NCBI GenBank assembly: GCA_041615815.1
Contig: JBFJCP010000012.1
Coordinates: forward strand, 1 to 64,000
Direction of reading: 5' to 3'
DNA from: Gemmatimonadales bacterium
GTDB lineage: Bacteria > Gemmatimonadota > Gemmatimonadetes > Gemmatimonadales > GWC2-71-9
Length of the DNA: 64,000 nucleotides
Shown: positions 1 to 64,000 of the stretch, piece after piece
Layout of the letters: each line of letters opens with the position of its first letter
Position numbering within the stretch: position 1 is the first letter of the stretch
Position numbers and translations under genes: made by a program
The notes under the pieces: generated by a model
What the model was told of the DNA's origin: nothing
The model's input: the letters and a program-made list of their open reading frames with translations, nothing else
Database searches by the model: none

Positions 1-33
1 CGCCGCCCCCGTTCGCTTTCTCGTGGAAACGTC

Positions 34-744
34 CTATCCCGGCAGCTCCCCCAGCAACCGGGGCACGTCCCGAATGCTCTCCGCGCGGAGAAACTCGTAT
101 CGCGCCGCCACATCCGGCGGCACCTGCTCGTGCTCCCATGACGTGTCGGACGGTACATGAATGGCGTTGCCACCCACCTCGATCACGGGTAGCACGTCGG
201 ACCGGAGCGAGTCCCCCACCATCACGAACCGTCGAGGACTGACGCCCACCCGAGTCGTGATGTCCTCGTACGTCGCGCGATCCTTCGAGCTCACCACCTC
301 GACATGATCGAAGTAGTCTCCCAGACCCGACCGGGCGATCTTCGACTCCTGATCGAACAGGTCGCCCTTGGTGACGATCATGAGTCGGAACGAGCCCGCC
401 AGCCGAGCCACCGTCTCCTCGACACCATCCATCAGATGGATCGGCATCGCAAGCATATCCTTGGCTAGTTCCAGGAGCTGCTGGATCTCCTGACCACGAA
501 TCCGTCCCTCGGTGAGCTGGACCGCCGTTTCGATCATCGACAACGTGAAACTCTTGATGCCGTATCCATAGTGCTGGAGATTCCGCATCTCGGTATCGTA
601 GAGTCGGCTTTCGATCCAATCAGGAGAGTGATAAGGAGCCAGAAGCGCCGCAAAGCGCTCCTTCGCCTCGACGAAGACCCGCTCGGTGTGCCAGAGCGTG
701 TCGTCAGCGTCGAACGCGACTACTTGAACAGCATCTGGTGGCAT
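34..744 (-). CDS. HAD-superfamily hydrolase
   Basis: Motif I FDADDTLW, motif II TKGD, motif IV MVGDSLRSD. Confidence 0.9.
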   Translation of the reverse strand: MPPDAVQVVAFDADDTLWHTERVFVEAKERFAALLAPYHSPDWIESRLYDTEMRNLQHYGYGIKSFTLSMIETAVQLTEGRIRGQEIQQLLELAKDMLAMPIHLMDGVEETVARLAGSFRLMIVTKGDLFDQESKIARSGLGDYFDHVEVVSSKDRATYEDITTRVGVSPRRFVMVGDSLRSDVLPVIEVGGNAIHVPSDTSWEHEQVPPDVAARYEFLRAESIRDVPRLLGELPG

Positions 745-825
745 GGATGGAGAGTCACCGGCGTCCCGACCGGTGGCGGGGACACGCCCGAGCCAGGTCC
801 GGGGCGCGCGCAGGGCGTGCGATCC

Positions 826-1203
826 TCAGTCGACCGTGAAGCTGACGCCGCAGCCGCAACCGCCGGTGGAATTGGGGTTTTGGAAAACGAACCGAGATTC
901 CTGGAACGAAGAAACCCAATCGACACTCATCCCATTGACATAGGGCGCGCTGAAGTCGCTCACGAACACCCGAGCACCGTTACACACATGCACCGTCTCA
1001 TCCCCGGCCGGGGCGTCAACCACCTTCACATCGTAGTTGAGGCCGGAGCACCCTCCCTCGACGACCCCCACACGCAGCCCCGCCACGGCTCGGTCGTAAC
1101 CCAGTCCAGCGGCGATCTCGGCTACCCGCTTGACCGCCGATTCGGTGAGACTCAGCGTAAACTCTCGATTCGCTGTGGGGATGCGTGATCCTTCGCTCAT
1201 CAC
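826..1203 (-). CDS. A-type Fe-S cluster carrier (HesB/IscA/SufA/ErpA family)
   Basis: GGCSGLNY and C-terminal [23 protein letters not shown] upstream; start GTG 1203 or ATG 1200. Confidence 0.93.
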
Positions 1204-1488
1204 TCACTCCTGTTCGTCACCCCGACGGCCCGGCAACCCAACCCACGACTACCCATACAAGTTACTCGCACGCGGTACGGTTCCTCAACCGACCGAGCAC
1301 GACTCCAATGCAATAATCGGTCCCCCGGCGGAGAAGCGGAGATCCGGCACCGGACCTCCCCGCTGGTGGCCGGGAGGAGCGAAGGCGGGGATGGGCTCCC
1401 CGCTCGACCCCTGACTGCTCAGTTGCTTTTCCGCGGTGCAAGGCGTACGCTGCGAGACACCCTTTGCGCTATCACCCGGCCAGCCCTC

Positions 1489-5109
<3,621 letters not shown>

Positions 5110-5231
5110 AGCGTCGCCGCGCCGTACCCCTCGCCAGTGGGAGTCTCGCCGAAGAGACGGACAGCACCCATCTCCCTAGCGGCGCGGCTGGCACGGTATA
5201 GCTTAAGCGGCATCCAGTTTCTGGCTCACGC

Positions 5232-6494
5232 ATGCCCAAGCAACGTCGCGATCTGACCACCAGCGAAGTGCAGGAACTCCGCCAACGCGTCACCGAGCTT
5301 CAGCGCGCCCTTCACGACCACGATCAGGAGCTCGAGACACTCCGCGCAAGCGAACGCCTCCATCGTTCCGTGTTGGATACCGCCGGCTCCATCATTCTTT
5401 GCCTCGACGCGGACTACCGGATCGTCGAGTGGAACCGGGCCGCTGAGCGCCTCTATGGCCGGCACCGCGCGGAGGTCATGGGTGAGAACTACCTCCAGTT
5501 GTTCCTGCCAGAGTCCGTTCGGGCCTCGGTCGCTGCCGACATCCAGAAGGTCCTCCACGGCGCACCCACCGAAGGCTTCGAGAATCCCGTCCGCACCGCG
5601 GACGGCACGGAGCGGTTGCTGCTGTGGAACGTGAGTCCGTTGGTCGGAGTCGACGGCGTGGCTCGGGGTATCGTGGCCGTTGGCCAAGACATCACCGAAC
5701 GGGCGCGTGCGGAGGACGCCCGACGACGCCTCGAACACTGGTTACAGCAAGCAGAGAAGTTAGAGAGTCTCGAGGCCCTAGCAGGGGGGATTGCCGCGGA
5801 GTTCAACCACCTGCTCACGCGAATCCTTCGCAGCGCGGCTCGGTGCCGCGTGGTCCAAGATGGGCACGGCACCGAACAAGAGATCGTGCGTGAAGTGGAG
5901 CGTGCGGCACGGGACGCGATCAACATCGCCAATCAAATGGCTACCTACGCTGGACGACGCTCATTCGAGCTGTACGCGCTATTTCTCAATCGTCACATCG
6001 AAGAAACCACGGACGTTGTGCAAGCCCTGCTGCGTGACAATATCACGCTCAGCTACGAGCTGGCGCCGGGCCTTCCACCGCTGATGGCCCATTCCGGCCA
6101 TCTCCAGCAAATGTTGATCAACCTCGTCGCCAACGCAGCCGACGCCCTCGAAACCAAAGCCGGACAGATCACCATCGCCACGGGGCTTCTCGATGCAGAC
6201 GCGCGTCTCTTGCGTGAGACCTACCTCGGTGATCAGCTATCCGAGGGGGAGTACGTCTACCTCGAGGTCACAGACGACGGGGTGGGAATGCATCCGGACG
6301 TGCGTGCGAAGATGTTCGATCCGTTCTTCTCGACCAACGTGCCGAAGCGAGGCCTCGGCCTCGCCGCCGTGCTCGGGATCGTGCGTGGACATGGGGGCGG
6401 CATCCACGTTACGTCGGCGCCCGGCAAAGGCACACGTATTCGTGTCTTGTTCCCCATTCCACCGAACGTACCCTTCGACCATCTCTCGAACTAG
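5232..6494 (+). CDS. PAS-domain histidine-kinase-like protein with degenerate H-box
   Basis: PAS (WNRAAERLYG ... GQDITE), N box NLVANAADA, G1 DDGVGM, F box FDPFFST, G2 GLGL; H-box reads IAAEFNH. Confidence 0.85.
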   Translation: MPKQRRDLTTSEVQELRQRVTELQRALHDHDQELETLRASERLHRSVLDTAGSIILCLDADYRIVEWNRAAERLYGRHRAEVMGENYLQLFLPESVRASVAADIQKVLHGAPTEGFENPVRTADGTERLLLWNVSPLVGVDGVARGIVAVGQDITERARAEDARRRLEHWLQQAEKLESLEALAGGIAAEFNHLLTRILRSAARCRVVQDGHGTEQEIVREVERAARDAINIANQMATYAGRRSFELYALFLNRHIEETTDVVQALLRDNITLSYELAPGLPPLMAHSGHLQQMLINLVANAADALETKAGQITIATGLLDADARLLRETYLGDQLSEGEYVYLEVTDDGVGMHPDVRAKMFDPFFSTNVPKRGLGLAAVLGIVRGHGGGIHVTSAPGKGTRIRVLFPIPPNVPFDHLSN

Positions 6495-6515
6495 CGCCGC
6501 TCTCGGGTCCGTTCC

Positions 6516-8099
6516 CTATCGCAGCTCACCCACCTCGACAGGGACCGTCCCCGTCACCGGTGCGACCCGCGCGGCGATCTCCTGAATCACGAGGGACCGG
6601 CCACCAGCACCATTCACTCGCACGGAACTGTTACTGAAGAGGGGATAGTACCCAATCACCGCATCTTGGATGCCCGGAGGCAAGCGACAGGCACAATCCT
6701 GTTCCGCCACGAGTCCGGCATTGACCGTGATCGACACCGCCATATCCGAACCGTTACTGACGAGCGGGGCAAAGAACGCGCGACCGCCGGCCCGGTGCGT
6801 TGCGACACGCCGCACCGTTCCACGAGATCGTTCCACGACGAATGCTCCCTGCAACTCGACCCCCATGGGAACGCCCCCCGGGGTCTCGGGACGAAGGGCT
6901 GACCATGGCGCCGTCACGGCCTGTCGGCGGGGGATTCGGATTCGGAGCTCCGATCCTGGAGGTATCGAGTGTTCGGTCTGGCCAATGGTGATGCGAATGG
7001 GGACCACGAGCGCGTTCTCGACGAGCAGCGTCGAGGGACGCAGCAGAAGAAACCCGGCCGCGCCGGCTCCAAAGAGGACAACCGCGGCAACGGCCAGTGA
7101 CCGTCTCCACGCTCCGGAGCGCGTGGGTTGATGCTCTGGCTGCGGTCGATCCGCCGCCGAAGGGGTTGCAATGGGTGTCGTTGCTTGCACCTCGAGGCGG
7201 CGGGCCACGTCGGCGGCACTCACGGCCTGCGCCATGCCCGAATCCGGGCCGGAGACGAGCGCGTCCATGACCGCCGCCGCCGATTCGTATCGATCCGAGG
7301 GACGCTTGGCCAGACAGCGTACAATGACGTCTGACAACCAACGCGGGAGTTCGGCGTTCCGGGCTACCGGGACCGGTGGCGGCTCGGACAGGTGTTTTGC
7401 GACGATTTCCTGAGACGTGTCACCCTCGAACGGCGGTGTCCCCGTGACCATCTGAAAGAGCATCGCGCCCAGCGAATACAGGTCTGAACGCGCATCCAGA
7501 TCCGCCTGTCCCAAGGCCTGTTCCGGGCTCATGTAATGCGGGGTGCCGACCACAAAGCCCGTCTGTGTCAGCCCGCCCTCGGCGTCGACGCGTTTGACGA
7601 TCCCAAAATCCATCAGCAGCACGCGACCGGTCTGCTCGTCGAGCATAACGTTGTCGGGCTTGATGTCGCGGTGGAGGAATCCGTGCCGATGCGCGTGTTC
7701 CAACGCCTCGAGGACGGGGCGGATGATGCCCAACGCACGGTCGGGCTGGAGGGCACCCTGCGAACGGATGACGTCACCGAGCGTGCGCCCCTCGACGTAC
7801 GGCATCACGTAGTAGAGCAGCCCCTCCGCTTCGCCAACGAAATGAATGGGTAGAATGTTCTGGTGCGTGAGCTTCGCCACGGCGCGCGCTTCCTCGCGGA
7901 ACCGCGCCAGCATCCCGGCACTCCAGGCAACGTCCGGCCGCAAGACTTTGACCGCAAGCCGCCGGTCCAAGGTGCGGTCCCAGACTTCGTACACCTCGGC
8001 GAATCCGCCGCGACCCAGCAGGCGACGTACCTCGTACTGCGGCCCGAGCGCGGTGGTGAGGCGTGCCGGAATGTCGCTCGACGACGAGTCGTTTGTGAT
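6516..8099 (-). CDS. Hanks-type Ser/Thr protein kinase with one TM helix and C-terminal extracytoplasmic domain (start uncertain)
   Basis: GRGGFAEV, AVK, HRDIKPDN, DFG, GTPHYMSPEQ; hydrophobic segment SLAVAAVVLFGAGAAGFLLL. Confidence 0.9.
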   Translation of the reverse strand: MTNDSSSSDIPARLTTALGPQYEVRRLLGRGGFAEVYEVWDRTLDRRLAVKVLRPDVAWSAGMLARFREEARAVAKLTHQNILPIHFVGEAEGLLYYVMPYVEGRTLGDVIRSQGALQPDRALGIIRPVLEALEHAHRHGFLHRDIKPDNVMLDEQTGRVLLMDFGIVKRVDAEGGLTQTGFVVGTPHYMSPEQALGQADLDARSDLYSLGAMLFQMVTGTPPFEGDTSQEIVAKHLSEPPPVPVARNAELPRWLSDVIVRCLAKRPSDRYESAAAVMDALVSGPDSGMAQAVSAADVARRLEVQATTPIATPSAADRPQPEHQPTRSGAWRRSLAVAAVVLFGAGAAGFLLLRPSTLLVENALVVPIRITIGQTEHSIPPGSELRIRIPRRQAVTAPWSALRPETPGGVPMGVELQGAFVVERSRGTVRRVATHRAGGRAFFAPLVSNGSDMAVSITVNAGLVAEQDCACRLPPGIQDAVIGYYPLFSNSSVRVNGAGGRSLVIQEIAARVAPVTGTVPVEVGELR

Positions 8100-8154
8100 G
8101 GCGGACGCTCCCGGTTGACGGACGGAGCAGGCCACTGAATATACCATCGGACCC

Positions 8155-8649
8155 ATGACGATCCGACGAGTTGCCCTGACCACTTCCGTGTTGTGCGCGC
8201 TCACCGCCCTCGGGTGTCGGGACGAGCCCTCGCCGACACTCGAGATGGCCGGCATCACGATTACGGACGCTTACGCACCCGCTCAGCCGACCCGAGACGT
8301 GGGGGCGCTCTATTTCACCATCACGAACGCGAACACGGAAAGCGATACGTTGAAAAGGGTCACCACCGACGTCGCCGCCCGCGCCGAGATCCACCGCCTG
8401 GCCATGGTCGAGCGGCGGATTCAAATGACGCCGGTGGGCCGGATCGTGCTCCACCCCGGCGGTACCGTACGGCTCAAACCCGGTTCCAGCCACGTCATGC
8501 TCTTCGGCCTCGGTCGGCAGCTCACGGAGGGCGATTCGGTCCATGTGACGGCCGTGTTTTCGGGGGCGGGACCGGTCCGGTTTCCAGCCCTCGTCCTGCC
8601 CTACGCCGAGGTGGCGAGACGGCTCCAGGATCCCGACCCGTCGCGATGA
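8155..8649 (+). CDS. Copper chaperone PCu(A)C, probable lipoprotein
   Basis: H...M...HxM pattern (EIH ... QM ... SHVML), GALYFTITN, lipobox-like ALGC. Confidence 0.88.
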   Translation: MTIRRVALTTSVLCALTALGCRDEPSPTLEMAGITITDAYAPAQPTRDVGALYFTITNANTESDTLKRVTTDVAARAEIHRLAMVERRIQMTPVGRIVLHPGGTVRLKPGSSHVMLFGLGRQLTEGDSVHVTAVFSGAGPVRFPALVLPYAEVARRLQDPDPSR

Positions 8650-8712
8650 GCGGCTCGAAACTCTACCGCGCCGCGCCGCGTACGGTGGGGTAACCATGAG
8701 AAGGAGTAGGCC

Positions 8713-9051
8713 ATGTCGACGCATGTGACCCAACGCGGCAGCATCCCCGCAGCGATGGGCTGGATGGTGGGACTTTCCATGTTGCTGTTCTGGGCGCCCC
8801 TGGTCGGTGGCTTGATCGCCGGTTTCGTGGGTGGCCGCAAGGCTGGCACTGCGGGACGTGGGATCGCCGCCGCCCTGCTCCCCGGGTTTCTCTTGTTCGT
8901 CGTCACGTTCTTCTTTGGCGGAATCCTCGGCGCCATCCCGATCCTCGGTCAGCTCTTCGGCTTGGTCGCGGGCCTCGGGGCGGTGGCGTTATCCACCATG
9001 CATGTGATCCCATTGTTGCTTGGTGCGGTGATCGGTGGAGCGACCGCGTAG
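8713..9051 (+). CDS. Small glycine-rich membrane protein, unknown function
   Basis: AAGGAG RBS; several hydrophobic helices with GxxxG (GGLIAGFVGG). Confidence 0.75.
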   Translation: MSTHVTQRGSIPAAMGWMVGLSMLLFWAPLVGGLIAGFVGGRKAGTAGRGIAAALLPGFLLFVVTFFFGGILGAIPILGQLFGLVAGLGAVALSTMHVIPLLLGAVIGGATA

Positions 9052-9053
9052 GG

Positions 9054-10037
9054 TCATTCGCCTTGGTCGTTGAGGATGATGCGAAGTTCCGCGGAGTCGA
9101 TGTTTCCGCCGGAAATGACGACCACCACATGCGCCGGTACGCGGATCTTTCCCGCGAGGACCGCCGCGAGCGCCGCGGCGCCGGACGCCTCGGCCAGCAG
9201 CTGATCGCAGTCGATGAGCGTGGCAATGGCCGCCTTGAGCTCTTGCTCGCTCACCAAGACAATGTCGTCGACGAGTTCCTGCAGAATCGGGAACGGCACT
9301 CGCCCGAACCCGCCGGCAAGCCCATCCGCCAGAGTCGGCTCATGATCAAAGGGATCGAGCGCGCGCCCCTGCTGGAGCGAGAGCAGTGCTGAGGGGGACG
9401 CAACCGGGTTCACGCCAACGATCCTGGCATCCGGGTAGGTCTCGGCGACCGCCACGGCAATACCGCCGATTAGCGCCCCACCCCCCACGGGGACCACCAC
9501 GGCCTCGACTTCCCGGGTCTGCTCCACAATCTCCAGACCACACGTCCCCTGGCCAGCGATCACGGCTGGATCGTCGTACGCTGAGACAAAAACGGCACCC
9601 GTATCATGGGCGTGCGCGAGCGCCGCTTGCTGTGCATCCTCGAAAGTGTCTCCCACCAGATGCACCCGCACGCGGTAGGCCTCCAACTTGCTGAGCTTCG
9701 CCCGCGCCGCATTTCGCTGAACGAAGATATCCACGTTGTCCACACCGATGGCCTGACAAGCGAAGGCCACACCGAGCGCGTGATTCCCGGCTGATGCCGC
9801 CACGATCCCGCCGGCGCGCTCGTCCTCATCGAGCAGCATGAGCTTGTTGAGGGCGCCCCGCGGCTTGAAGCTCCCTGTTCGTTGCCGATTCTCCTGCTTG
9901 AGCCACACCGCGCTTCCCACTCGACGGGAGAGCGCGAGCGAATGGGTGAGCGGTGTGCGACGAATGTGCGGCCCAATCCGCACCGCAGCAGCGCGGATAT
10001 CGGCAATGGTAACAGGGAGCGAGGTCACAGTTCCCAT
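9054..10037 (-). CDS. PLP-dependent threonine/serine dehydratase family (no ACT domain)
   Basis: QRTGSFKPRG (PLP Lys), SAGNHA, VPVGGGAL, ISGGN. Confidence 0.9.
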   Translation of the reverse strand: MGTVTSLPVTIADIRAAAVRIGPHIRRTPLTHSLALSRRVGSAVWLKQENRQRTGSFKPRGALNKLMLLDEDERAGGIVAASAGNHALGVAFACQAIGVDNVDIFVQRNAARAKLSKLEAYRVRVHLVGDTFEDAQQAALAHAHDTGAVFVSAYDDPAVIAGQGTCGLEIVEQTREVEAVVVPVGGGALIGGIAVAVAETYPDARIVGVNPVASPSALLSLQQGRALDPFDHEPTLADGLAGGFGRVPFPILQELVDDIVLVSEQELKAAIATLIDCDQLLAEASGAAALAAVLAGKIRVPAHVVVVISGGNIDSAELRIILNDQGE

Positions 10038-10083
10038 CCGCTTCCATATGCCCGGTCTCTCATTACCATGCTGCCCCTCACCA

Positions 10084-10377
10084 TCACACCGGAGTCGACG
10101 GCTCTTCGTCTTTGGATGGAATCTGCTGTCCGCGAGTCAGCATTCTCTCGGCGAACTCGACGCGTTCGTAGAGCTCGGCAAACTCCCCGCGGATCATGCG
10201 CGATTCCTCATGCAGCGACTCGACAGCCTCCCGCAGCCGCTCGACCTCTTGCTTCGGCACGGCCCGCTCGCGCTCCGTCTTGGCCCGGAGCCACATCTTC
10301 ATGCCCAGCAGCGTGAATGTCCCCAGACCCAGCATGGCCAGCAGGGCGGCGATGGCTTCGAAAACCTCTATCGGCAT
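10084..10377 (-). CDS. Small membrane-anchored coiled-coil hypothetical protein (97 aa)
   Basis: GGAGAGG RBS, N-terminal TM, heptad region ending ELYERVEFAERML. Confidence 0.7.
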   Translation of the reverse strand: MPIEVFEAIAALLAMLGLGTFTLLGMKMWLRAKTERERAVPKQEVERLREAVESLHEESRMIRGEFAELYERVEFAERMLTRGQQIPSKDEEPSTPV

Positions 10378-10512
10378 GGCATGCCTCTCCTCGACGACGA
10401 GATGACCTCGACCAAGATAAGGGGGGCTCGACAGACCGGCGAGCCGCCGCTCGCTTTCGGTGCACGGGCACTTGTGTGTATGTATACGGCCCCACCAGAT
10501 CGAGGACCGCAT

Positions 10513-11568
10513 ATGCGTCTCAGCTATCTGGGCATGGGAAGCGCCTGTCTCATCCTGATGCCCGTGACCATCGCTTGCGCACAGGAGACCACCATGCCTA
10601 CGGGGTTGACCGCCGTTCCCGGTGTCAGCGTCGGGCACCACACGCTCAGCGAGCGCCCCACCGGGTGCACCGTGGTGCTGGTCCCGGCCGGGGCCACCGG
10701 AGGTGTCGACGTTCGTGGAGGAGCCCCCGGGACGCGAGAAACCGACCTCCTCGATCCCGTGAACACGGTCGAGCACGTCTATGGAGTAGTGCTGTCTGGA
10801 GGAAGCGCCTTCGGCCTCGATGCGGCGTCAGGAGTCGTGCGCTACCTGGATGAGCGCGATATCGGGTATGCCGTGGGGTCGGTGCGCGTCCCCATCGTCG
10901 TGGGCGCCATCCTGTTCGATCTGCGGGTGGGGGGCGACCCCCGGATCCGTCCTGGTGCGGACTGCGGCTACGAGGCGGCCCGGACCGCCTCCACCGGCGC
11001 GATCGCGGAAGGCAACGTGGGCGCCGGGGCCGGGGCCACTGTCGGGAAGCTGGCCGGTCTCGAGCGAGCGATGAAGGGCGGACTCGGCACCGCCGCGATT
11101 ACCCTCCCCAACGGGCTCGTCGTGGCCGCACTCGTGGCCGTGAATGGCGTCGGCGACATCATCGATCCCTCGACTGGGCGGGTCGTTGCAGGGGCGCGGA
11201 CGCCGGACGGGAAAGGACTCGCGGATGCCCGACGCCTGCTCCGGACAGCCGCGGCCGCGCGCGGCAGATCCGGGGAAAACACCACCCTCGGCGTGGTGGT
11301 GACGAACGCCACCCTCACCAAGGCGCAGGCGACCAAAGTGGCGCAGATGGCGCACGACGGACTCGCGCGAACCATCGCCCCGTCGCACACTCCCTGGGAC
11401 GGCGACACGATTTTCTCCCTTGCGACGGGATCGTACGCTGGCGACGCCGACACGGCTGTCATCGGCGCGCTCGCGGCGGAAGCGGTGGCCGACGCCGTGC
11501 TCCGGGGGATCCGGGCCGCCCAGAGCCTGCCTGGAATCCCTGCGGCTCGCGACTTCCCCACGCAGTGA
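10513..11568 (+). CDS. Peptidase family S58 (DmpA/P1 family), exported
   Basis: GVDVRGGAPGTRETDLL, LSGGSAFGL, autocleavage-type ENTT, HTPWDGD; N-terminal signal-like segment. Confidence 0.9.
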   Translation: MRLSYLGMGSACLILMPVTIACAQETTMPTGLTAVPGVSVGHHTLSERPTGCTVVLVPAGATGGVDVRGGAPGTRETDLLDPVNTVEHVYGVVLSGGSAFGLDAASGVVRYLDERDIGYAVGSVRVPIVVGAILFDLRVGGDPRIRPGADCGYEAARTASTGAIAEGNVGAGAGATVGKLAGLERAMKGGLGTAAITLPNGLVVAALVAVNGVGDIIDPSTGRVVAGARTPDGKGLADARRLLRTAAAARGRSGENTTLGVVVTNATLTKAQATKVAQMAHDGLARTIAPSHTPWDGDTIFSLATGSYAGDADTAVIGALAAEAVADAVLRGIRAAQSLPGIPAARDFPTQ

Positions 11569-12977
11569 ATTTCCCGCTCATCCTCCTCATCGCCTACTCG
11601 GTGGGCTTGGTGCTGCTCGGCACGATCATCGGCCGGACGGTCACGAGTAGCGGAACGTTCTTCGTTGCCGGACGTCGCCTCCGCGCGCCGCTCATCTTTG
11701 CCACCATCCTCGCCGCCAACATCGGGGCGGGTTCCACCGTCGGTGCCGCCGGAATCGGGTACGCGTTCGGTATCGGTGCATGGTGGTGGGTGGGCTCTGC
11801 GGGCATCGGCACCATCATACTCGCCATCTGGATTGGACCCAAAGTCTGGCGCATCGCCCGCGATCACGATCTCCTCACGTTGGGCGACTACCTGGAGCTC
11901 CGCTACAACGGGACCGTGCGCGCCGTCGTGGCGACGCTGCTGTGGTTTGCCACGCTCACGATTCTCGCCGGTCAGCTCATCGCCCTCGCCTGGGTGCTGA
12001 ACGTCGTCGCCGGTGTGCCCAAGCTCGCAGGGTGCTTGATTGGCGGCGGGGTCATGACGATGTACTTCGCGGCAGGCGGATTGCTCACGTCCGCCTGGGT
12101 GAATCTCGTTCAACTCGTCGTCTTGCTCGTTGGCTTCGGTGTGGCACTACCGTGGGCCCTGGCGGGCATCGGCGGCTGGGACGCGATCGGTGCCACCGGT
12201 TCTGCGGTGAACGCTGACTATCTGGACTTCTGGGGCGCCGCCCACCCCTGGTGGACGTACGTGGCCCTCCTCGCTCCCGCCTTCGTCGTTTCACCGGGAC
12301 TCCTGCAGAAGGTGTACGGCGCTCGAGACGAGCGTGCCGTGCGAATAGGGGTCGGCATGAGCGCTGTCGCGCTCATGGTGTTTGCGGCACTCCCGCCACT
12401 CTTTGGCATGATCGCCCGGGTATCCCATCCAACGCTCGCCAACCCTGAGCTCGCTCTACCCACGATTCTGCTCCATGGCCTACCCGTGGCCCTGGGGAGC
12501 ATTGGGTTGGCCGCCGTGTTCTCCGCGGAAGTGAGCTCGGCCGACGCCATTCTCTTCATGCTGTCGACCTCGCTGTCGGAGGACCTGTATCGCCGCTTTC
12601 TCCGTCCCGGTGCCACGGATGGCGAAGTGCTGCGAGTGGCACGCCTAGCCGCCGTAGGTGGTGGCAGCGCGGGCGTCGTTCTCGCGATCGCTCTCCCGTC
12701 CGTCATCGGCTCGCTCACCATCTTCTACTCGGTGCTCGGCGTGTGTCTGTTCGTCCCGGTCGTGGCGGGTCTCACGACGCGACGTCCGGGTGCCCCAGAG
12801 GCACTTGGCGCCATCGGAGGTGGATTGACCGTGCTGATCGCCACCCACCTCGGCGGCGTCACGAGCCGGGGACTCTGGAATCCGAACACCCTGGCGCTCG
12901 GCGCCTCGGCACTGCTATTCGTCGCCATCTTGGTGGCCCGCCGCTCGAGGAGTGACGTGCCATCCAGCCGCGCCTAG
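11565..12977 (+). CDS. Sodium:solute symporter (SSS) family
   Basis: FFVAGRRL, ANIGAGSTVG, AAVFSAEVSSAD; many TM helices; GTGA overlap with the peptidase. Confidence 0.9.
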   Translation: MNFPLILLIAYSVGLVLLGTIIGRTVTSSGTFFVAGRRLRAPLIFATILAANIGAGSTVGAAGIGYAFGIGAWWWVGSAGIGTIILAIWIGPKVWRIARDHDLLTLGDYLELRYNGTVRAVVATLLWFATLTILAGQLIALAWVLNVVAGVPKLAGCLIGGGVMTMYFAAGGLLTSAWVNLVQLVVLLVGFGVALPWALAGIGGWDAIGATGSAVNADYLDFWGAAHPWWTYVALLAPAFVVSPGLLQKVYGARDERAVRIGVGMSAVALMVFAALPPLFGMIARVSHPTLANPELALPTILLHGLPVALGSIGLAAVFSAEVSSADAILFMLSTSLSEDLYRRFLRPGATDGEVLRVARLAAVGGGSAGVVLAIALPSVIGSLTIFYSVLGVCLFVPVVAGLTTRRPGAPEALGAIGGGLTVLIATHLGGVTSRGLWNPNTLALGASALLFVAILVARRSRSDVPSSRA

Positions 12978-13028
12978 CGCCGTCGGTTCTTCTTCCGCCT
13001 CTTCCGCCTTGCCTGTCCCACTGCCCTT

Positions 13029-13415
13029 CTATTCGTCGTCCTTGAACTCCGCGAACAGCACGACGGTCCCGCACGGCGCGCGGACACCGATCTCGCGCGC
13101 CCCGTAAAATGTCGTCCGCTCCGGCACGACCACCTCGATGCCCTCGAGCTCGGGTAGGAGTGCCTCCAGATCGTCCACGGTGACGAACAGCGCACCGGAC
13201 TTGTGGAAGGGCCCTTCGGCCAGGGCGGGAATGTCACCCGCCACACTCGCCCGGGTCTGATACATGACCTCGACGTTGCCAGCTTGGACGGCGGCGAAAC
13301 CCAGCCGATCCCCCTCCGGCACCTCGATCGTGCATTCGAAGCCGAGCCGTTCCGTCCAAAAATCCAGACAGGGTTCGATCTCTTCCACGAAGATCACCGG
13401 GGTGAGCTTGAGCAT
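13029..13415 (-). CDS. VOC/glyoxalase family protein
   Basis: LTPVIFV...FWTERLGF, FYGAREIGVRAPCG. Confidence 0.85.
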   Translation of the reverse strand: MLKLTPVIFVEEIEPCLDFWTERLGFECTIEVPEGDRLGFAAVQAGNVEVMYQTRASVAGDIPALAEGPFHKSGALFVTVDDLEALLPELEGIEVVVPERTTFYGAREIGVRAPCGTVVLFAEFKDDE

Positions 13416-13508
13416 GATGGGTCCTCTGGTGGTGATACGGAAAGCGTACGTGGGAAGAAACTGCGAAAACGTGGGATGGAGCACGCTACGCCGATTCGCG
13501 GGTGACGC

Positions 13509-16301
13509 TCACGGCGCGGTCTTGTGGAGAGTCTCCCGCACCCGTGTCAAGAGCTCGGTGACGGTCCACGGCTTGTGCAGGAAGGCAAGGTCGGGCTCGA
13601 GCTCCCCGCTGGCTTCCAGGTCGCGCGCCGTGTAGCCGCTCGTGAACAGGAACGGCAGACCGCGACTGGTGCCTCCCGCAAGCTCCCACAGACGGCGCCC
13701 ACCCACGCGCGGCATGATGAGATCGGCAACGACCAGATCGATGGCCGCGTCCTCCTGCTGCAAGAACGCTAGCGCTTCCGCCCCATCCTTCACAGGGACC
13801 ACCCGGTAACCCCAGCGCTCGAGAATGCGGTGCGCTGATCGGCGGATGGCCTCATCGTCCTCGGCCAAGAGTATCCGTTCTCCTTCCCCTCTGAGAAAAT
13901 CGGCCGTCGACGGTCGAGTGGCGCTTTGCACCGTCTGCTCGGCGAGGGGAAAATAGACCCGCATGGTGGTTCCATTGTGCTGTTCGCTGTAAACGCTGAT
14001 GAAACCCTCGTGCTGCTTCACCAGGCCGTAGACCATCGCCATGCCTAGGCCGGTTCCCTGCTCCGCTGGCTTCGTCGTAAAGAACGGTTCGAAAATCCGA
14101 CGCCTGGTTTGCTCGTCCATCCCCATCCCGGTATCACTCACGATCACACAAGCGTACGACCCGGGTTTGCCCCACCCATGCATGGCACGGAAGCTCTGAT
14201 CCACCCATGCCCGGCGGACTTCGATGCGGAGGATGCCCCCCGCCGGCATCGCATCGCGCGCGTTCGTAGCCAGATTCATGAGGATTTGTTCGACGGCGCC
14301 CCGGTCCGCCCGCACGACATCCGTATCTTCGGCGATGAACTGGAGCTGAATGTGCTCAGGGAGCAGCCGCTCGAGCATGTGGGTCATATCCCTGCACAGT
14401 TGTGCGAGATCGAGCATTTCGATGACGAGGCGCTCTCGTCGGCTGAACGCCATCAGCTTCTTGATCATCTGCGCGCCGCGGCGCGCCGCGATTCGGATCT
14501 CATCCACGTCTTTTCGCAGATCTCCCTGCCCGGGATCGAGCTCCGCGGCAATCAGTTCCGCGTTGGACAGAACCGCCGTAAGGATGTTGTTGAAATCGTG
14601 CGCGATGCCTCCGGTGAGCTGTCCCACCGCCTCCATCTTCTGCGCCTGTCGCAGCTGCGCTTCCAGAATGCGTTGTCCCGTGACATCCTCGACGATCATC
14701 TCGAAGCATTCGAGCGCTCCGCGATCGTCGAACACCGGGCGCCCGCTGAGCCGCACGGTGATCAGGTCACTGTCTCGCCGTTTCCATTGCACTTCAACGC
14801 CAGATACCACGCCCGACGTGCGGTACTCCTCGATCAGACGCTCCCGCTCGCCCGGATCCACGTAGAGATCAGTGGTCATATCGAGCTGCAGGAGTTCTTC
14901 TTCGGAGTCATACCCGAGGATTTCGGCCAACGCCGGATTCACGGATAGGAACTTGCCACCAGGACTCGATCGGTAGATGCCGTAGATGGCGTGTTCCACG
15001 AGTGAGCGATACTCGCGCTCGGACCGCTGCAAGGCATCCTGGATGGACTTGAGCTGCGTCACGTCTTGGGCGTGTCCCAACACGTAACGGCCTCCTTGCG
15101 CGCTCTCGCACAGCACGTTGCGATACGACCAAACGCGCTCTTGTCCCGTCTTGGTAACGACCCGCATCAGTCCGCTCGCAATCCCCTCCGCGCGGATTCG
15201 CTCGAGGTAGGCATCCAGCTCCTCGTGCGTGTCGGGTGCCAACAAGTCCCGGAGATGCCGACCGTGGTAATCGCCGGGCGCGTACCCGAGCGCCCGCATG
15301 GCAGCCGGATTGACCGTCAGGAAGTTCCCGTCCAGGTCATGCGTGCAGATAATGCCGAGGCTGTTCTCGACGAGATATCGATAGCGGCGCTCGCTCTCCT
15401 TGAGGATCTCCTCCGCCCGCTGATGCTCGAGCTCGGCGGCCGCGCGGGAAGCGAAGATTTCGAGTGCGGACCGGGCCACGAGCTCGTTGCGCAGAGGCCT
15501 GCGATCGAGAATCACCAGGATCCCCAAGACCGATCCCGACGCGCCCACCAACGGCGTGCCCAGGTAACTCTCGACCTCCATCTCCGCCAGCACACGATCG
15601 TCGGGGAAGAGCCGGTGCACGTCACGAGGATAACAGCACGTGCTCTGCCGTAGCACGTCCTGACAGGGACTGCCATACAAGTCGTATTCGAAGTTCTCGA
15701 CCAGCTTCCCATCGGATACGACCGCGATAGTGCGGATGGTATCGGCCGCTTCGACGGTTTCGCCCACCAGGACATGCGCGACGTCGAGCAGCTCCGCCAG
15801 ATGGCGCACCATCTCGCCAAAGAAATCGCTCGCGGTGGCAAGCGAAAGATGGGCGGTGAGCTGGCGCAGGACCTCTTCGTTCCGCTTGCGTTCGGAGAGA
15901 TCTCGGACGAACCACAAGTACTTCACCGCGCCATCGTAGTCCGTTTCGTGAATCGAGACCTCGACCGGGACTTCAAGACCGTCGCGATGGCGAGCGGTGG
16001 CCTCGAAGCGGCGCGTGGGGTGCGCACCCTCTTCGTCCGCCGGCGCTTCGCCGCTGACGGGTGGGGGCGAGGCAAGAACCTCCGCAACGGGCCGCCCCAC
16101 CACCTCGTCCCGACTCCATCCCAAGAGTGTAACCGCGCGGTTGTTCCACTCGGTGACGAGGCCCGCATCGTCGGTGGCGAGCACGGGGTCAAACGCGGCC
16201 TCGAGCACCGCCCGGAGACCTCGAAACGTTTCGTTCTCACCGGCTGAAGCCGGCGTCCCCTGAACCGATTCGCCAGTGGCCGGGCGCCGCTTACGAAGCA
16301 C
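13509..16301 (-). CDS. Hybrid sensor kinase PAS-GAF-PAS-PAS-HisKA-HATPase-REC
   Basis: GGIAHDFNN, NLATNARDA, GTGLG, C-terminal REC (LAEDD, DLIMP, KP); GGAG RBS before GTG. Confidence 0.93.
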   Translation of the reverse strand: MLRKRRPATGESVQGTPASAGENETFRGLRAVLEAAFDPVLATDDAGLVTEWNNRAVTLLGWSRDEVVGRPVAEVLASPPPVSGEAPADEEGAHPTRRFEATARHRDGLEVPVEVSIHETDYDGAVKYLWFVRDLSERKRNEEVLRQLTAHLSLATASDFFGEMVRHLAELLDVAHVLVGETVEAADTIRTIAVVSDGKLVENFEYDLYGSPCQDVLRQSTCCYPRDVHRLFPDDRVLAEMEVESYLGTPLVGASGSVLGILVILDRRPLRNELVARSALEIFASRAAAELEHQRAEEILKESERRYRYLVENSLGIICTHDLDGNFLTVNPAAMRALGYAPGDYHGRHLRDLLAPDTHEELDAYLERIRAEGIASGLMRVVTKTGQERVWSYRNVLCESAQGGRYVLGHAQDVTQLKSIQDALQRSEREYRSLVEHAIYGIYRSSPGGKFLSVNPALAEILGYDSEEELLQLDMTTDLYVDPGERERLIEEYRTSGVVSGVEVQWKRRDSDLITVRLSGRPVFDDRGALECFEMIVEDVTGQRILEAQLRQAQKMEAVGQLTGGIAHDFNNILTAVLSNAELIAAELDPGQGDLRKDVDEIRIAARRGAQMIKKLMAFSRRERLVIEMLDLAQLCRDMTHMLERLLPEHIQLQFIAEDTDVVRADRGAVEQILMNLATNARDAMPAGGILRIEVRRAWVDQSFRAMHGWGKPGSYACVIVSDTGMGMDEQTRRRIFEPFFTTKPAEQGTGLGMAMVYGLVKQHEGFISVYSEQHNGTTMRVYFPLAEQTVQSATRPSTADFLRGEGERILLAEDDEAIRRSAHRILERWGYRVVPVKDGAEALAFLQQEDAAIDLVVADLIMPRVGGRRLWELAGGTSRGLPFLFTSGYTARDLEASGELEPDLAFLHKPWTVTELLTRVRETLHKTAP

Positions 16302-16564
16302 GGTCGTCGGCTCCGGTCATCATGGACGGCCCCACGGCCCAGCGGCGGCACGCCCCCGAGGCCCGCCGCTTCGACAATCGCGGTGTGATCAGTTCCACCA
16401 CTGTGATACCGGTCCCGCTAGGGTTGCGCCCTCCACATTCGGCCAGCGCGGGCCTCGCGCCTGTATGATCGGTCGACAGTGTCCGGATCCTGAGAACGGG
16501 CTGGCGCTCGCGTGCTGTGTCACGATGACGATGCGGGCCGCCGAGACCGCATTTCTGACACTAC

Positions 16565-16593
16565 CGTAAGTTCCTTAAAATAAAGTAGTTACG
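16565..16593. promoter_or_regulatory. AT-rich IHF-like site with palindromic ends
   Basis: CGTAAGTTCCTTAAAATAAAGTAGTTACG; contains AATAAA-GTAG-TTA, one mismatch to WATCAANNNNTTR. Confidence 0.4.
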
Positions 16594-16687
16594 ATGCTTC
16601 GCAAGGTTGCCAGGAATGCGCGCCGAGCAGTCACCGATCGACGAGGAGCCAGAGGAATCGCCACCAGGCAACGCCGACCCTCCAGCG

Positions 16688-17623
16688 CTAGCTGTCCCTT
16701 CCCCGCTCGACCCCGGAGGATCGCCGGCTGCGAAACTCGAGAACGCGCTGGGCCAGGACGGACATCACGTCTACGGCCATATCGAAGTGATCCTCCAAGA
16801 TGTCGATAAATGGCTCGACGTCGATCCGAAGCGCCACGCCTTCGGTCTCGGGCACGGCATCGAACCAGCGCCGTTCACCACGGAGCGCCTCGTGCATCCC
16901 CACCGCCGCCGCCGGACCCAGCCGGAACGATGCACCCTCGTCGGTGTCACCGCGGATGAGTCCGCGGGCAATCAGCATGAAGTGATCGGCCGGATCGTTT
17001 CGGCGCCACCAGGCCTCCGTCGGCTGAAGAGACACTTCCGCGACGTGATGCGCCAGCTCGTTGAGGGCGTCGAGCGTGGTGGTGGAAAACGCGCGGGAGC
17101 GACTCAGGACCTCGAGACGCTCTACGAGGTTGAGCGCCTTCGCGTCCGGACGAATGAGATCCGCTGCAGCCGCATTCACGTCGAAGGGCGCCGCACGAAA
17201 CTCGACCAGAAAGCGACCGGAGAGGTACCGCAGATACTGCAGAAGGATTCCGAAGTGCTCTTCGCACACATCGAGCTGCGCATCCCAATCGAGCTCGAGC
17301 GCGAGTGTGTCCACATCCGCCCGTACATCGATGCCCTGAGGGGACCGCGCCAGTAATTCCAGAAAGCCCACCGCCTCGCCACCGCCGACGACCCGGGTCC
17401 GCCCACCCGCCCAGGACACCGTGACTTGACCATCGACGATCACGAACACGGCGTCGGCCGGTTGGTCGGGCCGCAGCATGGCGGTTCCGCGTGGAACGAA
17501 TTGCTCACGCGCGTGCTGCGCCACGGCTGCGAGTTGCGAGGACGCGAGGCCGTCCAGGGCCGGGAGCGTTCGGAGAAACAGCACCCGATCGAGCGGGCCG
17601 ACGAACAACACTTTTTCAGCCAT
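16688..17623 (-). CDS. Tandem cyclic-nucleotide-binding (CRP-fold) domain protein, no HTH
   Basis: Two repeats: LRTLPAL...DQPADAVFVIVDGQV and LSRSRAF...NDPADHFMLIARGLI; start overlaps end of upstream NTT gene. Confidence 0.82.
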   Translation of the reverse strand: MAEKVLFVGPLDRVLFLRTLPALDGLASSQLAAVAQHAREQFVPRGTAMLRPDQPADAVFVIVDGQVTVSWAGGRTRVVGGGEAVGFLELLARSPQGIDVRADVDTLALELDWDAQLDVCEEHFGILLQYLRYLSGRFLVEFRAAPFDVNAAAADLIRPDAKALNLVERLEVLSRSRAFSTTTLDALNELAHHVAEVSLQPTEAWWRRNDPADHFMLIARGLIRGDTDEGASFRLGPAAAVGMHEALRGERRWFDAVPETEGVALRIDVEPFIDILEDHFDMAVDVMSVLAQRVLEFRSRRSSGVERGRDS

Positions 17624-20396
17624 AGTGCCGCTCCGGTGCACCACCCCCGACCAGGCGACGAGCCACGTCTTCCAGGACCACTCGGTGATGCGACGACAGC
17701 ACCGGGATCCCGCGCAGGAACCTTTCGAGTCTTGCAAGACCCAGTTCGCCGATATGATGCGCGGCGAGGGAACTCAGGGACTCGGTACCGCTCGCCAACA
17801 GCTCCTTCAACACGACCTCGTACGGTAGGGGCTGTACCTCACGATCGTTCGTTTCCGAAGGGCCGACCGCTTCGAAGAGATCATCGAGTAGGACGAGAAA
17901 GCGCCGCCGGAGCGGAGGAAGCACCAAGTTTTCCGCCAGTTCGCGGCTGCCGGCACGCGCCTCACGCTTGAGACTGTGCAGCCCTCGATAGATGCGCAAG
18001 AAATCCTCGTCGCTGGCCTGCAGATTCAACAACCGAAACAGGCGTTCCAGGGTGTGGTGTTGCTTGTCCCGCAAAAGCCCCGCGAGCAGTTCGTAGCCGG
18101 AGGTCCGGCGATCCGTGTCTTCGCGCACGCCCGCCGCCAAGGCATGACGCCACCGCATGAACCGAAAGCCCGCTTCGAGGTTCTGTTCGACGGCCTGACC
18201 GATGAGCTTGGGGTCGAGCACGAGACTCGGGTTTTCGGACCGCAGTCGTCCCAGCGCGCGAAGCATCTTGAAGCGGATCATGCCGTCGCCTTCGGCCAAC
18301 AGCCGGCGCAGCAGAATCTGCGCGGCCTGCGGGGTGCCGAAGGCTCCGATGGTCTGCGGGAGATGACGCCGGACCGCGTGGGAAAGGCGCTCGTCACCCA
18401 TGGCGGCCGCCAGGCGCGGAAGCGTTCCCGGTCCCAAGCCTACCAAGGTTCGGCGCACATCATCCCTCACGGCCCGATCGCCGAGCAGGGCGATGAGCGG
18501 CGCCACGAAGCTCGGGCTCTTGATCTCCCGGACGGCACGGACCGCTTCCGCCCGCACCCTGGCGTCCGGGGACGACAAGAGGCGGAGCAACGAGCTCTCG
18601 AACTCCGTACCGGGCAAGACCCGGATCGTAACCGCGAGAGCGAGCTGCGCCTCCGACGAGCCATCGCTCACGAGGTCGTTCAGGGCCTGCTGCGCCTGAG
18701 CCCCCGACAGCCAGCCCCCACCAATCAAGCCCACGAGCGCGGTGGCTCGAACCGACGGCGCGGGATCCTCCGTGCCGCGCCGCAGCAGCGCCTCGTCCGC
18801 TTCCACCACCGTTCGGACGCGCAGAGCGGCAGCCCGGACTCCCGCGCTGGCGTGGTCCAACAGGCGATCCACGATGGGCCAGTAATCGTCCCTCCCCGAG
18901 CGGACGAAGAGGTCCAGGGCGTGGATGACGACGCTTGGTGAGGGATGGTAGAGGATCAGAGCGGGAATCACGCGCGTCTTGTCTTGCACTGCCAGGAGAT
19001 CCAGAGCCGCCATCACCTTACGGTCATCGGAATCATTCAACGTGGCCAACAACGTTTCGAGGGACGCCACGTCGAGCGCCGGGAACTCGATGCGTGTTTG
19101 CGTGATCTCATCGCTCAGGGTCTCCCGAAACACGTCCAGGTAGTGTCGGCGGAGATCGAGCACGAGGACCAGCCAGGTGGCGGCGGCGACGGACGCGAGC
19201 GCGGCAAAGACGGTCTCGCGTGTGGTGAGGCTCAGCAGGATGAGGATCAGCAGCGAGGCGAGCGCTTGGCCACCGCGCTGACCGATCACGTCAATGAATG
19301 CCTTGACCCGGCCCCGGATCTCTGCAGACATCGGAACGAACAGGAGCTCCGTGGCGGTCCGATACAGCGAGTATCGTGTGCTCCCGTCGGCACCCTTGAA
19401 CAGCAGGACGGCCACAAGTCCGCCGCTCGCCACGAAACCCACGCCACCGGCAAGCAGCAGCACGGGGACGATGGCCTGTGCGGCGTTCACGCCCAACCGA
19501 CGAATGAGCCACCCTACGAACACCACCTGAATGACGAGCGAGACCAGGTTGAGCGACAAGTAGACACTCGAGAAGAATTCGCCCATCGCCTCGTCCGCCA
19601 CGAACCGGGCTGCGGTGCTCTTGAAGACGAAGTCCACCATCGTAAAGGTGATCGTCGACAGCAACACAACGATTGCCACCCGCCGCAGATAGGGACGACC
19701 CCAAATCAGCCGCCCCACCCGGTTCAGATCGAGCTGCTCCCGCCGGCCCGTCGCGATGGCTGGACCGCCACCCTCCAGCAGGGTGGGCCCCGCTGCGCTG
19801 AGGAGAAACACGAGTCCAGCAGCCAGGACGACGTGCTGGGCGGCCAGCACGCTCGTCAGGATGCGTGCCAAGCCCGATCCCAAGATCGCGCCCAACACGC
19901 TGCCCGACCCGATGACGGCGAACAGGCGTTTCGCTTGCGTGACGGTGAAGCGGTTTCCCAGCACCGTCCAAAAACGCACCACCACCAGCGTGGCCAGAAC
20001 GCCGGACCATGCATACAACGTGTAAAAGACCCAGTTCTGGGCGAGGTAGGCGAGCGCCCAGAACCCCACCGTCACGGCGCCCGAGAACATGAGCCAAGCA
20101 CTCAGCTCGTTCCTGGCACCAAACCGGCTGAGCAATCGAGGCTGCTGACGTGCCAACGCGAGCGCGACGGCGGCGATGGTCAGGTATACCCACGGAAGCA
20201 ACGACGCCGGGAGTCTGGCGAGGAACAAGGCATCCCGAGCGGTCTCCAGCAGCGCGTGTCCGGTCATGAACCCGAACAGCGTCAAGAAAGCGCCCAGCGT
20301 ATCCCGTCGCTCGTCGTTTCTGATTGCCCCCAACGCTCCAAGCACGCGCATCGACAACGCGTACATGGGGTGTGGTCCAGGAACACGGTTACTCAT
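17616..20396 (-). CDS. TLC/NTT (Npt1/Npt2-like) nucleotide transporter fused to HEAT repeats
   Basis: ETARDALFL, QAKRLFAVIGSG, DFVFK, KGADGSTRYSL...ELLFVP...RVKAFID in the TM region; HEAT-like repeats (VRAAAL, VRATAL, VRAEAV) after it. Confidence 0.85.
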   Translation of the reverse strand: MSNRVPGPHPMYALSMRVLGALGAIRNDERRDTLGAFLTLFGFMTGHALLETARDALFLARLPASLLPWVYLTIAAVALALARQQPRLLSRFGARNELSAWLMFSGAVTVGFWALAYLAQNWVFYTLYAWSGVLATLVVVRFWTVLGNRFTVTQAKRLFAVIGSGSVLGAILGSGLARILTSVLAAQHVVLAAGLVFLLSAAGPTLLEGGGPAIATGRREQLDLNRVGRLIWGRPYLRRVAIVVLLSTITFTMVDFVFKSTAARFVADEAMGEFFSSVYLSLNLVSLVIQVVFVGWLIRRLGVNAAQAIVPVLLLAGGVGFVASGGLVAVLLFKGADGSTRYSLYRTATELLFVPMSAEIRGRVKAFIDVIGQRGGQALASLLILILLSLTTRETVFAALASVAAATWLVLVLDLRRHYLDVFRETLSDEITQTRIEFPALDVASLETLLATLNDSDDRKVMAALDLLAVQDKTRVIPALILYHPSPSVVIHALDLFVRSGRDDYWPIVDRLLDHASAGVRAAALRVRTVVEADEALLRRGTEDPAPSVRATALVGLIGGGWLSGAQAQQALNDLVSDGSSEAQLALAVTIRVLPGTEFESSLLRLLSSPDARVRAEAVRAVREIKSPSFVAPLIALLGDRAVRDDVRRTLVGLGPGTLPRLAAAMGDERLSHAVRRHLPQTIGAFGTPQAAQILLRRLLAEGDGMIRFKMLRALGRLRSENPSLVLDPKLIGQAVEQNLEAGFRFMRWRHALAAGVREDTDRRTSGYELLAGLLRDKQHHTLERLFRLLNLQASDEDFLRIYRGLHSLKREARAGSRELAENLVLPPLRRRFLVLLDDLFEAVGPSETNDREVQPLPYEVVLKELLASGTESLSSLAAHHIGELGLARLERFLRGIPVLSSHHRVVLEDVARRLVGGGAPERHYG

Positions 20397-20566
20397 CCGG
20401 CCGTCCTCGCCGATGAGCGCGTTGGCTGGGCCCCGGGGGCACGAGAAGAGCACTCATGGGTAGTACGCCAATATAGACGCCCCCGGCCGTGTGGTGTGAC
20501 ACCGACTCCGCTCGCACAGCTCAATACATTATCTTCCACGCTACCCCAACGATTGAAACCCTCAAG

Positions 20567-23527
20567 ATGATTGCCTACGTGGATTGCCGAATGTTCGGAG
20601 TCGTCGCGCTGTTGGTCGGCTCGACTACGCAGGGTCTCGGTGCCCAGAGTTTCCCACCGCCCCTGACCAACGACCAGGCCCATGAAGTGCAACGCGCCAT
20701 CACCGCCATGAAGGAGGACCCGCGCGGTCCCTATCTTCGCATCCGCTGGTTCTGCAATGACGGAACGATTCAACCGCCCCAAGGGGCTGCGTGTCGCGAG
20801 CGCGGCGGTGGCGTCCAGCACGCCGAGCTGAACGATCGGGCCAAACGCCTTGCCCAGCTCGACGTACACGTCGGGACCATTCTCCAGGCGACTCCCTTCG
20901 ACGCGTTGTTTGACCGCGAGCGAGATCATTACCGGCTTAAAGAGCTGGTGGTTGCCGAGTATTTGTTCGAGATCGACGGCGGGTGGGCGCTCAAGCAGGC
21001 TCGGTTCTATCGGGGCGCCAAGCAGATCGAGGATGAGGAAGCCCGTGGACAGGAGTACCTGCAGCGGATGCTAGCGGACACGAGCTGGACACGGCGGAAT
21101 TTCCTTCTGACATCCCAGCTGGTGAGGACGATCCCCCACCCGCGCATCGGGGACGAGCAATCCACCCACCGGATTCGCAATCTCGCCACGGAAATCGCCA
21201 CGCTCGATCCGGGATTTCTGAACCTCCGGATCAAGATCCACTCGTTCCCGTCTCGGGACGATCTGGACGCCGTGACGTCCTACCTGACATCCAAGAACCA
21301 CGGCGACGAGGTGCGGAGCAAGCTCGCCGAGCTCACGGACGAGTTACGGCAACAATACGATGCCAAGCGGAATGTGGAGGAGTTGGCGCGGTACGAGCGC
21401 CGGCTGCGGCGTGTCGTGGGACCGCAGCTCCAAGCGCTTCAGCAGAGCTACCAAAACGAATCGAGTCGCCGCACGCTCCAGCGCACGGCGCTCCTCGCGG
21501 CGGAGGTCAGACAGCGTGTGAGCGCCAGCGCCGATGGTCGCACCAACCTGGTCCTGCTGGACTTGTTGGCGACCCTACAGGAGCAGGCCTTTCTCCTCGC
21601 GCAGGAGCTGGAAGCGGATACCGCGACGGCCATTCCGCGGCACGATCGCTTGACCCGGCTGTCCGACTATTTCGCGCTTGCCTTCTCCGGTGGCTTCCTC
21701 TCGTCCCGAGAACGCCAGGCATTGGACGAGGAGATCGCGCGTCTGCGGGGAATGCCAAAGCTCACGGCCGGCGCGTACAAGGACGGCCTGAATTACCTCG
21801 GACGGAGTCTCGATTGGGCCGCCGCCACCGTCAGGAGCGTTTTTGCACCCACGCAGCAGCGGTACCTGGCCTTCGAACCCAAAGCCGTTGGATTCCTCGA
21901 CGCCGTCGTGCGAGGATCGTCGCTGCTTCCGCAGTCGGTGCAGTTGGCCTACCTCGGGGCCGACGCGGACCGAGTCCTCGGGGCATCCCATCGCGTCTTC
22001 GGGCGCGATATCAGTCAGGGGATACGGGGACTGAACCCGGGGTTTGCCATGCAGCGTCTCGAGATCGTGGACCCGCGCATCACCGATTGGCATCTCGAGC
22101 CCACCACCATCTACGTGTTGCCGGAAACGACCGCCGAGATCAGACCACCGGCGGGCGTACTCACCCTCGATGCCGGCAATCTCTTGTCGCATGTCCAGCT
22201 GCTCGCGCGCAACCTGGGCATCCCGAATAGCACGATGTCCTCCGCCCTGCTCCCCATGGTCCAACCGTATCACGGCCGCGAAGTGTTCTATGCAGTGTCC
22301 CCGATGGGGAGGGTCGTGCTGCAAGACCCGGCTCGGCTGGGCGATGTCGAACGTCGGATCGTCGAGCTGGGTCGTCAGGCGCCGCCCGCCAAAGTGCAAC
22401 TCAACACGAGCCGGCTCCGGCTGGACCGTACCCAGCCAATCCCCCTGCGGGAGCTTCGCGCGGACCAGTCTGGCGTGTTTGTGGGCCCCAAGGCCGCGAA
22501 TCTCGGGCAATTGGCGTTCTACTTTCCCGATCACGTTTCCCGAGGCGTCGCCCTGCCCTTCGGGATGTTTTACCAGCACGCCAACCGCCCCTTCGGCTCC
22601 CAGCAATCGGTGCTCCAGGAATTGGCCAATGCCTACCGAGAGGCGGCACGGATGCGTGCGCGCGGAAGGGCCGAGACCGAGATCGACGAGTACATGTTTG
22701 GCGTCCTCGCTCGCGTGCGCACCGCGATCCTCGAGCTGCCTTGGCTCCCGGAGGTACGGGGTGCCATCGTCGATGCGCTCCGGACCACGTTCAACGACGA
22801 CGTGTCGGGCGGTGTGTTCATCCGCAGCGACACCAACGTGGAGGACCTTCCGCAGTTTTCGGGTGCGGGCCTCAACCTCACGGTTCCCCATCAACGCACC
22901 GTGGAGGACATCCTCACATCCATCAAACGCGTGTGGACCTCACCCTTCAGCGAACGGGCCTACCTCTGGCGCAAACAGATTCTCGAGGAGCAGGGACAGA
23001 TCTACCCGTCGGTGCTCTTGCTCGAGAGTGTGCCCTCCGACAAGTCAGGTGTGTTGATCACCTCGGGGCTCCAGTTTGGCAGCCGAGACGATCTGACCAT
23101 CGCCACCGCCGAGGGAGTGGGCGGAGCGGTGGAAGGCGAGGACGCGGAAACGGTCGTGGTCGATGCTCAGTCGGGTGCCGTGACCTTGCTCTCCCAGGCA
23201 AAGGCCCCATTTCGGCGGATCCTGGTCACGACTGGAGCCGGCGGCGGGCGTATGGTAGCGGCGCGGCGACCCGACGAGCTCCTCCGACCCTCGGACGTCC
23301 GGCAACTCGAGGAAGTGGTGGCGAGCTGGAAGCGCCGGCTCACGGGCGACGACCGCGGGCAGGTCTGGGATATCGAGTTCGGATTCACAGGAGACAAGCT
23401 CTGGCTGTTTCAGATCCGACCCTTTGTGCGGTTCCGCAGCAGCGAGCTCATCGAGCGACTGAACGTGCTCGATCTCGACACACGCCGACGCGGATCGCGA
23501 TCCATCTCCCTGCAGGAGGCGGTATGA
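20567..23527 (+). CDS. Putatively exported PEP-utilising (PPDK/PEP-synthase superfamily) dikinase: N-terminal unknown domain, phospho-His swivel domain, ATP-grasp domain
   Basis: His domain GVLTLDAGNLLSHVQLLARNLGIP (His codon 22190); ATP-grasp VGPKAANLG, IRSDTNVED...GAG, DIEFGF...FQIRP; signal-like N-terminus GVVALLVGSTTQGLGA-Q; alternative start 20591. Confidence 0.85.
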   Translation: MIAYVDCRMFGVVALLVGSTTQGLGAQSFPPPLTNDQAHEVQRAITAMKEDPRGPYLRIRWFCNDGTIQPPQGAACRERGGGVQHAELNDRAKRLAQLDVHVGTILQATPFDALFDRERDHYRLKELVVAEYLFEIDGGWALKQARFYRGAKQIEDEEARGQEYLQRMLADTSWTRRNFLLTSQLVRTIPHPRIGDEQSTHRIRNLATEIATLDPGFLNLRIKIHSFPSRDDLDAVTSYLTSKNHGDEVRSKLAELTDELRQQYDAKRNVEELARYERRLRRVVGPQLQALQQSYQNESSRRTLQRTALLAAEVRQRVSASADGRTNLVLLDLLATLQEQAFLLAQELEADTATAIPRHDRLTRLSDYFALAFSGGFLSSRERQALDEEIARLRGMPKLTAGAYKDGLNYLGRSLDWAAATVRSVFAPTQQRYLAFEPKAVGFLDAVVRGSSLLPQSVQLAYLGADADRVLGASHRVFGRDISQGIRGLNPGFAMQRLEIVDPRITDWHLEPTTIYVLPETTAEIRPPAGVLTLDAGNLLSHVQLLARNLGIPNSTMSSALLPMVQPYHGREVFYAVSPMGRVVLQDPARLGDVERRIVELGRQAPPAKVQLNTSRLRLDRTQPIPLRELRADQSGVFVGPKAANLGQLAFYFPDHVSRGVALPFGMFYQHANRPFGSQQSVLQELANAYREAARMRARGRAETEIDEYMFGVLARVRTAILELPWLPEVRGAIVDALRTTFNDDVSGGVFIRSDTNVEDLPQFSGAGLNLTVPHQRTVEDILTSIKRVWTSPFSERAYLWRKQILEEQGQIYPSVLLLESVPSDKSGVLITSGLQFGSRDDLTIATAEGVGGAVEGEDAETVVVDAQSGAVTLLSQAKAPFRRILVTTGAGGGRMVAARRPDELLRPSDVRQLEEVVASWKRRLTGDDRGQVWDIEFGFTGDKLWLFQIRPFVRFRSSELIERLNVLDLDTRRRGSRSISLQEAV

Positions 23528-24834
23528 GACCCCTCGTCCGCCGAACCTGTATGCTCGTTGCCGGTGCGTCCGCGCTCGTCGGCGCGACGTGGGTGGCCGA
23601 CTATCCGCTGGACGGCGCCGAAGAAACCGGGATTCGCCGGCTCCGAGCCTACCGCATGATCCAAGACGGGGCGATGCCAGGAAACATCCGGCTCCAGCCC
23701 GGCGCTGGGCTCCCGTCGTCAGCGATTCGGCTGCGCCTCGCTGGCGTGAACGACACGTTCGACATTCGGCCAGGCACCCCGAAAGACCCCGAGCTCCAGG
23801 CGGCACTCGAGCGTATCGTAGGATCGCGGCATCCATCCTACCGCGTGGCCATCTTAGACATCACCGATCCGTCGCGGCCCCGCTACGCGGCGATCCGTGA
23901 GAACCAGGGATACATCCCGGGGAGCGTGGGCAAGATCCTGGTCATGACCGGGCTCTTCAACGAGCTCAAGAAGCTCTATCCCACCGATCACGCCGCTCGC
24001 GCGAACCTCTTGCGGAGCACAAACGTGGTGGCCGACGAATTCGTCGTCCCCAACAGCCATGCCGTCCCAGTGGTGGCCGCGGATTGGCGTTCGGTGACCC
24101 ACCGGAGAGTCTTCGTGGGGGACGAGTTCAGCCTCTGGGAGTGGGTGGACCACATGATCTCCCCGAGTTCCAATGCAGCCGGGTCGATGGTCTGGAAGCA
24201 CGCCCTCTTGCTGAACGAGTTCGGCCGGTCGTATCCGCCCACCAAGGACCAAGAGGCTGCGTTTCTGAAGAACACGCCGCGCCAAGAGCTCTCCCAGCGC
24301 TCCATTCAGATCGTGGAGGAACCGCTCCTCGCGCAAGGACTCGACACCGCACAGCTCCGCATCCGGACGTACTTCACGGGAGGCGCATCGCGCGTCATTC
24401 CCGGGAAGTCCAGCTTTTCGACTCCCCAGGAGCTCGTCCGGTGGTTGCTCAAGCTCGAGCAAGGCAAGTTTGTCGACCAGTGGACCAGCCTCGAGATCAA
24501 GAAGCTCCTCTACTTCACCCGGCGCCGATACCGCTACGCCGCGTCGCCCGCCCTCAACGAGGCTGCGGTTTATTTCAAGTCGGGGTCGCTGTACCGGTGC
24601 CGCCAGGAGGAGGGGTATCAGTGCGGCCAGTACCGCGGCAACGTCGAGAACCTCATGCACTCGGTGGCCATCGTGGAGTCCCCAGCCGTGCCCAAACCCG
24701 ACGAGCGCCAGCGGGTGTATCTCATCTCCATGATGTCCAACGTGTTAAAGGTGAACTCAGCGTTCGAGCACATGACCATCGGGACCGAGATCGAGCGCCA
24801 TGTGCAGCGCGTCCACGGAACCGGAACGCCCTGA
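23524..24834 (+). CDS. Exported serine hydrolase, PBP/class A beta-lactamase fold
   Basis: SxxK (GSVGK), SxN (SSN), KSG (YFKSGS); signal-like N-terminus; ATGA overlap with the dikinase stop. Confidence 0.8.
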   Translation: MRPLVRRTCMLVAGASALVGATWVADYPLDGAEETGIRRLRAYRMIQDGAMPGNIRLQPGAGLPSSAIRLRLAGVNDTFDIRPGTPKDPELQAALERIVGSRHPSYRVAILDITDPSRPRYAAIRENQGYIPGSVGKILVMTGLFNELKKLYPTDHAARANLLRSTNVVADEFVVPNSHAVPVVAADWRSVTHRRVFVGDEFSLWEWVDHMISPSSNAAGSMVWKHALLLNEFGRSYPPTKDQEAAFLKNTPRQELSQRSIQIVEEPLLAQGLDTAQLRIRTYFTGGASRVIPGKSSFSTPQELVRWLLKLEQGKFVDQWTSLEIKKLLYFTRRRYRYAASPALNEAAVYFKSGSLYRCRQEEGYQCGQYRGNVENLMHSVAIVESPAVPKPDERQRVYLISMMSNVLKVNSAFEHMTIGTEIERHVQRVHGTGTP

Positions 24835-24942
24835 GTCTGTGTGCGCCCGGACACAATACCCCTTGCATCCCCGATTAGATTTTGGGTTTCCGGCAGACCT
24901 CTGTCCGGAGGTCGTCTTACCCGAAAGGAGTGCAGACTCGGT

Positions 24943-25896
24943 ATGACTCGTGGCAGCCTACTCGGGCTGTCGGTTGTCGTCGTGGCGGCGTATGGAACGT
25001 TGCCCATGGCCCAGTCCGTCGGAGCCCAGGAAGTCCGTCCGCCAACGCTCGTGCTGCCCGCCAAGCACACGGGACTCCAGACCGAGCTCAACGCGATTCT
25101 CGTTCAGCCTCCGTTCCGGCGACTGGTGGCGCAGAAGCGCCTGTCCGTCGCGCTCGTGGATGTCTCGCAGCCGGGGGTGTTGCGGTACGCTGGCGTCGAC
25201 GATGACCACATGCGGTACGCGGCGAGCCTGCCCAAGATCGCGATCCTCCTCGCGGTGTTCGACCAGATCGAGCAGGGGAACCTCGAATACACCCCACAGC
25301 TTCGTCGAAAAATGGAGTTGATGATTCGTCGGTCCAGCAATCGCGAGTCGACGGAACTCATCAAGCTCGTGGGATTCCAAAATATCGCGAGCACGCTGCG
25401 GGACCCCCGCTATGAGCTGTACAGTCGGAGCCGCAACGGTGGCCTCTGGGTGGGACGCGACTACGGTGGGTGGATGGGCACGTGGCGGCGCGACCCGTTG
25501 CACGAGATCTCCCATGGCGCGACGGCCCGGCAGGTGGCTCGGTTTTTCGTCATGATGGACCGGGGCGAGCTCGTCAGTCCGTGGGCCTCGGCGGAGATGA
25601 AAGGCATCCTCGCCCGTCCGGAGATCAATCACAAGTTCGTGCTGGGTCTGCAGAACCGACCGACATCCAGGATCTTTCGGAAGTCCGGCACCTGGAAGAA
25701 CTGGCATGCCGATGCCGCGTTGGTGGAGCGGGACGGCAAACGCTACATCGCGGTCGCCCTGTTGGAGTCTTCGGCGGCCAAGGGTGTGCTCTCCGCCCTG
25801 ATCGTGAAGCTGGACGACCTGATCCACCGGCAACCGGCGACCCCCATCAACGCCGCGCAGTCGGCTGAGCGCATCGACATCTTCCTTCAGGATTGA
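24943..25896 (+). CDS. Exported serine hydrolase, class A beta-lactamase-like/PBP fold
   Basis: YAASLPK, RSSN, RKSGTW; signal peptide; AAGGAG upstream. Confidence 0.85.
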   Translation: MTRGSLLGLSVVVVAAYGTLPMAQSVGAQEVRPPTLVLPAKHTGLQTELNAILVQPPFRRLVAQKRLSVALVDVSQPGVLRYAGVDDDHMRYAASLPKIAILLAVFDQIEQGNLEYTPQLRRKMELMIRRSSNRESTELIKLVGFQNIASTLRDPRYELYSRSRNGGLWVGRDYGGWMGTWRRDPLHEISHGATARQVARFFVMMDRGELVSPWASAEMKGILARPEINHKFVLGLQNRPTSRIFRKSGTWKNWHADAALVERDGKRYIAVALLESSAAKGVLSALIVKLDDLIHRQPATPINAAQSAERIDIFLQD

Positions 25897-25920
25897 CGGT
25901 CCCCCAAAGGGCATCACGCG

Positions 25921-25964
25921 AAACAACGCCGCTGGAACCGAACATCCAGCGGCGTTGTCTTTTT
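25921..25964. terminator. Bidirectional intrinsic terminator
   Basis: ACAACGCCGCTGGA-8nt-TCCAGCGGCGTTGT 14-bp stem, CTTTTT after on +, AAA at the left end. Confidence 0.85.
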
Positions 25965-26036
25965 GGACCTACGCAACCCGGCACGATGGCCGTCGTGCGT
26001 CCAATCACTCGGCGCGTGATCGCGATTCGGTCCGGA

Positions 26037-26096
26037 TCAGACCTCGCTGCGGCGATCGCTTGCCCACGCCAGGTTGCGGCTACTTAGGTCAGACAA
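26037..26096 (-). CDS. Candidate 19-aa small ORF MSDLSSRNLAWASDRRSEV (TTG start)
   Basis: Preceded directly by AGGAGGTGATCCA (26109-26097), with GGAGG 7 nt from TTG; promoter-like element upstream. Confidence 0.45.
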   Translation of the reverse strand: MSDLSSRNLAWASDRRSEV

Positions 26097-26142
26097 TGGA
26101 TCACCTCCTCTCTACGGGGTTGAACATCGGGCGGAACGCCTC

Positions 26143-26171
26143 AAAGTAGGCCCCACCGGTCCGTTGAGCAA
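26143..26171 (-). promoter_or_regulatory. Sigma-70-type promoter candidate
   Basis: TTGCTC-N17-TACTTT on the minus strand. Confidence 0.5.
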
Positions 26172-26187
26172 CCCGCACATCAGACGA

Positions 26188-26217
26188 TGAGGGGCACCGA
26201 CCAAGTGGTGCCCCTCA
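26188..26217 (-). terminator. Hairpin downstream of the TPR gene
   Basis: TGAGGGGCACC-8nt-GGTGCCCCTCA perfect 11-bp stem, about 25 nt after the stop; no clear U-tract on the minus strand. Confidence 0.55.
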
Positions 26218-26241
26218 AACATCGCGTTACCAACAGCCCGC

Positions 26242-27324
26242 TCATTGACGCGGCCATTCGAAGGGCGGCGGCGACGGAAGGGGAGGATCCGGTGACGGTT
26301 CCGGCGTCTCCCGCTCGGGGACACGCGTCGAGTCGCTAGAGATCATCTCGCTAGGGACCTCCGCCGTCACGGGCTCTCGCAAGCGCTCCACTTCGTTCAC
26401 GAATCGCAGCGCAAAGGTGGTTAGGTCCGCCCGGCCAATTCCCGAACTGTCGTGACGCTGGACTCGGGCGAGATTGACGGACGCCTTCTCGTACGCGTCG
26501 TCCACCTGTACGGCCGCGCGGTACGCCTCAGCTGCGTCGACATCGTGTCCCAGCCGCTCGAGCGCGATCCCCAGGTTGTTTTGAAACACCGCCACGTCGC
26601 TCCGGATCTCAGTAGCGCGGGCGAGGGGCCCCAAAGCCTCCTCGAAGCGCTCCTCGTGAATCAAGATCAATCCCAGATTGTTCATGGACCACACGTCGTG
26701 ATCGTCGAGCACGATCGCTTCCCAATACGCGTCGATGGCTTCCTCGATGAGCCCAAGCTCGTGTCGGGCCCGACCAAGAACCCGGAAGGCTTCACCCAGT
26801 GCGGGATCGATGAGCAGCGCTTCCTGCACGCGTTCCAGGGCTTCCACCGGACGATTCACCTCCAGAAAGACCCGGCTGAGGTTGAGGAGACTCTTCACGT
26901 GTTCGGGATCGATGTCCAAGGCGGAATAAAACGCCGTCTCCGCGGTCTCGTGCTGCCCCGACTTCCAGGCCGAGAGCCCGAGCATGTAATGCCCCCACAT
27001 GTTCTCGGGCCGTTGTTCCGTATAGACGGTGAACAGGTCCGTGGCCTCGGCATACTGCTTGTCCCGATAGGCGCGCTCGGCTTCTTCGAAGGTGACGGTG
27101 CGCGGTTCGACGGAAGTCGCTGGAATCGGGTCGCTCACCGACACTGGAACGGTGGGGACCGCAGTTGTCGGCGACGCCGCGTGCCCGACCGTATCGTCGA
27201 CCGCTGGGGTACCCGATTCACCGCATCCGTAACTGGCCCAGAATACGACGGCGAGCAGGGCTCCCACGGCGACGTGGCCAAGACGCTCCTTGAGCTTGTC
27301 GCTTGGCGTGCATTGCATCCGCAT
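26242..27324 (-). CDS. Exported/lipoprotein tetratricopeptide-repeat protein
   Basis: GGAGG RBS; hydrophobic segment ending YGC; repeated TPR motifs (HYMLG, LLNLS, MNNLG, QNNLG). Confidence 0.88.
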   Translation of the reverse strand: MRMQCTPSDKLKERLGHVAVGALLAVVFWASYGCGESGTPAVDDTVGHAASPTTAVPTVPVSVSDPIPATSVEPRTVTFEEAERAYRDKQYAEATDLFTVYTEQRPENMWGHYMLGLSAWKSGQHETAETAFYSALDIDPEHVKSLLNLSRVFLEVNRPVEALERVQEALLIDPALGEAFRVLGRARHELGLIEEAIDAYWEAIVLDDHDVWSMNNLGLILIHEERFEEALGPLARATEIRSDVAVFQNNLGIALERLGHDVDAAEAYRAAVQVDDAYEKASVNLARVQRHDSSGIGRADLTTFALRFVNEVERLREPVTAEVPSEMISSDSTRVPERETPEPSPDPPLPSPPPFEWPRQ

Positions 27325-27383
27325 GGTGTCCTCCTGACTTAGGGGGTGGCGTGACGTTGACTGCGATGGTCACCACCCCCAAA

Positions 27384-27400
27384 GGCAGGACAGGGACCAA
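27384..27400 (-). promoter_or_regulatory. Sigma-54 (-24/-12) promoter candidate for the TPR gene
   Basis: TTGGTCCCTGTCCTGCC = GG-N10-GC. Confidence 0.55.
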
Positions 27401-27427
27401 TCCAGGACCCACCATGCCGGCGATACC

Positions 27428-27454
27428 GAAGTGATTGATTGACAATGATTTAGA
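27428..27454 (-). promoter_or_regulatory. IHF-like site
   Basis: TAAATCATTGTCAATCAATCACTTC; AATCAA-TCAC-TTC is one mismatch from WATCAANNNNTTR; lies between the candidate UAS and the -24/-12 element. Confidence 0.5.
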
Positions 27455-27496
27455 AAAACGGAACGTCACGGCGAGGAGCTCAGAAACACCGAGCTC

Positions 27497-27546
27497 GTGT
27501 TCCGTGGAACACCGACATTCGACCCGGGTTGTGTCCAAAGAGACCC
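27497..27546. promoter_or_regulatory. Candidate upstream activator sequences (two GTGT-N8-ACMC boxes)
   Basis: Palindrome GTGTTCC-GT-GGAACAC (27497-27512) and GTGTCCAAAGAGACCC (27531-27546). Confidence 0.5.
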
Positions 27547-27552
27547 ATCCAC

Positions 27553-28917
27553 CTATTCCGTCTTACTCTTGATTCTCAACCGCCGCATGATCTTTAGAAG
27601 GCTCGCATGATCGGCCAGGCCGAGTTCTCGAGCCGTCTTGGTGATATGCCATTCGTTTCGTTCGAGAGCCTGGAGTACGATGCGGCGTTCGGCCTCGGTC
27701 TTGAGCGTCTGGAATCGCGACTTCCCGCGCTCCGGCGCAGCTGCGTCATCCGATTCGCGCAACTCCGGCGGCACCGCCTCTGCACCGATCACGTTGCCAT
27801 CGGTAGCGATGATCATGCGCTCGACGACGTTGCGAAGCTCCCGCACGTTGTTCTTGCGCCAGTCGTACCCCACGAGGCTGGCCAGCGCACTACCGTCCAC
27901 CCCCTTTTTCCGCATTCCGAATCGCGCACACACGACACCGAGTAAGTGGTCGACCAGCTCGGGGACATCGGCGGCGCGATCGCGAAGCGGGGGCACGGAG
28001 AGCACATGGGTGTTCAAGCGATACAGCAGATCACGCCGAAAGCGTCCTCCTTCGACCTCTTGCTCCAACTCCCGATTGGTCGCCGCGATGACGCGCGTGT
28101 CGATCGGGACGACCCGGTTCCCGCCGAGGCGGATCACCTGTTGCTCCTCGAGCACACGCAGGAGCTTGGCCTGCACCGGGAGGGCTAGTTCGCCCACCTC
28201 ATCCAGAAACAGCGTGCCACCCGAGGCGGTCTCGAAAGCGCCCTTCCGCAGAGTCGCCGCTCCAGTGAACGCCCCGCGCTCATGTCCAAACAGCTCGCTC
28301 TCGACCAGGTTCTCCGGCAACGCCGCGCTGTTCACTGGGACGTACGGACCGTCCGGGTGCTTCCCGAGTCGGTGCAGCTCTCGAGCCACCAACTCTTTTC
28401 CCGACCCACTTTCCCCCTGGATCAACACCGTACTCGGTATGGGAGCAATCCGCGCAATCTCTCGCCGAAGCTGCTGCATGGCCTCGCTGGAACCGATGAG
28501 CGCGCTTTCCTGATCCAGCTGATGGCGGAGGGCTCGGTTCTCCACGGCGAGCCGCCCATGAGTGATGGCGTTCTCCACCTCTCGCGCCACCCGCTCCATC
28601 GGTTCTGCCTTGTCGATGAAGCTGTACGCGCCCAGCCGAATGGCCTGGATGCACCGATCGAAGTTCCCGGTTCCCGTGTAGACGATGACAGGCAGCTCGA
28701 GACCGAGCTCCTGCAGCGTCCGGAGGACTTCAAAGCCGTCCACCCCAGGCATTTCGAGGTCGAGAATGACGCAGTCCACTGGATCCGTACGGATTCGGTC
28801 CAATGCCTCCCGTCCGCCGCCCGCGACGACCGTTTGATACGCACCGAGACGCCGCAAATCGTACGCGTACTGCTCGGCCATGGCCCGTACGTCGTCGACG
28901 ACCAGGACGAGGGACAT
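27553..28917 (-). CDS. Sigma-54-dependent response regulator (NtrC family)
   Basis: REC (VVDD, DLEMP), GESGSGKE, ESELFGHERGAFTGA, LFLDE, C-terminal HTH. Confidence 0.95.
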   Translation of the reverse strand: MSLVLVVDDVRAMAEQYAYDLRRLGAYQTVVAGGGREALDRIRTDPVDCVILDLEMPGVDGFEVLRTLQELGLELPVIVYTGTGNFDRCIQAIRLGAYSFIDKAEPMERVAREVENAITHGRLAVENRALRHQLDQESALIGSSEAMQQLRREIARIAPIPSTVLIQGESGSGKELVARELHRLGKHPDGPYVPVNSAALPENLVESELFGHERGAFTGAATLRKGAFETASGGTLFLDEVGELALPVQAKLLRVLEEQQVIRLGGNRVVPIDTRVIAATNRELEQEVEGGRFRRDLLYRLNTHVLSVPPLRDRAADVPELVDHLLGVVCARFGMRKKGVDGSALASLVGYDWRKNNVRELRNVVERMIIATDGNVIGAEAVPPELRESDDAAAPERGKSRFQTLKTEAERRIVLQALERNEWHITKTARELGLADHASLLKIMRRLRIKSKTE

Positions 28918-28919
28918 GG

Positions 28920-30740
28920 TTACGACCCCTCCCGTTCCGCGCCACTCGACGGGCGGTCTGAAGGTTGCAAAGGTGGACCGTTGCCGCCGTCCGGCAACCG
29001 TCGCTCCGTCGAGCCTCCCGTCTCTCCACCGAGCGCGGGCAACTCCACAATCACCCGCGTCCCCACGGAAGGCTCGCTCTCGACGCGCAGGGAGCCATCG
29101 AGATCGAGCACCAGACGCCGGACGATCGACAACCCCAGACCAGTGCCGGACGGTTTCGTGGTGTAGAAATCGTCAAACGCCCGCTCGAGCTCAGATTCCG
29201 TCATGCCCGTCCCCATGTCCGCGACTTCGAGGCGCACCCGTGGCGCCAGGCCATGGGGAACTGATACGCTCGTGCGCACGGTAACCGCGCTGCTCGCGTC
29301 TTCCAGACTCTCCAGTGCGTTGTGCACCAGGTTCTCGACGATACGTCGAACCGCCACGCCATCTCCCGCCACGAGGGGAACGTCACTGCCGAGCTCGATA
29401 CGGACGGCTGGGGCCGTCTTGCTCGACAGAGTCCGAACCACATCCCGCACGAGACCGTTGAGATCGCACGGTCCCCGTTCCACCGCTGGTGACAGGCGTG
29501 CATACTTGCCCGCCAGCGTTTCGAGATAGGCCACGCTCGACTCCAAGGTGGCCTTTCGCTCCTCGAACACGTGCACGAGATGCGGTGGCTCGCGCGCGGC
29601 TACTTCCGCCAGATGCCGGACGACGTTGCGAATGGGGACAAGTCCGTTCTTGATGTCATGGTTGACCTGGCGGGCCACCTCACCCATCGCCGCCCGGCGT
29701 TCCGCCTCCCGCAACCTGCCCACGCTCGACCGGAGCCGTTGGGTCATGGCATCCAGTACGCGCGCGAGCGCCCCGATCTCGTCCGCGCGACCTGTGTCCA
29801 CATCCACGTCGAGTTGGTCCAGGTCAATGGCCTGCGTCTGTTGGGCGAGGTGGACCAGCGGTCGGCTCAAGCGCGCGGCGAGCCACATAACCACCAGCAG
29901 CGTCGCTGCCACCGTCACCCCAATCACCCCAACGAACCAACGATCCACGCTGGCACGGAGCGCATGGAGCTCATCGAGCCCATACCACAGCACAAAGGTC
30001 GCGTCGTTGCCGGGGGTGGGACTCCCGGCTTGGACGTAGGGTAATGAAATGGTTCGGACAATCACGTCCGAGGATGCCGTCGCGACGGAATCGGACCATT
30101 CGCGAAACGGAACCGAGTCGGAGAAAAGTCTGATATCCGGCACGACGAGCGCAACGGTGGCCGGGCCTCCACCCACCAGCTGCCTGAGGAACTCCGGATC
30201 CACCTCGACACCACCCACCACGGACAACCGGCGATTACCCAGCCGAGCGGAGTCCACACTTGCCAGCGCGAGGAACGGCCCCTCCGGTCGGCGAGCGCCG
30301 ATGATGGCCGTCGCCGCGGACGCCGCCAGCCGGTCTGGAAGCTGTGGCTCCAAGCGATCAAACTCGTTGCGAAAGTGACCGGAACTGAGGATGCGGCCGT
30401 TCTCGTCCTGAATCTGTAACATGGACAGGCCGGTCAAACGCATGGCCCCCGCCGCGTAGTCGAGGAGATACGACCGGTCGCTGGAGCCGCCCTGCAGCAC
30501 CGCGGCTCGCAGGCGATTGTCATCCGCGATGGCGGTGGTGATCCCTCGGAGGCGACCGGAGATGGCAGTCCCTTCGCGGACCACACGCGCGTCGATCAGC
30601 TCCACCAACGCCGTGGCTCGACGTTGGTATTCGGCCGTGAGCCGTTTCACCATCTCTCGGCGCACGCCGATGCTCATGACAGCCAGCGGCACCAAGGCCA
30701 GGGTGCCGAGCCCGAGCAGGAGCCGAACGCGGAAGCTCAT
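28920..30740 (-). CDS. Membrane sensor histidine kinase with HAMP (NtrY-like H-box)
   Basis: Two TMs, HAMP (DEIGALA), QVNHDIKN, NLVHNA, GTGLGL. Confidence 0.92.
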   Translation of the reverse strand: MSFRVRLLLGLGTLALVPLAVMSIGVRREMVKRLTAEYQRRATALVELIDARVVREGTAISGRLRGITTAIADDNRLRAAVLQGGSSDRSYLLDYAAGAMRLTGLSMLQIQDENGRILSSGHFRNEFDRLEPQLPDRLAASAATAIIGARRPEGPFLALASVDSARLGNRRLSVVGGVEVDPEFLRQLVGGGPATVALVVPDIRLFSDSVPFREWSDSVATASSDVIVRTISLPYVQAGSPTPGNDATFVLWYGLDELHALRASVDRWFVGVIGVTVAATLLVVMWLAARLSRPLVHLAQQTQAIDLDQLDVDVDTGRADEIGALARVLDAMTQRLRSSVGRLREAERRAAMGEVARQVNHDIKNGLVPIRNVVRHLAEVAAREPPHLVHVFEERKATLESSVAYLETLAGKYARLSPAVERGPCDLNGLVRDVVRTLSSKTAPAVRIELGSDVPLVAGDGVAVRRIVENLVHNALESLEDASSAVTVRTSVSVPHGLAPRVRLEVADMGTGMTESELERAFDDFYTTKPSGTGLGLSIVRRLVLDLDGSLRVESEPSVGTRVIVELPALGGETGGSTERRLPDGGNGPPLQPSDRPSSGAEREGS

Positions 30741-32071
30741 TGGGGCACAAAGACCAGGGTACCGTCGGCATCGAGACGGAGTGGCCAGAGCCCCGGCTGC
30801 GCGATGACGTATGGCCGAGTTTCGATGAGCGGTATCCAGCGCGCGGCGGGCTCGCCAACCCATCCGGCGCCATGCCACCCGAGCAACCGTACGCGCTGGC
30901 AGCCATCCAGGACGCCGGTCGAGAGCCACAAGACGTAGCCGGCGTAACCACCATCGCTCAACGCGCGCCGAAAGCGCTCGCGCGGCAAACCTTCCGCTCG
31001 GAGCGGCGCGTCCGTCCCCGGAAGGGCCAGCTCGCCTTGCTGACTGAGGGCCACGAGCCGCTCGGCTAGCGCGCGTGCCGTGGGGTCGTCGTTCGCGTAC
31101 GCGAGCGCCCTGACGGTCGGAGCCGGTGGACGCATGGCCGGCGTCGTGACTCGGCACGTTCCGTCACCCTCGCTCGCTGGAGCGGCTCGTGCCGTTTCGC
31201 GCACCGCGTCGCGTGCGAGCGCTTCGCGAATGCTCGCGCCCAGAGGATCGAAACCATCGGTCTGGGCACGGGCCAGCAGGCCGTAGGCACGATCCCAGGG
31301 AAGCGGGACCGTCACACGGCCGGTTCCGTCGGCATATTGGACCACGCCAGGGTCGCGCGAGAGCACGAGGTCAGCGCCGCCATCCACGAAATCGCGGGGG
31401 TCGGCGAACGGGCGGACGTCCACGACGACGCGGGGGAGGCGCGCGGAGGAATCACGAGGCATGAGGATCACCGGTCCCTCCCCCAAGACGGATCGGCGAT
31501 CATCCACTACTTGATACTCGCCAGTTCCGACCGTCCACCCAGCAACCGTATCGGCCCCAGCCACCGCCGTCCACGTCGGCGCCAGCAAGCCGGGACCGCC
31601 CGGAAGGACCATGAAGAAGCGGCTGTCTTCCAGGATCGTTGCCGTTTCCAGGCCGGCAACGAGCCCGTGCCGCTTCCAACTCGCGACTACGTCGCGCGCG
31701 GTGACGCGGGCGCCGTCCCAGAACCTGGCATCGCTGGACAGCACGAACGTCCACCCATGCCCATCGCCATGCTGCACCCAGCTCGCGGCCAACCCAGGTT
31801 CGAGTTGGCCGAGGCAGGTTTGCCGCACCAGGGGCCGGTACAGGAGACCGAACAGGAGTCGCTCTCCATCGGTGAGCGGCTCAGGCGCATGGTCCGGGTT
31901 CACTGGCTCGGTCAGGCCGACGCGGATCGCTTCGCTTCCGGCACGCGCCGTACGATCACCGAAGAGCAGGCAGGCTTCGGTGGGGATCGGTGGGGACGGC
32001 TGTGGGGTACGCGCCGAACACCCCGTCGCGAGCGTCAGCCAGAGAAGGACCGACGCGCGTGGGCTAGCCAC
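30737..32071 (-). CDS. Family-5 (OppA/DppA-like) solute-binding lipoprotein without adjacent ABC permease
   Basis: Lipobox LATGC; LYRPLV...PGLAASW...WTFVL...FWDG..VTARDVVASW; GTGEY. Confidence 0.75.
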   Translation of the reverse strand: MASPRASVLLWLTLATGCSARTPQPSPPIPTEACLLFGDRTARAGSEAIRVGLTEPVNPDHAPEPLTDGERLLFGLLYRPLVRQTCLGQLEPGLAASWVQHGDGHGWTFVLSSDARFWDGARVTARDVVASWKRHGLVAGLETATILEDSRFFMVLPGGPGLLAPTWTAVAGADTVAGWTVGTGEYQVVDDRRSVLGEGPVILMPRDSSARLPRVVVDVRPFADPRDFVDGGADLVLSRDPGVVQYADGTGRVTVPLPWDRAYGLLARAQTDGFDPLGASIREALARDAVRETARAAPASEGDGTCRVTTPAMRPPAPTVRALAYANDDPTARALAERLVALSQQGELALPGTDAPLRAEGLPRERFRRALSDGGYAGYVLWLSTGVLDGCQRVRLLGWHGAGWVGEPAARWIPLIETRPYVIAQPGLWPLRLDADGTLVFVPQ

Positions 32072-33146
32072 GCCGCGACACCGCCACGGTACGGGACAAG
32101 TCGTCGCGGACCCGTTCGTGCAAGCTGCCTGGTGCGAGCGCCTCTCGTGCCCGACGCACTTTGTCCAATCCCACTTTCCGCACGGCGATATGGCAGACGG
32201 GATCTCCGGGAACCACGGCCGGGAGTGTCGTCATGCCGAGTACTACGCCCGAGACCGGTGACTCGAGAACGTTCTGCTCCCGTCCAATGAGGCTCGTGTT
32301 GGTCGCGAGAACCTGGCCTCTTTGTACCACGCTCCCCGGCGCCACGTGAAACTCGAGGAACCCACCCACTTGTGCCCGGACCCACGTTGTCTTGGTGACA
32401 CGCAGCTGAAACGGCGGTCCCCGCCGTTCACCCGAGGTCATGCCCAGATCGATGAGCACGTTGTGAATACCCCGGCGACCGTACTCGACGATCCCTGGCT
32501 CGACCTTCCAGACCTCGCCCGCTTCTAGAATGATGGTCGGACAGTTCGCTGCGCAGGCCGCCCGACGGAGCGATCCTTTGGGACCCTTGGAACTGACCAC
32601 CAACTCGCTCCCGAACGCGCTCACCAGTCGCTCGCACCCTTCATTGCCGAGGTCCCCCCGCACGTTGGGATAGTTCACGCGGCGGACCGCCGCCGTGTGC
32701 AGGTCTATCCCGAAATCGGCACGGGCAACGACCTCCTCGAAGATCCGGTGGGCGAAGCGACTGGCGAGACTCCCGGTCGCAGTACCGGGGAAGGAGCGGT
32801 TGGGGTCGCGACGATCGGGTAAGTATCGGGTATGACGATCGAACCCCAGAATATTGACGACCGGCACCAACAGGAGCGTCCCGGCTTCCAAATCGAAGGG
32901 CGCACGCAGGATCAGCGAACGGATGATCCCCGTTCCATTGATCTCGTCCCCATGCACCGCCCCGGTGACGAAGACGACCGGCCCGGGTCTTGCCCCGCGC
33001 CAGACGTGAATGGGCACGGTGACCGGAGCGCTGCTGTAGCTTTCCGTGATCGTCAGCAGCACGTCGCGGCGCTCCCCCAACCCTACCTGTTCCCCGGCGA
33101 TTGCCAGCGGCTCGTCCGCCCTCACCGCGTCGTGCCGCTCGGTCAT
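32064..33146 (-). CDS. Succinylglutamate desuccinylase/aspartoacylase family (M14-like) peptidase
   Basis: HGDEING, DPNRSFPG, IDLHT, ILEAG. Confidence 0.9.
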   Translation of the reverse strand: MTERHDAVRADEPLAIAGEQVGLGERRDVLLTITESYSSAPVTVPIHVWRGARPGPVVFVTGAVHGDEINGTGIIRSLILRAPFDLEAGTLLLVPVVNILGFDRHTRYLPDRRDPNRSFPGTATGSLASRFAHRIFEEVVARADFGIDLHTAAVRRVNYPNVRGDLGNEGCERLVSAFGSELVVSSKGPKGSLRRAACAANCPTIILEAGEVWKVEPGIVEYGRRGIHNVLIDLGMTSGERRGPPFQLRVTKTTWVRAQVGGFLEFHVAPGSVVQRGQVLATNTSLIGREQNVLESPVSGVVLGMTTLPAVVPGDPVCHIAVRKVGLDKVRRAREALAPGSLHERVRDDLSRTVAVSRRG

Positions 33147-34324
33147 GTGGCGGCTGCGGCGCGGGGCAGTTTCTTTCGCCGCCGACGTTTCGGATGGGGA
33201 ATGAGCTCACGCATGGCGGTCAGTCTTCCGAAGCACAACAGGTGATCACCCACCTTGAGCCGGCGATCCCCCTTTGGGTTGGCAATGACATCGGTGTCAC
33301 GCTGTATGCTGAGCACGACGATGTCACGCTGGCGCAGCTGTGAATCGGCGATCGTTGCGCCCGCCAATTCCGATTTCGGCGCCACCACGAGCTCGGCCAC
33401 CCCGTAGCCACGGGTCTCGAAGAGACGTTGGCGGACATCGAGCTCGGGGAACTTCACGTGATCCTCCACATACTCGATGACCGCGCCGGCCACGTCCACT
33501 CCGGTTGCCCCCTCGATCCCTTCCAGCCCCGGTGAGGAGTTCACCTCCATGATCTGAGGCCCCTCGGCGGCCTCTAGCATGTCCACGCCTGCCACCCGCA
33601 GCCCCATGATCTGCGCGGCCTGCACTGCCGTGCGCTCGAACTCTCTGGTCAGCTCCACGGGCTCGGCCTTCCCACCCCGATGCACATTGCTGCGGAACTC
33701 CGTTCCCTGCGCGACGCGCCGCATGGCGGCGACGACCTGATCCCCGACGACGAACGCTCGGATATCCCGCCCCTTGCTCTCCGCAATGAATTTCTGAATC
33801 AGCACGTTTTGCTTTGCGCCCTGCAAGGCCTCGATGATGGCCTCCGCGACCTTGATACTCTCCGCCAGAATGACCCCCACACCTTGGGTCCCCTCGAGAA
33901 CCTTGATGACCACTGGAGCGCCACCCACACGCTCGACGGCCGGGAGGATGTCATAGCGGTCCCGCGCGAACGCCGTTCCGGGAATCCCGATGTTGTGCCG
34001 GCTGAGAATCTGGAGCGAGCGAAGCTTGTCCCGAGCATTGGCGACCCCGTTGGCGGAGTTGACGCAGAACACCCCCATCTGCTCGATCTGCCGAACCACC
34101 GCCGTCCCAAAGAACGTGATCGAGGCACCGATTCTCGGGATGATGGCATCCACATGGGGAAACGGCTTGCCCCGGTAGAACAAATCCGGATTCTCCTGCT
34201 CGAGGGAGATCGAGCATTTCAGCGTGTTGAGGACCTGCATCTGATGCCCGCGCGAACGCCCCGCCTCGACCAGACGACGCGTGCTATACAGCCGCGGTCC
34301 CCGGCTCAGGATTCCGATCTTCAT
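33143..34324 (-). CDS. rimK: RimK-family alpha-L-glutamate ligase with C-terminal TrkA_C (RCK_C) domain
   Basis: YSTRRL, IIPRIGAS, GTQGVGV, FRSNVHRGG, EVNSSPGLEGIE; extra domain SELAGATIAD...VLSIQR...NPKG...LKVGDHL. Confidence 0.93.
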   Translation of the reverse strand: MKIGILSRGPRLYSTRRLVEAGRSRGHQMQVLNTLKCSISLEQENPDLFYRGKPFPHVDAIIPRIGASITFFGTAVVRQIEQMGVFCVNSANGVANARDKLRSLQILSRHNIGIPGTAFARDRYDILPAVERVGGAPVVIKVLEGTQGVGVILAESIKVAEAIIEALQGAKQNVLIQKFIAESKGRDIRAFVVGDQVVAAMRRVAQGTEFRSNVHRGGKAEPVELTREFERTAVQAAQIMGLRVAGVDMLEAAEGPQIMEVNSSPGLEGIEGATGVDVAGAVIEYVEDHVKFPELDVRQRLFETRGYGVAELVVAPKSELAGATIADSQLRQRDIVVLSIQRDTDVIANPKGDRRLKVGDHLLCFGRLTAMRELIPHPKRRRRKKLPRAAAAT

Positions 34325-34809
34325 GTCTGTTCACTCGCCTTCTGTCGCCCGCGGCGACGTAACAGATATTTCACCGATGGATCGACGATGAAATCATCCT
34401 CGAGCGCCAACCGTCCCACCAGCATGCGGCACAGCATGCGCTTCCGTGATACTAGACTGAGTTGGATGGAGCGCTCCACCGGGCCCAGACGCATGGTCGT
34501 GGTGACGACGTAGCGGCGCTGAACCTTGCCACTGCTGGGGCGCACTCGCGTGATCCTGGTCAGATCCGCTTCCACGGGGATGCGTTCCGTGCGCTTTCCA
34601 CCCGTCACCACGTCGAAACGTACGCGCCCATCCGCCAAGAGTTCGAGGCCCTCGACATGGAGCGCGCTGGTCCGCGCGCCCGTATCGAGTTTGGCACGGA
34701 TCGACGGAATGCCCCACTCCGGAAGCGCGACGAATTCCCGCCAGCCGACAATGGTTTTGGAATTGGCAGAAGGCACGGTCCCCCGGTGGTTGACGCTGGG
34801 CTCTTGCAT
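34321..34809 (-). CDS. RimK-associated retropepsin-like protease (RimB-like)
   Basis: VGWREFVALP, AKLDTGARTSALH, MLVGRLAL, FIVDPS. Confidence 0.9.
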   Translation of the reverse strand: MQEPSVNHRGTVPSANSKTIVGWREFVALPEWGIPSIRAKLDTGARTSALHVEGLELLADGRVRFDVVTGGKRTERIPVEADLTRITRVRPSSGKVQRRYVVTTTMRLGPVERSIQLSLVSRKRMLCRMLVGRLALEDDFIVDPSVKYLLRRRGRQKASEQT

Positions 34810-34859
34810 TCACTATCCGGCGACAGTGCCGCCGAGGTCAAGGGCCAGGCCGGCGCTCC

Positions 34860-36266
34860 TCAGTCCCAGACCTCCTGGGAACGCTGCACCCGTCGGTCAA
34901 CCTTCTCCACGTACCCCTGAATGTCGCTCTTCCGCTCGAGGCCGGCAGCGGACATGTATCGCACCGTGCCGAAGATGTCCCGCTCCTGCCAGGGACGGTC
35001 ATGAAGACCAAACACCCATCCCACCCCGGCATACGAGTTTGGGTCGCGGCCGTCCAAGAAGTATTTGTTGTTGAACTCGAGGGCGACGCGGTAGGCATAC
35101 TCCGGAGTGTTGGTCCATTCGAGAATCTTCTTCCCCCAGTACATGCGCATGTAATTGTGCATGTACCCGGTGTAGCGCATCTCCCGCATGGCAGCATTCC
35201 AATACGGGTCGTGGGTCTGGGCAGCTTCGAGCTCACGCTTGGTAAAGAGGTGCTCGCGCTCGTCGTCCTTGTGCTTGGCCAACGTTTTCCGGGCCCACTC
35301 GGGAAGGCATTGGTACGAGTCATAGCGACTCGTGTAGTTGACGAAATTCATCGACAGCTCGCGGCGAACCAGCAGCTCCTCGAGAAACGACTCCCGTTGC
35401 CCTCGCGCGGCTCGGGCTTCCCGCGCACGCAGCGCAACGTACAGCGGTGAGATTTGTCCGAAGTGGAGGTATTTGCTGAGATGGGAGGTGTGATCCGTTT
35501 GGGGCTGGTTGCGATGCTCGTCGTACTGTGGAAGTATCTCACCGAGAAAATCGTCCAGGAGTTCCCGTGCCACGCGCGTGCCACCCTGGAAGAAGTGGTT
35601 GACCGGCTTCACGTCGGGGTCGAGCTTGAGCTTCCTGAGCACCGCATCGAGGTCCTCGAGATCTAACCCCTCGACTTTCAGGCCCAGGCTGCTTCGCTCC
35701 ACGGACGTGGTCCGCAGATCCACCAAATAGTCTTCGAGATATCGGTGCAGCTTGGGTCGGAGTGTGCGTGCTGCGTATTCCGCCTTTTGCGATACCACCT
35801 CCACCGGGACCACCACGTCGGTCTCGATCTGGACCACCCGACACCGTGCTTTCTCTGCCAGCTCGTGACGCCACGACTTGAGATGTCGGAGATAGCCACG
35901 ATCGCAGACCACGAGCGCCGCGTGCCGGGCGAGTCGGAGTGCAACCTCCGGCGGTGCTCCTCGCTGCACGACGAACAGGATGTTCCGCCGCTCCAGCGCC
36001 TGTTGCACCTCCCGTAATCCCTCCAGCATGAAGCGGTAATGCCGAACATTGGCCTCGGGGTAGTCGTCCATGAGCCCAAATCCCACCAGGAGCGGTACCT
36101 GCTGCTCGTTGGCCTGCTGGATGGCGTACTCCAAGGCATGGTTGCACTCCGCCCGCTGACTCCGCTGCATCCAGTACAAGACATAGTCACCGGCACGGGG
36201 AGAGTCGTCCCTAAGCACCTGGACTCGTGTGTCGTCGATTAGCGTAGTGGTCGCCATCTCGTCCAT
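34860..36266 (-). CDS. phrB: Class II CPD DNA photolyase
   Basis: VLYWMQRSQRA, LSKYLHFGQIS, GYMHNYMRMYWGKKILEW, DGRDPNSY; start 36266 or 36257. Confidence 0.93.
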   Translation of the reverse strand: MDEMATTTLIDDTRVQVLRDDSPRAGDYVLYWMQRSQRAECNHALEYAIQQANEQQVPLLVGFGLMDDYPEANVRHYRFMLEGLREVQQALERRNILFVVQRGAPPEVALRLARHAALVVCDRGYLRHLKSWRHELAEKARCRVVQIETDVVVPVEVVSQKAEYAARTLRPKLHRYLEDYLVDLRTTSVERSSLGLKVEGLDLEDLDAVLRKLKLDPDVKPVNHFFQGGTRVARELLDDFLGEILPQYDEHRNQPQTDHTSHLSKYLHFGQISPLYVALRAREARAARGQRESFLEELLVRRELSMNFVNYTSRYDSYQCLPEWARKTLAKHKDDEREHLFTKRELEAAQTHDPYWNAAMREMRYTGYMHNYMRMYWGKKILEWTNTPEYAYRVALEFNNKYFLDGRDPNSYAGVGWVFGLHDRPWQERDIFGTVRYMSAAGLERKSDIQGYVEKVDRRVQRSQEVWD

Positions 36267-36386
36267 TTGGTCGGCGAGAAAGAAGCACCCGGGAATGGCT
36301 GGAAGTTGACGGTGCCGGACATGTTGTCAATTCGCAACGGGATCGGCATTCATTGATCTCATCTGTCGCCCATCTCCACCGGGGGA

Positions 36387-37484
36387 GTGCTCATGTCCGC
36401 TATCGACCGTTGTGTTCTCTTGCTAGCGGGGGCGCTACTGGTCGCCCCAGGCTCGCTGCCGGTATCCGCTCTCGCTCAGGGCCCCGGCCCTTTGCTGGTG
36501 GCCACGCGCGATGTCCCACCTTTCGCGATGCGCGACGCCGAGGGACAGTGGCAAGGGATCAGCATCGACCTCTGGAGGGAGATTGCCGAAGCGCTGGAGG
36601 TGGCGTTCGAGTTTCGGGATGTGGAATCGGTCGACAGCGCGCTCCAGGGCGTCGCGTCCGGCTCACTCGGCGCCGCCGTGGGGGCGTTCACGATCACGGC
36701 CGAGCGAGAACGCATGGTGGACTTCACCCATCCATTCTTCATTTCGGGCCTCGGCATCGCCGTCGTGGCTCGCGAACAGGGTCTGCTCCGAAGCCTCCTG
36801 GATGCCATCCTCTCACCCACCTTCCTCACCGTGGTCTCCAGCCTGGCGCTCGTTCTGTTCGCGGCTGGTCTTCTCGTGTGGCTGTTCGAACGAAAGGCGA
36901 ACGCAGAACAGTTCGGGGGTCCGACCGCGCAGGGGCTGGGCTCCGGTTTCTGGTGGGCCGCCGTAACCATGACCACCGTCGGATACGGAGACAAGGCACC
37001 GCGCACCGCCGGCGGTCGGGCCGTGGGGCTCGTCTGGATGTTTGCCAGCATCATCATGATCTCCGGGTTCACCGCGGGCATTGCATCGGCACTCACGGTC
37101 CAACGTCTCGATACGCCCATCCAAGGACCGGAGGACCTGCCCGGCAACGTGGTGGGCACCCTTGCTGGATCCACGAGCGAGACGTACTTGATCCGCAATC
37201 GGATCAGGACGGTGGAGTTTGAGAGCGTGCCCCAGGCCCTGGAAGCCCTGACTGCCGGGAGGGTGGACGCCGTGGTCTACGACCGCGCATTGCTGCGCTA
37301 CGAAGTCAACAACGCTTTCGCGGACGACCTGCGAGTGTTGCCGCGCACCTTCGAGCCCCAGGAGTATGGGATCATGCTGCCACCCGGTAGCGCGCTCAGA
37401 GAGCCGATCAACCAAGCACTGCTGGAGGCGACGTCCGACGACACCTGGAGGGGCATCCTCCACCGGTATCTGGGCGCCGACTGA
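36387..37484 (+). CDS. Prokaryotic ionotropic-glutamate-receptor-like K+ channel (GluR0-type architecture)
   Basis: Signal peptide, S1 (PPF, ITAERERMVDFT), M1-pore-M2 with TMTTVGYGD, S2 (GSTS, YD). Confidence 0.9.
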   Translation: MLMSAIDRCVLLLAGALLVAPGSLPVSALAQGPGPLLVATRDVPPFAMRDAEGQWQGISIDLWREIAEALEVAFEFRDVESVDSALQGVASGSLGAAVGAFTITAERERMVDFTHPFFISGLGIAVVAREQGLLRSLLDAILSPTFLTVVSSLALVLFAAGLLVWLFERKANAEQFGGPTAQGLGSGFWWAAVTMTTVGYGDKAPRTAGGRAVGLVWMFASIIMISGFTAGIASALTVQRLDTPIQGPEDLPGNVVGTLAGSTSETYLIRNRIRTVEFESVPQALEALTAGRVDAVVYDRALLRYEVNNAFADDLRVLPRTFEPQEYGIMLPPGSALREPINQALLEATSDDTWRGILHRYLGAD

Positions 37485-37502
37485 GTGCCGCCGACGCCGC
37501 GA

Positions 37503-38225
37503 TCAGCGAAAGCCGAGCGCCACCCCGATCCGCACCAACACCATGTTGGTCGTGCTCTCGATGGGCGTGATGCGCAGAAAGCCGTCCGGGAGCTCTTCGA
37601 TGCCCCCCTCTCGGAGGTACCTCGTCTCACCGTGCCGGAGGAATTGCCCCGAGAGATCGAGCGACACCGGCGTCCGCCCGCTGGACAGGCGGATGATCAG
37701 CCCTCCACCACCGCTCAACGCCCAGGTCACGTCGTCGAAGTTTGTGCTGGAAATGGCGGGTGAGAAATCCACGTCACCGCGCACCGACGATTCGGTGGCG
37801 AAATACGAGAGGCCCACCGTGCCGAACGCGTACGGTCGGACGCGCCCCCTGGGCACCATCCACTGCGGCCCTGCACCGAGCGACACAAAGAAGTTCGTCG
37901 TCGTCACGTCCACGGTGACCCGGCGAATCGTCTCGCTCAAGGGACGGCGGACCGTTTCGCTGCCGTAGACGATGAACCGGCCGTCGACCCGGAGCCCGAT
38001 GGCTCCACTGCGTTCGAGGGTGGCGAGGAAATATCCGTCCAGACCTCCGCCGAACTTCACGAAGTCGCCGAACTCACCTACGGGGACTCCGAGGACCACG
38101 CCGAGTCCGCCTCCAAACCGACTCCCCGGCTCCCGAACTTCTACGAGCTGAGCCGGCACCGGCGGGGCAGCCACTCCAGCCACCACCAACCCGAGAACAA
38201 CGAGGATCACGACCGTGCGTGCCAT
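37503..38225 (-). CDS. Outer-membrane beta-barrel protein
   Basis: Signal peptide; alternating beta strands (RPYAFGTVGLSYF); C-terminal RIGVALGF. Confidence 0.75.
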   Translation of the reverse strand: MARTVVILVVLGLVVAGVAAPPVPAQLVEVREPGSRFGGGLGVVLGVPVGEFGDFVKFGGGLDGYFLATLERSGAIGLRVDGRFIVYGSETVRRPLSETIRRVTVDVTTTNFFVSLGAGPQWMVPRGRVRPYAFGTVGLSYFATESSVRGDVDFSPAISSTNFDDVTWALSGGGGLIIRLSSGRTPVSLDLSGQFLRHGETRYLREGGIEELPDGFLRITPIESTTNMVLVRIGVALGFR

Positions 38226-38353
38226 GCGTGCCTCCGCCAGTGCTTCATGTGTCCGTACCCCGCAGCCGGCGAGAAGTGCGAACACAAGCCGTGCGTGGGG
38301 CCGTGGCGCAGGCAACGGCCGGTGCCGATGGTCCACGGAAACCCGGGCGATAC

Positions 38354-39538
38354 CTACTCGCCGTGATACCGGGCGGCCTCCTTACCGCGGGCAAGCACGA
38401 CCTCCGGACGCCAGCGGAATTTCTCTAACCACGGATTGGTGATCCCTTCGACCGCATCGGCCGCGAGCCCTCCGAGGATGGGCGCGAACTTGAACCCGTG
38501 GCCGCTCCCCCCGGTCGTCACGGTGAGTCCCTGACGATCCGGATCCCGAGCAATCCAGAAGTCCTCGTCCTGCGTGTCGGCGTAGAGGCAGAGTCTCGTG
38601 AACACGATCGGGGCTTTCAAAAGCTCCGGAAACGTCTCCTCGAGAAAGGCGTGGAGCTGTTCCCGTTGCCGAGTAGTGACCTGTCGTGGAGCGTCCGGAT
38701 CGATCTCGAGCCCCACGCCGTGATTGGCGATCTTGACGATCCCGTCACGATTGGCGGGAAAGCCGTAATAGCCGGTGCGCGCGACATCAGCCGTGAACGT
38801 CGGGAACCGAGCAGGCGCAAACGGCTCCTCATCCTCCGGTCGCAGATGAAATACCGGATGCCCGGTGGGGCGGATCGCCTGCGCCAGCCCCAGAAGCTTC
38901 CCGGTCCACGCACCACACGCGAGGACCACGTCGTCCGCGTCGATCAGTGCCCCAGCATGATCCCGGACGCCGACCACACGACCCCGGCGTTCCGCCAAGC
39001 CGCTGATCCGGCGGCCGAGCTGGAGCTCGACCCCGGCCGCCACCGCCCACCGCGCCACCGCCTCGACCACGCGGCCACTCTCGGCGTACCCGCCCTTATG
39101 ATGAAAGAACCCGTCGACGTACCGTCCGGTGCTCCAGGCCGGGAAACGTCGTGTCAAGCCAGCCGCATCGATCCGCTCCGGCCGGTGTCCGCGCGTCCGT
39201 AACATCTCCCAGCTCTCGAACTCGAACCCCCCCGATGCCATGGGGTCGCGGCACACCATGAGCACACCGGTCTCGTGGAAGAGAGGATCGACGCCCTCGT
39301 CCCACCAGCTCGCATTCCAGGCAATCCACCCGTCTCGCGCTTCCTCCATCAGGGCCATGTAGCTCTCATCCGGCCCGTACTCCATACGAATGACCTTGCT
39401 GATGTCGGTGCTCGCGGCCAACGGATGTGGCAGCGGTCCGGGATCGACGACGGTCACCCGGTGACCTCGACGGCGGAGCTCGAGTGCGGCGGTGATTCCG
39501 AAGATGCCCGCCCCGACCACGACGACCCGGGCACTCAC
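38354..39538 (-). CDS. FAD-dependent amine oxidase (sarcosine/pipecolate/fructosyl-amine oxidase family)
   Basis: GAGIFG, ASTDISKVIR, RLCLYADT (Cys at covalent-flavin-like position), GSGHGFKF. Confidence 0.85.
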   Translation of the reverse strand: MSARVVVVGAGIFGITAALELRRRGHRVTVVDPGPLPHPLAASTDISKVIRMEYGPDESYMALMEEARDGWIAWNASWWDEGVDPLFHETGVLMVCRDPMASGGFEFESWEMLRTRGHRPERIDAAGLTRRFPAWSTGRYVDGFFHHKGGYAESGRVVEAVARWAVAAGVELQLGRRISGLAERRGRVVGVRDHAGALIDADDVVLACGAWTGKLLGLAQAIRPTGHPVFHLRPEDEEPFAPARFPTFTADVARTGYYGFPANRDGIVKIANHGVGLEIDPDAPRQVTTRQREQLHAFLEETFPELLKAPIVFTRLCLYADTQDEDFWIARDPDRQGLTVTTGGSGHGFKFAPILGGLAADAVEGITNPWLEKFRWRPEVVLARGKEAARYHGE

Positions 39539-40665
39539 GGCGCGCCCTCGGACCTCGCCGACATGCGAGGCTCGTTGCTAGCTCGCGGGTATCGCCCGAT
39601 CTTCCAAATCCCCCAGGTCAGGATGGGAATCACAAAGACCACGATGAAGGCCCACGTGAGCGTGCCGTAGCCCTTCTCGATCAAGCCGATCAGCCCAATC
39701 CGCGACAGCGCCGTGGCGGCGACCAAGAACCCGATGGCGACCACCGGACGAACGGAGGCGGCGAGATGACGTCCGCGCTCCTCGTACCACCCGGCGATGC
39801 GCTCGTTCACCGCATGAATCATCCCGGTTCCCGTCTCGATGAGCGTGCCGAAGAGCACGACCTGAAACACCACCTGGAACGTTCGCGAGCCCAGAATCTC
39901 GAGCACGTAATTGGCGGGGACCGGCCGGTCGAGGATGTGCGGGTACTGACCGACCATCGCAAGATAGAACAACAACCCCGGAATGATGGCAATGGGCCCC
40001 GCCAACAGCCCCGCCGCCACAGCCTCCCGCCGAGTCTCCGCATGTCGAACCACGAACAGCACGGCCGGGATGACCGCCAAGTTATAGCCGGCGTACTTCA
40101 CTCCTTGGACGATCCAGCCACTACCCACTTGGCTCTGCGCGAACGCCGTCCCGATGTCGGTACCGAACTGGCTGAACGCCCAGATGAAGAGCACCACGTA
40201 CACCCCGTAGAGCACGAACGACCAACCGGCGAGGAAACGCTCAATCGTCGTGCTCCCTTTGAACACGAGGAATCCCACGGCTGCCATGATGGCGCCCACA
40301 CCCACGGCATACGGGAGTCCGAACGTCTCCTCCAACATCGAACCGGCCGCCGCGCCAATGACAGCCAGGACGATCAGCATGAGCGCGACGTAGGATATCT
40401 CGAACAAGAACCACGCGGGGCCGAGCAAGTGCTTGAAGAAGCTGCGGTAGTCATAGCTTCGAAAGATCCGGGCGAACTCGAAACTCGCCGCGCTGACAAT
40501 ACTCCAGATAGCCGTCGAGACCAGCAGCATTGCGAGCAGCCCGGCCACCGGACCCTGCGTGAGAAAGAACTCGACGATCTCCCGCCCGGTGCCATATCCA
40601 CCTGCGATCACCACGGACTGAAAGACAAATCCCGGCAGGAAGTACTTGCGAAACACCGTGCCCAC
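39535..40665 (-). CDS. YkvI-like membrane protein (putative transporter)
   Basis: VVIAGGYGTGREIVEFF, many TMs, LIEKGYG; GTGA overlap with the oxidase. Confidence 0.8.
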   Translation of the reverse strand: MGTVFRKYFLPGFVFQSVVIAGGYGTGREIVEFFLTQGPVAGLLAMLLVSTAIWSIVSAASFEFARIFRSYDYRSFFKHLLGPAWFLFEISYVALMLIVLAVIGAAAGSMLEETFGLPYAVGVGAIMAAVGFLVFKGSTTIERFLAGWSFVLYGVYVVLFIWAFSQFGTDIGTAFAQSQVGSGWIVQGVKYAGYNLAVIPAVLFVVRHAETRREAVAAGLLAGPIAIIPGLLFYLAMVGQYPHILDRPVPANYVLEILGSRTFQVVFQVVLFGTLIETGTGMIHAVNERIAGWYEERGRHLAASVRPVVAIGFLVAATALSRIGLIGLIEKGYGTLTWAFIVVFVIPILTWGIWKIGRYPRASNEPRMSARSEGAP

Positions 40666-40698
40666 GCCGCACGCCTCCTGGAGAGCCGTCCGTTCCGG

Positions 40699-40727
40699 TT
40701 GACAGGGTCCAAAACCCCGTCGAATGT
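40699..40727 (+). promoter_or_regulatory. Sigma-70 promoter candidate with overlapping inverted repeat
   Basis: TTGACA-N17-GAATGT ending 7 nt before ATG 40734; GACnGGGT-N5-ACCCnGTC at 40701-40721. Confidence 0.45.
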
Positions 40728-40733
40728 GCGAGC

Positions 40734-42350
40734 ATGCAGAGAAAAAGCAAACGCGGATCAGGCCCGCTGACCGTGTCGCCCTGGCGCAGCGTCGGCCATC
40801 TCCTGCGTCAGCGCGCCGAGGTCATGCCAGATCGCGAACTGCTCCGCTTCCAAGGGCGCGCAGCGACATACGGCGAGATCGAGGAGCGCAGTACCAAGCT
40901 GGCGAGTGCGCTGGCGGCGCTCGGCCTGGCGACCGGTGATCGCGTCGCCATCATGCTCCCCAATGGCATCGACTTTCCCGTGGTGTGGCTCGCCGTCGCC
41001 AAAGCGGGGTGCGTGGTGGTCCCGGTCAACGTGCAATACCGCGACGCGGACCTGACCCACGTGCTTCGTGATGCTGGCGTGCGCGCCATCGTGGTGGGGC
41101 TCGAGCAGTTTCCGCAAGTCGACGCGGTGCGATCTCGATGCCCCACCCTGCACCACGTCTCCCTGCTCGCCTCGCCTCCCGCAGGCTGCCACGCCGTGGA
41201 TCTCCATCAAATGGCCGCCGTCGCGCATCCCACGATGGAGTTGGAGTCGGTGAATCCGCAGGACCTCGTCACCATCCAATACACCTCGGGAACCACAGGC
41301 TTTCCCAAGGGCTGTCTGCTCACACACGAGTATTGGCTTCGCCTCGCCACGGCGGTGCGAGACTACGCGGCGATCGACCGGCATGACGTGCTGCTCACGG
41401 CGCAGCCCTTTACCTATATGGATCCCACGTGGAACGTGCTCGTCGCGATGCTTGCCGCTGCGCCCCTCGTGGTGCTCCCGCGGTTCTCGGCCTCCACGTT
41501 CTGGCAATCGGTACGGAACGAGGGAGTGACGTTCTTCTACTGTTTGGGAACGATGCCCCTGTACCTCATGAAACAACCGCCTAATCCGGCTGTCGAACGA
41601 AACCATCGAGTACGACTGGTAATGTGTTCGGGCATTCCACCAACCATGCACGCCGTCTTCGAAGAACGGTGGGCGTGTCCGTGGCGAGAAGTGTACGGCA
41701 CGACGGAATTGGGGGCGGTCCTCTTCGTCCCTGCGTCGGATGACACGAGTGTGGGAACCGGCGCCATGGGAAGACCGGTGCCAGGTCGCGAGGTCCGCGT
41801 GGTGGACGAAGCAGGAGCGGAGGTCGAGCCTGGAACGATCGGGGAGCTCGTGGTGCGCGGGTCTGGGATCATGCTCGGCTACCACGGTGATGCCGAGGCC
41901 ACCGCCAGGTGGCGGCGGTCCGGATGGGCGCATACCGGTGACCTCGTGTATCGAGACGATCGGGGATACTACCACCTGGTCGGTCGGATCAAAGACATGA
42001 TACGTCGCGCTGGGGAGAACATCGCTGCGGCCGAGATCGAGGCCGCGCTGTGCGAACATCCGTCGGTCAGGGCCGCGGCCTGTATCCCCGTTCCCGATGA
42101 GCTTCGTGGTGAGGAAGTGAAGGCGTTCATTCAGCTCCAGCCCGGTCAGTCACCCGCGTCCGTTCCCCCCGCACAGCTCGCGTCCTTCATGCAGGACCGG
42201 GTAGCTGCCTTCAAGGTTCCGCGCTTCTATGAATACGTCGATCAATTCCCGATGACACCGTCGGAGCGAATCGCCAAATCCGAGTTGCTCGCCGCGAAAA
42301 CCGACCAACGCGCCGGCGCGTACGACGTCCTCACCGAAACCTGGGGATAG
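40734..42350 (+). CDS. Acyl-CoA synthetase, crotonobetaine/carnitine-CoA ligase (CaiC)-like
   Basis: YTSGTTGFPKG, YGTTE, HTGD, RIKDMIRRAGEN. Confidence 0.88.
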   Translation: MQRKSKRGSGPLTVSPWRSVGHLLRQRAEVMPDRELLRFQGRAATYGEIEERSTKLASALAALGLATGDRVAIMLPNGIDFPVVWLAVAKAGCVVVPVNVQYRDADLTHVLRDAGVRAIVVGLEQFPQVDAVRSRCPTLHHVSLLASPPAGCHAVDLHQMAAVAHPTMELESVNPQDLVTIQYTSGTTGFPKGCLLTHEYWLRLATAVRDYAAIDRHDVLLTAQPFTYMDPTWNVLVAMLAAAPLVVLPRFSASTFWQSVRNEGVTFFYCLGTMPLYLMKQPPNPAVERNHRVRLVMCSGIPPTMHAVFEERWACPWREVYGTTELGAVLFVPASDDTSVGTGAMGRPVPGREVRVVDEAGAEVEPGTIGELVVRGSGIMLGYHGDAEATARWRRSGWAHTGDLVYRDDRGYYHLVGRIKDMIRRAGENIAAAEIEAALCEHPSVRAAACIPVPDELRGEEVKAFIQLQPGQSPASVPPAQLASFMQDRVAAFKVPRFYEYVDQFPMTPSERIAKSELLAAKTDQRAGAYDVLTETWG

Positions 42351-42355
42351 ACCAG

Positions 42356-43126
42356 ATGCCCAACCACGATCTGCGCCTCGAGCGCCGGGGGCCCGTGGCC
42401 ATCGTCACGTTGGATCGCCCCCGTGTGCTCAATGCGTTACGCCAATCCATGCTGGATCGCTTGCAGGAGATCCTCCAGGAGCTGGCCTACGACGACGCTG
42501 TTCGGGTGCTGATCCTCACGGGCACCGGGCGGGCGTTCTCCGCAGGGATCGACCTGAAGGAAGTAGGACAGGGAACCACCCGGGCGTCTTTGGAACGCAC
42601 CCAGCAGCTCACCCGCGAGCTGATCGGACACCCCAAGATCGTTATTGCCGCGATCAATGGGTTGGCGGTGGGCCTGGGCGCCGAATTGTGCGTGGCCGCC
42701 GATCTCCGGATTGCGGCGCAATCCGCGACCTTCGCCTTCCCTGAGGTCAAACGCGCCCTGTTTGAGACCAACGGCGTGACCTATCTCCTCCCGCGCATCG
42801 TGGGACTGGGCCGAGCCATGGAGTGGTTTGTGACCGGCGACCCCGTCTCTGCGGCGGAGGCACACGCCGCCGGCCTCGTCAACCGGCTGGTAGGGGACGA
42901 CCAATTACTCGATCATGCCATCGAATGGGCCAACGGAATCGCCGCGAATGCACCGATCCCCGTCCGGTTGGTCAAACAGTGCCTGTACCAGGGTCTCGCA
43001 TCGGATCTCGAGCGCATGCTGGAGGCGGAAGTTGAAGGCGTGGTGTCGTGTCTCGAGACCGAGGACTTTCGGGAGGGTATCCGGGCGTTCGTCGAAAAAC
43101 GACTCCCGCAGTACGCCGGACGGTAG
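42356..43126 (+). CDS. Enoyl-CoA hydratase/isomerase
   Basis: AFSAGIDL, AINGLAVGLGAEL, FPEV. Confidence 0.92.
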   Translation: MPNHDLRLERRGPVAIVTLDRPRVLNALRQSMLDRLQEILQELAYDDAVRVLILTGTGRAFSAGIDLKEVGQGTTRASLERTQQLTRELIGHPKIVIAAINGLAVGLGAELCVAADLRIAAQSATFAFPEVKRALFETNGVTYLLPRIVGLGRAMEWFVTGDPVSAAEAHAAGLVNRLVGDDQLLDHAIEWANGIAANAPIPVRLVKQCLYQGLASDLERMLEAEVEGVVSCLETEDFREGIRAFVEKRLPQYAGR

Positions 43127-43136
43127 TCTGCGGTAC

Positions 43137-44390
43137 TCAGGTTGTTCGCGTCGTCCCCGCCCGCGCGAGATCAACGATGGCCGCAGCAGCCACGGCAATC
43201 TCCTCGTCGGTGTTGTAGTAGTGCGGCGAGATTCGCAGGGCCCAGTCCACGCGTTTCTCGGCAAAGTCGATCACCGCGAAGGCGGGCGTGGACACCGAAG
43301 TATTCACGCCACGATCTTCAAGCGCCGCATGAAACTTGGCGGCGTCCCATCCTGGCACCTCCACCGTGACGATCCCGCACGGCAGGGAACCGCGATCGAG
43401 GACGCGAAGCCCTGCTCGGCCGAACGCGGTTCGCAACGCGTTGCTCAATCTTGCGATCCGGGTCGCAATGCGCTGGATACCGACTCCCCGGGCGTACCGC
43501 GCCGCTTCGCCCGCACCCAGCACCAAGGCGTAGGCAAACTCCCAGTTCTCGAACCGCGCCGCGCCGGGGTGCAGCTCGTAGTGGTCGGGACCGGTCCAGC
43601 GCGCGCCTTGCAAATCGATGAAGAGCGGAGCGAGACCCGCCTCGAGGACACGGTCGGATACGTAGAGGAAACCGGACCCTCGCGGACCACGGAGAAACTT
43701 GCGACCGGTGGCACTGAGGAAATCGCAACCCAGGTCAGACACCTCCACGGGCAGCTGCCCCACCGATTGGCACGCGTCCACCAAGTAGAGCACCTCGTAC
43801 GACTGACAGATCTGTCCCACGGCGCGGACTTGCTGCACCAATCCTGAGTTGGTGGGCACATGCGTGACGGCCACGAGTCGTGGCCGCTCGCGCTCGACCA
43901 GCCGCTCGAGCCCTAGGACATCCACACCGCCCTCCGGAGCCACGGGGGCTCGCACGATCCGGACTCCGAGACGCTTGGCCAGCGACAGAAACATCAACTG
44001 ATTGGAGACATAGTCGTCTTGCGTGGTCACGATGGTGTCGCCCGGCTCGAAGGGCACGGCCGACAGAGCCTGAGCGTACGCGGCCGTCGCATTCTCGGCG
44101 AACGCAATATTCCTGGGTGCCGCTCCCACGAGCGCTGCCACCGCGACATAACTCTGCTGCACCGCATCGACCCGCATGGCCGCGGCCTCGTAGCCACCCC
44201 GTTGGGCCTCGAGCTCAATGTGGTCGAGGATCGCGCGGACCACGGAACGGGGCATGAGCGCGGCCCCGGCGTTATTCAAATGGACGCGGTGCTCACACCC
44301 CGGCGTTTCTGCCCGAAGCCGAGTGATTTCGGCGGGCGAAAACGGATCAGAAGTCGCCGGGTCCGTTGAGTCTGTGCCTGTTGGCCTCAT
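43137..44390 (-). CDS. Class V PLP enzyme (C-S lyase/EgtE-like)
   Basis: HLNNAG, DACQSVG, SATGRKFLRGPRG, RISPHYYN. Confidence 0.85.
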   Translation of the reverse strand: MRPTGTDSTDPATSDPFSPAEITRLRAETPGCEHRVHLNNAGAALMPRSVVRAILDHIELEAQRGGYEAAAMRVDAVQQSYVAVAALVGAAPRNIAFAENATAAYAQALSAVPFEPGDTIVTTQDDYVSNQLMFLSLAKRLGVRIVRAPVAPEGGVDVLGLERLVERERPRLVAVTHVPTNSGLVQQVRAVGQICQSYEVLYLVDACQSVGQLPVEVSDLGCDFLSATGRKFLRGPRGSGFLYVSDRVLEAGLAPLFIDLQGARWTGPDHYELHPGAARFENWEFAYALVLGAGEAARYARGVGIQRIATRIARLSNALRTAFGRAGLRVLDRGSLPCGIVTVEVPGWDAAKFHAALEDRGVNTSVSTPAFAVIDFAEKRVDWALRISPHYYNTDEEIAVAAAAIVDLARAGTTRTT

Positions 44391-44472
44391 CGACTCCGTG
44401 TCTCACTCGAGTTCCAAGTTCTGCTCTCCGCCCTCTGCATTCTGGATATCCAACGCCCACCGGGCGATCGCT

Positions 44473-46032
44473 TCAGCCTTTGGCGGGAGGGTCTTGCCCG
44501 GTACGCGCACGATAGATCGCCCGCACCGCATCCACCGTATCGGTCTCGAGCGGGGTCTTGTCTTCCCGGTAGCGTCTCACCCGTGCAAACCGTAGCACCA
44601 AGCCGGCGGGATATTGCGGACTCCGCTGCACATCGTTGAAGGCGACCTCGACCACCAGTTCGGGTCGCACGAACACGGTATGGCCATCGCTACCCACCGC
44701 CAGTTCCTGCAAACGCTCGGTTTGCCAGGCAAGCATCTGGTTCGACAGCCCCTTGAAAGTCTTTCCGAGCATCACGAAACCACCATGCGCTTGGTCGCGG
44801 GCGCCCAGATGGAGGTTGCTGAGCCACCCCCGCCGCCGTCCGTGACCCCACTCTGCGGCTAGCACGACGAGGTCGAGGGTGTGTGCCGGCTTCACTTTGA
44901 GCCATGCTCGCCCTCGACTCCCGGCTTCGTAGCACGTGTCCAACGCCTTGACCATGATCCCCTCGTGACCCGCGGCGCGCGCCGCATCCATGAAGGACTG
45001 GGCAGCCGCTGGATCATGCGTCACCGTGCTGGGGATCAGCAGCCGCGGGGCTGCCAAGTCCCGGAGAAGCCGCCCACGCTGTTCCAGATCTCGGGCGGTG
45101 AGATCGTCACCGTCCACGTACAGGACGTCGAAAAGAAACGGCGACAGCGGAAGGACCCGCCGAAGCCCATCCACATCGAGCTTCCGCCCGAATCGGCGCA
45201 TGGTGATCTGAAACGGATATGGTGACCCATCCGTCTGCAAGGCCATCACCTCCCCGTCCAGGATCAGCTCCCGTGCCGGAAGGGCACGAGTGGCTTCCAC
45301 CACCTCCGGAACGGCCCCCGTCACGTCTCGGAGGCGCCGCGAATACACGCGAACCTCGTCACCTCCCTTGTGCACTTGAATACGGGCTCCATCCAGTTTG
45401 TACTCCAGGGCGGCGCCCCCGAGAAGTCCGATCGCCTCCGCGGCACTCCCCGCTAGCTGCGCGAGCATGGGTTGGACTGGCCGGAATAGCTGGATCGAGA
45501 ATGGGGCAAGCCCGCTCGCCCCGCTCACCAACGTGGCTCGCGCCACGGCACCGAGGTCACCAGCGGCCATCGTTGCGCGACGTATCCGCGCGCTCTCGAG
45601 CCCCGTCGCGCGCGCCACGGCCTCGATCATGATCCCCTCGAGCGCGCCTTGGCGGAGGTCCCCGAGCAGCAATCGGACGAGAAACTGCTGTTCGGTCTGC
45701 GTGGCCTCGGCAAACATCGAGGACAGGAGTTCGCGTTTGGCGCGCGCTGAGCCCTTGCCTGCGATTCCCGCCATTCGCTCGAGGCGCTCGTCCACACTGC
45801 TCACCGTGAGCGTCGCCTCGCCGGCCGGCGGGGTCGCTCGGGCCTCCCGTACGAGGGCCGGCCCTATTCCCAATCGGCCTTGTCGAGGTGCGCCAGACAA
45901 GTACGCGATGACGATCTCGATCTCCTCTGGCGCCACGCAACGTAAGAGCGCGCTCAGGATCGACACTTTGTCAAGGCGTCCGCGTGCCGCCGCGACACGA
46001 TGGGACGTCTGCCCCAACTCGTGAAACAACAC
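44473..46032 (-). CDS. ligB: ATP-dependent DNA ligase (LigB type, with DNA-binding domain)
   Basis: EYKLDG, LDGE, EGIMVK, WLKVK, LRFARV. Confidence 0.93.
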   Translation of the reverse strand: MLFHELGQTSHRVAAARGRLDKVSILSALLRCVAPEEIEIVIAYLSGAPRQGRLGIGPALVREARATPPAGEATLTVSSVDERLERMAGIAGKGSARAKRELLSSMFAEATQTEQQFLVRLLLGDLRQGALEGIMIEAVARATGLESARIRRATMAAGDLGAVARATLVSGASGLAPFSIQLFRPVQPMLAQLAGSAAEAIGLLGGAALEYKLDGARIQVHKGGDEVRVYSRRLRDVTGAVPEVVEATRALPARELILDGEVMALQTDGSPYPFQITMRRFGRKLDVDGLRRVLPLSPFLFDVLYVDGDDLTARDLEQRGRLLRDLAAPRLLIPSTVTHDPAAAQSFMDAARAAGHEGIMVKALDTCYEAGSRGRAWLKVKPAHTLDLVVLAAEWGHGRRRGWLSNLHLGARDQAHGGFVMLGKTFKGLSNQMLAWQTERLQELAVGSDGHTVFVRPELVVEVAFNDVQRSPQYPAGLVLRFARVRRYREDKTPLETDTVDAVRAIYRARTGQDPPAKG

Positions 46033-46124
46033 TATCGAGTCACTCGCGGCTGCAGCGTGTTTGGCACCGCATGGCAACGGATTGGTCCAAGGGACGTACC
46101 GGCATCGCGTATTCTCCGATCACC

Positions 46125-46502
46125 ATGATGTCTTACGAACGATTGGATGCATGGAAGGTCGCTCATGAGCTCGCGGTAGCGGTCTATCGCGCTACCAACG
46201 GGGTGGCCGCGGATCGTCGCGAGGACATCGTGAGCCAACTCCGGCTCGTCTCCATCCTGGCACCGGCAAAGCTGGCGCACGGATCCTCCCGGCGCTCACG
46301 CAAGACGTTTCGGCGATTCGTGGAAATCGCGATCGGGTGTCTCGCGGAACTGGGATACCACGTGCGCCTCGCCGGTCAGGTGGGCCTCCTATCGAATTCC
46401 ACGGTTCAGCGCCTCGATGCTCAGCGGGGTCGGGCGGCGTTCTATGCGTGGAAACTGTATGTCTCGTTGGCGCCCACGCCGGATCCGGGGTCAGCGGATT
46501 GA
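46125..46502 (+). CDS. Four-helix-bundle protein (23S rRNA IVP/Avd-like), divergent
   Basis: YERLDAWKVAHELAVAVYRAT, SQLR, FRRFVEIAIGCLAEL. Confidence 0.75.
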   Translation: MMSYERLDAWKVAHELAVAVYRATNGVAADRREDIVSQLRLVSILAPAKLAHGSSRRSRKTFRRFVEIAIGCLAELGYHVRLAGQVGLLSNSTVQRLDAQRGRAAFYAWKLYVSLAPTPDPGSAD

Positions 46503-46583
46503 TCCAGCGCGCTCGTTTGTCACGTCAACCCGGGCCATGACAACCACCACCGATACGCTCACGCGACGCCTCGTCCTCCGCTC

Positions 46584-47627
46584 TCAACGAAACTCGAGCT
46601 TCGTCACGCGCCCGCTCGGCCCCACTGCCCACCCCGTGCCGGAAGCCGTGAATCCGACACTCCAGTAACTCTCCTCCCGCAGCAGGTGCCAAGTTCGCGC
46701 GTTATCCGACGAGTAGGCCACGCCCGCGGGGCCCACGGCGACGACGACAGGATGCGCCGCGCCGGCATAGGCAATGCCGTAGACGGCGCCGGGAAAGGGC
46801 GGGCGGGCCGCCGGCGTCCACGTTCGCCCGCCATCGGCCGTGACCGCGACATTGTCGGTAAAGCCATTCGGATTGCGCAGCTCGCCGCCGGCCGCAATCC
46901 CATGCTCCCGATCTCGAAACGCCAGTGCCATGATGCCGGACGTGGACGTTCCTGCCACAACCGGCGCGGTAGTGATCGACCAGCTGTCTCCCCCATCCGT
47001 CGTGCGGAACACCCTCGCCGGGCCCCCTGCGCCGGTACCGATCCAGGCAAAGGCGGGGCGAGCCGTCACCAAACAGGTCCCACTGGCGGCGAATCCTCCC
47101 TCGCCGGCCAGGGCAGGCGGAAGACCCGCATCTGGCACCGCATTCCACGAGCGACCGCCGTCTACGGTCCGTACGATCACGAGCTTTCCGCCCACCGCGT
47201 CGCTGAAAGCGATGCCACGATTGGGATCCCAAAAATCGAAGCAGTCGAAGAACGCCTCGAGCACACGGTTGTGAAATTGCAGCGTCCACGTTCGCCCGGC
47301 GTCCACCGTCTTGTAGATACGCGACAGCGGGCCCGATCCGGCGCTCAACAGGTATGCCGTCCGTGCATCCACGGCGTGGACGTCGCGAAACTGAAGCGTA
47401 TCGGCGCCGGGAACAACGCCGAGAAACCACGTATCTCCGCCGTCCTCGGTCCGGGCGAACGTGCCGCGATGGCCCGAGACCCACGCTACACGATTGCTAG
47501 CCGCACTGACGGCCTGAAGGAGCACCGACGTGCCGGACACCTGGTCTCTCATCACCGGGCCTTCCTGCCCGGGGAGTGCCGTCTGCCAGGCAAGGCCCAA
47601 GCTCAACACGGTCACCGGTACACGCAT
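46584..47627 (-). CDS. Exported BNR/Asp-box beta-propeller protein (YCF48-like)
   Basis: Repeated T-x-D-G-G-x-T/S-W boxes; signal peptide. Confidence 0.85.
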   Translation of the reverse strand: MRVPVTVLSLGLAWQTALPGQEGPVMRDQVSGTSVLLQAVSAASNRVAWVSGHRGTFARTEDGGDTWFLGVVPGADTLQFRDVHAVDARTAYLLSAGSGPLSRIYKTVDAGRTWTLQFHNRVLEAFFDCFDFWDPNRGIAFSDAVGGKLVIVRTVDGGRSWNAVPDAGLPPALAGEGGFAASGTCLVTARPAFAWIGTGAGGPARVFRTTDGGDSWSITTAPVVAGTSTSGIMALAFRDREHGIAAGGELRNPNGFTDNVAVTADGGRTWTPAARPPFPGAVYGIAYAGAAHPVVVAVGPAGVAYSSDNARTWHLLREESYWSVGFTASGTGWAVGPSGRVTKLEFR

Positions 47628-47909
47628 GCGATCAATCGACTCCTACGCGGTGATCCCACCTCTCGGAGACATGACTTCCCAATCTGCTGAGGGACCAGGA
47701 TGAGGAATAGCACCTCCTTGCGCTCTCCCCGAGGGGGACCCCTAACGGGATGTGCCCCGCCGCATCATTTTACCCTCTCGGGTCGCGAGATCCGAGAGGT
47801 GCTCGACCGGGTTTGCCGAACCTAACGACGTTCCGCACCGGCGGCCGGGACGCTCATCCAATGCCCGCCGCCGCGCGATTCCGAGAGTTCCGCACAAGGA
47901 GTTTGGACC

Positions 47910-48767
47910 ATGAGCAAGTACGCCAATCCCGATGTCTTGGTCTCGACCGACTGGGTCGAGGCGCATGCCGGAGATCCCGAAATCGTCGTCGCTGAAGTCA
48001 ATGTCGACACGGATCTCTACGACAAGGGTCACGTGCCTGGCGCCGTGGGTTGGAGCTGGAGGACACAGCTGTGCGACACGGTACGGCGTGACATTCTGTC
48101 GAAGCGAGACATGGAGAAGCTGCTGTCCGAATCTGGCGTGAAGCCGGATTCCACGATCGTGCTCTACGGCGATAGCAACAACTGGTTCGCCGCTTGGGCA
48201 TTCTGGCAACTCAAGGTCTACGGACACCGCGATGTCCGCCTCATGAACGGCGGCCGGAAGAAGTGGGAGAAGGAAGGTCGCAAGATGGTGAAAGACAAAC
48301 CGTCGGTGACCAAGACGAAGTATCAGGCCAAGAACGCCGATCTGGCTCTGCGGGCGTTCCTTCCCGAAGTCCGCGAGCAGGTGGACAAGAAGAAGGTGGA
48401 ACTGGTGGACGTCCGCAGCCCGCAGGAGTTCAGTGGTGAGGTCCTTGCGCCCCCCGGGCTTCCCGAAACCTGCCAACGAGGCGGCCACATTCCCGGTGCG
48501 TCCAACATCCCTTGGGCCAAGGCCGTCAACGACGAAGATGGCACGTTCAAGAGCGCCGACGAGCTGCGCAAGATCTACCAGGAGGCCGGGATCACCGGCA
48601 AGAAGCCCATCATCGCCTACTGCCGTATTGGCGAGCGTAGCAGCCACTCGTGGTTTGTGCTCAAGTACCTCTTGGGATACGACGGCGTCAAGAATTACGA
48701 CGGATCGTGGACCGAGTGGGGGAATCTGGTGGGGGCACCCGTAGCGGTGGGGCCGAACAGCGGCTAA
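47910..48767 (+). CDS. Tandem rhodanese thiosulfate sulfurtransferase (CysA/SseA type)
   Basis: LVSTDW, GHVPGA, DVRSPQEF, active loop YCRIGERSS, YDGSWTEW; AAGGAG RBS. Confidence 0.95.
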   Translation: MSKYANPDVLVSTDWVEAHAGDPEIVVAEVNVDTDLYDKGHVPGAVGWSWRTQLCDTVRRDILSKRDMEKLLSESGVKPDSTIVLYGDSNNWFAAWAFWQLKVYGHRDVRLMNGGRKKWEKEGRKMVKDKPSVTKTKYQAKNADLALRAFLPEVREQVDKKKVELVDVRSPQEFSGEVLAPPGLPETCQRGGHIPGASNIPWAKAVNDEDGTFKSADELRKIYQEAGITGKKPIIAYCRIGERSSHSWFVLKYLLGYDGVKNYDGSWTEWGNLVGAPVAVGPNSG

Positions 48768-48790
48768 CGGCATCTTCGTCCGCGGTGATC

Positions 48791-48825
48791 GACGGGGCGC
48801 GCGTTTGCGCGCCCCGTCTTCTTTT
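48791..48825 (+). terminator. Rho-independent terminator
   Basis: GACGGGGCGCGC-GTTT-GCGCGCCCCGTC followed by TTCTTTT. Confidence 0.9.
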
Positions 48826-49102
48826 ACCGACGCATGAACTATATCACAAGTTGGGCGTGCCGCGAGACGCAGACCTGCCGATCGCAAGTCTCGTATCTTG
48901 GACTTGCCTACGAGTGTCGGCGATTCCCATACCTGTCTCGAAAACGGACGCCCTGCATCAAAACCTTACGCCTCTGGCCTCCGTCTCGGCTCAACTTCTT
49001 GAACTGGCAGGGATCTTATCCGGCACCGGCCGTCGGCAGCAGCCGTCCGCCCGTCGCGAGCGCGCCGTGCCGATGTTTGAACGACAACAGGAGACGAGGA
49101 TA

Positions 49103-49528
49103 ATGAGGAAGATCATTCGCGCAGTGTCGCTGACGTTTTCCCTCACGGCCGTGGCCGCTTGTAGCAGCCCCACCGAACTTACGGTACAAAACCTCGAAGG
49201 TACCTGGGATGCGTCTCAGATTTTGTTCACCAACCAGGCCAACACAGCCGAAACCGTCGAGGAGATTGCACTTGGGGCGAGCCTGGTTGTGACCGTGAAT
49301 GCTGACGGTACGATCAGCAGCTTGTACACCGACCCGCAGGGGGGCACCAGCTCCGATTCGGGCGCCTTGAATGCCGAAGGAACTCAGTTGACCCTCGCGG
49401 GGGACACCTTCCAGGCAAACTTATCAGGCGGCAGCCTCCGCCTCATCGATGCGACGAGCACCTACGACTTCGATAGCGACGGGACCGACGATCCGGCAAC
49501 GTTGACCATCGACCTGGTACGCCGCTAG
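49103..49528 (+). CDS. Lipoprotein, lipocalin-like beta-barrel
   Basis: Lipobox VAAC; LEGTW motif; beta-strand-rich; AGGAG/GAGG upstream. Confidence 0.75.
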   Translation: MRKIIRAVSLTFSLTAVAACSSPTELTVQNLEGTWDASQILFTNQANTAETVEEIALGASLVVTVNADGTISSLYTDPQGGTSSDSGALNAEGTQLTLAGDTFQANLSGGSLRLIDATSTYDFDSDGTDDPATLTIDLVRR

Positions 49529-49768
49529 ACAGACTGTTACCCAACACCATGCGGGCGTCCACCAGGGCGCCCGTGTGGCGTTGGCACCATCCGGCGGCCC
49601 GAACGCGAGCCCTCGCGCAAGACATTTCGAGGCTGCACCAACACGAACGTGTTCTTAGCCCGCCATCAATCGCCGCGTGCGCGGACAGCGGTGATCCACC
49701 CTATCACCACAACACCCCTCATGGACGCCCCAAGAGGTTCCTTCCCGCAGCCGACGGCGATCACGCGC

Positions 49769-49796
49769 TTAACACCCGCCCGCCGGTTCCGTCATA
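49769..49796 (+). promoter_or_regulatory. ECF-sigma-like promoter candidate
   Basis: TTAAC-N16-CGTCATA about 45 nt upstream of ATG 49842. Confidence 0.3.
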
Positions 49797-49841
49797 CGGG
49801 CAGCAAGGGGACGAGAACCGAGGAAACAACGGGAGACGCAA

Positions 49842-50210
49842 ATGCGATATCTACAGACCATACTGCTTGCTGCCCTGCTCGCGGTGGCGTGGCCGATGGA
49901 CGCGAGCGCGCAGCGGCCCGACGCTCCTCGCACGGCGCGCAAGGCAATGGCCTCGCACCACCATGCCAAGCACCGCGCGCTCCGGCGCGACCGCCTCGAA
50001 GACAGGCGCGACCGACGCGAGGACCGCCGTGACCGGCGCGAAGATAAGTGGGACCGGCGTGAGGACGTGCTCGACCGTCGTCACGACGGTGGACGCCGGG
50101 ACCGTCTCGAGGACGTGCGCGACCGACGCGAGGATCGTCGAGACCGTTTGGAGAATAAGCGTGACCGGCGGGAAGACCGGCGAGACCGCAAGCGCGGATT
50201 CCCCGGGTAA
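49842..50210 (+). CDS. Small secreted protein with Arg/Asp/Glu heptad repeats
   Basis: Signal peptide ending ASA-Q; about ten RRDRRED-type repeats; GGAG RBS. Confidence 0.8.
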   Translation: MRYLQTILLAALLAVAWPMDASAQRPDAPRTARKAMASHHHAKHRALRRDRLEDRRDRREDRRDRREDKWDRREDVLDRRHDGGRRDRLEDVRDRREDRRDRLENKRDRREDRRDRKRGFPG

Positions 50211-50216
50211 GCATGC

Positions 50217-50246
50217 CACGCCGCGGGCCTTAGGGCCCGCGGCGTG
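50217..50246. terminator. Hairpin between convergent genes
   Basis: CACGCCGCGGGCC-TTAG-GGCCCGCGGCGTG perfect 13-bp stem. Confidence 0.7.
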
Positions 50247-50251
50247 CACGG

Positions 50252-52093
50252 TTAATGGAACCTCCGGTACTGTGCGAGCCGATCCTGCAGCTTTGCCACC
50301 AGGGCCGGGTCACCCGAGGCCTCCGCCGCCGCGACGGCCTGTTCGGCCACACGGACAGCATCCGCGCGTCGCCCGGCTGCCGCGTACAGTGCCGCGAGAA
50401 GGTCGAGGGCACCGGGATCCCGCGATTCCGTATACTCGACCGCTCGCTCGGCTAGACGCGTCGCCTGCTGGACGTCGCGAGGGACACTGCTCGAATCGCC
50501 GAGCAGCTGCGCCCACGTGATCAGGGGACCCGCACCCTCCGGCACGAGACGAATTGCCTCTTCGAGGTGGGGAACCGCCGCGTCGCCGCGACCTGCTTCG
50601 ATGAGCGCCCGCGCGAGTCCGTGATGTGCATCAGCGTCGTCGGCACGGTGGCCAAGCGCCTCCCGGTAACTCGCGATGGCATCCTGAACGCGACCAGCTA
50701 CCAGATGCTCGTCGCCTTCGATGCGTGCCAGGTAGGCCCATCTCGAGACGTCGTCCACGTAGTACTTCCATCCGAGCTTGCGCTCGAGCTGGTCACGGTC
50801 CGCCGCTTTACGCGGCAACACCTGCACCACCAGGTCCGCCATTTCGTGTCGCGATGTGGGACCGTACCGCACGCGCTGCGGCGGGCTGCTGGGATTCCGG
50901 AGATTCGTGCTCGAGTTGTCATAGACGTAGCGCATGAACAATACCGAGCCTTCGGGCAACGCGATGGGCTTTCGATAGTGGTACTCGTCCTGCCAGTTGA
51001 AGTCCCAGTCCTCGATCAGGATGAGCCACCGGCGCTTGCCGTTCGGCAACCTGGCATACCCTTCCATCCTCGTCGCCAGGTAATGCGCGTGCGGATAAAC
51101 ACCCAAGACCTGCACGGCCACCGGGAGAGGGAACGAGTCCACGACCACATAGTCGGATTTGCCAGCGGGAATGTCGACGGTTCGTGATCCCAGCATAACG
51201 ACGCTGGGGTAACGCGCCGGCGGTTTCTCGGCAAAATGCAGACCGACGCGGGCCCGGATTTGTTCGGTCGCATCACTGGGTCGAAGATGGAGTTGGAGCA
51301 CGAGATCGGTGCCGGGATCCAAGCGCCAGGCGAGGCCGTCGCCGCGGCCAGATTGGACCCGTCCCGGCGTCCACCCAATGAAGAATCCCTCTGGGCTCGC
51401 GGCTGCACTCACGACCTCCATACCGTCGAATCCGGGCGCCGGATCGCGTGCATCCTCATCGCGAGACGATGCCGTCGAATCCACCATCAATCGAGCATGA
51501 TGCACCACCCGGTAGTTTCCCGGCCGTACCTCGATGGCCTCGACGAAACGAGTCTCATCGATCGGTACGCGCGCCACGAAGTTTCGATATTGCTCGCCGC
51601 TCCCCACCGACAGCGTGAACGAAGGAAAATCTACCACGAGGTCCGGATCGCCTAGCTGCCATCCATCGGGCCAGCGGGGCGGCTCTGGCGCGGTGGTAGG
51701 ATCGCCCTGCGGGGCCCCGTTATCCGCCCATCGGCGGATCAGCTCGATGTCGCGCTTGTCGAGTCGTCGCTCAGCCGCGAACTCTCCGTGACCGGAAGAC
51801 GGCAACCACGGTGGCATGAACCGCCGCTCGACGGCGGCCGCAATCAGAGGAGCATACTTCCGAGCGTCGTCGTAGGAGAGAAGGCTGAAGGGTGCCGGAC
51901 CTTCGGGCCGGTGGCAGACAGCGCAATCGCGGTACAGAATGGGAGCCACATCGTCGACGAAGGTCGGACGCTGTGCCTCGGCCGAGTCCGGGTGGAAGCC
52001 GAGCGCCAGCAAAACGAAGATCCCCAGACCACCGGTCCTCAGGCTGGGAGGAGTCCTCGCGGATGCAACATCCGACATGCAGCCGATGCCCAT
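50252..52093 (-). CDS. Exported heme c + copper type II (PHM/DBH-like) monooxygenase + TPR protein
   Basis: CAVCH, MPPW; VVHH, QLH, PHAH, HEM; C-terminal TPRs; start 52093 or 52078. Confidence 0.8.
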   Translation of the reverse strand: MGIGCMSDVASARTPPSLRTGGLGIFVLLALGFHPDSAEAQRPTFVDDVAPILYRDCAVCHRPEGPAPFSLLSYDDARKYAPLIAAAVERRFMPPWLPSSGHGEFAAERRLDKRDIELIRRWADNGAPQGDPTTAPEPPRWPDGWQLGDPDLVVDFPSFTLSVGSGEQYRNFVARVPIDETRFVEAIEVRPGNYRVVHHARLMVDSTASSRDEDARDPAPGFDGMEVVSAAASPEGFFIGWTPGRVQSGRGDGLAWRLDPGTDLVLQLHLRPSDATEQIRARVGLHFAEKPPARYPSVVMLGSRTVDIPAGKSDYVVVDSFPLPVAVQVLGVYPHAHYLATRMEGYARLPNGKRRWLILIEDWDFNWQDEYHYRKPIALPEGSVLFMRYVYDNSSTNLRNPSSPPQRVRYGPTSRHEMADLVVQVLPRKAADRDQLERKLGWKYYVDDVSRWAYLARIEGDEHLVAGRVQDAIASYREALGHRADDADAHHGLARALIEAGRGDAAVPHLEEAIRLVPEGAGPLITWAQLLGDSSSVPRDVQQATRLAERAVEYTESRDPGALDLLAALYAAAGRRADAVRVAEQAVAAAEASGDPALVAKLQDRLAQYRRFH

Positions 52094-52095
52094 CG

Positions 52096-54342
52096 TCAGA
52101 GAGCGAATGTGAACTGCCGCGTGAACTTGACGATCAGCGCCCGATCCAGCGGGCCGGTGGACCCCACCGTCCGCTCGATGGTGTTGAAGACGACGAAGAG
52201 TCCCGTGCCAGCCGTACTGAGCCATCCCAGACGAAAATTCCCCGAGAACTCGTCGTCCTGATTGTTGTACTGCACGAGCGATTGGAGATAGATCCGGGGC
52301 GTGAACGCGTACGACATCCGGAGTCCCACGAGTGCCGTTTCGAAGCTCCCCTGGGGCAGATCCACGTCATCGACGCTATGCCGCAGTTCGGCGATGAAGC
52401 GAGAGCCAACACGGGCACCGAAGCTCCCGGACAGACTCTTTCGGTGACCGCCATAGAATCCTCCGACTTCGAAGCGGCCACGATATGAGAGCGGGGCACT
52501 CAGATTGGTGTTGAATGCGAACCCCCATTCGACGTTGTCATACGTTCCCGGCGGGATGATCACCCCGTCGGCGATCTCGAAGGGATCCTTCAGGCCCTCG
52601 CGCGTGAGATTGACGGCGGGGAGTTGGAAGAATGCGCCGTTGGCGAACTCGAAGTGGCTGTCGATATGTACTACGCGAGTTTCCGTGAACCCGTCGAGAT
52701 CGAAAAACTCGCGGTAGGAGATGTGCGGGCGCAACTCGCGAAACCAGGAGAGTCCCGGGGTGCGGACGTGGCGCAAGATGCGGGCACTTGCGAAGCGATA
52801 GGACGAGCGGTCCAGAAATCCGACTTCCGGGTTGAACGATTCCGCCACCTCGCGAAACGAGCCGCCCACGAACCAGTTGCGCGTGGTGTAGCTCCCGCTC
52901 ATGCCAAAGGCGTGCTGCCCGCCAATGGCATCCGGTGTGGTGGTCCGCACCGCGTACCCATCGAACGTGAACGCCGTGCCAAGCCCCAGCCGTCCGTCCA
53001 CCCCGTATGTCAGATTGTGATCCGACGTATCGTCGGTGTTGAGCCGGCTCGTGAAGACAGCGCCAAAGCGCGATCGGTTGGGGAGTTCTCGTACCACCCG
53101 AGCAGCGCCATAATTGGTTTCCGCAATGGCGGTCTCGACGCCGGCGGTCTGAATATTGAGCAGACCGAAAGTGAATCCTCCGGCTTTGCCACTGAGGCGC
53201 GTCCCGCCACGAATGGGCACGACCCGCGTGTTCTCTTGCGCGTCCTCGGCAATTCCGATTCGACGACTGAAAAACACCTCCACCGATTGGGGCGTTCCCA
53301 CGGCGAAGGTCCCAGCGTTTTCCAGGAAGAAGGGACGCTTTTCCGGAAAGAACAGTCGAAAGCGCGTCAGGTTGACCTGCTGTTCGTCCACCTCCACCTG
53401 GGCAAAGTCCGTGTTGTACGTGAGATCCATCGTGAGGCTCGGCGTGATCCCGATCTTCGCGTCTCCTCCCACGTCTGCCGACAGATCCGTATCGGTTTCA
53501 TTGACGAAATCCCGATGCGCAGTACTCAAGCCGTAGGGGGTCACGGTCACGATGTGGTGGGACGGGGCCTCGATCCCCAGGAGTGTGCCCGCTAGCGACA
53601 CGCGGTACAGGTCGAACTGACGAGGAATCGGCGCCCAAAAGGCTTGCTCGTTACGCCGGCGAATGAAGCGAGCGAGGTTCAAGCCCCAGCGCTGTGGCCC
53701 CCCGCGTCCGTAGCGCAAGGTCGAGAAAGGAATGCGATACTCGGCGTACCAGCCTCCCTCGTCCACCGTCGCCGCCACGTCCCAGCTCCCATCCCAGTTG
53801 AGATTTAATCCCCCGCCGGATCCGGCTTGCTGTCTCGTCCCGGTGAAGCCACCCTCCCCCTCTTTGGTGACCTGCCCGTCATACTCGATGCCCGCCGGAG
53901 TAGTACCGAAAACGAAGGCGTTCTGGCGGTCCAAGTAGGTGTCGAGCACGAGCAGAAACGCGTCCATGTCCGCGAGATCCACGTCTCGCCGGGCCTCGCC
54001 TTGGACAATGGCCGCGGGATCGGTGTCGTAGAGCCACGCCCCGACGTAGATCGCGTCATCGTCAAACGCGATCCGAACCTCGGTGCGCTCGCTCGAGGGA
54101 CGACCTTCGAAGGGCTCGTTCTGAATGAAGTTCGTGATGGCGGGTCCGCGGCTCCATACCAGATCGTCCAGCCGTCCGTCGATGACTGGTGGTTGGTCCG
54201 TCCGCACACCGTGCGCGCGTACGGAACCTTCGGCCACTGACGGGTCCGTGCGGGCACCGGTTTCTTGCCCATGGGCCACCGCGGCTGCACCCGCCACGTG
54301 CACCATGAGCAACAGGACTGTCGAGCGCGTGAAGGGGGGCAT
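52096..54342 (-). CDS. CBM9-like/DUF5916 exported (probable outer-membrane) protein
   Basis: PPVIDGRLDD, EYRIPFSTLRY, TYNTDFAQVEVD, LFFPEKRPFFLE, FFSRRIG. Confidence 0.85.
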   Translation of the reverse strand: MPPFTRSTVLLLMVHVAGAAAVAHGQETGARTDPSVAEGSVRAHGVRTDQPPVIDGRLDDLVWSRGPAITNFIQNEPFEGRPSSERTEVRIAFDDDAIYVGAWLYDTDPAAIVQGEARRDVDLADMDAFLLVLDTYLDRQNAFVFGTTPAGIEYDGQVTKEGEGGFTGTRQQAGSGGGLNLNWDGSWDVAATVDEGGWYAEYRIPFSTLRYGRGGPQRWGLNLARFIRRRNEQAFWAPIPRQFDLYRVSLAGTLLGIEAPSHHIVTVTPYGLSTAHRDFVNETDTDLSADVGGDAKIGITPSLTMDLTYNTDFAQVEVDEQQVNLTRFRLFFPEKRPFFLENAGTFAVGTPQSVEVFFSRRIGIAEDAQENTRVVPIRGGTRLSGKAGGFTFGLLNIQTAGVETAIAETNYGAARVVRELPNRSRFGAVFTSRLNTDDTSDHNLTYGVDGRLGLGTAFTFDGYAVRTTTPDAIGGQHAFGMSGSYTTRNWFVGGSFREVAESFNPEVGFLDRSSYRFASARILRHVRTPGLSWFRELRPHISYREFFDLDGFTETRVVHIDSHFEFANGAFFQLPAVNLTREGLKDPFEIADGVIIPPGTYDNVEWGFAFNTNLSAPLSYRGRFEVGGFYGGHRKSLSGSFGARVGSRFIAELRHSVDDVDLPQGSFETALVGLRMSYAFTPRIYLQSLVQYNNQDDEFSGNFRLGWLSTAGTGLFVVFNTIERTVGSTGPLDRALIVKFTRQFTFAL

Positions 54343-54605
54343 GACGACCAAATATACACGTCGCGCAGCGGGACATGAGGCATCAGCAACTTGGCAACGG
54401 ACAATTCGCCAGTGCCTTCATGAAGAACGTGAGCACGGCGCGGTGGGCAAGGTGACAAGGTGCAATGGACACTCGTAGAGCGCGCGCCGGCCACATGAAG
54501 GCCCGCGGCGTGGCCGCGCTCGATGACATCGACAACCGTGGAAAGACGTAGCTGCTGGTGGATCTCGTTACTCCGGTCCGAAGCTGGGGACCGCCGGGCG
54601 CAGCA

Positions 54606-56744
54606 TCAGCGTTCTTCCGTCTGCTCCGGAATCTCGGCCAGTGCCGGCGCGAGCCCCCACGTGGGCAGCCAATCCGCCGTTGGGCGTCCGAGAAGAAACC
54701 CCTGCACGAGATCGCACCCTTCGTCCTGCATGCGTCGAAGTTGCTGCGACGTCTCGATGCCTTCCGCCACCACATCCAGGCCCAACCGATGGCCGAGGCC
54801 CACGATGGCGCCCGCGACCGAAGCGGTGCGCAGCCCGTGGTCCGACGTCCGGATGAAGGACTGGTCGATCTTGAGCACATCCACGGCAAAGCGCTCCAGA
54901 TAGGCCAATGAGGAATACCCTGTGCCAAAATCATCGACGGCGATTCGCACACCGAGGTCCTTCAGGCCGGCGAGGGCGGCGTTGGCGCGCTTCGTGTCTC
55001 GCATCAACGTGCTCTCGGTGATCTCCAGCTCCAGCATCTCCGGTGTGAGGTGTGCCGCCGCCAGCGTGTTCGCTACGGCAGACACGATATCATGTCGATC
55101 GAATTGGCGGGCGGAGAGATTGACGGCCATCCGCACGTCGTGCAATCCCGACTCCCGCCAGACCCGGAGCTGCTCGCATGCGGCCTGTAACACCCACTCG
55201 CCAACGCGCCCGATCAGACCCATGTCCTCGAGCAACGGCACGATCCGTCTGGGCGGAACGATGGTTCCGTCCGGACGTCGCCAGCGCAATAGAGCCTCGA
55301 CCGCGACGATCTCGCCCGTGCGAAGATCCACCTGTGGTTGGTAGTGAAGCAGAAACTCCTTGCGTTCGACCGCGTGGAGCATCTCGCCCTCGAGCCGCAA
55401 GCGCACTCGAGCGGCACCGTCGTCCTCCGGTGTCGCCACCCGGTAGTGGTTGCGGCCGTTGCTCTTGGCGTTGTACATGGCGCCGTCCGCCGCCTTCAGG
55501 AGCCCCTCCACCGTGTCGGCCGCGTCGGGGTATAGCGCGATCCCAATACTGGTGGTCACCGCCACCTCGCCACTCTGGATCTCGACGGGGAGCGAGAGCG
55601 CACCGAGAATGCGTTCCGCGACCTCCGTGGCCGCTCTCGGATCTGTAAGATCCTCGAGTAAGACCGCAAACTCGTCGCCACCCAAGCGCGCCACCGAGTC
55701 GGATTCTCGCACCGCAGAGCGCAAACGGGCCGCGATCTGCCTGAGGACCGCGTCTCCGCTGTCGTGTCCGAGCGTGTCGTTGATACGCTTGAAGCGGTCG
55801 AGGTCCAAAAACATCAAGCCGAGCACGGTATGCTGGCGCCGACAACGTGCGAGCGCGTGACCCACCCGATCCCGAAAGGACGCCCGGTTGGCCAAGCCCG
55901 TCAGATCGTCGTGATGGGCCATGTGCGCCAGCCGTCGTTCGGCGCGCTTTCGTTCGGTGGCGTAGCGCAGCGAGCGCTCCAAGGAGTGCGGGTCGACCCG
56001 GGTTTTCAACAGATAGTCCTGTGCCCCCAAATGCACGGCTTGAACCGCAAGCGCGTCATCCTCGAGACCACTCAGGACGATGATGGCTGCGTCGGCCGCC
56101 GCTGTCTGCAGCTTGGTCACCGCATCGAGGCCTCGGGCATCGGGCAGGGTGAGATCCGCGATGATCACGTCATAGCTGGCACTTCGCAGCCGATCGATCC
56201 CATCGTCGAGTCGGGCAACGTGGTCGACCGTGGCCGAAGCCAATCGCGTGCGGGTGAGGAACCTCTCCACCAGGTCGACATCGGCAGGGTTCGCCTCGAT
56301 GAGGAGAATCGAGTAGCAGCACGGCTCCACCAAGTCGCCGGGCTCAACCGGTCCCCAGCGACGGTGCAGCTCCACCGCATTGCGCAACGTGGCGGCGAGC
56401 TCGTCGTGTTCCCACGGCTTGCCGATGATCGACACGATGGACCGGTCCGTGACATGATCGCGATGCAGATCCACATCAGGGAGGCCGGTGACAATCACGA
56501 ATGCGGTTGAGGGTTGGATGGGCTGCAGTCGCCGAATGAGCGTGAGTCCGTCCATGCCGGGCATCCGCAGATCGGTGGCGATCACGGCGAACCGCTGCTG
56601 TGTGGCACGACCGAGCGCCTCGGCCCCCGTCGCGGCCGTTTCCACATCGAACCCGGCTTGGCGCATGCCCCGCGCAAAAGCTCTGCGGGCGGCCGCCTCG
56701 TCATCGACAAACAACACCTTGGCGGGGCCGGGTCGATCGATCAT
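54606..56744 (-). CDS. REC-REC-GGDEF-EAL c-di-GMP turnover protein
   Basis: REC1 VDDE/DLRMP; REC2 IEAN/DLTLP; RESD I-site + GGDEF; EAL, DDFGTGYSSL. Confidence 0.93.
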   Translation of the reverse strand: MIDRPGPAKVLFVDDEAAARRAFARGMRQAGFDVETAATGAEALGRATQQRFAVIATDLRMPGMDGLTLIRRLQPIQPSTAFVIVTGLPDVDLHRDHVTDRSIVSIIGKPWEHDELAATLRNAVELHRRWGPVEPGDLVEPCCYSILLIEANPADVDLVERFLTRTRLASATVDHVARLDDGIDRLRSASYDVIIADLTLPDARGLDAVTKLQTAAADAAIIVLSGLEDDALAVQAVHLGAQDYLLKTRVDPHSLERSLRYATERKRAERRLAHMAHHDDLTGLANRASFRDRVGHALARCRRQHTVLGLMFLDLDRFKRINDTLGHDSGDAVLRQIAARLRSAVRESDSVARLGGDEFAVLLEDLTDPRAATEVAERILGALSLPVEIQSGEVAVTTSIGIALYPDAADTVEGLLKAADGAMYNAKSNGRNHYRVATPEDDGAARVRLRLEGEMLHAVERKEFLLHYQPQVDLRTGEIVAVEALLRWRRPDGTIVPPRRIVPLLEDMGLIGRVGEWVLQAACEQLRVWRESGLHDVRMAVNLSARQFDRHDIVSAVANTLAAAHLTPEMLELEITESTLMRDTKRANAALAGLKDLGVRIAVDDFGTGYSSLAYLERFAVDVLKIDQSFIRTSDHGLRTASVAGAIVGLGHRLGLDVVAEGIETSQQLRRMQDEGCDLVQGFLLGRPTADWLPTWGLAPALAEIPEQTEER

Positions 56745-56911
56745 GTGGTCCGTTGCTGTTTGGACGGTCCACCCCCTCCCCGCCAACGCCGAGGGCGCTG
56801 GCGGCATCGGGGGAGACCGAAACGATGGTCGGGGGGTTGCCCCCGCCCGTCACGGCAACCGTGGATGTCCTCTGGAGTATCGACCGGCGGTCGGAGGAAC
56901 TTGACGCGGAG

Positions 56912-58576
56912 TCAAACGCCGCCGGCCCGGCGGTGCTCCTCCTCCTTGAGCTCTCGCCGTAACAGCTTGCCTACCTTGGACTTTGGCAACATGTCGCGGA
57001 ACTCGACATAGTCCGGGACCTCGTAGGGAAGGAGTCGTTCGCGGCAGTGCTGGAGGAGATCGAACGCCGTGACCCCGCGCGCGTCGCGATCGAGAATGAC
57101 GAACGCCTTGACGTTTTCCCCCGCGACCCGATCCGGCGACCCTACGACCGCCGCTGCCAGGACGGCGGGATGGTCGTGAAGGACCGATTCCACGCGTGAG
57201 GCCGACACGCGAAAGCCCTTGTGCTTGATCAAATCCGCCCGACGGTCCACGAACTCGAGAGCACCGTCGTGGCCGAGTCGCACGTAATCTCCCGTACGAC
57301 ACCACGTGCGACCATCGATCGTGACGTACGTTCGATCCGTCTCTTCCACGTTCCGCCAATACCCCGCGTCCTCATACGAATACGGAGAGCCAACCAGCAA
57401 CTCCCCCTCGGCGCCCGCGGCGACCGGCATCATCGACTCGGGATCCACCACCCGCACGTCACGAGTCGGAATGATCTGTCCAACCTGGTGGGGGTGGGGC
57501 TCGTGGTCGAGCGCGCTCGCCGAGATGCAGACCGTCTCCGTGGAGCCGTACACCTGATGAATCGGAAGTCCCGTATGGCGTCGCCACGCCGCCGCGGTTT
57601 CCGCGGGAAGCACGTCGCCGGCGCTCCAGCAGTATCGCAGCGAGCCAATATCGTACATACCCAGACGCTGGTTATCCAACAGGCGGCGGTAGAGGGCTGG
57701 GACCCCAACGAGCAGGGTGGCGCGATGCCGCTCGATGGCTGCTAGCACCGCATCCGCTCCGGGGATCGGGAGGATCTCGGCCGCACTCCCTAGGTGCAGA
57801 GCGAGCGCCCAGAGCATATCCTGGGTAAACATGTGAAACAGCGGAAGCCCGACGATCACGACGTGTCCCGCCTCACCCAACGCGCGTCGGTACATCTCCC
57901 GCAATCCGATGATGCCACTGAGCAACTCGGCGTGCGCATGTGGCACACCCTTGGGAAATCCGGTGGTGCCTCCCGTGTAGAGAATATGCGCCAGCTGACC
58001 TCCGGCATGCGCGGTGGGCGCATGCCGCCTCGTGGGCTTGCGACGAAGGATCGCCGAAAAATCGTGCACCCCTGAATCACGCTGGACGGTCCCCGTCGGC
58101 ACGCGGTTCAGCGCCACGCCCAACCAACGCTTCCACCACGGCAACAGGTCGCTGACTCGCGTGACGACGATCGCCGTGACGCCGGTCTGCGGCGCTACTT
58201 CCCGGACATAGCCGAAATTCGTATCGCTACAGAACACCACGCGAGCACCGGCGTTCTGAATGAGGTAGCGCAACTCATGCGGCGTGTAGATATGGGAGAC
58301 CGGAACGGGAACTGCCTCGGCAAGCTGGAGTCCCAGATACGTCACGACCCATTGGGGACAGTTGGGAAGATAGAGCAGCGCCCGTTCGTCTTTTTCAATT
58401 CCCAGCCCGCTCGCTGCGTCCGCCAATCGCTGAAGCAGATCCCACAGCTCGCGGTAGGTGAAGCGCTGACCCAAGAAAATGATCGCCGAACGCTTCGGAT
58501 AACGCTGCGCCATCTCCTCGATCCGGTGGAGGATCGTCCCTTCGTGGCTGATCATGCGGTGGAGTTCCCCGATCAT
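56912..58576 (-). CDS. Acyl-CoA synthetase (AMP-forming)
   Basis: YTGGTTGFPKG, YGSTE, RTGD, LPKSKVGK; ATGA overlap with upstream ATPase. Confidence 0.9.
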   Translation of the reverse strand: MIGELHRMISHEGTILHRIEEMAQRYPKRSAIIFLGQRFTYRELWDLLQRLADAASGLGIEKDERALLYLPNCPQWVVTYLGLQLAEAVPVPVSHIYTPHELRYLIQNAGARVVFCSDTNFGYVREVAPQTGVTAIVVTRVSDLLPWWKRWLGVALNRVPTGTVQRDSGVHDFSAILRRKPTRRHAPTAHAGGQLAHILYTGGTTGFPKGVPHAHAELLSGIIGLREMYRRALGEAGHVVIVGLPLFHMFTQDMLWALALHLGSAAEILPIPGADAVLAAIERHRATLLVGVPALYRRLLDNQRLGMYDIGSLRYCWSAGDVLPAETAAAWRRHTGLPIHQVYGSTETVCISASALDHEPHPHQVGQIIPTRDVRVVDPESMMPVAAGAEGELLVGSPYSYEDAGYWRNVEETDRTYVTIDGRTWCRTGDYVRLGHDGALEFVDRRADLIKHKGFRVSASRVESVLHDHPAVLAAAVVGSPDRVAGENVKAFVILDRDARGVTAFDLLQHCRERLLPYEVPDYVEFRDMLPKSKVGKLLRRELKEEEHRRAGGV

Positions 58577-59331
58577 GCGCCAAAATAGGCCGCCCGGACG
58601 TGAGGATTTCGCATCAGCTCCCCTCCCGTACCGCTCAGGGTGATACTCCCTCCCTCCATCACATAGCCCCGATCCACGATGGGCAGCACGGGACGAGCAT
58701 ACTGCTCCGTGATGAGCACCGTCGTGCCCCGTTGTGCGATTTCTCGAATGGCCGCGATCACGCGAACTTGGACCATGGGCGACAGACCGAGGAGCGGCTC
58801 GTCCACCAGAAAGAGCGTGGGACCGGCCATGAGCGCACGCCCAATCGCCAGCATCTGCTGTTCTCCTCCGCTCAAGAAACCGGCCGGCCGCGACCGCAGG
58901 TCGAACAGATCGGGGAACAGATCCCACACGAACCGGAGGCGGTCCGCGATCGTACGGCGCGGCGCTCGAAATGCGCCTATCAGGAGATTCTCCGCTACCG
59001 TGCTCTCGGCAAAGACACGCCGCCGCTCGGGGCACAACACCAAGCCGCGCACCACCCGTGGGTGGGGACGAAGCGTGGTGATATCCTCGTCCCCATACTG
59101 GACCGTGCCAAGGATCGTGATTCGTTCACCCCCCCGCCGCTCCTCCCGCACCGCACGTTCCAACAGGAGACCCGACAGGGCATACATGAGCGTCGACTTC
59201 CCCGCACCATTGGAACCCAGCACTCCGACCACCTCGCCACGCCGAACCACCAAGGTCACATTGTTGACCGCTACCGCGTTCTCGTAAAACACCAGCAGAT
59301 CGGTGGCGCGCAACAATTCAGACCTCGGCAC
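58573..59331 (-). CDS. livF: LivF-type ABC ATP-binding protein (start approximate)
   Basis: GSNGAGKST, LSGGEQQM, LVDEP. Confidence 0.88.
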   Translation of the reverse strand: MPRSELLRATDLLVFYENAVAVNNVTLVVRRGEVVGVLGSNGAGKSTLMYALSGLLLERAVREERRGGERITILGTVQYGDEDITTLRPHPRVVRGLVLCPERRRVFAESTVAENLLIGAFRAPRRTIADRLRFVWDLFPDLFDLRSRPAGFLSGGEQQMLAIGRALMAGPTLFLVDEPLLGLSPMVQVRVIAAIREIAQRGTTVLITEQYARPVLPIVDRGYVMEGGSITLSGTGGELMRNPHVRAAYFGA

Positions 59332-60082
59332 CAAGGTACATCTCGCGCACGTCGCTATCGGCGGCGATCTCTGTTGGTGACCCTTCCAGAACCTTGCGCC
59401 CATCGTGGAGCACGACGATCCACTCCGCAACGCGAAATAGCTCTCGCAAACGATGCTCCACGAGAATGAGACTCACGCCACGCACCTGCAGCTTCTCGAG
59501 CAGCGGGAGGAGGCTGGCAATCTCCGACGGGCTCAGACCGGAGAATAGCTCGTCAGTGATGATGACCTCCGGATCGAGGGCGAGGCAGCGGGCCAGCTCC
59601 AAGCGTCGCAGGTACCCCTGGGGCAATGCCGCCGCCGTCTGGTGGGGAACGGCGGAGTCCCGTTCAAAACCAACCTCCTCCAACAAATCCATCGCCGTTG
59701 CCGCCCGCGATCCGAACCCGCCACCACGCGACCGGCCACGTACCCGACCCGAACACAATGCGACGATGAGGGTCTCGACCGCCGAGAGCTTGTGAAAGGG
59801 ACGCGCAGTCTGAAACGTTCGGGCGATCCCAAACCCGACGATGTCTTCGGGAGATCGGTCCGTGATATCGACGTCTCGCAGCCTGACGGAACCGGAGTCG
59901 GCGCGGACGAATCCCGAGAGGACGTTGACCAACGTCGTCTTCCCCGATCCATTGGGACCGATGATGCCAACGGTGGCCCCCCGGGGCACCATCAAACTCA
60001 CTCCGTCCAGCGCGAGCAATCCGCCAAACTGCTTGGAGAGGTTCGCAATGCGGAGCAGCGGCTCGCGCGGGTCGGCCCTCAC
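59318..60082 (-). CDS. livG: LivG-type ABC ATP-binding protein
   Basis: FGGLLAL, GPNGSGKTT, ARTFQ, VEH. Confidence 0.88.
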   Translation of the reverse strand: MRADPREPLLRIANLSKQFGGLLALDGVSLMVPRGATVGIIGPNGSGKTTLVNVLSGFVRADSGSVRLRDVDITDRSPEDIVGFGIARTFQTARPFHKLSAVETLIVALCSGRVRGRSRGGGFGSRAATAMDLLEEVGFERDSAVPHQTAAALPQGYLRRLELARCLALDPEVIITDELFSGLSPSEIASLLPLLEKLQVRGVSLILVEHRLRELFRVAEWIVVLHDGRKVLEGSPTEIAADSDVREMYLGAEV

Positions 60083-61080
60083 ACGTCCACCCATCGTTCC
60101 ACTTGTTCGTAGCGTCGACGCAGATACGGCACCAGGCCGTCCGGCTTCCAGAGAATCATCAGGACGAGCAGCCCGCTGTAGACGACGATCCGCAGGGACC
60201 CCAGATCACGGGCGGCCTCCGATAGGGGGAGAAGCAGAAACGCGCCCAGGACCGGCCCGGCGAGCGTTCCGACCCCACCAACGACAGCCGCCGCAATGGG
60301 CAGTATCGAGAGATCGAGCGCGAAGGCGGAGAGTCCGGCAACCATGTACAGGTGGGTGAAATACGCACCGGCAAAGGCCCCCAACGCCGCGGCCACGAAG
60401 ACGGCCACCACCCGATAGCGCGTCACGGCAATTCCACTGGCTCGCACCGCGAGATCGTCGTCACCCACGGCCCGGAGCACGAGACCAACGTCCGTGACCA
60501 GCATTCGGCGAAGCGCAAACACCGCCGTGACCACGACGACCAGGATCAGCAGACGTTCTATCCAGGGATGCGGAAGTGGTTCGATGCCCAGAAGCCCATC
60601 GGTGCCGCCAAACACCGCCGTGGCCTCGATGATCCGTGCAAAGAGCAGCGGATAGACCAACGTGGTCATCGAAAAGTAGATGCCTCGCAAGGAGAGACAC
60701 GGGAGCAGCAACAAGGTCGACAATGCAGCTCCCACCAGCGTGGCGAGAATCAATCCCACCAGCGGGTCGGCCCCGAGGCGGTTCCAGAGCGCGGCACTAT
60801 AGGCACCGACACCGAAGAACAGGGCCTGGCCCAGGGACACGAGACCGGTGGTGCCGGCGAGAAAGTCCCAGCTCAGCGCCAAGAGCCCGTACAGACCCGC
60901 GATGGTGATGATGCGCTGGACGTACGGATTCGGCACCAGCACTGCGACCGCGAACAGCACGACGATCGGCACCACACGCGGGGCAAGCAGGTACGCGAGA
61001 TACCGAACCGACGTCAGGGCATTGAGGTCGTCGGTCAGGACCTTGATGGGACGCTCGAGGCGCTCGCGGCGGCGTGACAA
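60079..61080 (-). CDS. livM: LivM-type ABC permease (TTG start approximate)
   Basis: GLVSLGQALFFGVGAY, LRGIYF, GGVGTLAGP. Confidence 0.88.
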   Translation of the reverse strand: MSRRRERLERPIKVLTDDLNALTSVRYLAYLLAPRVVPIVVLFAVAVLVPNPYVQRIITIAGLYGLLALSWDFLAGTTGLVSLGQALFFGVGAYSAALWNRLGADPLVGLILATLVGAALSTLLLLPCLSLRGIYFSMTTLVYPLLFARIIEATAVFGGTDGLLGIEPLPHPWIERLLILVVVVTAVFALRRMLVTDVGLVLRAVGDDDLAVRASGIAVTRYRVVAVFVAAALGAFAGAYFTHLYMVAGLSAFALDLSILPIAAAVVGGVGTLAGPVLGAFLLLPLSEAARDLGSLRIVVYSGLLVLMILWKPDGLVPYLRRRYEQVERWVDV

Positions 61081-61084
61081 CGGA

Positions 61085-61957
61085 CTAGAGCCGCTCCTCA
61101 AGCGCGTGTTGTTGACCAAACAAGCCGGAGGGGCGGATCATGAGCGTCAGCAAGATGGCGAGCAACGCCACGATCATCTGGAAGTGCGGCCCCAATACCG
61201 TCACTGATACGATCTGCACGTATCCAATCAGCAAGCTCGCGACGATGACACCCATGGTGCTCCCCAACCCGCCCACGATGCAGACGGCGATGGCCGTGAT
61301 CAGGACGTTGCCACCCGACTCCGCGCCGAGAAAGCTCAAGGGAACGAGCAAGACGGCCGCGACCCCCGCGAGACCCGCACCGAGCGCCACGCTCAGCGTC
61401 GCCGCTCGGTCCGCATCGATACCCACCGTCATCGCCGCCTCTTCGTCCTGCGCGATCGCCCGAAGCGACAGTCCCATGCGCGTGCGGTGACTGAACCACC
61501 ACAGCCCCGCTCCGAGCAGAAGGCCCGCAGCCACGACCATGATGCGCTGCGCGTCCACGGGCACCCCGAGAATCTCCAAGCGCCGTGCCGTGAACGGTGC
61601 AAGCCCGAAATTCGTCCCGAAGAACCCCAGAAAACGCATGAACTCGAGCGCCGTGATCCCGAGCGCGAACGTCACAATGACCTCAGCCAGTGGCAACCCG
61701 CGCACCCGAAGCAACACGTATCGATATAACACCACGCCCAGCGCCGCTGTCGCGGCAATCGCCAGTGGGGCCGCGAGCGCGTATGGCAGCCCCGCCCGCT
61801 GCAACAGTATCCACGCCGTGAAACCGCCGATCACATAGAGCGCACCGTGGGCAAAATTGGCGATTCGACTGATGCCGTAGGTCACCGAAAAGCCAATCGC
61901 CGTGAGCGCCAAGATGGCGCTATTGATGAGGCCATAGATTACGAGGGATACGATCAT
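61085..61957 (-). CDS. livH: LivH-type ABC permease
   Basis: ANFAHG, GLSLRAIAQD, IVGGLGS, IRPSGLFG. Confidence 0.9.
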   Translation of the reverse strand: MIVSLVIYGLINSAILALTAIGFSVTYGISRIANFAHGALYVIGGFTAWILLQRAGLPYALAAPLAIAATAALGVVLYRYVLLRVRGLPLAEVIVTFALGITALEFMRFLGFFGTNFGLAPFTARRLEILGVPVDAQRIMVVAAGLLLGAGLWWFSHRTRMGLSLRAIAQDEEAAMTVGIDADRAATLSVALGAGLAGVAAVLLVPLSFLGAESGGNVLITAIAVCIVGGLGSTMGVIVASLLIGYVQIVSVTVLGPHFQMIVALLAILLTLMIRPSGLFGQQHALEERL

Positions 61958-61964
61958 CGCGGTG

Positions 61965-63239
61965 TCATTGACTCACCCGCTCGGGGCGTAACCACGGAGG
62001 GATCCGCACGTTCCCTCGGGAAATGGTGGGCGGCCACACCACGACTCGCTCACCTGCCTGCCACTGAAACCACGTGCTCACGGCCCCCTCGGCGGGGTCA
62101 TAACTCGGCCGAACCTGATGGTCGCTGGGATCGAAGCGGATCCGTCCATACACACTCTGCAGATCCGTCGCCTCCAACGCGCGCACGAGCGCATCCGGTT
62201 CGAGGGTGCCGGCTCGCTCGATCGCATCCTTGAGGACATACACCGCCGTGTAACTACTCGCCGTCCCGTAGCCCTCCGGCTCCACGCCCCACCGAGCCCG
62301 GTAGGCATCGTAAAACGGCATGGTCAGTGGGGTCGCCTCCGACGGCGCATTGCCCGCGTTGGCGGGGGACGTGACCCAAAACTCCACCGCCCCCCCGGTC
62401 GCCTCCCAGGCACCGGGTTGCTCGACGGCGCTCGAAATACCCGCAATGGGAAGCACGGGAATCTCGAGATCGTGCCATTGTTTGACGAGAACGGCGATTT
62501 CGGGGTGGTCCATCCACACGAACAAGAGTTGCGCACCACTCGCCCGTGCCTTGAGCAGGCCGGTGGAATAGTCGCCGGTCCCGGTAGGATACACTTCGTT
62601 TCCCAGCAACTGCCATCCGCGCTCCCGTAGACGCGTCGCAACGATCTCGCCGATGGCACGCGCGTGGGCAACGTCCTGTACCATCAGGTAGGCGCGGTCA
62701 AATCCAAAGCGCCTCCGCACGGCCTCGAACAGATCCACCGCTTCTCCCGCAAGCGTGACCGCGTCGCTCGTAATGCGAAACAGATATCGATAGCGGTCGT
62801 AATCTTCGGCGATACGGCGGTTGTACGCGGGAGACAGGGCGCCAGTGGTCAAGATCGAGACGGTCCGGTGACGAGCCACGATGTCCATCGCCGCCAGCGC
62901 TGCCTCCGAACGCGTGGGTCCACCGAGAAGCACATCGACTCGCTTCTCGAGGAGCAGCTTCTCGACCACCAACAGCGCCTCCGAAAGCGGCACCCCGGGC
63001 TCGAGATCCCGCGTGTCCAGGACCTCGAGCCGGAAAGGCCGGGATGAGTCACCGACCTGAACGCCGCCACGCGCGTTGATCTGTTCGATGGCGAGCTGCA
63101 TGCCCCGCTGCGCATCCCACCCGTACAGGTACTGCGTGGACAGCGGCGCCCCGATCACAATGGCGTGGTCTGCCTCTCGCGAAGTTCCGCACGCGAGGCT
63201 CGCGCCCACGAGAAGCAACGAGAGTCGCCCGAAGCGCAT
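61965..63239 (-). CDS. Liv-type (LivJ/LivK family) substrate-binding lipoprotein
   Basis: Lipobox SLAC; AIEQINARGGV; DAIERAG; GRIRFD. Confidence 0.88.
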   Translation of the reverse strand: MRFGRLSLLLVGASLACGTSREADHAIVIGAPLSTQYLYGWDAQRGMQLAIEQINARGGVQVGDSSRPFRLEVLDTRDLEPGVPLSEALLVVEKLLLEKRVDVLLGGPTRSEAALAAMDIVARHRTVSILTTGALSPAYNRRIAEDYDRYRYLFRITSDAVTLAGEAVDLFEAVRRRFGFDRAYLMVQDVAHARAIGEIVATRLRERGWQLLGNEVYPTGTGDYSTGLLKARASGAQLLFVWMDHPEIAVLVKQWHDLEIPVLPIAGISSAVEQPGAWEATGGAVEFWVTSPANAGNAPSEATPLTMPFYDAYRARWGVEPEGYGTASSYTAVYVLKDAIERAGTLEPDALVRALEATDLQSVYGRIRFDPSDHQVRPSYDPAEGAVSTWFQWQAGERVVVWPPTISRGNVRIPPWLRPERVSQ

Positions 63240-63386
63240 GGTCAGCATCACCCCCCTACCGTGGACACAAAGAGGTAGGACCTCACGCGCCCGGTCAAGC
63301 CAGCAGTGCCTTCTGCGCATTACCTTTGGGACACGCTCCCGCAGGATCCGTCAGATCTGCCAGTCAGGCCCTTCGACGGAGGTCAC

Positions 63387-63983
63387 ATGTCGTTTCGAGG
63401 TGCCGGCACCTTCGCTCTGCTCACTGCCGTGGCGCCATACGCGCAGGCACAAATTCGCCCAACCATGGATATCGAGAGTCTCGAGGTCATTCCGGCCGTG
63501 CTCGTGGTGGTGGAGGGTATCACCGCTGATGCGGAAGCGGATGGACTCTCCGCCACGGATCTCCGCCAGGGCGTCGAGAACATGTTGCACCACGCCGGCA
63601 TCGCGACGCTGAGCGAGAAGGCCTGGTCGGATCTGATCGGGAACCCGGCGCTGCAGCTCAGCTTCCAGCTGCTCAAGGCATCCCCGCATCTCTACCTCTA
63701 CACGGCCACGGTCGAACTCAGACAACTCACGGTGCTGGTCCGGGATTCAACCAAAGGGGCGTGGACGAGGACCTGGTCCGCCGGCTCCCTGCTCGGGACC
63801 CGCCCGACGGCAAACCTGCCGTCGCTCGAACTGGACGTGCGGACTCTGGTTCGACGCTTCATCACGGAATATGCACGAGCCATGGAACGCCGGGGCGTAC
63901 CACACGATCTCCGCGCGCCGACCGCGCCGGCTGGCGTGGTCAAGACCGCCGCTAGGGACACCGGACGGACCGAGGGCGAATAA
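63387..63983 (+). CDS. Exported hypothetical protein
   Basis: GGAGG RBS; signal peptide ending AQA-Q. Confidence 0.65.
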   Translation: MSFRGAGTFALLTAVAPYAQAQIRPTMDIESLEVIPAVLVVVEGITADAEADGLSATDLRQGVENMLHHAGIATLSEKAWSDLIGNPALQLSFQLLKASPHLYLYTATVELRQLTVLVRDSTKGAWTRTWSAGSLLGTRPTANLPSLELDVRTLVRRFITEYARAMERRGVPHDLRAPTAPAGVVKTAARDTGRTEGE

Positions 63984-64000
63984 CCGCCCGCTCGGGCCTC

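Follow-up and report, generated by a model that had tools for sequence, protein, structure and literature searches.

The periplasm has long been regarded as free of ATP, with the chemistry of the envelope attributed to pre-activated precursors, the proton motive force or cytoplasmic ATPases. Glucan water dikinase, for its part, works in plastids supplied by NTT1. In StGWD1, the central domain spans residues 483-926, about 445 aa, and comprises 20 helices (PMC13553574). In bacteria, NTTs fused to HEAT repeats, with an adjacent or fused cNBD, form an architecture described by Major, Embley and Williams 2017 (PMC5381601). According to the main text of that paper, the NTTs characterised to date are carriers and import ATP; one NTT carries NAD and another failed to carry nucleotides. 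Among penicillin-binding-fold enzymes, PBP-A is a DD-carboxy/endopeptidase (PMC11189452).

We analysed a window of 64,000 nucleotides, the whole stretch of DNA considered here, from a Gemmatimonadales bacterium, and focus on one divergent locus within it (Table 1). Its gene set suggests that ATP is delivered beyond the inner membrane, and the reading that we favour, with moderate confidence, is a four-part periplasmic phosphorylation module in which ATP export feeds phosphorylation, most likely of peptidoglycan. The layout given in an earlier note on this DNA is borne out: all five genes were recovered as open reading frames with Pfam support, and the divergent starts, placed about 170 bp apart, are separated by exactly 170 bp. 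The left arm is indeed a TLC/NTT-HEAT fusion overlapping a tandem cNMP-fold gene, by 8 bp on the minus strand, and the plus-strand right arm runs as described, from the dikinase through an ATGA overlap to SxxK1, then SxxK2 and a 14-pair hairpin with a T-run. A scan for sigma-70 promoters gave 0 matches against 1.7 expected, the 170-bp gap having none.

Table 1. Features of the divergent locus, in window coordinates
Feature	Coordinates	Strand	Remarks
Tandem cNMP-binding-fold gene	16688..17623	-	311 aa; Pfam cNMP_binding, two stretches; signal peptide absent
NTT (TLC-family)-HEAT gene	17616..20396	-	926 aa; Pfam TLC E 2.6e-15, HEAT_2 E 2.7e-15
Divergent intergenic gap	20397..20566	.	170 bp, ATG to ATG
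PEP-synthase-superfamily dikinase gene, predicted exported	20567..23527	+	986 aa; PPDK_N 639-955; weak PEP-utilizers 519-553
Dikinase predicted Sec signal peptide, residues 1-26	20567..20644	+	heuristic hydrophobic leader
Dikinase N-terminal domain, residues 27-475	20645..21991	+	mostly helical; model pLDDT 94.6
Dikinase His542, predicted phospho-histidine	22190..22192	+	aligned with PEP-synthase His motif
Dikinase ATP-grasp nucleotide-binding domain, residues 620-961	22424..23449	+	fold match 5hv1
SxxK1 gene	23524..24834	+	436 aa; Pfam Beta-lactamase2; class-A-like penicillin-binding-fold serine enzyme, predicted exported
SxxK2 gene	24943..25896	+	317 aa; Pfam Beta-lactamase2; SxxK1 paralogue, predicted exported
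Intrinsic-terminator-like hairpin	25923..25966	+	14 pairs, then T-run

The grouping recurs across several phyla, far beyond chance, and cultured organisms with the module include Parahaliea aestuarii, P. maris and Mariprofundus micogutta. The genes flanking the locus, a PAS/GAF hybrid kinase gene (13509-16301) and a TPR gene (26242-27324), were rejected as module parts, their positions not being recurrent in related loci. A defence system was rejected too, since PADLOC matched the cNMP protein to cNMP-fold entries only and gave 0 matches for the other four proteins. No description of the module was found in the literature, where most papers were judged by title and the opening of the abstract.

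The signal-like N-terminus previously seen on the dikinase is a conserved trait of its family: in a heuristic scan (not SignalP), a hydrophobic leader was present in 116/117 diverse homologues, compared with 301/2520 control windows, and in 103 of the 120 dikinases of a close homologue set. Signal peptides are also predicted on homologues of SxxK1 and SxxK2, so that, by this heuristic, all three right-arm proteins carry conserved leaders. Cysteine pairs, C63/C76 in the dikinase N-terminal domain (97% conserved) and C359/C367 in SxxK1 (67/67 homologues), fit an oxidising compartment. Judging from these sequence features, Sec is very probably the export route of the dikinase, SxxK1 and SxxK2.

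The dikinase is built from a helical N-terminal domain, a His domain and an ATP-grasp domain, in that order. His542 is kept in 99% of 126 diverse homologues, and the ATP-grasp residues K642, R753, E937, Q949 and R951 are 98-100% conserved. The ATP-grasp domain is recognised by PF01326 (80 bits, cut-off 27), and the PF00391 profile picks out the swivelling His domain in 37/40 homologues, exceeding its cut-off in several. By fold, the ATP-grasp domain is nearest to rifampin phosphotransferase 5hv1 (VIA Z 33.6, rmsd 2.2, 310 residues), with Z 25.9 to HpeI 9goj and 16.9 to pyruvate phosphate dikinase. Membership of the dikinase superfamily leads us to expect beta-phosphate transfer with release of AMP. 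PEP synthase and pyruvate phosphate dikinase proper were rejected as identities: a C-terminal pyruvate-binding barrel has no Pfam match, the dikinase model ends in the ATP-grasp domain, and NCBIfam scores fall far under cut-off. Rifampin phosphotransferase proper, whose domains run ATP-binding, rifampin-binding and then His, was rejected as well (59 bits against an NCBIfam cut-off of 999). The N-terminal domain is presumed to bind the acceptor, and its conserved polar patch (Q84, H85, R149, Q153, E155, E157, R204, R221, H225 and D232) looks like a substrate site. Fold searches with this domain returned generic helical bundles only (best Z 10.8 over 87 residues), a sequence search of solved structures gave 0 matches, and the ESM Atlas gave a single match of 0.84, from a cluster probably of the same family. 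The glucan water dikinase central-domain structures 9HA9 and 9QVI were not among the matches listed, coverage of both by the library being uncertain.

SxxK1 and SxxK2 are paralogues (HHalign 99.4%), SxxK1 having in addition a conserved N-terminal extension, and both carry the SxxK, SxN and K(S/T)G triad of the penicillin-binding fold throughout their families. In SxxK1 the motifs are S134-x-x-K137, S215-x-N217 and K352-S-G, with S134, K137, S215, N217, K352, G354 and both cysteines invariant in 67/67 homologues; in SxxK2 they are S95-x-x-K98, S131-x-N133 and K247-S-G, invariant in 52/52. The nearest solved structure to the SxxK2 profile is PBP-A 2j7v (E 6.5e-6); the SxxK1 profile gave no significant match to solved structures. 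In the PBP-A-based alignment, Leu186 of SxxK2 takes the position of class A beta-lactamase Glu166, where L, I, M or V stands in 52/52 homologues, and a looser mapping found no conserved Glu in the corresponding region of SxxK1. Class A beta-lactamase identity was thus rejected for both, and the antibiotic-inactivation module offered earlier as an alternative is weakened because an equivalent of the omega-loop Glu166 is not conserved.

A few SxxK1 homologues, ten in all and probably kin, are fused to PG_binding_1 (4/72 genome loci and 6/80 metagenome loci). The fetched loci of the six metagenome fusions hold 0 dikinases, three of them reaching a contig edge just upstream, and no SxxK1 fusion proteins of 764-2180 aa were found, which weighs little. 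The substrate had been left as an envelope glycan, peptidoglycan or a small molecule; these fusions, together with the likeness of SxxK2 to PBP-A, make peptidoglycan the best-supported of these. The acceptor would thus most likely be peptidoglycan or a muropeptide, trimmed or transferred by both PBP-A-like enzymes, an assignment in which our confidence is about evenly balanced.

The same ATP supply and dikinase could instead serve a periplasmic glucan, another envelope glycan, a phenolic compound or an antibiotic, with the SxxK proteins as esterases or acyltransferases. Rifampin phosphotransferase and HpeI, the nearest folds, act on hydroxyls; glucan water dikinase has its domains in the same order and a helical domain of matching size (PMC13553574); and a few cassettes contain or adjoin genes for exported-type phosphatases (L034, PhoD; L072, HAD-IIIB; L330, L360, L362 and L370, His-phosphatases), which fits a stable phosphomonoester. 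However, across about 100 loci there is no recurrent carbohydrate-binding module, gene for glucan synthesis or resistance context, the PG-binding fusions and PBP-A likeness indicate the cell wall, and the missing Glu166 equivalent speaks against an antibiotic in particular. We consider such an acceptor unlikely.

The carrier domain of the window NTT covers approximately residues 28-420 and has 10 hydrophobic segments in a simple scan. It scores 56.7 bits for the TLC domain (cut-off 21), and its family profile matches the solved NTT1 carriers 9j3n (E 6e-32) and 9j3j (E 2e-26). Four charged residues, K155, E245, E385 and K527, are tied to ATP/ADP exchange in plant NTT1; the window NTT has an acidic equivalent for E385 only and none for K155, E245 or K527, and an invariant Arg stands three residues ahead of the K527 position. 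With three of the four charged residues missing and a TIGR00769 score of 49.6 against a cut-off of 387, the window NTT departs from the classical ATP/ADP translocases of the NTT1 type, and its substrate may differ.

What ties this carrier to the dikinase is their distribution. In the phylogenetic-profile comparison suggested by the earlier note, 29/29 dikinase genomes of three even samples pooled are NTT-positive, in counts that include kin and with an NTT profile built from dikinase-adjacent carriers. In Gammaproteobacteria the NTT occurs in 23/23 dikinase genomes, 18 of them within 10 kb, versus 31/227 others; in the Desulfobacterota-centred sample, in 2/2 versus 26/199; and in the window's own phylum, in 4/4 versus 93/197, three genomes with ATP-grasp-only matches (E 1e-11 to 1e-16) having been left out as orthologues. 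In this last sample NTTs are far commoner than dikinases (97/201 against 4/201 genomes). A profile search found the window NTT-HEAT to be the only NTT in its genome. An NTT is present in just 23 of the 44 dikinase loci with good flanks; of 45 dikinase genomes lacking one at the locus, 44 carry it elsewhere and the last encodes a divergent NTT-HEAT-cNBD protein within the cassette itself. Dikinase-adjacent NTTs (52 of 96 sequences) do not form one clade (AU p 5e-27), and partners drawn from several separate clades imply that the link was kept as the carrier was swapped.

The earlier note had counted both the NTT-HEAT fusion and the tandem cNMP gene among the defining parts of the system, and this did not hold: most cassettes have a bare single-domain NTT that lacks the HEAT/sensor part, and homologues of the tandem cNMP gene occur in six loci plus the window, all beside one NTT clade only. 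We therefore rejected a system defined by NTT-HEAT plus cNMP, neither being core in related loci. The canonical phosphate-binding cassette for cAMP or cGMP reads Gly-Glu ... Arg-Ser/Thr. In the window protein the cassettes are degenerate, the Glu being displaced in both domains and the Arg present only in domain 2; identity as a cAMP/cGMP-binding regulator was rejected, and the proposed gating of the transporter by the cNMP-fold protein through the HEAT repeats is left unsupported. The HEAT tail and cNMP-fold protein may be regulators inherited with their NTT clade, dispensable for the core.

In keeping with nucleotide export, other NTTs are encoded next to exported proteins that use nucleotides: L183 has a CotH kinase, L184 and L185 a phosphatase-kinase, and L163 and L168 Tat-signal oxidoreductases. 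CotH genomes are NTT-positive in 8 of 10 cases, as are all 18 own-phylum genomes with a second exported kinase-like family. In an exported kinase-like/Omp85 family there is no NTT dependence: 36 of 69 genomes are NTT-positive, 20 genomes without an NTT retain most of its motifs, and a closer search of five near-complete genomes found no NTT. Periplasmic kinase-like proteins can thus persist NTT-free, and the idea that all exported kinase-like proteins require an NTT was rejected.

This persistence, and the loss of the classical ATP/ADP residues, would agree with an NTT that does not export ATP: it might recover AMP or nucleotide products, or sense nucleotides via HEAT/cNMP, ATP arriving by another route. 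Some NTT-HEAT and cNMP pairs do lie beside histidine kinases or response regulators (L159, L180-L182, L188), so that NTTs may also be sensors. Sensing is nevertheless hard to reconcile with the bare single-domain NTT of most cassettes, and the dikinase is never without an NTT in the 29 sampled genomes and the 45 with none at the locus; with characterised NTTs being carriers in the main text of PMC5381601, we judge a non-exporting NTT quite improbable.

The favoured route, ATP export feeding periplasmic phosphorylation, would run as follows. Sec would export the dikinase, SxxK1 and SxxK2. The NTT would probably, given the genomic coupling, carry cytoplasmic ATP to the periplasm and return spent nucleotide (AMP for the dikinase). 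From fold and residues, the dikinase would load the beta-phosphate onto His542, which would then swing to an acceptor held by the N-terminal domain, by analogy with glucan water dikinase and rifampin phosphotransferase, which work in this way. On peptidoglycan, either a sugar hydroxyl would receive a stable phosphate, the option slightly favoured, or a stem-peptide carboxylate would be activated as an acyl phosphate, to be taken over by SxxK1 and joined to an amine.

The acceptor might also be a protein, the dikinase phosphorylating SxxK1 or SxxK2, for example at the active-site serine, and so switching a cell-wall hydrolase. Translational coupling is tight, SxxK1 accompanying the dikinase in 42 of the 44 loci with good flanks and the dikinase lying upstream in 49 of 53 SxxK1 loci, and the N-terminal extension of SxxK1 is conserved. 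We think this very unlikely: the N-terminal domain of the dikinase has its own substrate-site-like patch, and no dikinase of the PEP-synthase superfamily is known to serve as a regulatory protein kinase. Given a high-energy donor, dikinase chemistry can also run backwards, as established for pyruvate phosphate dikinase. Reverse running, in which a periplasmic high-energy bond charges His542, AMP becomes ATP and the NTT imports it, as characterised NTTs do (main text of PMC5381601), is still highly improbable, there being no evident periplasmic donor and the ATP-grasp fold grouping with rifampin phosphotransferase and PEP synthase (Z 33.6), not with pyruvate phosphate dikinase (Z 16.9).

The module suggests what uncharacterised NTTs might do in free-living bacteria, a question posed in the main text of PMC5381601. 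A conserved exported dikinase in the constant company of an NTT makes periplasmic ATP supply directly testable, and hints at a new cell-wall phosphorylation or ATP-driven ligation. More speculatively, and less likely than not, free-living bacteria might run a dedicated periplasmic ATP line via the NTT for peptidoglycan chemistry, by acyl-phosphate formation or glycan phosphorylation, SxxK1 making amide bonds without a pentapeptide donor and NTTs in general exporting cofactors to the kinases and NAD(P) enzymes of the periplasm.

Compared with known systems, the secreted kinases CotH and Fam20C likewise phosphorylate with ATP outside the cytoplasm; they are gamma-phosphate kinases of unrelated fold and chemistry. 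A CotH gene stands directly upstream of the NTT in L183. Rifampin phosphotransferase and HpeI share the phospho-His chemistry and the nearest ATP-grasp folds, but are cytoplasmic, have another domain order and possess a substrate domain unmatched here. PBP-A of Thermosynechococcus elongatus (2j7v) has in common with SxxK2 the SxxK, SxN and KxG motifs, Leu in place of Glu166 and export; it is, however, distant, SxxK1 is set apart by large inserts and its Cys pair, and the two SxxK enzymes are coupled to a dikinase. The left arm conforms to the type of Major et al. 2017 (PMC5381601), an NTT-HEAT with a cNBD gene a few bases away, here tandem, separate and degenerate; a function is not given, nor a link to exported enzymes made, in the main text of that paper. 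Glucan water dikinase (StGWD1) has the same order of helical, His and ATP-binding domains and a helical domain of similar size with about 20 helices (PMC13553574). Like the proposed module, it works in a compartment, the plastid, fed by an NTT-family carrier. It differs in its CBM45, absent from the window dikinase and 40 homologues, and in PF22973, which matched only 1 of 40 homologues, under cut-off, whereas the window dikinase has a signal peptide, a conserved Cys pair and penicillin-binding-fold partners.

The five genes, their overlaps, the divergent gap of 170 bp and the terminator described in the earlier note match the sequence. Each gene occurs once in the window's own genome (95.7% complete), and the closest named relatives among the matches listed are Gemmatimonadota. 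The flanking genes, which encode a PAS/GAF hybrid histidine kinase on one side and a TPR protein on the other, are not conserved with the module (see table).

The dikinase (986 aa) yields a confident structure model (pLDDT 90.6), in which a leader is followed by a helical domain (residues 27-475), then the His domain and finally, at the C-terminus, the ATP-grasp domain. The best match of the ATP-grasp part is rifampin phosphotransferase (Z 33.6; 310 residues at rmsd 2.2), ahead of HpeI (Z 25.9), with pyruvate phosphate dikinase further behind (Z 16.9). Fold searches linked the N-domain to no solved structure. A pyruvate-binding barrel is absent, which rules out a PEP synthase. In an alignment of 126 proteins (the window protein and members of at least 900 aa among 145 new representatives), His542 is 99% conserved and K642, R753, E937, Q949 and R951 are 98-100% conserved. 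The signal-like N-terminus proposed from the sequence is borne out: a purpose-made hydrophobicity heuristic, distinct from SignalP, detects a leader in 116 of 117 diverse dikinases with enough sequence ahead of the conserved core (9/126 were too short), versus 301 of 2520 internal control windows. In a close set the leader is found in 103/120, many misses being truncated gene calls. Leaders vary in sequence and keep the form of signal peptides; C63 and C76 are 97% conserved, which would fit a disulfide in an oxidising compartment. In two fetched loci, L302 and L304, two stops cut the dikinase match into three in-frame pieces, with a pseudogene, sequencing error or recoding as possible causes.

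SxxK1 and SxxK2 are paralogues (HHalign 99.4%), both with signal peptides, and the three catalytic motifs are intact in 67/67 and 52/52 homologues, respectively. A PG_binding_1 domain stands at the C-terminal end of ten SxxK1 homologues. Four of them are among 72 from genome loci, every one in a dikinase cassette; the other six are among 80 from metagenome loci, and in none of these six did the fetched DNA contain the dikinase. These ten probably stem from few independent fusions. A histidine phosphatase is convergent with the PG-binding SxxK1 in four loci (L330, L360, L362, L370); elsewhere, PhoD lies between SxxK1 and SxxK2 (L034) and a HAD-IIIB phosphatase between SxxK2 and the NTT (L072).

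Among the best 80 of at least 573 confirmed genome loci of the dikinase, SxxK1 is present in 72, SxxK2 in 53 and an NTT in 36; in the 44 flanked by 4 kb or more on both sides, the counts are 42, 33 and 23. Of the 53 metagenome SxxK1 loci that extend 1 kb or more upstream of the gene, 49 contain a dikinase. Gene order is variable; Proteobacteria and Desulfobacterota most often have the dikinase followed by SxxK1, SxxK2 in inverted orientation and a single-domain NTT (~430 aa). In the surveyed loci no cassette member recurs across phyla besides these and the tandem cNMP gene, which occurs in six loci, all adjoining the window's NTT clade, and whose protein has degenerate cassettes.

At genome level, an NTT is present in every dikinase genome of the even samples: 23/23 versus 31/227 others in Gammaproteobacteria (one genome not scored; 21/21 without the unpublished G281 and the centre genome), 2/2 versus 26/199 in the Desulfobacterota-centred sample, and 4/4 versus 93/197 in the window's own phylum (a count taking in the unpublished G056), each sample containing its centre genome, dikinase-positive by choice. 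Since kin are not independent, counts are given and no p-values. By coordinates, the distance between NTT and dikinase is no more than 10 kb in 18 of the 23 gammaproteobacterial genomes. Where the locus has no NTT, 44 of 45 genomes carry one elsewhere; in the last, a divergent NTT-HEAT-cNBD gene that the profile missed separates SxxK1 from the dikinase, so that the background rates are floors.

Could this association be passive synteny? Dikinase-adjacent NTT domains (52 of 96 tree sequences) are spread over distinct groups, namely two clades of single-domain carriers, three HEAT clades (that of the window, a shorter one and one from Bacteroidota-like metagenome loci) and a HEAT-cNBD fusion. 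The AU test rejects a tree in which they are constrained to one group (p 5e-27; 2000 replicates, FastTree topologies). Some NTT is thus kept while the carrier changes, which argues for functional need and against passive synteny. The window carrier is an NTT by profile; three of the four charged ATP/ADP-exchange residues of plant NTT1, whose position numbering we presume, have no equivalent in it. Their absence lowers the claim of an ATP/ADP translocase and leaves open ATP/AMP exchange, as the dikinase would need. Paired NTTs are frequent (L041, L052, L072, L073, L151-L153, L159-L161, L164, L165, L184, L185), usually a single-domain gene and a HEAT fusion, or two single-domain genes of different clades; they may be heterodimers, or a carrier plus a regulator. 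One HEAT fusion, in L041, ends in ~110 residues that look STAS-like by eye. The NTT-HEAT and cNBD layout is described as widespread and uncharacterised in the main text of Major et al. (PMC5381601).

We also fetched 40 regions around NTTs distant from the dikinase, in which 62 neighbours were scanned. Many are unrelated; several are exported nucleotide users, among them the CotH kinase of L183, the phosphatase-kinase of L184 and L185, two kinase-like families and the oxidoreductases of L163 and L168. The genome of Mariprofundus micogutta has no NTT other than the one beside the CotH kinase, and its dikinase cassette lies elsewhere. The two kinase-like families were recognised by motif only. 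The first, of ~570 aa, occurs in 18/201 own-phylum genomes, 18/18 NTT-positive. The second, fused to an Omp85 barrel, does not track the NTT: 36 of 69 genomes are NTT-positive, none was found in the other 33, motifs are largely intact in 20 NTT-negative genomes, and a search of five near-complete ones for an NTT found none. One NTT clade (L163, L167, L168) is adjoined by aldo-keto reductases and a NAD-dependent epimerase-fold protein, with Tat-signal NAD(P) oxidoreductases in L163 and L168, and may export NAD(P) to the periplasm. Elsewhere (L159, L180-L182, L188) an NTT-HEAT gene and a small cNMP-fold gene precede the gene of a histidine kinase or of a response regulator, possibly forming a nucleotide-sensing operon. 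These neighbourhoods are suggestive of a general rule by which NTTs serve exported nucleotide users, with the kinase-like/Omp85 family a clear exception.

Features in the window, in its genome (G000) and in fetched loci (L handles)
Feature	Location	Context
PAS/GAF hybrid histidine kinase	window 13509-16301 (-)	flanks module
TPR protein	window 26242-27324 (-)	flanks module
Interrupted dikinase match	L302 and L304, 4945-8007	
NTT-HEAT fusion, STAS-like end	L041:16623-19124	
CotH kinase, 1636 aa, signal-like leader, SH3 repeats	L183:3272-8179 (+)	directly upstream of NTT
NTT	L183:8447-9736 (+)	
Exported metallophosphatase fused to HipA-like kinase	L184:10501-12429; L185:10754-12667	precedes two NTT genes, both Parahaliea genomes
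Exported kinase-like family, ~570 aa, no Pfam match	L160:546-2246; L161:13263-14972; L156; L177	
Exported kinase-like domain fused to Omp85 barrel	L152:8480-11026; G000:C4:40658-41701	second is in the window's own genome

Sequence comparison and modelling thus show predicted exported enzymes with intact active-site residues, in constant association with an NTT. The carrier would export ATP and return AMP, and His542 would swivel within the dikinase. We lean slightly towards this mechanism as a whole; its least certain part is the acceptor, for which peptidoglycan is the most likely candidate, at roughly even chances.

The module's parts belong to known superfamilies. In the open-access literature that we searched, we found neither an exported dikinase nor its coupling to an NTT and PBP-fold enzymes described. 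For SxxK2, the only solved structure found by its profile is PBP-A (E 6.5e-6). PBP-A has a Leu that we take to correspond to class A Glu166, and SxxK2 is likewise hydrophobic at the aligned site (L, I, M or V in 52/52). PBP-A is both a DD-carboxypeptidase and an endopeptidase (PMC11189452). Unlike glucan water dikinase, the module dikinase lacks CBM45; the two share the order of helical, His and ATP domains, and glucan water dikinase likewise has a helical central domain, close in size to that of the module dikinase (PMC13553574).
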